DNA of 64,000 nucleotides from the NCBI GenBank assembly GCA_964106645.2, contig OZ067043.1; one strand, 5' to 3'. Every line of letters begins with the position of its first letter. Positions within the stretch are counted from its first letter, which is position 1. The stretch is from Podarcis pityusensis. Taxonomy: Eukaryota. The notes beneath the pieces were generated by a model. The model was given only the letters and a program-made list of their open reading frames with translations. It made no database searches and had not been told where the DNA came from. The position numbers were made by a program, and so were the translations under genes. Positions 1 to 64,000 of the stretch are shown piece after piece.

Positions 1-3000
1 ATGGCATTTTGATGTCTGAAAGTAGATCAAAAGAAGTGCATTTGGAGGAACTTTCTAAAAGTGCAGTGTTGTTTCCTTTTTTTATGTGGTGAAATTTGAG
101 CAAGGCCTAGAGGGTGTAGCCTTGGAACCAGGGGACCTGTGTCAGAGTCTGGAGCTGCTGTCCCTTGGTTATCTTTAGTATCAAAGCAATTGCACTTTAA
201 TGAACTCCTGACTAGCTACATAAATGTTTATACATTGACAGGATTACTGGGTCTTAATGTTGATATATATCTTTTCCTTCACTACCAAACATTGATTTCA
301 TTGTTCATCATGGTTTCGATGTTAACCATCCTAGCATTGGTAAGAAGTTCTGCATGTTTTTGGGTGAAGGAGACTTGGCTCACCAATAGCCTGGATTCAT
401 TCTTGCTGGTGAGATATTTGCATTTTCTGGTAGTCTCTACATTTGTTCAGATGATAATTTGTTCTTGGTGAGCCCATGCAGGTATGCTGTGTCCTTATTC
501 TAAACAAGGAACAATTCAGAAAGTCCTTCATCATGAGTTGAATGACATATTTGTTCTTGTATTGTGTGGTTGCAATTTATTGGGAACCAAAAAAGCGTTA
601 ACACTGTTGGGGGAAATGTGATGAACCATGCAAAAGGTGCACAGTGGACTCTCCCCCCCCCCCTTCAGTTTGTTTTGTCAACAAGCTTTGGAGCAGTTGT
701 CCTACAACAGTCCTGTCCCAGCTCTCTGGGAGCTGTTGGTGGCTTCAACTGGATTAGCCCAGCTGATTTGGTTAAGACTTCACCAGTCAGGGTTGAGGAA
801 TGACAAACAGCAAACTAAGCTCTGACCTTCTGATTCAAACTCAGTTTCTTTAAGGTCATTTTACCAATTGGACACAGACCTTGCTTAGAAGCAGAGAGTT
901 TCTTACTGGTTCCTGTTGGGACTAAGTCTGCTCACGTATACCACTCTACTCAAACAGTACTCCATTTCCTTTTCTCCTTCATTATATCTTATTTGCAGCT
1001 AGGGTTCTTCTGCCCCTCCCCTCCTCTTTTTGCTACTTTTCCTGTGGTAAGTGTGACTCTTAGTTCCCCTTTCAGATCAGCATGGATGGGAAGAACAGAA
1101 CTTCTCCTTTTCTAGCCATGATTACTACAGCTGTACCAGGGAGGACGTTAACATTTTCCTTTCTTTTCAGTAGGATGTGAGCATAGATGCCTCATGGTGG
1201 GTCTCTGAGTATCGCCCTGTCTTGGCTTCTGTGGACCCTGAACCAAGCATGATTCTGTTATTACTCTGGGACATTCATGCACCTGAGCTAGGGTTTGTCA
1301 GACTGGTGGCTGGGGACTGTGGCCAGGAAGGAATGTGCTCCAAGTCATGAGACATCTGTCCCAAAATGTGAGAAGCTATTTGACCTATAGATGGGCTACA
1401 TAGGTAGAAATACCTTACCCCATCCCAATATATATCTGGAAGGGACAATGAAGAACTCTTTCCTATAACAGTACTTCAGTGTTCTGCCTCATGACTAAAC
1501 TTATTGGAGAGGAAGCAGAGCGGAGCACCACTTGAATGAATAAATGATGTATGTAACCGTACTCGGGGGGGGGGTAGCCTGTCATTTGACCTTGCTACTA
1601 TAGGGAAGAAGCAGTGTGATGAATGGAGGTTTATTCACTGTGCTGTCTCTTCTTTTTTATGGTAGCTTTGGGTAACTGTTGTTGCAAAACAGTGACTTAA
1701 CTTCTCAGATGTGATTGAATGATTAATAACTTTGAAGAGTCTTAAAGGTTTTGGATCTTAACCTTTAGGATCACAATCTTTAATGTGAAGGATTTACTGA
1801 AATATTATTCTCTCCAGGTTTTATGCTCGAAACACTGTTACATTTTTATTTTTTCATCATTGTTTAACGATTAATAAGATCAGTTGTACTGGCCAATTCT
1901 CAAAGCATCAGCAGAATCATGGCTTCAGTGGTCAGTTTGCTGTTGTGCCAACTCTACTTTGTGTAATAAACTACACTTAACTTGGTTTTCCATAGTGTCT
2001 GCTAACAATTTTGGGACTTTGTATGGGTTGCTTGGGGGGCGGGGAGTTAATTTCCCCCAAGAATTCTTGTAGCTTTAAAACTTTTTACATTCACTGCATA
2101 CAAGGGTGTCACTCATGTCTTTTGGCAGGATGATGAACCATTTGGTCTTGGACTTAGAGGTAGGATAGGTTTGTGTTGCTTTTTATACTATCTGGCCCAA
2201 ATTTTAAGAGGGCTCCTGTACCTCTAGGAGTTTTACAGAAAGTAGTGTATTTTCATCAATTGCTGCAGCACTGCGTTGGGTAAAACAACTCTGAAAAAAT
2301 GCTACCTGTATTCTGAAATAATGCATTCCAAAATAGTATTGGGCCTGAAAGTGGTAGTTTGCTTCCTTTCTTTGCATTTGCATATTCCATCCTTGCTATG
2401 TGTTATATACTTGTAATATAAATCAAGGAGGAGAAAAGTGAATGACTACTACCGCAAGGGTAGAAAACATTAATTGTGACACTTCAAGCAAGAGACAAAA
2501 ATCTGGAGCTGGTCCTATTGGAAGTAACATATCAAGATCAGCATTGTGGATCTGAAAAGTAAAGACCAGAATTCTGGGTGGGAATCTTTAGCCCACTTCC
2601 TGTTAGGCCTCACAGGGTGCCATGGAATTTTCTCCCCTTCTGAAAGTATAGAAAGAGACTCTCCAGTCTACTGAGTGTATTCTCTACTGCTTATAGTACA
2701 AGTTGATTTGGAATATAGAGAGGGATTGTCCTAGCCAGTATCCACTGAGAAAGCAGTGAACAAATCCACATAAGGACAGGAAGCTTCTTTTGCCAGCTCG
2801 CTTCACACTTTTCTTGTGAAGAAAAGTAGAGGTGTCCTTAGGGTTCATTTTTGGCCCTTGGGTTCTCCTGCAATATGTAAAGAAGATCCTTCAAGCAGTG
2901 TGAGTAAACTACCGTTCAGCTGTGCTTTGTCTTATTATGCCTTTCCATTCCTGTATTCCTCCATTGTTGGGATGCCTTCAGATACCTGATTGCTGACTTC

Positions 3001-3171
3001 AAAGTTCACATTGTGTACTGTTTCTGAATGATGCTGTTGTAGTATGTGAGGGTAGCTAGAATTACTGATATGTTTTCCTACCATGTTGTAAAGACTTGGG
3101 ATGGATTGCAAGAACCCCTCTTTTTTAGTAGGGTTCTTGCACTCAGTGGGATATGCCAAGGTTGCCCACCA

Positions 3172-3435
3172 CCCCAGGATGGTGTAGTGGTTAAGAACGG
3201 TAGTCTCGTAATCTGGGGAACTGGGTTCGCGTCTCCGCTCCTCCACATGCAGCTGCTGGGTGACCTTGGGCCAGTCACACTTCTTTGAAGTCTCTTAGCC
3301 CCACTCACCTCACAGAGTGTTTGTTGTGGGAGAGGAAGGGAAAGGAGAATGTTAGCCGCTTTGAGACTCCTTAAAGGGAGTGAAAGGCGGGATATCAAAT
3401 CCAAACTCTTCTTCTTCTTCTTCTTCTTCTTCTTC
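3172..3435 (+). mobile_element. tRNA-derived squamate SINE (Squam3-like) with (CTT)n tail
   Basis: Pol III A box TGGTGTAGTGG (3180-3190), B box GGTTCGCGTCT, body ending GGCGGGATATCAAAT, then (CTT)9 at 3408-3434. Confidence 0.8.
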
Positions 3436-3559
3436 ATGCTGCTTAGCATGAAGCCATTGGTAAGGAGAATTTTGAGCTAATATTTGCCAGATTTAAAATT
3501 TACTTGTAAATCGGTATGCATTAAAATATAGCTTTGGTATAATATAATAAAAATATAAC

Positions 3560-4150
3560 TATATTTTATGCAATAAATTATTATAACCAGAGAAAAAGCT
3601 TTAATTTATGCTCGTTGATCTAATTTTCTACATTAGAAAGGGGGACCATAAGTTCTCAAATTGTCCCATTTATTTGTCTACTTTTGCTTAATTGTACTAT
3701 TTCTCTTTAATTTCGTTACTGTAGCAAGATACCAAACCCTATCAAACCATTCTCATTCTGTTGAAATGATTGGAAAATACCATATCACTTCCAAAATATA
3801 TATTTTGGCAGCAGCTAATAAAACCCAAATAAATTTCCATGTTCTGATCTCACATCTTCATTAGGATATTCCAGAAAAATTATTAGCAGATTTATAAGTA
3901 TGTGATATGCAATTATAATTATATAAATGCATCTAGTGGTCTTTCCTACCAAATTCCTAATTTTGTCTCATGTCCATCAGACATTAATATAACCCTCAAC
4001 TGTTTCCCCACATTTCCAATATATTCCACTAATGTCTTTGGTTATATGTTTGGTGAATATTTGAATATAATTTGATGTGGTATCTTTTATAAAAAAAAAT
4101 ATATTAAATTGAATATAATCTGGAGCTTTGGGCAGTGATGTTATTAACAT
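3560..4150 (-). mobile_element. Decayed L1-clade LINE 3' fragment (approximate ends)
   Basis: Minus-strand remnants WKCGKQ and KFIWVLLAAAKI resemble the L1 ORF2 C-terminal region; AT-rich with many stops. Confidence 0.5.
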
Positions 4151-6619
4151 AACACCAAGCTGTATATGTTGTTAACTAAATGAACGGGTACTACTATTTT
4201 GGTTTTAGTTAACATTGACACATTTTGGTGGAGTGGATGGTTAAACAAACTAGATTTGAATTTAGGCAAGTTGAAGATAGTTCTGGTAGATAGTTCTGGA
4301 CTGGTAGCAGCCCTGCCTCTATTAGACAGAAGTGACAGTCACCGCATCAAACTAGTTAGGTGTCTAGAAGTACCGTACCCTTAAACCCTGTCTTATTTTT
4401 TGACAGGCAGGTTTGGGGGTTTCCAGGAGCACCTTTAATCAACTACATCTATTGTGTAGCTGTGTAGCTTTCTGGAGAGGAAGACTCTAGCTATGCTTTT
4501 TGATATTTTGTAACCAGTACTGTAGTATGGATCTTCCAGAAATTTTTGAATTAGATACCTTTCTGGGAAACTTTCTTATGCTATTAGGCTAATTTACACT
4601 GTAGATAATTCAGTTTGTGTTGGAAACTTTTATTACACTCCCAATTTAGCATGTTCATTTTTCTAATATTTTGTAAACAAAGCAAAAAAACTTGGGCATT
4701 GGCAAGCTTGCCTGTGTTTGCAGTTGGCATCCAACTCACAAAATGGGGGGGGGGGGGGGAATTCCACAGCAAAATAAATCACTGGTAAATTTTCCATTCC
4801 ACATCTTGGTTTGTAACTGCCGGGTTTGACTACTTTTTGTAAGGAAGACTGCAAAGTGCAGTTAATACAAAATGGCATCAGATTATATCTTATGCTAACT
4901 CTCTCAGTGTTGGTGGCATGGCTTGGCAAGGAAGGATGCTATGCCACACTCCCCTCTTCTCCAACCTTCACCTGGGTTGCTCCAAAAGAACACTTTGCCT
5001 TCATGGGGCCCCCTTCCCCCCTTGTGCATAGACTATTAACCTGCACAGCATACAAATCTGAATAGATTCTGCTCCTAGTTCTTACCTAAATGTCAGGAAG
5101 AGTGTAGCTCTCCCTGGGTGTATATGCTCATTATCTCTCTCTCTCCAGTGTTGCTTTCAAAGCCTGCGTGTGCAGGGAAAGGCAGCAGGCTGTTGGCTCC
5201 TGGTGCCAATTTTTTCTGAGATCAGAGTCTGCTGCTGCTGAGTGAAGGGTCCGGAATTGGCAGTACCTGGGGCTTAAAGCTGTCGCTTGGAGCAGGCTGC
5301 ACACCTATGAGCAGATAGGCTTCTGCTCACTGGGATGTGAATATGACCCTGATGAGCTCTGAGCCATTGAATAGTCTTCAGTTTCCTGACCCACTTTCTT
5401 CTGCTTCCCCATACATGGTTAATTCTACCAGACTTGTTTTTGGTGTGGTGTATTATATCTACAATGTCTACTGATAGGGACTTCACACCCTCTGTTGAAC
5501 TGCCTTGTTGTCTAACACTTTCTAATGTCAACGCTATTTTTTAAAAATAGATCAAAGGGTCACCCTACTTGCATTCTCTCTTAAGTTATTCTCCATGGGA
5601 GCCAATCTATCCTTTCTTCCCCAGTTCTGTGGCTCATTTGTTCTCTATCCTGCCCCATGATGCTCTGTTTCTGCAGCCTTGCTCTTTCTTTCTCACCTCC
5701 TTCCCACCTCTGTGTCTGTCTGTGTCTTTTTTCACATTGTCAGGCTCACAGGAGGATAGTTCTGCCTGGACCTTGCAAGTGGAACATTTGCATCCTGTGA
5801 CTGTCCCATCATATTCTATTCATATATCCCGAAATACAGTTCCCATCATCATGTCATTGACTCATCTTCTTCCACTCTGCTTCCCAGTCTGAGGTTGTGG
5901 GGTGATTTTCCCTTCCTGTCTGCAGTATGTGATACTGCTAACTTTTTCACAGCTGGTTTTCTTCCCCATGCATGTTCTTCATCCAGCCCTTTAAAAGGAG
6001 AAAATGGTTTTTGGATGAAAAAAGGCCCCTAGAGCCAAGATTGCTGTGGATGTGAAGGTACAGCATTCTTGCTTATCTAAGAATGAAAGCTGCTGGGGAT
6101 CCTTTTGGTATTGTTAATAATAATAATAACATTTATCAGTCACTTTATGCAATAAAAAGTCTCAAAGCAACTTGACAAATTAAATTACAACACCATTTAA
6201 AGCCAGAAAAGTTTAAAACACCGAGAATATATAGTACATAAAAGGCACATTCATCAACAAATTAAAAAGGACCAAGTCCTACCCACCCCACTAAAAGATG
6301 GGCACCACCGTAGGAGGCAACATTAATTAACCAAAGGTCTTGGCTTGCTGCACCTAAAAATTGAGAAAGATGGTGACAGGCGCATCTCCCTGAAAAGAGC
6401 ATTCCACAGGTGAGGCGGTTGGGAACATCACAGAAAAGAATGACTGATTATAAAAAGACTTCATGAATAACTTTGCTTATTTGGGTTGGTCACAAGTAGT
6501 GTCACAGATGGATGTGCTTCAGACTGCAGCTGTTATATAACATTTTTCATAGCAATGCCCATTAGGGCTACCACAAAGGGGTCGTGCCCTTCCAGTTAGC
6601 TGTGTGAACATGGGGATTT

Positions 6620-7570
6620 TATTTTTTATACATAAACATAATATTTCAATGAATATTAAACTAAGAAAGATTTTCATTTATACGTACAGAAAAAATGGGG
6701 CGGGGGCAGAAAAGCGTTTCCATTACTGCACACAGTAAAATCAGCAAATCTATAGACATAGATTCATTAAGCATTATATTAAATCACCCTGCTCCATATT
6801 TATTTTAGGAATTGCAGTACATCATTTCTCCTGAAAGCCGACATTTTGGCTAGATAAGATGATTGCCAGACTGTCAGTGATCCTTCCCTGATGATATAGA
6901 TTGTCCTTCCCATTGTTTGGCATAAATCAACTTTGCAGCAACCAATAAATTTGAAATCAGCTCATGCAATCTTTCGCATATTCTTCTGTTACATAATTCA
7001 AAAGAGGGAGGATCAAATGGCAGCTACATTTCATTTTATCAGTCCCACTAGCATTTCCCAAATTCTCTAGTTCTTATACAGTTCCACTACCTGCAGAGAA
7101 AATGTTTTTTCCCCTGATGCTAAAAAGGTACCCAGTATCTGGTTTACACATTTCTGTGGCATAAGATGCCACTGAATTGCCATGTTATAGCAGTTTCCCC
7201 TTAAATTCAAGCACAACGAAAACATTGACCTTTCTGTAAATAAAAATGTCTGCACTTCCACAGAATTTTTGTAAGTTTCTTTTTCAGTTTGTCATAAAAG
7301 AATTTGGCCATATGCACTAATGGAAGATGAAACAAGGGTGGTTGGGTTTTTTTTTAACCGGAGTACATAGCCATTATCTCTCTGAACATGGCATTTTCTT
7401 TTTGTAGAGTCAAATTATGAATATAGGGATAAAAGGCCATATTCTCTGCCTCCAAGATACCTGTGACTTCTTTATAGGCAATCATAGGAGATCTTTGTTA
7501 CATTTTTCCAGTAAACTGAAACTTTCTAAATATTGATAAAGATCTAAATCACTTGTTACCCAAGCCAATG
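6620..7570 (-). mobile_element. Decayed L1-clade LINE 3' fragment (approximate ends)
   Basis: Minus-strand remnants QWHLMPQKC and NLLVAAKLIYAKQWE resemble the L1 ORF2 C-terminus; T-rich tail on + near 6620. Confidence 0.55.
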
Positions 7571-8322
7571 TGTTGTATCAGGAGCTGTTGTTTAGATTTT
7601 GAGGATAGACATAGACAAAGATACATTAATGATAGGTGGAATGGTTACATCTCTTGAGTTTTTCTATAACTGCCAATTGTGCCATTAGGAAGCTTCCATC
7701 ATAGCTACACAGAACATCCTGCCCATACATTGGTGGCTGTTATCTTGCCTTTGGCTGAGCCTGGCTTCTGCACGGGCCTGGCAGAAGTCGAAAGTGATTG
7801 TTTGAGGTCCAAGGTGTTGTATTCCTATGTGGGTCAGTGCTGCAGCACTCAGAAGATAAAGAGTGAGGTAGCCAGTATGGTACCCCAAATGCTATTTTTG
7901 CACTACTGACTGGAGATGATGAGAACTGGAGTTGCACAGCATCTAGAGGATGCTCACATTGGCTACCCTGGAACAGAGAGGGGCAAGACTTCCTGTTAGT
8001 GCTGAAAGGATTTTAAAAAGTGTGCTGGTAGGAAGCCTGTAGGATAAGAGTCCTTTTCTGTCTCTTATTTCTAGTATGTAGTGACCTTTTGGGTCTTGTT
8101 AAACAGAGCACAACAGAAAGGAATAAGTGATAATTTCCCCATGAAAGAGATGATTTGGAAAGGGGCAATTTGTGGTGTAAGCTGTATGAAGACTATATAA
8201 ACCCTTTCTGCTCTCCCTGTGGGGGGGTTCAACACCAGTGGCAAGGTGTGAGCATCACAGATTGGGCTTTGAGGAGACCAAGCCAAAAAGTGGAATCATT
8301 CTGTGTTTCTCTTGTTTTTCAG

Positions 8323-13958
<5,636 letters not shown>

Positions 13959-14264
13959 GCCCTTTGCCACCAGCCTGTCTGCCAGCTGCAGACTCTGTAC
14001 ATATTTATTTAATGTCTTCTGTTGGCTTGGGATGGAGCTTGGTGTATAAATTTATTCCCGTGATCTTTCCCTGCGAGGCCGTGGAAGAACCTGACCAATT
14101 GATGTGTGTGTGAGAAAGAATCTGTCCTCCTTTCCTTCCATCCTTTCCTGCTCCACTTCCCCTGAAAGAAGGGGCTGGATGGACCTAGGAGAAGGAGCCT
14201 AGAGTCTTCCAGCCCTTGCACTCTTTGTGGCAACCACTGCCAACAGCAATGCCATGTTCTGTGA

Positions 14265-14270
14265 AATAAA
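14265..14270 (+). terminator. Poly(A) signal of ATP6V0B
   Basis: AATAAA about 300 nt after the stop codon, followed by pyrimidine/GU-rich sequence. Confidence 0.7.
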
Positions 14271-17200
14271 CTCATCCGTGTCCCAAGTAGTTTCCCTTCC
14301 TTGTGCGCCCCGTGCTGCTGTGCCCCTCCTGCTACCCCGGCTCCTGCTGCCTCTCACAGTCCACATTTTCTGGAACAGCCAGTGGTACTGGCTGAAGATT
14401 TGGCTCTGCAGGCTATGGGAGGTGCCCTCCTAGGCACATCTGTTCCATACTGAAGGGGTGCATAGGAGCTAAAAGTTGTGATTTTTTGAGTTCCCTGAAA
14501 CTTCACAAATGATTGGTTAATTAAAATTAATTATGGGAAATGTCTTGTACTGTGATTAATAGCTGCTGTTTCTCTGTGGTTTGCCTGCTGTTCATCAAAC
14601 TGCTCAATGCAGGGGTGGGCAAACTTCAGGCTTATCTGATTGTCTTTGTTTCTTTAACTGGAATCCAAAATCTACTAACCAGGGGCAAAATATAGATTTT
14701 TTTTTTTTAGAAGGGGTTCTTCTGAGCCCAAGTCTTCTCCTGCGTAACTTTCATCATTTCAGCAGCCAAATTTAGATGGGAAAGGTCATTTTGTTATTTC
14801 CTTTAGACAACTGATAGTTGAAAAGCCCTGCTGATTGATTGCAAATCACTCAGAGGTTTGATAGAGCCTGTGAGGTAGGTGCAAAGGCTGTAACTGGCCC
14901 AAGGTCACCCAGTGAGCTTCATGACTTGAGTGGGGATTTGAACCCTGAAGTTTTAAAGTGTTGTAAACTTTAAGGGTTTTTTTCCTTTATAATGTGGTAT
15001 AGAAATGAAATTAATCATCATCAACATCATCATCCCTGAGAAAGAAAATGAGACCTGGACATTCCATTGTGGCAGCCACAACCTAGGTTTAAATTACCAT
15101 TTAGTGATTAGCTTATATATCTGAGTTTCTACACTGGACCCCCATGGATTGGAGGTTCCCTCTCCCAGGGTAAAGAGTATTCCTGCTACCTCTTCCCAGG
15201 GGTGGGTAGTTTTGCAGTCCTAGGACCATGAAGCGTATTAATTTACAAAACTGTATTTGTATCCTATCTTGGGAGTTGCCAAAGGCAGCTTTCAGTTAAA
15301 GCAAAACTTAGCTGAAAATTAGAAGCCAGAGAGTCACATTGCAGAAGGGGAAACACTTCTTATGGTAGGATGAATCTAAGGATCTTATAGCTTAAGCCCT
15401 GAGCAGGATTTGCCATCTGTAATCCAATCCCATGCCAGCCTTACCTGGTAACTGTAAGGGTGGGAGGAAAGAGCTGGATTCCAGGCAGCAAAATTTGTTA
15501 TTTTCCCTGCAAAGTTTAGATAGTCAAATGGGGGGGGGGGGTATTGTGATATATTCTTATTTTAAGGAATATATAAAAAAAGAAAACTGATTCTGTTTGT
15601 TTGTTATTTCATTATTTACAGCAAGTCTTCACTGTTCTGATTGGCTCAGTGCTTTTGGAGAGCAACAGAGCTGTGCTTATTTTTCTACAGGAACTTAAAA
15701 AATTATGTGGCAGGGTGTTTAGTGTCACCTTTTGGGTTCCTTGCTGGGACAGAGCCCCACCCCGGGAGATTTCCTGAAACACTTTTGACAACTGTATATT
15801 TAGCCTCTTTTCCACGTTTCCCACTACTCTGAGTAAAAACACTTGAATTTACATGTGTGAGCCATTCTGCTGTTTGTTCTGAAGGCAAAGATGTTCCTTT
15901 GGGACACTCAGTGACATAACTGGTGTTCATCTAAATAAAGCTTTTAATAACATTGCTAGTGGGGCAAGATCTGACCCATATAAGCTAGAGCAGGGCTACC
16001 AGATGGGGTTGCATGTTCCCTTGCTCTCCATAATTTGATTGTCAAACTGTAGCTTTATCAGCATGTGGTTATAAAAGTCATCAAAGGATAGAGAACATCA
16101 TCTTTATGTTGATGATACCCCGATGCTCTCTCATAGGCTGACTGAAATGGATTCATTTAGTGTTTAAAAAATGATGTAGGTCAGGTGGTGGAAGAAGCCC
16201 TCCAGTAAATGGCTCTGTCAAGGACGTTTCCTTCAGTTCAGATCTGTACATGTTTTGATAGCTAGATGTGATGGCTTGTGTAAATTTAGAGGACATAGAG
16301 CCTCAAATTTCAGTTCAGCTTCATAACTGACAAGCCTAACATCTTGCTGTGGGGCAAAACGGATTTCAAAAGACAAACATTGTTTTGTCTAGTGCCACCT
16401 ACATTCTTTCCTGGTGATGTATTTACAAAATCTTTCCTATTTAAAACATATAGGACTATAACAATATGTCCAGAATAGCCTTAACACAAACTGGAGTTGC
16501 TATAGGTGGGGATGAGGGATTTATTTTCCTAACCTTTAAGCTGCGCTACAAGACTTACCTGCTTTTGAATGCAGCCCGGTGGTCCCTACACAACATTTCT
16601 TAAGCACTGAGATATGTATAACAAGTCTCTTCAAGGTCTGCATCTCAGTTACTTGTGATGGCTTCGTTTGCCTGCAGTTCATACTCTTAATGTTCTTCTC
16701 ATTGTGATTGCAGCTCAGGGGGGGGCTTTTCTTTACATAGATAATAACTCAAAATTTGACCTGTACACGTAACCTCAGGTCCTTGATTTTGCATACCCCA
16801 CTTCTGTGTATTTAAATACAGTCATTGGGTGAGCAGTCAGTATCACAAGATGAATCTTGATCCAAACAAAACACCTACATTCTGATTGTCATATGTGAAA
16901 TCATAGTAACTGTCACTGTTCCAAGAAATGGGCTAGTTTGGCTTTATTCTCATTGGAAATATGCTGGAGAAGTTGTGAGGGTTCCTTCAGATCAGGACAG
17001 GTTGCTGTTCTGTGGCATGAGTAGGGCCTGCTACACTGTAGCTCCACATTTTCCCCCTCAAAACATGTTGTGGTTACTGCCTAGAGGTGGCTTATCTTGC
17101 AGAGGCATAACCCTGGCAAGCCCATTGCTTTTTAGGAACCTTACACTGGCCTTGCGTGTTTCTGTGCTGCAGATAATTCTCTCTATTTAACAAATGTGTG

Positions 17201-20200
17201 TCCTGCCCTGTCTGCTGTGTGCCAGGCAACAGCTTTTTTATGGTAATAAAAGCAGCTTAAAAAAAGAACAGATTCCGACTAGTGAGCAATGGAAGTGGCA
17301 GCACAATCAAATGCTTGAAAATAAAAACAGCAGCAAACTACAAAACACTTCAACTGGTATTTAAAAGGCTAGGAAAATAAAAGTCTAGGAAATTAAAAGG
17401 CTATGTGCGTCACATCAAAAAGGCATTGTAGTTGGCACTAGGTGTGCTTTCTTGGGAAAGCATTCCAGTGATGTGCTAAAATGGTGAAGGCCCTTTCTGT
17501 AGTCCCCACCTGCCACCTGCTGTGTTTTTTCCTACACTGAAATGGTGTTGCCTCCTAGCACTATGTTATGAGCTGTTGTCCTCAGGAATCTTGCCACACC
17601 ATTTTTCTGAGGGTGTTTCTTTCCTTAGTGCCATGAGGTCCTGTGTCTCATGTGGATGACCTCTGAGGCGGTGCAGACTGGGCCTGAGCCTACACAAGGA
17701 GTGAAAGTGAAGTCCTCCATTTTTCCTCTCTAGGAGGCTTAAGTACAATCACAGTGCTTTTGCTGGCTTAGTGTTGGCTCCCTGGGTGATTCTGCCACAT
17801 CCCTGCAAATCTGCTGTAAGATGCAGAAAATCCACTCACTTTGGATGTTTGTAGAGTGCCCGGCATAAGGAGCCAAGCTGGCTCATCAGACTAATGAGCT
17901 GGCAGGGATCCTTGTAGCATCGTGGGTGGGTGTTGTGGGGAGAGTCTTCCAGGATATTTGTATCCTGCCTCCCACTTAATGAGCATGCAACTTGCTGGGT
18001 GTGGTAGGAAGGTAAAGATTACCAGATCGAGGCACTAGGCTGGCATGCAAAGCTGTAAAGAAGAGCTGGGGAGCTTGACAGCTCTCACACAGAGAATAAT
18101 AAACACATGAGCCCCGCAATATTGCACTGGGACTGAAGGAGCTCAGATGTGCTTGGGCAAGAATGTTGGCATGGCTTGCAGAGTGCCTGGAAGCACTGAA
18201 CTCATTAGGTTACGTTACATGATAGTTGGAGGGGAAGGCTGGGTGGGGCTGGGTGGCTGAGAGGGAAGAAAAACAAAAGAAGCTCTTTGTTCAGAACTTA
18301 CAGGGTTCTCCAAATTCTAGACAATACTTCCTGAAGATTCTTGAGGGTATTAGGGTGTGGAGATTTTGGAGGCTAGTGTTAATGGCACTGTCTTGGCAAC
18401 AGCAGCATAGTCCTATTGGCAGAGGTTATAGTTCCCTGGAGGAAAACGTGTTTTGCATGCCCCCAGGTTCAATAATTAGCATTTCCAACTGAAAAGATAC
18501 CAAGTGGAGAAAAAGAAGAACCTTGGACTGCCACTGCTAAGATAGACAGTGCTGTCTATTGTGAGTTCTTCCCAAGGCCTACCTGTATAGTTGCAAGAAC
18601 AGCCATTCTGAAGTGTAACATACAAACAAGTGGCATTTATTTGCTTGTCTCAGCTCAAAAATGTTCAGAGAGGGGGATGTTCCATCAGCCCTGCCATAGT
18701 TTACCCAAGTTAAAGTTCAATCCTATTTATTAAAGAAAAGGATACAGAGATGAAATAAAAAGAAAGATGCATTTGTATTAAATATAAGTAACTATGACAA
18801 GTTAATCATTCAAATTTCCTGGGCCTCTCACCACTGTTAACATGTAGCATGTCTGCCAAACCATATTCTCATTTAATGAGCTCCTTCTCTCCTAGAATGT
18901 CCTTTATGAAGAAGGCTCGGTTCATTTCACAGTTACCTGGAAATGTATCCCAAAAGCATTCTATAGTACAGCTGGAAAGAGAAACTTTGGGAGGAAGGAG
19001 TCACAAATTGAACTGAACTGGTGGGGTGGGGGGCGGCGGCAGACAGACAGACCAAGACAGAGAACATTTGAATGGTCCATTCCAGGTAGGAAGGTGACAG
19101 TGCACTAGCAGACACAGCTTGGATAACAGTCTCCTAAACATATGGACATTTTGGGAAACCCTAAGCAAGTTAATACCTTGCTATAGCCGATGAGTTACAT
19201 TTTATGTATGCTTTATTTTTATTTATTTTGCATATTTTGATTACTGATGTAGTGCTGGAAATGAAGAGCCCAAATCTCTGGTGTTAGGCACATCTATACC
19301 CTACCAAATTCCATGGGTCTGATTATGCACCCCCTTATCCAAGTGATAGCCCCAAGTTCTTATTAATACAGAGCTTGCTTCAGGAAAAGGCAACTGCCAC
19401 TTGCTGGGTTCTGTTCTACTCCAGCATGCCTAGAAGTGTGATTTCTGTGTGCCGCTTCTGTGGGCAGCATTGGCATCACCCTATCATACCTTCGGCAGCA
19501 TGAATTTCCCTTGCATCTCCACTTCATTTCCAAGTTGCCTAACCAAGCACCAACATGGTGACAGCCACATTTTACATTTCTGGCTATATAACCCTGCTGA
19601 GAGGCGGGTCCTGTGAAGCCACATTTAGTGGAAACATTCAGTTAACACTGTCCTGGGGCCTCAGCAGATGTGCTTATAAACTTGCCACCTGACCATTTAT
19701 ATGCCAAATTCAGAGAAGAGTGGAGAGGCATCAGGAAATGGAAGGACCTTCCCCTTTGCTTTTGCAGTACCCTAGACTTGAAAGGAATCTTAAAAGCGAG
19801 GGTTTTTTTTTTAATTCTAGAGAGCTGCAGATTGGAAGGAGGCCCAAACTTCCTTGTTTGTTGCATTTCACCAGTTGGGCTCAGGCTCCCTGATGGTTTT
19901 GGTTACCCTAAGTAACACCATATTCTAGCTTAAAACATGGCGGGCAGGACTAGTAAGTGGCCTATGATGAACCACAGTGCCACAGAAAATGGGTCAGGGT
20001 GGCGAGCTCTGTGGAAGGGACAGATGGGCCACCACCCTATCTTGCATGTCAAAAACTCACAACCACAGAAAACATTAATTTTGGAATACCAACTAAATGC
20101 TCCTTCTTTTTTTGATGTGGCAACCCAACTCCTCCTGTTTGGTGTACCTTTGTAAGAGTGGGGCCTAGATTTCTGCGTGCCTGGACCTTGCGTACCTGGG

Positions 20201-20629
20201 AGCCCTGCTGCTAAGTTCAAAAGTGAGAAAAAGGAGTGGGCTATTTAGAAGGGAGGGAGATGCATTCTGTATGCAGTCAAACCCGTTCCCTTGTTGCATC
20301 TTCACATGCTCCAGAGCCCACGACTGAAAACGTGTGTGTCCCATGGAGCTGAGCCCACAACGTTTAATATATGCGATTCTATTTATTTTATTTGCAATAT
20401 GGTGTGTACAGTTGACATTATGGGAAAATATCATGGCGACGAACAGCATAAAATCAACAATAACATGAGATTCACAAAACAAGTACGAAATACATCACAG
20501 ATCGGCAGAGGAGGTCAATACATCGCCGGTTCACCCCTCAGGTGAGCATCATCAGCACTGGGTGATGAGATTCATGCCTTGGCTGGAGTGCGTGTGTGAT
20601 GAATGGGTACTCCCCACCCCACCCCCTAG

Positions 20630-21850
20630 GATCTTCTCCTCTGATCGGGACTGAGAGCCGGCGAGGAACCTGTGATTTCCACCAATCCCGAAGACGCTCT
20701 CTCCGCGTTCCCTAATCTCCCACGTGACTTCTTGGAGAGCAGCCCCCCGTCCTGTTGCACTAAACGGGGCTGACGAGGGCGGCGGCGGCGGCGGCGGCGG
20801 CGGCCCGGGGAGCGGGCTGGCTGGGAATGGCTGGCCGGAGCTGGCAGGGGCGGCGCTGAGCGCGCAGGAGGCGGAGCTGCCGGCGCGCCCAAGCAGGCCT
20901 GATCCGCTCCCCGGTGTGGGCGCCGCTCATCGTCCTGCCTGGGCTCCGCTGTGCTGCCCGGGATGGGGCGCAGGAGCCGCTCTTGCAGCTGGCCGGGCAG
21001 CCGCCCGCTCTGAGGCCGGGCCGGGCTGGGCTGGGGCCGGGGGAGCCGCCGCGCCGTCCCCTGAGCCGCCCGGCCCGGGCGCCGAGAGACAGCGGCACCA
21101 CGAGCGCACGGCGCGGCCGGGAACGAGCAGGCGGTGAGCTGGAGCGAGCGGGGCCGAGCCGGGGAGGGAGTCCGCTGCTCGGGCGCGGGGAGCCCAGAGG
21201 GGCTGCACCCATCGCGGGCGGGCGGGTGGGCGAAGAGAGAGACCCTGCCTTTGCGGCCGCCAGCCTCCTTTTGTTGTGGAGAAGGGGCTGGGTGTGTTCC
21301 CAGCAGGTCTTCCTCACACGGCTCCTCTCGGCGCCTCCATCACCTGCACCCACCTCCGGGGTTCAGGGGCGCATCCCCAGGCGGGGCGCTTCCTCCGGCA
21401 CCTCAGCCATGTTTCGTCTGATCACCCACTCCTGGGCAAACTGGGCACTGTGTGGACCGATGGGCTTGGGCATAGGTGTGTCGAGAGGCGCGGATGGATG
21501 CTCTCGCGTGTACCAGTTCTCGGTGGTGTGCAGCGTAGATGCGTGTCTCTAGATAACAGTTGTGCACGGATGTCTGTTTACAAGCAGGTACGTGGGCGAG
21601 AGTAAAGGTGTGCCTCTGGCTGTCTGTCTGCGCGTATCTCTAGGATGCTGGCACTTGAGCCCCTCCCCCAGCCAGCCTCGCTCCCCCTCCCCCAAGATGG
21701 CTCCTGCACAATCCCCAAGGCGCTTCTTCGAGCAGAGAAAGGCTGGGACTGTGTCTGGGCCGCCTGGGAATTGGGGAGGGGGGGGGCGCTCTGGCACCTG
21801 CTGCACAAGCTTGTTCTCAGCCCCTCCGCCTCTGGGCCGGATCACTTTTG
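20630..21850 (+). promoter_or_regulatory. CpG island promoter and probable non-coding exon 1 of B4GALT2
   Basis: Very high GC/CpG content; CCAAT 20682-20686; E-box CACGTGAC 20721-20728; probable exon-1 donor GCG|GTGAGC at 21133/21134. Confidence 0.8.
20778..20804 (+). repeat. (GGC)9 trinucleotide repeat in the B4GALT2 5' region
   Basis: Read directly from the sequence. Confidence 0.95.
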
Positions 21851-24800
21851 AGGTTCTTCTACCCGTTTGAGGTTCCTGACAAGACGGGGGATTTCCTGTT
21901 CCAGGCAGGGGGATCCGTGGAGAAACAATGTAGCCTTTCTCTTAGGAAAAGGGAAGGGGCAGCTGCTTTTAGGAACGAGGGGCCTCACAGCCAAGGCAGC
22001 CCAGGCGGAAAATAATGGAGCTTGTATATGTTTACCAGGCTGTGTGCTCTGTGTGGAACAGAATGGCCTTGTTGCTGTCTTTTGGATCAGTTTTGCAAAA
22101 AAAGAAGAAGAGAGGAATAAACACACACACAACAGCAACCCTTGGCTGGCATCCACTTACCTTTCCCAGAGCTTCCCCATGGGCTTCTCTTCAGCCAACT
22201 GGTTTTGTTGCCCCTTGGGAGCCCATATGGGACTAGGGGCTAGCACTATATATAGCCTAGAAATGTGTGTGCCTGGGAAGCAGGGGGCTCTGTGTTGCCT
22301 GTGCCTTCCTGCAGGCACCATTTACGAATGTTTCACTTTCCTGTTTTCACAGATAGGTAACTTTCCAAAACAGGTAACTGTTAGGGATGCTTATGCTAAG
22401 TCAGGTCAGCAAGGAACATTATGGACCCGAGACTATGTTTTCTGACTCCAGTTAAAACCTGGATATTTTTTAATGCCCACAAATTGTATAAACATTGTTG
22501 TCTGCTCTCTGGTGATCATCAGGCAGAAGACAAGACTGAATTTCCAGATAAATTATTCACAGCCAAGGAGCAGCCCAGCTGCAGTCTGGCTCCATTAGTG
22601 GATTGTTAACATTGCAAAAGCCCATCTCTCCAGCTTTGCTAACTTGTATTTTGCACAGCTTGCCTGCACTCTGTTTGTACAATGGGATATCCAGCTACAT
22701 ACTTAATCGAGGGGAAAGGAATGGAGAGACTCCTGTGAGGGAAAACACAGGCAGACCTGGGATGCCATCTCATTTAAGAGGCTGCTGTAGATAATATCCT
22801 AGGAATAAGATGGTGGCTAATGGGCTCCTGCAATGTGTACTAGCTTCACAAATAGTCTTTCTTGCCCCAGAGATGAGCTGTCTCTGACACACGGGCCAAG
22901 TTGCCACTTAAGCAGTTTCTGACTTCTGCCTCTGTTTCTCATCCTCTTGTGTGAGAGAAGGCCAGGGGTTTTCTTGAATGCAGTGGATGTAGGTTGGCAA
23001 AGGAAGTATCTGAGGATGAACTCGGGGACCAGCAAAGCTCCTGGGAGGAGATAATTATATTCCTTTGGCACCCACTCCACTAGCCAGAGTGCAGCAAAGC
23101 CATAATTTTGAAGGAATTACATGATGGACTACAACTTTACCAGGCCCAGCTAGCATGTGCCATCTAGGGCTGTTTGGGAGTTATAGTTCAAAACTTTGGA
23201 GGGTGCTATGTTGACAAGGGCTGCTTTAGGACAAGAGACATCTGGTTGACAGGTAAAACATAGTGGTTCTAGGATGCCAACGTGTATCCACATATTCTGT
23301 TTTGAGATATTTTGTTCCTTAAGAGGAGCCATCTTATTGTGAACAAGGATGTGTCTGGACTGATTTTCTTAATCTTCAGGTTCCCAGTGGCAGACTTTGG
23401 ATCCCCAAATTTCAGTGGCACCCTGTGTGATGCTAAACTTTGGTGCCCCCCTCTCATGCCCCATTCTACATCACTGTTGTGGTGCCCCCCTGTGGTGCCA
23501 GTGCCTAGTGTGGCCAAACTGGCTGCGCTACCTTAAAACTACCTCTGAGGTTCCCCACACCCTTCCATTTAAGCAAGGCCTTGTTATCTTCACCACGAAT
23601 AGAGCAAACTCTGGTGAGGTTATTCATCCAGCAGACTCAGCAAGGCACTGGGATGCTGCCCTGGCACACGTTCTGAGAAATGGCTACTTTTGAGATTCCA
23701 GCTCTGCAATGTGGTTGGAGTAGAGCAAGTGCACCCGGCCCATTGTGAACCGTTAGGAAGCTACATGGCCCTGAGACGAGTGTGATGTGCTCTGCAGCCC
23801 GCTTCTGCTTGGAGCATGACCCATATACAGCAGTGGTGCTGGTGTCAGTTGGTTTGGCAAGGAAGCTGCAAATTTGTACGGGGCTTCATTCATTCCCTGA
23901 ACCATCAGAATGCCCCTGGCTATGTTGTCTTCTGCTGTTGAGCTCTCCTTAGTGTATTCTTTGTTGGGTGTGCCGTAGTGGCAGGTGAGATGTGTGAATC
24001 TCTGGAATGGGAATTGTTGCTTCAGCTCAGATGTTTATATTGTTCCTCTCATTGCACTTTCCTCACTGTGTCCTGGAGCAAGTAAGTAGGGTGTTTGGGA
24101 CATGCAATGTTAAAATTAAATGAGAGTGCCTTATAAATCCTTTTTCCACTCTGCTGCATTCACAATAAACATACTTAGGGGCATTACTAGGACCTTAAAA
24201 TACTCAGGGCACATGCCCATGATATATATTTGCATATGTTAATTTCCGTTCATGTGTAGGTGTAAATTTAGGCTCCCTTTCAAAGGGAAAGCTAGCCTGC
24301 AAGCAAAATGGTTTTGGGAAAAAAAAAAGAGAGAGGGGGGCAAGAGATCTAGGACCTAGTGCAAAAGATCCAGGACTCAAGACTTCTGTTCTATCCCCCA
24401 TATAATGTCCCAGCATGTATTTCAGAAGTTGTGAAAAGCTGTGGTTTGTGTGCCAGGGTGAACACTGTCGTTTTAGTTCAACTCTTTTCAACCCCTAGCT
24501 CACAGCTGATATAAAAACTCCCTGCACATAGAAATGTGGGTGTTTGGGAGAAATCCATGCTTTCCCTGACATTTACATTACTTTGTGGGTGCATTTTTCC
24601 CCATGGGAAAGCATTCAACCTCGCTCCAAACCTTCAGGTCAGATGGTAGATCTTTAGGAAGAGTGTTACAATTTAATCTGTTGGTTGTGTGATCTAGACC
24701 TGGATGAAGTGAAGATTCCTATCTGTTAGGGTTGCATCCAAAGCAGCATCAACAGAGTCCTGCTGGCAACAGTGGCACTTCTGTTTCTTCTCCTACCCCT

Positions 24801-25090
24801 GGTGTTCCCCAAAAATCTTCTCCAGAGGGTTCCCCAATCCTCCAGAGCTGATTTTGAGAGTGTATGTGGAGCTGAATGGGAGAGGAGGTTCCATTCCATT
24901 AGCACAAGGTCTTTTGTACCAGTGGAACAGGAGCGTTGGACACTGCCCACAGTCATTGTGAATTTGGAGGCAGAAGGAAGTAGTGATGATCAACTGATTG
25001 TTGTAAAATGAATACAGGAGTGTTTTCTTGTGCATACATATTTTGGAAAGAGTGACTACTCCCACACCCACCACCAAAAATTTATTCTGA

Positions 25091-25241
25091 CAGCTCAATT
25101 AAAAGAGCATGAGACTCATAATCTCAGGGTCATGGTCAAGGGTTCAAGCCCCATGTTGGGTGAAAAATTCCATTTCAGGTGGTTGGACTAGAATAGATGA
25201 TCCTCGTGGTCCCTTCCAACTCTACAATTCTGTGATTCTGT
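25091..25241 (+). mobile_element. tRNA-Lys-derived SINE with CR1-type 3' tail
   Basis: Degenerate tRNA-Lys(CTT)-like head (AGCTCAATT..AGAGCATGAGACTCATAATCTCAGGGTC..GGTTCAAGCCCCATGTTGGGTG), then the CR1 3' end GGTCCCTTCCAACTCTACAATTCTGTGATTCTGT. Confidence 0.7.
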
Positions 25242-25655
25242 TATTCACTGCCTCCCCATGTAAGGAGAGTTATTGGCTTCTTCCCTTTTTGTGAGGGTCA
25301 TAGAACTCTATAGTGCAGTAGTAAGGCAGAAAGTCTGCTGTTTCAGTCACAAAGGATGAAAGAGATTTTATGGGATTAAGGTATGTGGGTGAATGTACTG
25401 AATATGCAGCTGTCTGACGTGCTAAATGCTTTGTGATTAGCCCAGCATTTGCCTGAATGAAACAGCTTATTATAACTTTCCTCTGTATTAAGCTGAGAGC
25501 CAGATGCTTTGTCCTGGTGCCTGAAGTAGTTACTTGAAAACTCCTATTTCCTTCCATCAATGGCAGTGAGTGCAGTGAAATGTTTGACTTTGGCATAAGG
25601 TAAGACTCCAAATAAATAAATCTATTGTTATAGAGACTTTATTCTTCTTCTAACA

Positions 25656-25790
25656 CAGGGATGCAGAACCCCTGGCCCTCCAGATGTTTCTGAACTACCC
25701 ATCAGCCCCAGCGCAGAAATGGACAGTGGACAGGGATGATGGGTGTTGTATTTCAGCAACATCAGGAGGGCCAAAAGTTCTCCACCCCTG
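25656..25790. mobile_element. hAT-type MITE
   Basis: TIRs CAGGGATG..CACCCCTG; perfect 8-bp TSD TTCTAACA (25648-25655 / 25791-25798). Confidence 0.85.
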
Positions 25791-25929
25791 TTCTAACAAA
25801 ACCTACTTACACACAGTCCCATGTTCAGTACTTCCTAACATTTCAAACAGCTAGAATGAATTAAAGGAGCAGGTTTATTATTATTTTTAAGCTGATATTT
25901 CATGCACAGTAACTTGAGATGATGATGAT

Positions 25930-26000
25930 AATAGAATCATAGAGTTGGAAGAGACCACAAGGGCCATCGAGTCCAACCCCCTGTCAAGCAGGAAACATGA
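25930..26000 (-). mobile_element. CR1-type 3' end fragment
   Basis: ATAGAATCATAGAGTTGGAAGAGACCACAAGGGCCATCGAGTCCAACCCC is the reverse complement of a CR1 3' terminus with ATTCTATG-type repeats. Confidence 0.65.
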
Positions 26001-27286
26001 TGATTATATATTTATACCCTGCACTTTTCCCTCACAGGGATTGTGAAGGTCTAGGCGGGGAAACAAAAATATTTGGAGGGGATACCCAGTTCCACACCAA
26101 AAAGCCTTACCCTGCCCCCTAAAGTGAAAAAATAGGCTTATGAAACATTTTCTTTTGGAATGGTGGATAGAGTTTTACTCCCCAAAATGATTTCTAAAAA
26201 CTTCATAATAGGAAGACTTTTATGTAAGACTTTGTACAGTACAAGATCCTTACAATATTATTCCTGTACACTTAGAATAAGCAGGTCATGAGTTGCACAC
26301 TGAAAGCACAATTCTCAAATGCAAAAGCAAGTTGCATTGCTACCTCTGTGAGGCACTGCAATTGACATGTGAAAGATTCAGTTACTTTGCTTGTGGGCTT
26401 CCTCTTGTTGGCACAGTTGTTGGGTTTGTTTCTGTGCTCTTGCCTGGGCCTCAAAGGACTGTGGGTGTGAGTGGAGAAAGTAGAGGTTTTAGAAGTCTCT
26501 GATAAATATGATGACAGATATTAAGAAGCGGAAACTGATGGCAATAGCTCTGAAAATGAGACTGATTAAATTCCATGTAGTATCCATTGAGTCTTGGTCA
26601 CCCTCTTTTCCCCTCTCAGTTCTTTTTATGGAATTGAGTGCTTTATGTCTGCTTGACACTGGAGGTCTGGAGGAGACAATAATATTCTTTGTCTTGCTAT
26701 AATGTTGATGATTTATTCTCTCTGTACAGTATAGTGTTTTGCCTGCTCCTCATAAACTGGTAGAACCAAAGAGATGCTAGGTTCCTTACAGCCTTCTTGA
26801 CCATTTGGCCCACTATTGGTCTCTTCTGCTGAACATATTGGAGCCTGTCTTTGCATACAGGGAAAGTCCTTAACTTACTGAGGATTTGAGATCCATTGGC
26901 CACCCTTACCTGGTTTAGCCAGCCAGTTGAAGCCATTTCCTGGAGTGTGCCACTGTCACATTCTGACAGCCTATAGGAGCCACAGGCGAGAGCTGAGTGC
27001 AGGGTGGGAACCAAATGTGGACAAACTTTCCCAGAAAGAGCTTTACAAGTCCCCTGCCAGAGGTACTCCTCCTCCCCTAACACCCCTCAATCTGCATAGT
27101 GCATTAAAAAAGTATTGCAAATGTTTCAGGGTCCCCAGAAATGTCTGTTTTGAGGTAGTGGTGGGAAAAACCCTGGGTTTTTAAATCATGGCTTCAATAT
27201 TTCCAGAAAATTTACTTCTCTAGTTAGACCTTAGACTCCTTGGGAATCCTGAGAGTGCCATCCTAACCATTCCTATTCAGAAGTAA

Positions 27287-27637
27287 AGGTACCCTTGACC
27301 ATTAGGTCCAGTCGTGTACAACTCTGGGGTTGCAGCGCTCATCTCGCTCTATAGGCCGAGGGAGCCAGTGTTTGTCTGCAGACAGCTTCCAGGTCATGTG
27401 GCCAGCATGACTAAGCCGCTTCTGGCAAAACCAGAGCAGCGTAAGGAAAGTCATTTACCTTCCTGCCAGAGCAGTACCTATTTATCTACTTGCACTTTGA
27501 TGTGCTTTCAACAGCCTATAGGAGCTGGAACCGAACAACGGGAGCTCACCCCATTGTGGGGATTCAAACTGCCGACCTTCCGATTGGCAAGCCCTAGGGT
27601 CAGTGGTTTAGACCACAGCGCCTCATGCGTCCTTCTG
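27287..27637 (-). mobile_element. Sauria SINE (Squam1-type), near full length
   Basis: Diagnostic segments GGTCATGTGGCCAGCATGACT and TTTACCTTCC..GTACCTATTTATCTACTTGCAC; tRNA-like head at the right end; 11-bp TSD TTCAGAAGTAA (27276-27286 / 27638-27648). Confidence 0.85.
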
Positions 27638-28790
27638 TTCAGAAGTAAGTCCTATTAAACACAGTGGGGCTTACTCAGATAATTGGGGCTAGGAGTGCAG
27701 CCCTGCTCTGCGTTCTGTTCTTTCTGCCTGCTTTCTGCTATTATCCTACAAATTCGTTTTCACAGATGGGGGGGGGGAGATCCTGCTGATAAGGATAAGA
27801 TCAGATACTCTTCACATGTGTGCAATTGTGCCTTAGATCCAGCTTGCCTTTTTTTATCCCCTCCACACACACAAAAGGGACTCCAGCATGGGATGGCAGG
27901 ATTTCAAAGTGAAAGTGGAACAGCCCCTCTTAAATAAAGCTCCTGTTGAGAATTGTTCCCTTCCAAATGCTGTGGAACTGGTGCCTTTTTATGATAAGAG
28001 GTGTCATGATGGGTGATTGATCTGTGTTATCTGTCATGTCTGTGTGTGCAGGATGTAGGTCTTTGAGGGAGCAAAGGATAATTGAATACAGAAAAGGGGG
28101 CGTAGGGGGTGCTGGTCTGGTGTGGTAAAGGTCTAGTTCCAGAGCTGGTATCTGAGTTGCTGTTGGAGAGATAAGACAGGCCCTGGTCCCTGGAAAGGGA
28201 TGCAGTGCCTAACTTGGATCATTCTCCTCTTGATTCCTGTGTCTGCCCTCCCCAAAGCTCAAGGGACATCTGCCCTTCTTTCATTTCTGATGTTAAGGGC
28301 AGGAGGATATCAGTGCTGGCAAGTGGAAAGCCCTCTCCTTCCTTCTTAATAACCCCTTGTTGAGTGCCAGCCCTTCATCTCTTTTGTTTTTGTTTCTTTG
28401 GCTGGGCGGCTTCTTGCCCATTTGCCAACATTTCTTTATAGGGGGAGATAGAATGTCAGGAGAGTTATTAGATTGAAAAAGCTCATCTACTTAGACTGGA
28501 ATCAATGCCATAGTGTAAGCATGCATAGTCATTCTGCAGGTTGTGGGTGATGGTAGTGATAGGATGGCCACCCTTTCCCCATGAAACTTGCCCAAAATTT
28601 GTGGGGAAGACAGAAGGGGTAGTACTTGCTTGCCTTTAACACACTGTGCTCTTATGAGAGTGTTTGGTGGGTGCTGCTGGTAGGGAAGGTGTATTTGCTG
28701 ACCCCTCCATCTTTCCCAAACAGGCTTGGTGCCTGGGCCAGAGCCCCCTACACTGTGCCCCCCTGATGCTGGCTGGCCTGTGCCCAGAAG

Positions 28791-31700
28791 ATGAGCAGAT
28801 TGCTGGTGGGAGTGACCCTGGAGAGGATCTGCAAAGCTGTGCTGCTCTTATGTTTACTGCACTTCCTCATCATCATGATCCTCTACTTTGATGTCTACGC
28901 CCAGCGCCTGGACTTTTTCAGCCGCTTCAATATGCGCAACTCCTCCCGCACTCTGCCCTACGTCAACGTCTCTCGGCCTAACGGGACCGCCGGGCCTCTG
29001 GGCCCTGAGCTCCTGGCCCCGAGTGTGAAGTCCGTCAGTATGAACAGCACTGTCACCGAGAAGCCCTTACCACCTTGCCCAGAGATGCCTCCTGGCCTAG
29101 GTAAGATTACAGATGAGCTCTGTCTGCCTCATGCCGTGTCCTACAGAAGGCCCTTTAGTGGGGAAACTGTATTGCAGTTATTGGGTTTATTTGTGCCCTG
29201 CTTGCCACCTGCTGTTTCCCTGTCAATGCAAATATGTCAAGTGGCTTTGGCTCCTGATAAGAGGAACTAGAAGATCTAGGAATCTGCAGAACAGGCATGG
29301 TATTGCAAATCATAGGCTCCAATAGCCTCTACCATTGGAGCCAATCCTGCAGTGGAAAAACAGTTGGGAATATGTGGACAGTAATTGTTGAAAGCTGGCA
29401 AACTGAATAGTGTTCTTAGTATATTTACAGTGATCAGATAGCGGATTTTTTATTTCCTTTTTTGCCATGGCAACTCCTTGTCTCTTTCCCAGCCCCACTG
29501 TACCTAGCTGGTACCTTTCTGCAAGTGGGCTACAAGTAATTGGGGAAAGGGCTCAGCTTCTGCACAGACACGGCTTAGTAGGGGCTACAAGGGTTAGCTT
29601 CTTCTTATGCTGATCTCTTTGAATGAATGCATGAAGTAGACCAGCTTTCACTCACCTGATGCCCTCCAAATGTATTGGACTACAACATGGCTGCGGCTGA
29701 TGAAACGTAGCACAAAAACATCTGGAAAGCACCTGGTTAGTGAAGACCAAAGTAGACCATCTCCTCACCCTAGGGGGCAAAACATTTAAGGCATAGAGAA
29801 CTTAATACCCTTATTCCTGACAGGTGAATAAAGAGTTGAAGCATAAGCTTTGGTACAGTGGTACCTCTGGATGTGAACGGGATCCATTCCGGAGCCCTGT
29901 TCGCATCCTGAAGTGAACGCAACCCGCGTCTACGCATGTGCGGGTCGTGATTCGCCACTTCCGCGCATGCGCGTGATGTCATTTTGACTGTCTACGCATG
30001 TGCGAGTGGCAAAACCCGGGAATAAAGGGCTCCGTTACTTCTGGGTCGCCGCAGTGCGCAACCCGAAAATACTCATCCCGAAGCTACTTAAACTCAAGGT
30101 ACGACTGTATTGATATTTAACTGGGGCTAAAACTTTTATTAAACAATGCAACCTGCAACAAGCAACAACCTTTCCTGTTAACTCTGAATCACTTAGCTGG
30201 GTATTCAAGTTAACTCTGCTTTGACTGTTTGCTGTCTCTATGCTTGATACATGTTTCGGTATTTAGGTTTCTTTGCTGATTTTTTTCTGGGCAGTGCCCC
30301 ACCAACTTGGCTGGTGAAAGGGACATGAGCTGTTTGTGTAAGTCAAGAGGCTGTGGCTGATGCATAGATAATGGAGTCCTTTCTCCTGCAGTGGGCCGGC
30401 TCCTTATCGAGTTCAGCACTCCCATGAGCATGGAGCGGGTGCAACGGGAAAACCCAGATGTGCGGGAGGGCGGCAAGTATTCTCCCCCAGACTGTGTGCC
30501 TCGCCAGAAGGTGGCCATCCTCATTCCGTTCCGGCACCGGGAGCACCACCTCAAGTACTGGCTGCACTACCTGCACCCGATTCTACGGCGCCAGAAGGTG
30601 TCTTATGGCATCTATATAATTAACCAGGTGCGTAGAGAATGATAATGTGAAGCAGTGGTGCAGTTGGGTCATTGAGTATTCTGGACTGAATGGTCTCATG
30701 GGCATCTCCTTCAGATGGTAATGTGCATTACTTCAAAATATGGTGTTCCAGCCCTGCTGTGCTCCAAAGCAGAAGGAGTAGGGCCTGGATATCTGACCCA
30801 AAGTTCTGTCCTAATGGCACCACTGATGCGGAAGAGAGCAAGATGGTTGGGTTTAGAACATAGTGCCATCTGGTTCCCTTGAGAGGAACCTGATTAGGGA
30901 AAGCGGTATGTTAGTTTTCATGAATATATGCCTCTCTGTTCTGAGTGGAAGTAAAGGCTTCCTGCTTTGTGGGGGAAGTTGAGTGTGGGCCTTACAATGC
31001 ACCATGAACTTTGCACCTATGGTAAGTGTGGAATGTGACGTAGATGCTTCTCACTTGCTTCTTGTTTTAAAAAAAATCAGGCCTGCTCTCTGACATGACA
31101 ATAAATCTGCAATACAGTTGGTGGGACATTGCAAGATCTATAAAGCGAGATATAACAATTCTAGAAAAAAATAGGAAAACGGTAGAATGTTATTCACAAT
31201 GAAATGTAACAAGAGAGAGGTCAGCCAGATGCATCAGGTAAGAGTAAAAGGGTTGTGGCAGTTGATGTGATCCTGTCCTTCATTATCTTTCCGTACAGTT
31301 TGGTGAAGACACCTTTAACCGAGCTAAGCTGTTGAATGTGGGCTTCCTAGAAGCCCTTCGAGATGATGAGAGCTATGACTGCTTCATCTTCAGCGATGTT
31401 GACCTGGTGCCCATGGATGACCGGAATCTCTATCGCTGTTATGACCAACCCCGGCACTTTGCTGTTGCCATGGATAAGTTTGGCTTCCGGTGAGTTTGTG
31501 CACTTTGATCTTTTTTGAAATGCCAGTGGCCCCTTGAAAATGTTCAGAGTGTCAGAGGCAAAATTGAAGGAGGAATATATGACTTTATTGCACACATAAC
31601 TTATGTGCTCTCATTCTGTGTGGCTTGGACATTGTGGGGACCTGCAAGCTGTGAAATGTGTTTCTTATCTAGATTGCAGCACAGGAACCTCCCCCGTTCT

Positions 31701-34700
31701 TAAGACTACCATGTCACATTTCTTCATAATTTGCAGGGTTTTTGTACTTAAAAGTGGGGATATACAACGGCTTTGAATGAATCCCAAGCCAAAGCAGGGT
31801 GCTTTGCAGGGATTCTGGGATTGTCTGAGACAAAGTGGAACCTCTTCAAGGATCCAGAGACAAAGTGGGGATTTCCCAAAGTGCCTCATGGCACCGTGAC
31901 AACTCTGACAATTGTCTGCTGAAATCAAAACTAATGTAGCTAACCTTAGTGTATAAGGAAAACACAAGGGGTGTGGAACGGCTGAAGTAGAACAAATGCC
32001 ATGGTAAGGGGGGCGGGATTCTGCTGTGATGTGACTGACAGGTCAAGCTTGTAACCAGAGGGAATGAGTTCACCTGGAGTCTTCAACCCCAGTGCTTTGT
32101 GAGGAGGAAAGGAAATCCTTTTTAGTTCTGTCCCCTGCCTCCCAAGATTAACTTTAAAAGTCCCTAGTTCACAAAAGTTGAACCAATTTGTCTGCCATTG
32201 GCAAGTTTCATACCTAGGGAAACCTCTTTCGTGTCTGGTTTCCGAACAATTGCCCTCAAAAGACATGGGAAGTTTAAGTGGACACTTTTTACCCATCCCC
32301 AAACTGTGAAGGCTGTCCTTGTGGGAAAACCAATGAAGCTATCATTCAAAAATTTGACAGGATTCATCTTTCTTGGAGACTCTGATGCCTGCAAATTTCA
32401 TCCAATAGTGGGGGAGGGGGAAAAGTTTCCTTAGAAAAATAACCATAAAATTTCAAAGGTACCTGACAGAAAAAAGCCCCACCCTGGAACTATTTGGCTG
32501 GCTGAATCCGCTGTGGAGCGGCAAATGTGCCTGCAAATTTTATCCACTGTAAAAAGGGGGGAAGGTATAGCTTAAAAAACAACAACAACCCAATAGTGAA
32601 TGAGGGGAAATGAAATCTTGTTTTTCCCCAACTCAGACTCAGAAGCACTTGGGACTGAGGCATGTTGTTTTCTGAAGTACTGACTCAAGGTCCAAACTGA
32701 ATCTTCTGTTTGGTGCACACCCCTAATTTAAACTTTGCTGCCTCTTATATGACTAGATGAAATGCTCCAGGGAAGTCCTTGTGATACTACATTATGGAAT
32801 AGGCGCTTGCAAAACCTATATGAAGGTGATGTAAACAAGCAGACAGGATCCCCACGTGAATGTTCTGTGTTGCCTATATTCTTACCTGCCAAACATGGCA
32901 AAAGGAGATGGAGGAGGTACAGTGTGTATAAAATGGAACCCTGCATTCCAGCTAAGGAGAAGGGAAATGGGAAGGATTTAGGAGAGACCTGATGCAGTGG
33001 GAGCAATGGGTGACATCACATGGCTGATTTGGAAACTGGGATTTAGACTGTGTCAGGTGTAGCTTGGACCACCCAGGTTCTGTGCTCCTGAACCCATTCG
33101 TGGCTTGACTGATTCCCATCTCTCCTGCTTGTCCTCTGCAGGCTGCCATACTCTGGCTACTTCGGAGGTGTCTCTGGCCTGAGCAAGACACAGTTTCTGA
33201 AGATCAATGGCTTCCCTAACGAGTACTGGGGCTGGGGTGGGGAAGATGACGACATCTTTAACCGGTGCGTGAGAGGCTGGGCCAAGCCTAGCCAGAACTT
33301 GTTCTCTGCAAGTTGGTTGTAGTAGCCATGTAGTCTGTTTTTCCGTGTGGTGTCTCCTGGGAATGTGCTGAGTGGCAGGGAACAGCATTCTCTTCTGGGG
33401 TGGGGTAGCTGTGCAAATGGCAGGTGCCAATATGCAACACCTGCCTTTCCTATAACAATGCTCCCAAATCTGAGAGAGGAGGACATAGGCAGGTAGGTAT
33501 TCCACAGCACATAACAGGCAGGGCCAAATAGAAGGCCTGGGGAGCCAATACTCTGAAAGCCAGAAGGGGTTGGGGGTGCTGAGGACTGGAGGGTGAGGAC
33601 TAACTCCAGCTTTATTTAGAGTTTGCCCCCAACCTGTCTGCTGGTCTTTGAGCTGCACTTTTTCTTTACACAGGATCTCGCTTAATGGCATGAAAGTGTC
33701 ACGTCCTGATGCCCGCATTGGGCGCTACCGCATGATCAAGCACGAGCGTGACCGACACAACGAGCCCAATCCCCAGCGGTGAGAGAGACAATGTGCTTGC
33801 TAGCTCCCTACCTAGTCCATTGCAAGCTACATAAGGAGATAGAAAGCTCCCACAAAATTTCTGCACCATTTCCCTGGGCACATAATGGCTTTCAAGCCTG
33901 ATTTCCAATGGAATATAATCTTCCAGACACATTTTCCCTTTTATAGCATACTACTCTACACCTCGTGAGGAGAGAGGGGCCACATTTGTTTGCCTCCCTG
34001 TAGAATGTCCATGAAACAAACCAAGATAGCCTACAAGTCCTTAGCCTTCCCCCAGAGAGTGTTTTCTATTACTGCGTGTGCATTCCTCTCTTTCTGATCT
34101 ACCCCCAGTTTTAATTCCACTCTCTGCCTCTTCTAAGAGACACAGACATGAATCAGAGTCCCAACCATGCACCAGGTGTGTTTGGTTAAATCTATGTTCT
34201 GCTAGTTCTAGGCAAAGAAAGAGAAAGGGACTCCTGTCCTGTGCCCTAACATTTATTGTCTGGAACCAGAGAAAAGCCACAGCTGGCATGGTTTCAGGGC
34301 AATACACTAAACCTTATTTCATGAGACCCTGACATTCCACTTGAGAAGGTTGTGTGGTGGTAGTAATCACCTATCATGAGAACTAAATGCAGTCACCATC
34401 CATGGCCCTCCAGGATCCTATGACGCCATCACACTTTGAAACCTTGCTATATCATTTGACAGGGACTGTTGTTTTACAGCTGAGCTCTGGGTGGAGAAGC
34501 TCTCTGTTACTTGGGACTTTCAACCTGGAAGGGCTGTGCATGGTGATTGTCCGTTCATGTGTTCAGAAAACACAATTTCATTTTGGAAGTCCCAGTGCTT
34601 TGTATGCTGGAAATCTGACATAAGAAATTGCTTTATTGTGCGTGGATAATGCCACGTAAGGCTCTTCCCAAAATCCTTCCAAGTGGCCTGAGCTGTCATT

Positions 34701-35102
34701 AGATTCTCTATTCCAGGCTTCCTCAAACTCAGCCCTACAGATGTTTTTGGCCTACAACTCCCATGATCCCTAGCTAGCAGGACCAGTGGTCAGGGATGAT
34801 GGGAATTGTAGTTTCGAAACATCTGGAGGGCCGAGGTTGAGGAAGCCTGCTCTATTCCATTCATCAAGGAATGGCTTGTAGGTTTAACTTGAATTAACCT
34901 AACTGCCCACTTTCATGTGTAAGATGACTTTCTCTCTGGTTCTCCTGGCAGGTTCACCAAAATCCAGAATACCAAGGTGACCATGAAACGCGATGGCATT
35001 GGCTCGCTTCAGTACCGCCTGGTGGAGGTGGTTCGTCGTCCCATGTACACCAATGTAACCGTGGAGATTGGCCGCCCACCACCACGCCCCCCTCGGGGCT
35101 GA
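28791..35102 (+). CDS. B4GALT2: Beta-1,4-galactosyltransferase 2 (371 aa, complete CDS)
   Basis: Coding exons 28791-29100, 30392-30627, 31299-31489, 33142-33264, 33674-33778, 34952-35102 (1116 nt, GT-AG, phases consistent). N-terminus MSRLLVGVTLERICKAVLLLCLLHFL (type II anchor); motifs FNRAKLLNVGF, FSDVDLVP and WGWGGEDDD; C-terminus ..IGRPPPRPPRG*. Synteny with ATP6V0B and CCDC24. Confidence 0.97.
29856..30107. mobile_element. Tc1/mariner (Tigger/pogo-like) non-autonomous DNA transposon
   Basis: TA|CAGTGGTACCT ... AGGTACGACTG|TA: imperfect TIRs flanked by TA target duplications. Confidence 0.85.
34714..34849. mobile_element. hAT-type MITE
   Basis: Perfect 13-bp TIRs CAGGCTTCCTCAA / TTGAGGAAGCCTG; perfect 8-bp TSD CTCTATTC (34706-34713 / 34850-34857). 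Confidence 0.9.
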
Positions 35103-36479
35103 CTCTTTGCTGCCTGGCTCTGCCCATGGCCCCATGCATGAGGAGCTGTGCGGATCCCAGCCCTGACTGGTTCAGAGGACTGTGTCCTGGCTTGGAGGAG
35201 CTGTCTGCCTCCTTTGTGGGGATGCGGGAAAGGCCAAGACTACACCTTCGCCTTGCCCCAGCCTTTGGCTGAAGCCCATCTCCTGATCACTAGTCAGTTC
35301 TTCACAGTGCCCTTCACAGGTTGGGGAGGAAGTGTGAGTGTGACGTGGTGCCTGGCGCAGCGCTTAGGGGTCCTGGGCACAGCCAAGCCCCACTCCTGGC
35401 TGGAAGGCACTGAGAGCAGAGAAACCTTGTGCAGGTTCTTGAACCTCCCTATCCTCTCCCAGAACTTTTCACAGAGCGGCATCCCTTAAGGATCCCGGAA
35501 GTACAGTACAGGTAGTTGTTTTCCTTTCCTCTCAGTGTGCAAGAGTGCCGTCTGAGCCTTCCTTCCAGGGGGTGGCCTGGCCTTACGACAAATGCCAGCT
35601 CGCAAGGTGTCCAGGTGGTTCACTTGTGCCCAGCTGAGGAGAAGCTCTTCCAAAGGAGAAGCTCTCATGGGCCTGGCCACTGCCCACCTCCATTCATGGC
35701 TTGGTGCTGTCCCCCTGCTGGGCCCTGGGTGTCACTTCTGGCTCCAGTAACACAGGGGTGTTTTATACAAAACCCTCATTAGAATACTTGAGTGCTTCCT
35801 GGGTTAGTGTGACAGGTAGCCTGTCTGTCAAGGGACAACAGGTCATTCTTCCTAGCAGTGTTTGCTCTTCTGTCTGTGAATGGGGAATATTGGTTGGGCA
35901 GTGTGTGCTTCACTTCTCAGCAAGGGTGGAATCAAAATGGCATGGTTCGGCCTACTCTCTGGTGTGGGCTAGCTTCTCTTTTTTACAGGCACCGATGGGC
36001 CTATGGCCATGGCTACAGAACAGAGGAAGGTGAAGTTGGCTTCTTGCTGCCTGTCCCCTACCTCTCACCTCCAACCCACTTACCCCATTCCAACCCTCAC
36101 TCACCAATCAACCTTCCCGCCATCTGCCAGGCAACCTGCCGTTGACCACTCATCGTGCCCTCTTTGTCAAGCTGCCATCTGCCACCACCTGAGGCCAGGC
36201 CCCTGGGTCCGACCGTCTGCTCATGACACATGGTGGCCGTGTGCCTAATTCCTGGAGCTAGGAAGCTGCTGGTGTCCCTCATCTCTGGTTATGGTGCCTG
36301 GCAGGTAGAATCTCCTGCGCCGGTCCACTTTGGGATGGCAGCTGGGCCAGGCTTGAAGCCAGGCACCAGCGTGTTGCGCAGCCCAGGTGTTGGTGACTTT
36401 TGTACATTTGAATGTTTTGATCCCTTTTCAAGCCTATGGTGAATGCAGCACTGGTCACTACGATCAGACTTTTGTATTC

Positions 36480-36485
36480 AATAAA
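36480..36485 (+). terminator. Poly(A) signal of B4GALT2
   Basis: AATAAA preceded by TGTA elements, about 1.4 kb after the stop codon. Confidence 0.75.
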
Positions 36486-36738
36486 GTTTCAAAACTTGGG
36501 AGACTCCTTGCCTATGGGATTCAGGTGGGGTCTGTGGATAGAGGCAACACTGCAGGTTTATGCAATCTATCTTGGCAAGGTACAAAATTAAGAATTAAAT
36601 TCGTTTCCAAATGAATGGCACCTCATTGTGCTTCCCCAACATGTTTGTTTAAAGCAGGGACTGGGTTTTCTGGCCCAGGAAACTCTGGGCGTAGTTACTC
36701 AGCCCAGAAGACAAGAGAGAACTATTCTACAAGGTTCT

Positions 36739-36744
36739 TTTATT
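36739..36744 (-). terminator. Probable poly(A) signal of the Brorin-family gene
   Basis: TTTATT on + (AATAAA on -) about 470 nt downstream of the stop at 37213. Confidence 0.6.
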
Positions 36745-36849
36745 GATGCTCACACACAGAGAAAAACTGTTCAATAGTAGCAAAAGATGCTATGTTTAGT
36801 TGAAGCTGGAGTGGGAATGTGGTGGTGGTTGGTGGGTGATTCCCTAAAT

Positions 36850-36972
36850 CATATGGGGAACCTCTAGCTCTCAAGATGTGGCTAAATTATTCCTAACCAT
36901 TAGCCATGCTGGCTACAGCTGATGGGAGCTGGGAGTCCAACTATATCTGAACGGCCACAGGTTGCCCACCCA
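36850..36972. mobile_element. Degenerate hAT-type MITE in the predicted 3' UTR of the Brorin-family gene
   Basis: Same internal motif as the other copies (GCTGATGGGAG..GGAGTCCAAC..ATCTG..GGCCACAGGTT); flanks CCCTAAAT / TCCTAAAT resemble an 8-bp TSD. Confidence 0.6.
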
Positions 36973-37212
36973 TCCTAAATAAAACGGGCTTTCTCATATG
37001 AGCTACTCCCCTGTTTAATAACTCTAGACATTGTCAAGGGAAAGGGGGTAGATCTTGAAAGGGGTCTGCGACTGGCAATTGCTTATGTGTATGGTTGAAG
37101 GAGTTGGGCCAGGGCTGGGTGTAAGGGCACACTAGGGCTTGTCTGGGTAAGCAGAAGCCTTGCAGGTGCTGAAGAATGGCTGGCCCAGGAATTGTTTGGT
37201 GTTTGGAGCAGC

Positions 37213-40200
37213 TCAGGTGTGATGTGCACCTGTAGCCCGGCATCCCCGTAGCCGCTCGCATTTAGCTAAGCGGTTTCCTTCCCAGTAACCGGCGTCCTGG
37301 CCATCATGACAGCGGCAACGGGTGCAGGGCCCCACCCATATGCTCTCCCCAGCAGGAATTACGCGTCGCTGGCTCCCATCCACGTAGCAGTTGGGCCCTG
37401 TGGAGAGACATGTCCATGTATTAGAGTCTGCCATTGTTTGCAGAAGTCTCATCATGACTTTTAGAAGCAGAAATGGCAAGCAGTTTAAGAGTACATGTGT
37501 AGGTGGGGCAACCCAGCCAGATGGGCGGGGTATAAATAATAAAATTATAAATTATTATTACTCCAGCCTTGCACCCCTATCCTCTACCGGGAGCTCACCT
37601 AGTGCCTGTTTGTCCACAGGTTCTGTGCTACAGGCTGCTTTTGTACCAGGAGGACATTTTTCATTTTGGGGGGAGCCCCTCTTCTAACACTAGGGCCAAA
37701 CACCTGCCAAATCCTTCAAGATGAGGTGGGGGTTACCAGGTGTCCCACCATCATTTCTAAGTAGGAGGCTTCCTGTTCAGTTAAGCAACCTTGTGTCTGG
37801 TCAGCTTGGCCCAATTCCTCTCACTTCCCTGCTCCAGTAGGACAGGGGCCCTGAACAACGAGGGAGACAAAGTTCTCTCCCCCTTCTGGACAGCTTGAAG
37901 TGGAACACTTGTCCCTTGCTGTGAAGGTGTGTCTTTCTCACCGTCCTCACAGGTGGGGCAGCAGTGGCCCTTCTCGTAGACTGGATTGACACAGGGAGGA
38001 GGGGCGCAGTCTGCCACTAGGCAACGAGCGATGCCATCTAGGTCACAGGTACACTGCTCGCACTCTGAGGGCTGTGAGAGACAAATATTGGTCAATAGAG
38101 CAAGGCAGCTTTACGTGGACAGCACATGGTTATGATGATGATGATGCAGCTGCTACCCTGTTTCCCTCCCCCTTTTCCTCCTAATGAAATTAGGCTGAGA
38201 GAAATAGGTTACCCATCCACCCCACACCACCAGGTTGCAGAATTGACTGGATTTTGCAGTTCCAGAATGAATTAGTCATGTCTTCTGTCTGTAACTTGCA
38301 AAAAGAGATGTGTGTATGCAAGCAGGTGGGAAACTCATGCCTCAGATACTTAATTGGATTAGGCTCCTGACTGCATCTTTGCTTACCTGTATCTGTGCTT
38401 TAAGTATCAGGGGAGGGGGTGATCACAAAAGAAATATAAGGCCCATCATCTTCCTTTTTTTGTAATGTGTGAAGAAGCATTCCAAACTGAATGCATAGCC
38501 ATGGCAGTACTGGGATTATACCATCAGATGGCACTATCAACCAAGAATTGATAGATAAGGAGGGAGGAAAAGCTTCTGTACCAATCTCCCTTGACTTTTC
38601 TGAGGAAAATACAATTTTCTGAGGAAAATACAATTTTCTGAGGAAAATACAATTTTCTGAGGAAAATACAATCTTTAAATAATCTTCCCAACAATACTAT
38701 ACTAGCTACTATGGATGTGGAATCTCTGTATACCAGCATCCCACACAACGATGGTTTACAAGCTATAAGGAACACCATTTCAGATAAAACCACAGCGGAC
38801 CTTGCCACCAAACTCTGCCAATTTGTCCTTACCCACAACAACTTCAAATTCGGTAATGACCTGTTCCTTCAGATCAGCGGCACAGCAATGGGCACCCGCA
38901 TGGCCCCACAGTATGCCAACATCTTCATGGCAGATTTAGAACAACGTTTCCTAAACTCCTACCCACTCAAACCTCTCTTGTACCTGCGATACATTGACGA
39001 TATTTTTATCATCTGGACACATGGTCAACAGACCCTGGACACCTTTCACCAGAAATTTAATGATTTTCACCCCACAATCAACCTAACAATGAATCAATCT
39101 ATGCAAGAAATACATTTTTTGGACACTACTATAAAAATACAGGATGGGCGCATAGACACCACCTTATACCGTAAACCAACTGACCGACAAACATATCTAC
39201 ATGCCTCTAGCTACCATCCCAAACATACCAAACAGTCCATTGTATACAGCCAGGCACTACGTTACAGCCGCATCTGTTCCAATTCTACAGACAGAGACTC
39301 TCACCTAAGAGATCTACAGCAAACCTTTTTAGAACTAAAATACCCAGCAGATGAAGTTAGACAACAGATCAACAGAGCCAGACTGATACCCAGAGAGAAC
39401 TTGCTGCAAGACAGACCCAAAAAAGAAAATAACAGAACACCTCTAGTCATCACATACAGCTCCCAAGTTAAAACAGTACAACGCATCATCAGAGATCTAC
39501 AACCTCTCCTGGACAATGACAGTTCTCTTTCTCAAGCTCTGGGAGGAAGACCTTTCATTGCCTACAGACAGCCACCCAATCTTAAACAACTCCTAACCCA
39601 CAATAATACTACAACCAGACTTAACACCGACACTGGCACCAGAGCCTGTAATAAACCCAGATGCCAACTTTGCTGCCACATACACCCGGACAACACCATT
39701 ACTGGCCCCAACAACATCACACATACCATCTCGGGACTATTTAATTGCTCATCGTCTAACATTGTGTATGCCATCAAATGCCAACAGTGTCCTTCAGCTC
39801 TCTATATTGGACAAACAGGCCAAACCTTACGCCAAAGAATAAACGGACATAAATCAGACATCAAGAATCACAAAACAGAGAAACCAGTAGGAGAACACTT
39901 CAATCTCCCAGGACATTCTATACAAGATCTCAAAGTAGCTGTTTTGCTACAAAGGAATTTCAGAAATAGACTGGAAAGAGAAGCTGCTGAATTGCAACTC
40001 ATTACCAAACTTAAAACCATGGAGAGACCTGGTTTGAACAAAGACATTGGATTCTTATCTCATTATACATGACTAAGCCATTTCTCACCTTCTCACCCCT
40101 TGCCTTTTCCTGTAAGACCTATTGCAGTCGTTAAGAGTCGTCAACAGGCTCATCCCAGCTATCTGCCAATCACCCATTCCCACCACCCTTCTGAGTAATA

Positions 40201-42689
40201 CCCCTCCCCACCTTCTCACTATATAGAAGGATCTGGCAACTTCTGTTTCAGTGTATCTGAAGAAGTGTGCATGCACACGAAAGCTCATACCAAGAACTAA
40301 CTTAGTTGGTCTTTAAGGTGCTACTAGAAGGAATATTTTTTATTTTGACTATGGCAGACCAACACGGCTACCTATCTGTAATCTGTCCCTTGACTTTGTG
40401 TATCTTGTCAGCTCTGGCCAACTCAAGATTACTCTCAAATAATCATGCGGCTGGCCACTGGGGAAACTGACTGGTCATAAGAAAATGTTGAATAGAGAAA
40501 ACTGTGAGTGAGTGAGAGATTGTCCCCAGTAGCACAGAACCATCAAGGATCCCAATATGCTAAAAAGGCCCATGAATGTGTTTTGGAACCCATTAACCAA
40601 TCAAGCTCCTCCTTAAAATATCCAGCAAAGGATACTGAAGTCATTTTCAGCACCTCACCTCTCATTCGCCTTCTCACTTGCAAAACATGAGGTAATTCTA
40701 GCCAAGCCACATGCTTTTGTTCTCTGCCCTAAGGGGAAAGTTCCAAGATTCTACCATCTGTCAAATTCCCTCCCTCCTGAACTAATAGATTGGTTGTCTG
40801 ATTTCACACCTTCAGGGTGGGTGATGATAAAGACTGGGCTCCATTGAAGTTCAAGTGGTTGCAAATAAAAACATTGGTCACTTGTTCTAGATCACTCATC
40901 ACAATACTTTAAAATAACAAAGCTGGAAGATGACATCAACATTTAACACCAAAAATCATATCTTAATGATGTAATTGTCCATGATCATCTTTATAACTCC
41001 AGGGAAGGAGATTGCACAACTTCACTGGCAAGTTGATATCTTGTTCTTACTACAAACCTACAGTACAAAGGAAAGTGTTTACCCTTCCTAATTACAGAAT
41101 TTTTCTCTCTCTAGATCTACAGCACTTGTCTTGCTTGTAAGCAAATGTAAGATAACCTAGTTCCAGGAGGTGCTGGGAAGCAGCCCTATATTACTGTATC
41201 CACAACCCAGATGTTCTGGACCTAGAGCAAAATGGCCATCCCTAGTAAAGAACTGAGAAGCTTTGGCTGAGCAAAGTATTTTAGGGCAAGTTAGGCCCCA
41301 GCTAAATGGTTCTGGATAATCAGAAGCTTGCTTCCTATTATATGATATTTTGGTTGGCCATAATAAAGTTATTATTTGGGGGGAAATTATGGCTCAATAT
41401 GGCTTTGCAGAAAGCATTTACTTTCTGTGTACCTTTCAATAGAATTTTGTGTTTGGGTAAATGGGACAGGCCAAGAGATAAGTCATCAAACAGACACACA
41501 ATAATTTGGTGTTTAGCTAACGGACAATTCACCTAGGAAGAACCCCACTGCCCATTCTTTGACTATATGTAGCAACTGGTCCTTTCTTCATCAATACACT
41601 TATTTTTTGCAAACACTCAATTCATGCTATCCAAAGAGGCATGGAGCCCAGGAATGGAGGGCTTTGATCTTCCACCTGCAGCCTCAGGGCCAGAATTTGA
41701 CTCCCTTCGGCTAGTGCAGGCTTAGTGCCAAAAATACTCCTTTCCGAACCTACCCTCAATTGTCCAAGTCAGCCATGCTAGAGATTGTTTGGTCTGACTC
41801 AAGTCCTAAAATAAACTACACACATTTTTGGCAGCAACAGACAATAGCCAGAAGCAAGGTCTGAACAGGTCAATGTCAGGCCTAAGAAATGGATGAAAAT
41901 GAAATTCAATTAGTCAAAGGATGCTCAGCTAGGTACTACAGCCAATAAAATTGCCTTCTGAATTATTGGTTTTATGGGAACATCTTAAGAGCACCTCCAG
42001 CTTCATAGAGCACTTTTGATTTGGTGCTTCTCGCCCACTTTGGAAAAATGCAATTTATTAGTTTTGTTTGTATTTTCTTTTGCTTCAGCCAGTAATAAAC
42101 TATAAAGACACAGCGTTCCTGCTTCCAGTCTCTTACTCTCCTGCCTAGGCCTCCCTTTCAGAACAAGATTTAAGAAACAGAAGGGACTGCTTGAGATTCT
42201 TTTTCAGGAGCGTTCGCTTTTTCTCCTGCTTTTGAATATCCTCACTTTGCCCATCCATCACCTATTCATCCCTGCCCACCTCGCTCTAGATTCCTTCTCA
42301 TGCCACCCCTTTGCCTAATTCTCCCTTGAATGCCTTACCTGGAAATGCTGCCCCAGCTCATACACTTGTCCACGGTGCTCACAGCCAACCCTTTCGCAGC
42401 GTGGGCAGCAGTCGCTGGGGTAGTGGCTGACGTGAATGCAGGCAGGTGGCAGAGCGGTGCAGTCCGTGCGGGCGCAGGCGGGCCCCTCCGCTGTGCACTC
42501 GCACTGGGTGCAGTGGTCACTGTCCAGGAAATACCACTCCCCAACATAGTACAGGCTCCCGTTGGCATCGCACGTGGTCACTGGCCCTGCCAGTCCTGGG
42601 ATGGGCACCAGAGTCAGCAGCAGCAGCGCTAAGCTCAGCTGTGCCAACGGAAAGGGCATCGCTGAACTCGAGGGACAGATGCCGGGCAT
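37213..42689 (-). CDS. Secreted von Willebrand factor C domain protein, Brorin (VWC2/VWC2L) family, 221 aa
   Basis: Coding exons 42689-42339 (phase 0), 38071-37942 (phase 1), 37397-37213; 666 nt, GT-AG. Signal peptide (LAQLSLALLLLTLVPIPGLAG), then CDANGSLYYVGEWYF..CTQCEC..C..CCPRC, CEHRGQVYELGQHFQ|PSECEQCTC..CLVADCAPPPCVNPVYEKGHCCPTCED|GPNCYVDG..IPAG..CTRCRCH..W. An alternative ATG at 42659 is in frame. Confidence 0.9.
38596..38671 (+). repeat. Four perfect tandem copies of 19-bp TTTTCTGAGGAAAATACAA
   Basis: Units at 38596, 38615, 38634 and 38653, at the 5' junction of the Penelope-like element. Confidence 0.95.
38711..40072 (+). CDS. Penelope-like element reverse transcriptase + GIY-YIG endonuclease (N-terminally truncated)
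   Basis: RT motifs DVESLYTSIP, GTAMGTRMAPQYANIFM, RYIDDIF and FLD; Cys linker CNKPRCQLC; endonuclease IVYAIKC..LYIGQT..RQRINGH..E..GLN. The frame is open from about 38654, upstream of this internal Met. Confidence 0.92.
   Translation: MDVESLYTSIPHNDGLQAIRNTISDKTTADLATKLCQFVLTHNNFKFGNDLFLQISGTAMGTRMAPQYANIFMADLEQRFLNSYPLKPLLYLRYIDDIFIIWTHGQQTLDTFHQKFNDFHPTINLTMNQSMQEIHFLDTTIKIQDGRIDTTLYRKPTDRQTYLHASSYHPKHTKQSIVYSQALRYSRICSNSTDRDSHLRDLQQTFLELKYPADEVRQQINRARLIPRENLLQDRPKKENNRTPLVITYSSQVKTVQRIIRDLQPLLDNDSSLSQALGGRPFIAYRQPPNLKQLLTHNNTTTRLNTDTGTRACNKPRCQLCCHIHPDNTITGPNNITHTISGLFNCSSSNIVYAIKCQQCPSALYIGQTGQTLRQRINGHKSDIKNHKTEKPVGEHFNLPGHSIQDLKVAVLLQRNFRNRLEREAAELQLITKLKTMERPGLNKDIGFLSHYT
40253..40290 (+). 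ncRNA. Minimal type I hammerhead ribozyme in the Penelope-like element 3' end
   Basis: GTAT-CTGAAGA-A-GTGTGC/AT/GCACAC-GAAA-GCTC-ATAC: helix I GUAU/AUAC, core CUGANGA and GAAA, palindromic helix II, helix III reduced to AGCU. Predicted cleavage after C40286. Confidence 0.85.
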
Positions 42690-42699
42690 GGGAGTTGGC

Positions 42700-43640
42700 G
42701 AGAGGGAGGAGCAGAGCAGCAGCAGCAGTAGGGAAGCGAAGCGGAGGAGAGCTGGCGGGGAAAGTGGGCATCCAGTCCGCTCCAATGCCGCCCGCGGGGT
42801 CCCGCCGGGAGGTTGCCTGCTGAAGCTGCGGCTAAGAACCGCCCTGGCGTGCCTCGGCCTTTGTGCAGCCGCCGCCCGGCCCGGCCCGCCCCTTCTTGCA
42901 ACCCGAGCCCGCCCAGGGGCACAGCACCCCCTCTCCAACGGAGCGGGCGGGACCGGGGCGGTGGGAGGGACCTGGCCCCCTATCTGCACCTCAGGAAAAG
43001 CCTGCTAAGAAAAGTCTCCCTCTCCAAACCCCTCGAACACTCATCCGGGCAGCGAATGCTGTGTCTCCCCAGTTCCCAGTCTCCGTGGCCTCCAAAACAC
43101 GCGCAGCGCTGGATCTCTCTCTCTCTCCCCCCCCCCCCCCCCCGTATTCCTGGGAACATTAATGGGCAAAGAAAGAAGTTTCTCAATACTGTACTGTTGC
43201 CAAAGCGTAAAGCCAGTGGGACCCCTTCCGGATGAAAACTGGCCGACGTGTGGCTTCTCTTTACCTCCGATTGCTTGGGTGCAAGCGCGGGCGCGCCAAG
43301 AGCTTCAACGCGCACGTTTCCTTCCTCCGGGACCCCCGTCTCCACGCTCGACCGACATCCTGTCTGCCTCGTGGGCACGGCTCCTTTAAGAGGCGAGGCT
43401 TCAGAGGAACGCGGCGGGGCGTTTCCATGGAGACGGCGAGTTTATATTCCAGAGAGTTAGAGGGTGGAGGGGGCTCGGATAGGGCAATACGCCTGGCCCT
43501 CCGCCCCTCCGCCCGGTGTCGCAGGTGAGGGCTACCGCAGAGTTATGTCCGTGAGTCCGTAGGAAGTGAGGAAGTGTGGGGAAAGTAAAATGTCTGGGGC
43601 GGAAGTGGGCTTGGTGGGCCGAGACGTAGGTGAGCTAAGC
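42700..43640. promoter_or_regulatory. CpG island / putative bidirectional promoter shared by the Brorin-family gene (-) and CCDC24 (+)
   Basis: CpG-rich; X-box GTTTCCATGGAGAC 43421-43434; TATAAA on - at 43441-43446; GC boxes near 43500; ETS motifs GGAAGTG at 43562, 43570 and 43601; candidate + strand donors at 43525 and 43630. Confidence 0.7.
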
Positions 43641-43720
43641 ACTGGGGAGCAACTGTGGGGAGGGATAATGGGCAATAGGTTACATTTGGGGCTATAAACA
43701 ACTACCTGACATTCAGAAGA

Positions 43721-43890
43721 CATCTGAAGGCAGCCCTATTCAGGGAAGTTTTTAATGTGTGACATTTTAATGTATTTTTAATCTTTGTTGGAAGCCGCCC
43801 AGAGTGGCTGGGGAAACCCAGCCAGATGGGCGGGGTACAAATTAATAATAATGATAATAATAATAATAATAACAACAACAATAATAACGA
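43721..43890 (+). mobile_element. L2-type LINE 3' end with (AAT)n/(AAC)n tail
   Basis: GGAAGCCGCCCAGAGTGGCTGGGGAAACCCAGCCAGATGGGCGGGGTA followed by a microsatellite tail; a shorter copy of the same terminus is at about 37503-37560. Confidence 0.7.
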
Positions 43891-44910
43891 TTAACGGGAA
43901 TTAGTGTGACTCTCGAGGTTAATGTGAGGGGATGGGTTTGGTATATGGGGAGCAAGAAAAATGATATGCTCTTATTCTCTGGTGGCTCACGTGGGAGAAA
44001 GGTGAGTGCAAGTAACATGATTTGTAGACAGTAGTGCAACTCAGGGGGAAAGTACAGAGCACCACAAAAATGGGGTGCCTCAAATGGCAATCTAGAGAGT
44101 GTCAGGTGATGGAATCAGGAACAAACGACCTGTGGCAGCACCTGGGCTGACATGGGCATGTTGTGGTCTGTTGGCGCTGATGGTACTCACAGCGGCATCC
44201 TTATTTTCTACAACAGTTTTAGTCAGAGGGTGGTTAGCCAGGCATGTACATGGGACTCGATTCTATTTTTTACTTTTACTTTCATCCTTGGTGATCACCT
44301 CCCCCCAATAAATGTGTTTAACATCAGGGCAGCTGAAGCAAATTCCATTGTATTTCTGTAATGCTAGTGCTATGACTTAAGTGAGTTTAGAATGTGAAAC
44401 TGTACATGCTCAGAGTATTTCACAACCATTTATCTATTGTGCTAATGTATCAGGAACGTAGGAGCAGTTATAAAACATGGGAATGGCTTACCTTACAACT
44501 GACAACTGACAAATGTAATATGTAGTGGCTGTCTAATGGGAGAGGGGTGTAAAACCATGGATGTGGCCAGGATTTTAATTGGGGAGGGACAAAGTTGTTG
44601 AACTTTTCTTGGGAAATCATGGGTAAAAATACCTCATAAATAGGACATTGTGGGGGGCCAGGCTTCTGTTGGGGGGGGCAGAACCTCAGATAATTGAATA
44701 CTTTCAATGCTTTTCAATAATATTTGTGAATCTTGGGAGGGCAGCAGCCCATGTGTAAAACCATTAAGTTCAGTGTCTAAAATTACCTAGGTGCACCACT
44801 GCATGTTGCACCGAGTAGTTGTGATGTGGAGCTTCTACTCACTGTCTCATTGGCACAATCTTTCCCCCCCCTTTAAAGCCTCATTTATCGTGGAATCGGA
44901 TACAGCACCC

Positions 44911-47900
44911 ATGTTGCCCTTGCCTGGTGCATCTGGGGAATCCTTGCAGTCTGTACCATCACTCTGGACAATGGTAGAGGAACAATTAGCACCCAGTGAG
45001 AGGCTTGAGGCGAAAGCTATCTTGGGTCATGGCCTTGTGGAACGGAGCTTGGAACTTCATGCTGAGGTTAAGTACCGAAATACTGGATCTCCTATTCAAA
45101 ATGATTCACAAAAGAGCAGAACAAACAAACCACCCCTCTTACTACACAATTTAGAAGTGGCTGGTGACAGGGATATCTGAATAAAGCATCAAATCTAGGT
45201 CTCATCAGCTAAAGAGGCAGCACTAATTTTGTAAGGGGATTTGACTGATGAAAGGGCCCGCCTTTCATGTCTATAGATTGAGTGGAGTGGACTGAGTGCT
45301 AAAATTGAGTGAAGCTAAGGGAGGGCTTATAAATTGTATTAAGCCCCCTTCCACTGAGTACTGGCCACTAGTTTTGGCATACATGCATTTTCATATAGAG
45401 TAGCATTCATGTGTATGATGTATCATGTGTATTCATGTGTATGGAGAAAACCTCTGGTTTGCCACTTACATCTGCTTTGAGTGCCGTTTAATTTCAGTGA
45501 AAGGAAAGCATATCTGAGAAGGTGAGTCAAGGAGGAGATAAAATGTTTCAACCACCCCCTCCCTGTTTGACAAGGTCCCCATTTGCCAGCTCTCAGCTCA
45601 GCTGGTTCCTAATGCTTGGCCAGAGCCCCTAATCCATGCTATTCCAGGCCCTTTGTTCTCCTCCAGCCATTCATGCCCTTTCTTTATTCAGCATGGTCCT
45701 GACTGCAGCTGAGAAGAACAGTAAACATCCCAGAGGCTTTTCACATGGTAATTGCCTTACCTCCTCCTGAAACCAGAAGAGCAAGCACAGCACACCCTGA
45801 CAAGATGGCACCTTTTTCTCTCTATCACTTCTTCATGTTAGAGCTTTGCTTGAGATCCACCCCCCCCAACATTCTGACCAGTGACCCCCTCCCCAGCCTT
45901 TATGGGGTCTCTCACCTGGCTGTCTATTACCTCTTCATCACAAGCCTGATAAATGTAGCCCAGGTACTGACTGTCTCCCTGCTGTGTTCTTGTATGTGTC
46001 TCTGCTCCCCTCCCCAATTGGATATCTGAGAGGCCGCCCAGGGAAGCAGCTGTACCATAACGTTCCTCTTGTGGATGTGTGGGGCCAGAAAGGGAGTTCT
46101 GGCGCTCGCTTGCCTTACAAATATCCTGCAGATATTTTTGCGGCATGACCTTGACTTTCCTCATGGGGGGAGGGAGAGAATGATTGTGGGTGGGCTGTCT
46201 GCAGCTTTGCACCTTTTATGGAGTGTACAGACAGCAACAATGCAGTGCCCTCTTGCCAACTACATTGGAATGACAGTGTCCTGGCTGGTGTTCTTATCTT
46301 CTGCAGACAACTTTGCCCACTTTCTGCAAAAGAGTTGTTTTTTTAAAACCTAAAAACTTCACTCTTAAGCCTAAAATACTCTTCACATAAACTAATAGCC
46401 TCATAGTCTGTTCCCAGTCTTTGGGCAGATGCAATGTTTTACTGAATTCAGTGTGCTCTCACACACATTTATCACATTTGAGGCATCTTTTATTCCCTTG
46501 ATGGATGACATACTTCCGAAAAGTTGTTAGTTCCCTGACTGTGGCCTTTATGAAATGTAATTGTCTACTATCAGGTGAGTAACTAACCCATAGCTAGGTA
46601 TTGGTTTTCTTTTCTTGCGGGCAGGCACCTGGCTTGATTTCCAGGTGTGCAGAATACCAATACTGGAAATGGGAGTGCAACTTGTATTTTTAGGTTGTGT
46701 CAGTGCTTCATCATTTGGGGAGGTGGAGGGTGGGGGAAAGATTACTTTGAGAAAGTTACTGCAGTTTGTGTCAATGTGCACATGTGTGAATTTCTGCATG
46801 TGGCAATGCACTGTCCCTAATGCAGTCCAACCCCTTCCCTATTTACAGGTGCGGACCCTGTTGGAATTACATCAGGAGTTGCAGTCAGGCCTCCTTGGAG
46901 TGGAGCAAAGCCCACTGCAAGCGGATGACAGCTGGGCCTTGCTGGCAGCTCCCCCCAACCTCAAGGAGCTGGTGAGGGAGGAGATCCGCCTTCTTCTAAT
47001 TGGCCTACAGCAGAAGGCATCGCAGGAGGGCAGGTACTGGAGATTAAAAGAGAAGGGACTTGAGAGAATTAAGGGCTGAGTTGAGGGGGAGCAGGTAGAA
47101 GGGATAGAAGAAAAGCAAGCAGAATATCTTAAGACCTGAAGCCTATTTGATATAAGAATGAGCCCATTAGTTTCCAACTGATGTGGCTGGTGGTATTTAT
47201 GTGTGTGGAATGGGTGAGTTTTATATCATCTTTTGGCCAAAGCAGTCTAGATTGAGGAAGCCATAACTATTTGTTATGAGAGGCTTAGAGTTTCATGGGA
47301 CAAATCAGTTAGGAGGCTAGACAATAACTTGATTGTCTCTCTTAACAAGAACAGGATGGGGGAAACCTCTGATTCCACTCAGATATAAATAAGTCCAGTG
47401 CCACCTAGTGACTAAACTATATATTTACACTAGTGACACAGTATTCTTTCTCCCTTTGCCTTCTAAGGGTGACTGTTCCAGAAATGCTTACTAGGAAATA
47501 TCCGCTCCAATGCAATTTAATTGGCAGTTCCAGTATAGTTTCCACATGATTGCCACTCAGATGGCCAATGTCCAGCAAAAATAACCTGTGCCAAACCTAT
47601 GTTTGCACCATACACCTCCATCTATAACTTGCGCTCCCCATTCAAGTGCAGCTTGTCAGTTTGTGTGTCTCTCTAGTCTTTTTTATCTGTAGAATTAATT
47701 CCAGCCTTACATTCCCATTCTTTGGGTCTCAATCATATAGCCTTTGTCATTCCCACTTAGCTCCCTTACATCATGCAGGAATCACATTGCTGAGCGCCTC
47801 TATCAAGAATGCCAGTCCTGCTAGTGCGTTTGTTTTTTATGGTGTGTTCAGTCCATAGCCTGAGGCTGGGATTATGTCCCACCTCCAGGTTCAAAGTGAG

Positions 47901-50900
47901 CATTCATCTGAGTGAGCACTGGGATCAGCACCTGCTGGAACCCTTGCCTGAGGATTTGCTCCCTGCCTTAGCCCTGTGTAACCAATGAATAGCTCAGTGA
48001 AGGCACGGATTAGAACAGGCTGGCTAGTAAGGGATGAGCTCTCAAACACCTCATGCTGGAGTTGTTCGTACCATGTTGCCGTATAGGAGAATCCCTTCAC
48101 ACCCTTCAAACCTTTCTACTATCTCTCAGTCACAACCTGAAATTCTGCATTTGTTTACTTTCAAATAGTTCCCCTCTTGTTGAATTTCCCTACATTGACA
48201 TGAGCACAGGCCATGGCTCCCTGTGTGCTGCCTAGAACTGGGTGGGCCAATGAATGACCTGAGGGCTGCATGTAGCCCTCAAGGCCTGTTTTGTTGGCCC
48301 TGGGCAACATTTGGCACCCTCCCCAGCCCTCATGCTGCCTTCCCAAAGCCAGATAAGCAAGGTACTAGGCTTAGCAAAGGAGGTGTAAAGGCTCTGGCAG
48401 GGTCCTAGAGTCCTCCTGTCTCCTGCCCAAAGCCTAATTGCTGCTTCCCTGGAGTGCTCTAGGACCCTCCCAAAGCCTGTTGTCTCGCTTAGCTGGCTTT
48501 GGGAAGGCAGGGCAAGGACTGGGGGGGGTAGCATCAAATTTTTGCCTCAGTCTCCCCACCGCACAATACAGTATGTGTTCTATTGGTTCTGTGTCAAACT
48601 ACTTTTGTGGTCTACTTTGTATGGACAGTTGGACCTCACTGGGCTCTTTAGTCCAGCTTGTTTTTCCTTTTAGGCTTCTATTCATTCCAGCTACTGGGTG
48701 GTTTTGTGACCCAGCACTGCCACCAACTGGTCTTCTCTTGTCCTTGTCAGCCCAAAGACTGGGGATGAACAATTGCCTTATGGCTGTACGTTTTCTGCTT
48801 CACAGGAACCAAGATTGTGCCATCGCTAAATACAGCCCTCATGTGGTCACCTTTGCACTGAAGGCAAATGCTGGCAATAGTCAGTCTTCATCTGGGAGCA
48901 GTGCCCTAATCAGGTAAGACTGAAGGAAGCTGCAGCCTCCACACAATGAGCTTCTGGGCTGTGTTCTTACCCGGAACACCATAAACTGTATCACCACAGG
49001 AGGTCTCAGAATCCAGGACTGATTTTGTCTGCAGGAAGCCTAACCACAGAGTGCCATATGCCATAGATTTAGAAACCTAGCAGCTACTGGTTCTTTTTTG
49101 CATCTATGGGCGGTTAAGGGCTGATCACTATTAACCCATTTGATCCTCATACAAGTTCCAGGAGCGGGGACTTGCAATGAGTTGGCCTCCGTGCTGGTTT
49201 CAGTCCCATTGTGATATTAATCTAGAAATGTGCTTGTATTATTTATATAGATATGCATATAATGCCTATGTAGAATTAGCAGTGGTGTGCCCACTTAAAT
49301 TACCGGTATAAGTCTCCATTTTGGATAGAACCTTAATGTTAAGTCAGAGAGGCTGTGAAATTACAGACTCAGCCAGCAAAGATTGGGCAATATCAATGGG
49401 GTGGGGAGACTCACTGAGCAAGCAGAAATCTTTGTGCAGGGCTTCCACTGACAGAGATGTAGGTGAATCCCACCCCTAGTATGTTTTCCTTTTATATCTA
49501 GTTGAAGAAACCAAGAGCAGGTTGGTATGCGGAGGTACAGTCTCTCAAACATCTTGGTGAGGTTCCTGGGCATATCAGCTCCAGTTTCTGTGGTGTTAAG
49601 TACCACCTGTAGGTGAGTTTCGGAATGAGTTCCCTTCTTTTGGCTGATATGGACTTAAAGGGAGGTATAGACCACATTCTAGTCTATTGGGTGGGGTTAA
49701 TTTCATAGCCTATATCATGCTCCCATTGTTCTTTGATTGCATCAGAGTTGTGGGGATTTACTTTAGTTTGTTTTGGAGAAATGGGTGTGCTGTTGTGGGG
49801 ATGTTTTCGATGGTGTCCCCATGAATTTTTGTTCCTCTGCAGTTATGGTTGGCAGGGTCAGCCCTGTTAGGAATCTTCTGATTTCCTGTTCAGGTGGCTT
49901 GCGGGAGGTGTTGGCATAAAATTCTGAGGTTATTTCTTTGGTGGTGGATGTTAACACAACCGTCTTTTATAGTGACACAGTATATACTTGTTTTGAGTGA
50001 TCCCCCCCCCCCCGCATCTGTTTGCTAATAGTATGGAATTCTTACCTCCATATTCGTAAAAGCATTGTTTAGGGTATAGGATGTTAATCATTGTTTTATT
50101 GATTTATGGAGAGTCAGTTTCCCTTCTTTTTTGTTCTATGAATTTAAGGAGATTTTTGGCTCCTGTTTGTTTGTAGTGTGATGACAAGGTTGAAACGTCT
50201 TGTTCTAATTTACTAAATTTTGAGGAAGTTTGTTTTTTAAGGGATGTCCTCTCCTTTATGTAAGCTCCTCTGATGACCACTTTCATTGTGTCCCAGAGAA
50301 GGGGGGTTGCAATGTCGTCCACATCATTGTCCTTAAAGTAGTTTTGGAGAGTTTTCAAGAGACTCTCTAGGTAGTTCGTTTGTGGTTAGGATGGGGCTGA
50401 AGGACCATGATTGGGTAGTTTATGCTTCCTCTCCTATTATGAGGGTTGCTTCTACTGGGGCATGGTCTGTGATTTTAAAGTTCTGTGTCTGAGTTCTAAG
50501 AAGCATGCTAGTTCAGTTTGATGAATCCCTGTCCTGTGACAACCATACAGAGAGGATAGGAGTACAACTCATTGAAAGAGACTAGGGGTCCTGGAAAGAA
50601 AATGACTGACATCCCCAACCAAATTCTGTTACCTGATCCTTGTGCCAGTGTCCCATTCAAGCTTTGTATAGTTCAGGAATGCCCAGTTGCAGGCATCAAG
50701 CCCGTCTGGTCACAGGAAAATGCAAGTCTCACCCAATTTCTGTTTCCTTAGGCCATTATTCTCCAGAACTGCTAATCTGGAATCCTTCTGTAATAAACTG
50801 AATATTGCCCATATCAGTGAGGTAGCCTCTCAACTTCGGTAAGTTTTTGCTCTATTAGGTTTTTTATTTGCACAAATATTGTAAGAGGGAAGAAGGCACA

Positions 50901-53900
50901 AGAGGGTTACAGGTATCCGTTGCAGGTGTCTGGAAGGCAGATATAACAGAAGACCTTGTGTCTGAGAACAGTAAACTCACTGCAGAGACAGAAGGGAAGC
51001 TGGGGATGGCATTGTGTGAAAATGTGTGCAGATGGACCCAAGCAGCTTGTATTCTACCTTCTAACTCTCCCCATCATCTGTCTCCCAGTCTGGCCTCTAC
51101 CACAATCATGAAGACAAGGAGGGGCAAGAGTCTCTTTCCAAACTTCCTCTGGGTACAGATATAATTTCTATGGCACATTTTGCTCTGTGTAATTGCAAGG
51201 AGTGAAGCAGATCAAACAACAATTGTGGCAGAACTTGGTGGGAAGGGCATAGCATAAAAAGGTGGGAACCTCAAGAGAAGGTCAATAAGCAACACAGGAG
51301 TGTGGTGTCTAAGCCATACATAGTCTTGGCTCCCAGTGCAGTCTCCAGTGGGGAACACACAAAGGGCTTTGTAAAGATTCTTCCATCTTGTGCCACTGGG
51401 CATCCTGCAAATTCCAGGCAGTATGTACAGTTATTGAAGGGAGCTTGCTAAAGTCCACCCCAAGAAATGCCAGAAAGTGCTCACCAGCCAGGAACTTGGG
51501 GAACTCTGAACAAGGAGAACAGCAGAGCACAAAACAAGGTTTAGAAACACTGTCGGCATTAGAGATACTTGTGCCTAGTTACGAACTGCTTCAAAGTAGC
51601 GTGGTTTTCTCTTCTCATCCCTAGCAACATGAGCTGCCACTGCAAGCAGATGGTGGCTATCCTCACATCTAACTTTCATTTGAATTGCCAGCCCCCACAT
51701 TGGGAACGTAAACAAAAAGTGAGGAAGATGTGGAGACACCAAGTCTGTAGTGCTGGCAATTGCTTTCTGTCCCAAATGTATCACCTCCTTTGGGTCTCAC
51801 TGGCTGTACCATTTTTCCTAGAACCTTGCTAGAGGATGAGTGCTCTGATCTGGAAAGATACATCCCCTATTTACAGGTAAGGGCTGAACCCTTCTCATCT
51901 CAAGGGGGGTCTCTAGAGTTCCTCATAAGCAGTGTTTCTCCCATGTGCTTCCAAGCATCTGCTTCAAGTTTTGGCCAATAGGTCTGTGAGACTGGTTTTT
52001 GTTGCAGCTTGGGTGGAGCATCTGCGGCAACATTTCCTCAGCCCTTCTAGACTATTGTGTAAGAACAGAGGCAAGGCTCTGTGGGATCTGACCAAAGCCC
52101 CATCTAGTCTAGCACCCTGTTCTCACAGATGCTTATAGAAAACTTGCATGCAGGATATCCCCACGGCACGTCATCTAAGTTGGCACCCATCCCTATATCT
52201 CATGGGGGCAAATTCCATAGTTACTTTTGTTTGTCCTGAATGTTGCAACCATCTTCTTCATTGGATGGACCCAAGTTCTAGTATTACTGCTCTCATGTCT
52301 TCCCTCCTGCCCACGTACATAGGAGCTTGGTCTCAGAGCTGTATCTACAAAGCTGTTCCCATGGCTATGGCAGCCTGGGTTAGAACAGGCCTTGGGTCAG
52401 AACTCTTGAGAGGAGTGACAAGGGTGTTTGGCTTCCATACCAGTTCTACAACTGCCCAAATAGCTAGCTTTTTTGTCTCCTTCCCAAATCTGGGGGACAG
52501 GGAGCAGCTGAGGAAAGATGTAAGTGGCAGGAAAACTGTTACGATGATTTGGATGTGAAAACACCATCACATTGGGCTGCAGGACTGCTGCAAGAGTACT
52601 TCCTGTCACCAGTGTCTGATGATGATGATGATGATGATGATTTTAAAAACACACCTTTGCAGCAGTACACCCATACTGCTGAGAGCTGCCAAGTTATGAA
52701 ATCACAGTGAGTTGTGACTGCGGAATCAGGGTCAAAAGAATTGTTGAACTGCAGTTGGCATGATCATCTAGTCCCAATGATCATCTACTCCAACCTCTGG
52801 CAATGTAGGCTATCCACTGCTAGAGCATCCCTGAGAAGTGATCATTTAGCCTCTGCTTAAAAACCTCTAGCAAATGAGAGCCTATTAAGTCAGCCCACTA
52901 AGTTTCTAAGTCAGCAACCTGACAGACTATTTTCCAGAAGAATATGAAACGAGCGTCATCAGCTGAAGGGACTGGATATGCTGGTGCCTATCCATTAGCT
53001 TTCTGCAGTGACTGGGGCAACTAGAAGGCTGGGAGGAAAAGTAAGGTATTTAATACGGGAAGACATTCCAACACGAGGAAAACCTGTAAGCAGAGACATG
53101 TACATCTTTAAGAGAAATTGTATAGTTAAAGGCGCAGCTTCTTTCTTCTGTGTTGTGTTTCCTATAGCATTTTTCATGTTCCACAGTGCCAACTGGAGGA
53201 GGCGCATCAGCATGCTACAGAGCTGCTAGAGGCAACACATGAGCCCACCATGGCTGGTATGCAGAACCCAAGTCTCGGATAAGGCCAGGCTGGGAATTGG
53301 GGAAGGGATGCAGCATCATGGTGCCTATAGCCATCATCTTTAGGCAGGTGTTGCCAAGGAGTGGCGTTTGCAATGAGGCATGGTCTCTTTGTGAGTGCCA
53401 GCCCCAATGCTCTTCACGATTGTTGCTTCCCCCAACCCCCATGAAATATGGTCTTCTCTCCACAGAATTACAAGAGGAGAAGCGTGCCATGGAACGGGAT
53501 TTGCAGCTAAGCCAGCCTAAGCCAGGCACCAGCCCTTCCCTGATGTCAAAACATCTTGGGAGTAGCAGCTACCAGCCGCAATTCAGGTGGGCCTGCAAGC
53601 ACCAAAGCTATGATACCATGAAGCTGCATAATATTATAACTGAGGGGTAGCTGTCAAACTGGCGCCTGCAGCAGAGAGGTGCAACCATAGTTCAGGGTTG
53701 GTTTATTATTCTATGGCAGGGGTCACCAACGCAGTGCCCTCCAAGTGGGGCTGTTGGGAGTCTAACATCTAGAGGGGGCATCTTGTTGGCTCTTTGTGCT
53801 GTATGGTCTCTAGCATACCTGCCATATTTTAAGTAAAAATTCTGGAGTTTGTTCTGTGCAGGACCCATTAGTTCTGCTGTAGTGACTAAGGCTCTTCTGT

Positions 53901-54345
53901 CCTTGACGCTTTACACAGAAAGATGCTTGGGCAACACCTCCTGCTTCTTGGTAACCCCTTCCTTTCCTTTCGCAGTGGCTTAAGAGGCTCGGCAAAAGGA
54001 CCAAGCTTTGGAGAGATCAGTCCGGCTTCTTCACCAACTCTCAGAGACCAGACTTCTCCTTTATACCATCAGGCACTACCCCGGCGGGGCCACTCAGCAC
54101 GAGGGTCCTATGGATGGCCGCAGCGAGATGGTGAGGAACCCAACCATGCCAGGAAGGACAATGATGTTCTGTTGCCCAGACCTGTGCTGCCAGTGCCTCT
54201 GAAAGGGAGCAGGATTGCTTCAGCCTGTGGGCTGGCAGTAGCAGGGTTGGACCATGTCTTCCACCCCACGCCTCCTACAGAGCCATGCCCAGTGCCCCGC
54301 TTCTGCCCTCGCACTCGGCTGCTGCGATGCCAAGGACCCAGCTAG
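44911..54345 (+). CDS. CCDC24: Coiled-coil domain-containing protein 24 (about 383 aa)
   Basis: Coding exons 44911-45066, 46849-47033, 48806-48913, 50752-50838, 51822-51876, 53187-53256, 53466-53586, 53976-54345 (1152 nt, GT-AG, phases consistent). Motifs PSLWTMVEE..SLELHAE, LLAAPPNLKELVREEIRLLL, KLNIAHISEVASQLR, LLEDEC and EPTMAELQEEKRAME match CCDC24 as recalled; synteny agrees. The last exon is divergent and less certain. Confidence 0.88.
49480..50485 (-). mobile_element. L1-clade LINE ORF2 remnant with internal deletion
   Basis: Minus-strand ITDHAPVEATL (end of the APE endonuclease), LWDTMKVVIRG and EFYAN, followed directly by C-terminal motifs WEHDIG and RWYLTP. Confidence 0.75.
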
Positions 54346-54730
54346 GGAATGGAGAGCTGCCGCCTTCCCTTAAGTACCCCATTTCCCGCTCCCATGCTGC
54401 AGAGTCTTCAAGGGACCTAGCCCTGCAGCATCCTGTGCCTCAAGAGTTGCTGCGGTTGCCTTTTGCTCATCCTTGTGAACAGGGTCAATGGGATTCCAGG
54501 GAAAGCGAAAAGGCAAAGAAATGCATACACACAACCTCCCCCAACCCATGAATGCAGATAAACTACTTGCAAGTGGGACCCATGCCAGTGAGATGCTTCT
54601 TCTCCTTCTTGTCCACAACACAGGACAGTGGGCCTTGTGGCAGTGAGGCTGTGAACCCAACCCACACCTTCCCCATTCCTCCACGCACACCAAAGAACTG
54701 TACCACCCAAGGTTCAGGAATATAAATTTC

Positions 54731-54736
54731 ATTAAA
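54731..54736 (+). terminator. Probable poly(A) signal (ATTAAA) of CCDC24
   Basis: ATTAAA about 385 nt after the stop codon, in an AT-rich patch. Confidence 0.5.
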
Positions 54737-56879
54737 ATCTATCAGACTTTAAAAATCTACAACTGGAAGAGTCACAGTATGGGAGACGCGTCACAATTAT
54801 TGCTATGAACAATGAGGCGGCAATGCTAGCTGCCGCCTTCGACACAGGAGGAAAGGACAGACACGGAACCATGCATTAAATAGTGCAGCCTCGGCGCAGA
54901 GGAGGGAAGGTCTGGGGGCTTGCGGCTTAGGGCAAAAGTACCATCATGGCATGGAGCCATCTGTCCCCCCCCCTCTTAACTGCTCACGATGCAGACGTTT
55001 GGCACTTGAACGCTGGCTGCTATGCCCATGCCACCGGCTGGAGCAGGTACCACGTGGGTAGGAGCCAGGTGTGCCCTTGCTGCTGGCACCATGGCTACAC
55101 CGCAGCAATCGTGCACGGCTGGGAGCTGAGGGGTGCCCCCCGACATGCACTGTTTGGCATTGGTTAAGTGAATTGGCATCGGGGTACAAGACAGGATTGT
55201 GGCTGCCGGGGTCTCCTGTCTCCTCCACCCAGGCATTTCTAGGGGGTAAAGTGCAGGCAGCAACACTGACATGGAAACACGGGATGGTGAGGCCGGAAGA
55301 CGGAACCATTAGTACCTCCTACCCATCTGAGGCAGCACAGGCCCTGCTTTGTGTTAGGGAGAAAAGCCTTGGAGCTGGAGATGGGGCTGGTGCCTATGGC
55401 CAACTTCTCCAAAGCTTCACCATGAAGCTAGCAGCTTCTGCCCCCACCACTAGTGGAGAAGTGGGCCACATGGAACCCAGGCCTGGCCAGGATAGCCTTT
55501 AGGGAAGCTTGTGCTTTTGCTCTGTGTGTGTGTGTCTTTCCCACCTGCAATGGTGTGGGCAGGACTTGGCACATCATCTGCTCTTAGCACCATGGTTGGC
55601 TCTGTCCCTTTCCCTGTGGGATAGGGCAGAGCTAGGTCCCAATGGTCTCTTACCTTTGTGGAGACCCCATTCAAATTAATTTATTCCCTTTAGGGGAAGA
55701 GTGTAGAAAAGTGCTTCAGAATAACAGGCTTGGGGGAGCATCCAGAAGATGCTGTCTAGACCAGGAATGCACACCTGGGCAAAATCTGTCCAGTGGGCTG
55801 CATGTGCTGCCCAGAGTCTGTGGCGCTGCCCAAGATGTCTATCATGGTAATACGGTGCATCCAGCCTCTCAGCTGTCGCTTTTTCTATTTGTGAGAGATG
55901 CTGTTTGCTTATGTTTCACTCTGCAGGTGTGTGATTCTGGATGGTGTGCAAATAAGGCTCAATATTAAGATCAGGAGGGAGACAAGTGCATATTTTTGTT
56001 CATGGAGTTGTGATCCTCCCATGCTCTTGCAACCCAATTAAAGAGAGCTCTCCTGCCCCCTACCCACCCACCCCAATCATTAACCTGCCAAATTCAATAC
56101 ATAGTTTCTAGCAGGAACGTTTCTTATCATGGGAGGCCATGGCGAGAAGTGCAAATTGGTAAGTGCTGGGGAAGCTAGCTTTCCTTTCCTAGGTGGGGAA
56201 GCTGGGAAGGTCTGTGCAGTGGTTGGGGGGGGAGGTGCAGTCTTAAGTGCATCTCTGGAAAAGCCCTCGCAGGGGCAACAGTCTAGCTGAAGGCTGCCTA
56301 GCCTGTGGCCAAGCGATGCCTAGAATGTCAGGATTAACATTTACAATTACAACCAACCCTCTTGCCCTCCCCCTCCCCCCACCCCAACCCCCCATTTGCT
56401 TATCTGTGGGGCCAGTCCCCAGGGCCCTGATCCAGGGCAGTATGGGGCATACCACCCCCAATAGATACCAGACCCCCTGGGCCCAGGTGCAGCTGCCAGA
56501 ATCCACCCCCAAAGGGGTTGCTGAGCCAGCGAGGCTCCAACCGACCCTCTTCCTGGTGCCCTTTCCCAAGGCACCCCCAACGGTTCAGCCAGTGCACACC
56601 CTCCCCACCCCTGACCCTGGTCCTGGTTGCGAATTGGGGCCATCCGAACGTGACTGTAAACATGAGGGTTACAAGATGGCACGGGGGCACTAATGAGGTG
56701 GGTGGGGTTGGAACTCACAGCCCCTCCCCCAGAGTCCGGCGCAGCCCGGGAGCCAGGGCTCCCCCACCCAGTGGGGGGGCGCTGTCATATATCTGAGCAG
56801 AGTAGGGTTTGGAGAACCAGGGCAGGTGGGAGAGGGGAGGTGCAAGGAGGGCTCCCTGCCCTGCCTCCCAGGCTCATGT

Positions 56880-63825
<6,946 letters not shown>

Positions 63826-64000
63826 CTGGAGGGAAAGGAAAGCGTGAGCACAAGTTGCAAGGGGGAGAGCTCTAAGGCATCTAGGGATGGGAGTTTGCAG
63901 CCAAATAAAGTATATGGCCTGTGCAAGTATGGACACACATACACTGAGGCTGTGGATATAAGGCACAGGCAGACAAACTGCAGCACAATTTGGGCCTGGT

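Follow-up and report, generated by a model that had tools for sequence, protein, structure and literature searches.

The locus between B4GALT2 and CCDC24 in the lizard Podarcis pityusensis raises the question of what the cysteine-rich gene lying there is, and why other amniotes seem to do without it. An initial annotation, made on the window (the whole stretch of DNA analyzed, 64,000 nucleotides with zero N), had proposed an unnamed third Brorin-family (VWC2/VWC2L-like) paralogue, kept in reptiles and lost in the lineage leading to human. Human sequence was left out of all comparisons below, as was one primate-like VWC2L protein.

Gene model, transcripts and selection

Three coding exons were identified on the minus strand, with a total of 666 nt (221 codons plus TGA), in agreement with the three clean exons and 221 aa first reported:

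42339 to 42689, minus strand: coding exon 1, 351 nt, 117 codons; leader, vWC module 1 and the start of vWC module 2
37942 to 38071, minus strand: coding exon 2, 130 nt; most of vWC module 2
37213 to 37397, minus strand: coding exon 3, 185 nt; six-cysteine module and stop codon

The exon ends carry GT donors and AG acceptors, and the intron phases are 0 and 1. Two start candidates are available, the upstream ATG at 42689 and a second in-frame ATG at 42659 (Met11). The conserved product probably starts at the latter and has 211 aa, because most squamate orthologues begin there and its Kozak context is better. An out-of-frame ATG at 42771, in weak context, opens an 84-codon frame (42517-42771, minus strand) which overlaps the gene start and is a possible upstream ORF.

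The predicted junctions, 42339/38071 and 37942/37397, were both present in assembled contigs from four runs belonging to four studies, the run type being RNA by prediction and the contigs unstranded. These contigs skip 38072-42338, with CT..AC ends, as well as intron 2, and a single contig of 943 nt spans all three exons. The second joint was recorded as 37398/37944 plus one letter; this letter is a synonymous difference at 37943, and the joint is therefore the same as 37942/37397. The runs were chosen by shared words, a share which may stem largely from the Penelope repeat described below, and the transcript evidence consists of assembled contigs, with read depth left out.

All four coding differences in the contigs of these runs were synonymous. 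The dN/dS ratio (Nei-Gojobori, 175 codons) was 0.12 between lizard and turtle and 0.05 between lizard and pike, not about 1, distant values being rough; against sawfish the synonymous sites were saturated and dN was 0.16. The gene is clearly under purifying selection. A pseudogene was ruled out by the spliced contigs and the dN/dS values.

The exon-3 contig of one run (X3) has 3,812 nt and continues past 37000 (below 37398, minus strand). Based on this unstranded contig, the gene may have a long 3' UTR overlapping the convergent 3' UTR of B4GALT2. An ATTAAA lies near 37014-37019, below exon 3.

Intron 1 contains a mobile element:

38587 to 40397, plus strand: young Penelope-like retroelement, with an RT and GIY-YIG ORF at 38711-40072

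It is 5'-truncated, antisense to the gene and flanked by a 12-bp duplication (38587-38598 and 40386-40397), and its 5' end (38596-38672) has a 19-bp unit in four tandem copies. An empty site was found at the insertion in three of the four runs, hence the insertion is recent or polymorphic; the element is a passenger and not part of the gene. Near its 3' end a minimal hammerhead-like motif was noticed by eye (40253-40290, plus strand), in which CUGAAGA and GAAA boxes flank a hairpin; it had no Rfam match, and its fold was no more stable than those of shuffled sequences. Rfam gave no match in the whole of 36500-44000. In intron 2, very many contigs pile up on a short repeat fragment with an (ATT)n tail (37504-37548), which therefore is a high-copy SINE- or LINE-like end.

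Orthologues, synteny and place in the Brorin family

Exons of both of the neighbours first named, B4GALT2 and CCDC24, were found in the window, together with a more distant gene and a CpG island:

28791 to 36497, plus strand: B4GALT2, coding exons 28791-35099; tail to tail with the gene
42250 to 43500, no strand: CpG island spanning exon 1 and the interval shared head to head with CCDC24; GC 0.59-0.67, CpG observed/expected 0.5-0.83
46843 to 47037, plus strand: CCDC24 exon; head to head with the gene
60264 to 60566: sodium:neurotransmitter symporter exon (SLC6A9)

The CpG island is a probable bidirectional promoter shared with CCDC24, as judged from base composition and gene arrangement, and a block inside it (43383-43445) is conserved in turtle. 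A non-coding element of the B4GALT2 3' UTR (36394-36497, plus strand, with AATAAA at 36480) is conserved in lizard, turtle, crocodilians and penguins.

The gene was determined to be the orthologue of zebrafish zgc:113531 (LOC541359, NP_001013504). It is thus neither unnamed nor a new gene, since orthologues are already publicly annotated in sharks, rays, gar, teleosts, lungfish, amphibians, turtles, tuatara and squamates; RefSeq calls them "VWC2-like" from sharks to lizards and UniRef uses the name zgc:113531. Exon 1 gave matches of 62-97% identity in squamates, turtles, frogs, caecilians, lungfish, gar, teleosts and sharks, to which cluster look-ups added tuatara, salamanders, many sharks and zebrafish NP_001013504. 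Orthologue identity is 60-100% across jawed vertebrates and about 68-70% to teleosts. Exon by exon, the protein is 100% identical to Podarcis lilfordi CAI5777337.1 and matches P. muralis XP_028589577.2 at 115/117, 43/43 and 60/60 positions. The HDGQDxGYWEGNR loop of the zgc:113531 group is present in it. No paper on the gene was found in the literature searched; names with colons are unsearchable, so names in tables may have been missed.

In turtle and pike the gene lies, as in the lizard, between B4GALT2 (tail to tail) and CCDC24 (head to head), and in a caecilian it adjoins CCDC24. The site has therefore been held since at least the bony-fish ancestor. In sawfish there was no neighbour gene within 10 kb. 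In the caecilian Rhinatrema, CCDC24 models flank the gene on both sides, and a second, near-identical protein (XP_029474255.1) is annotated on the same chromosome, by local duplication or as an assembly duplicate.

Trees and folding used public proteins, among them P. lilfordi CAI5777337.1, exon-wise identical to the window. In the maximum likelihood trees VWC2, VWC2L, si:dkey-283b1.7 and two lamprey genes formed one clade on a long stem (support 100/99 and 100/100), and the zgc:113531 gene fell outside it. Forced nesting with VWC2L, VWC2 or si:dkey-283b1.7 was rejected (p-AU 0.002, 0.007 and 0.009, respectively). The zgc:113531 group itself forms one side of a branch with a weak support of 47/74 and stands unresolved at the base in another tree, the root resting on long branches. 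Its patristic distance to VWC2/VWC2L is 3.3-4.2, as against 1.3 between VWC2 and VWC2L. Most likely the split from the lineage of VWC2, VWC2L and si:dkey-283b1.7 predates the divergence of lampreys and gnathostomes, because the lamprey genes sit inside the VWC2/VWC2L clade. A lamprey member of the zgc:113531 type was not found in two word-based protein searches and an exhaustive HMMER scan. With si:dkey-283b1.7 as the fourth, at least four Brorin-family paralogues occur in jawed vertebrates, so that "third" does not describe this one.

VWC2 (Brorin) resembles the lizard protein in its signal peptide, two ten-cysteine vWC modules, six-cysteine C-terminal module and two matching introns. It differs in sequence (about 37-40% identity), in the spacings of module 1 and the third-module loop, in belonging to a separate clade, and in a 100-130-residue N-terminal region and a YRG motif, both missing from the lizard protein. 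VWC2, a gene with two introns, is linked to IKZF1/FIGNL1 (PMC5407822), whereas the lizard gene is found at B4GALT2/CCDC24. VWC2L (Brorin-like) is similar in length and architecture and has the VADCAxPxCVNPVYE segment in common with the lizard protein, but core identity is again about 35-40% and VWC2L has an acidic linker. In the alignment, the acidic linker with its YRG motif and the C-P-C-x-C spacing of module 1 seen in VWC2/VWC2L are absent from the lizard protein, which bears out the missing linker first remarked on. The product of si:dkey-283b1.7 and the lamprey Brorin-like proteins have the same architecture, but their genes fall inside the VWC2/VWC2L clade.

Both introns have the same positions and phases (0 in module 2; 1 in the GPNC glycine) in lizard, turtle, pike, sawfish and Ciona, and the VWC2/VWC2L positions, read from read-through products, match too, as the initial annotation had suggested. 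The Ciona VWC2-like homologue (XP_078487850.1) also resembles the lizard protein in its 26 cysteines. Ciona and the zgc:113531 group also agree in four spacing characters that set them apart from the VWC2 clade: module 1 has C-x2-C-x-C, the CC pair is preceded by nine residues, modules 1 and 2 are four residues apart, and the last spacing is C-x5-C. The first module, described initially as divergent, is instead the ancestral form, because its cysteine spacings match those of the Ciona homologue, and the VWC2/VWC2L form is the derived one. The Ciona protein is at a patristic distance of 4.4 from the zgc:113531 gene and 7.4-8.3 from VWC2/VWC2L; it differs by its 35% identity, longer N-terminus and other neighbours, and the AU test leaves it a possible one-to-one orthologue (p-AU 0.13).

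An origin by translocation of VWC2 or VWC2L or by recent duplication, or else a pseudogene, might be suspected from the database name "VWC2-like", which is also given to VWC2L. Such readings are nevertheless improbable in the extreme, given that the AU tests reject nesting, that fish, amphibian and turtle have the gene at the same locus, and that it is spliced and under purifying selection; a translocated VWC2/VWC2L or si:dkey-283b1.7 copy in particular was ruled out by the AU tests and synteny. The central proposal of an intact Brorin-family paralogue, spliced, conserved and distinct from both VWC2 and VWC2L, is upheld.

Losses in archosaurs and probably in mammals

No match named as a bird, crocodilian or mammal was obtained in two word-based protein searches (one of them using the turtle protein against 1520 candidates) or in one exhaustive HMMER scan, and the proposed absence in mammals agrees with this. 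The alligator, gharial and penguin loci were searched by tblastn, six-frame HMM and nhmmer, with the turtle locus as positive control, and no exon remnant was detected. The alligator locus has zero N in 25 kb and keeps both flanking genes: an 845-bp CpG island fills the interval from the end of the B4GALT2 3' UTR element (16144) to the start of CCDC24 (16989). The gharial locus has a short gap and is otherwise colinear with that of alligator. In three penguin assemblies SLC6A9 follows within 3.3 kb after B4GALT2, with neither the zgc:113531 gene nor CCDC24, and two of these loci are gap-free between B4GALT2 and SLC6A9. The penguin interval (13034-16420) thus lacks CCDC24 too, while crocodilians keep it. 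The gene is deleted at the locus in crocodilians and penguins.

For mammals the evidence is annotation and the protein searches. The opossum annotations lack a gene in the 5.7 kb that separate B4GALT2 from CCDC24 in Monodelphis, and likewise within 10 kb in Gracilinanus. The gene was probably lost in mammals, separately from archosaurs. Turtles, the sister group of archosaurs, have kept the gene, so that any loss in mammals must have been an event apart from the archosaur one. Retention in reptiles, as first proposed, holds for turtles, tuatara and squamates and fails for crocodilians and penguins at this locus; on the other hand, it extends to fish, amphibians and sharks.

Turtle exon 1 (10001-10315 of the turtle locus) has a nonsynonymous distance to lizard twice that of sawfish, and lacks the Asn43 sequon and Trp52. 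This change is probably GC-biased, because GC3 is 0.97 and 54% of the residues are G, A, R or P; the same figures make relaxed selection before the archosaur loss a less likely cause of the acceleration.

The gene could, instead of being lost in birds, crocodilians and mammals, have moved or be hidden in GC-rich, badly assembled sequence. Extremely GC-rich genes are the kind that assemblies miss, and the turtle copy is one such; the penguin locus is without CCDC24 as well, the protein searches were word-limited, and the mammalian evidence consists of annotations. We consider this very improbable, since the alligator locus is gapless with both flanks kept, gharial is colinear with it, two penguin loci are gapless from B4GALT2 to SLC6A9, and all three protein searches lacked a match with a bird, crocodilian or mammalian name.

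Taken together, we are highly confident that this is the slowly evolving lizard orthologue of zgc:113531, that its line parted from that of VWC2, VWC2L and si:dkey-283b1.7 before lampreys and jawed vertebrates diverged, that the gene has had its place between B4GALT2 and CCDC24 from the bony-fish ancestor at the latest, and that archosaurs deleted it, as mammals probably did in a separate event. Its basal position and repeated loss appear to be undescribed in the literature searched.

Protein architecture and proposed function

Based on Pfam matches, exon by exon, the protein contains VWC2L_1st (E 2e-14), VWC2L_2nd (5e-10) and VWC2L_C (2e-17), each match exceeding its curated cut-off. The core contains 26 cysteines (10+10+6), and the leader one more, Cys5. 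The following features were mapped on the gene:

42588 to 42659, minus strand: probable signal peptide, Met11-Ala34, from hydropathy and orthologue starts; cleavage site inferred, pLDDT low
42396 to 42572, minus strand: vWC module 1, Cys40-Cys98, ten cysteines, with sequon Asn43 and the aromatic stretch Tyr47-Phe54
37270 to 37308, minus strand: loop His191-Arg203, specific to the subfamily and different from VWC2; conservation from sharks to lizards is 94-100% at most positions

The hydrophobic leader peaks at residues 16-32, and by hydropathy all orthologues have one such leader and no membrane anchor. Module 2 comprises Cys103-Cys158. Module 3 (Cys164-Cys213) is a truncated vWC or fibronectin-type-I-like unit carrying the first six cysteines of a vWC, with weak likeness to vWC and fibronectin type I units (Z about 3). 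The signal peptide, two full vWC modules and third cysteine-rich module of the first description were all recovered by the Pfam models and the cysteine map, the leader by hydropathy. The sequon at Asn43 is conserved, and beyond the cysteines conservation is found at Tyr47-Phe54 and Ser88-Glu99 in module 1 and at His191-Arg203 in module 3, the last being a candidate binding surface. The mature protein is acidic, with a pI of about 5.3.

The AlphaFold model (pLDDT 82.6, pTM 0.58) consists of a disordered leader followed by three modules in an all-beta chain. Its module 1 resembles the folds of the Crossveinless-2 VWC1, collagen 2A and CCN3 vWC domains (Z 4.5-6.5, all fold-comparison scores being below 8); the best match was collagen 2A vWC (Z 6.5, rmsd 3.8, 67 residues), and BMP-2-bound Crossveinless-2 VWC1 gave Z 4.5. 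PDB sequence searches returned chance matches only, none of them to these domains, and the ESM Atlas only leads under 0.9 or family names.

The proposed function starts from the predicted product. After splicing of the pre-mRNA, the signal peptide would export a roughly 187-residue acidic, N-glycosylated, disulphide-rich rod. Its tandem vWC modules would bind ligands of the BMP/TGF-beta family and keep them off their receptors, as is reported for Brorin and Brorin-like; module 1 would likely make contact by its aromatic face and module 3 by its conserved loop. Redundancy with VWC2/VWC2L would explain the two losses. Ligand sequestration is the leading inference because Brorin acts as an inhibitor of BMP signalling both in vitro and in zebrafish (PMC5407822), and by this analogy we judge it somewhat better than an even chance. 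The vWC fold is no guarantee of BMP binding: the vWC of CCN3 fails to bind BMP2, and Crossveinless-2 depends on a clip segment at its N-terminus (PMC10326224). A clip of the Crossveinless-2 type appears to be absent here, because only about five residues, without a cysteine, lie between the predicted cleavage site and Cys40. The missing clip, the identity of only about 35-40% to VWC2/VWC2L, the long branch between them and the low fold scores would all speak against BMP binding.

The near-invariance of His191-Arg203 over about 450 million years, beyond what the fold needs, would fit a secreted ligand or adaptor which acts through the third-module loop on a cell-surface complex, for instance AMPA-type glutamate receptor assemblies, with BMP binding minor or absent. 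Brorin and Brorin-like are among the AMPA-receptor interactants, their role there being unknown (PMC6502786), and VWC2L bound CD36 on cells in a screen (PMC9578707). The partners need not be common with VWC2/VWC2L, however, because the third-module loop and the YRG-containing N-terminal linker differ, and this reading seems to us rather unlikely.

A matrix or Chordin-binding adaptor, whose vWC modules bind collagen, fibulin-like or vWC proteins and which may even promote BMP signalling, is suggested by a match of exon 1 (42339-42590, minus strand) to fibulin-2, in its cysteine-rich N-terminal region (42-48% identity across some 68 residues, E 1e-4 to 4e-7). The fibronectin type I likeness of module 3 points the same way, as does Crossveinless-2, which is reported to have a pro-BMP role through Chordin binding (PMC2944808). 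The fibulin-2 match is partial and weak, however, and in domain order, number of cysteines and introns the gene stands closest to Brorin-family genes that are reported as antagonists; we regard such an adaptor as distinctly unlikely. Sequestration of BMP/TGF-beta-family ligands is therefore retained as the preferred reading.

A wider and doubtful proposal is that the gene descends with little change from an ancestral chordate Brorin, may be the true orthologue of the Ciona gene, and has its own ligand or receptor engaged through the invariant third-module loop. VWC2/VWC2L would then be a fast-remodelled offshoot, and independent deletions in mammals and archosaurs would have removed a distinct extracellular modulator. 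If true, the removed modulator would be tied to a trait which fish, amphibians, turtles and lizards keep.

The gene is real, annotated and uncharacterized, and belongs to a known family. Many genes have been retained outside the mammals and lost within them, which makes the pattern less surprising; this one is strongly conserved from sharks to lizards and yet lost at least in archosaurs and probably in mammals. The RefSeq name "VWC2-like" is a trap, as it covers zgc:113531, VWC2L and si:dkey-283b1.7 alike. The gene is tractable, a knockout being possible in zebrafish or Xenopus. The Brorin family has been described as two genes and has at least four in jawed vertebrates, of which the zgc:113531 gene is the outgroup, with the ancestral module layout kept. 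It thus offers a natural comparison for asking which surfaces carry the BMP antagonism, and which the AMPA-receptor association, of VWC2 and VWC2L.
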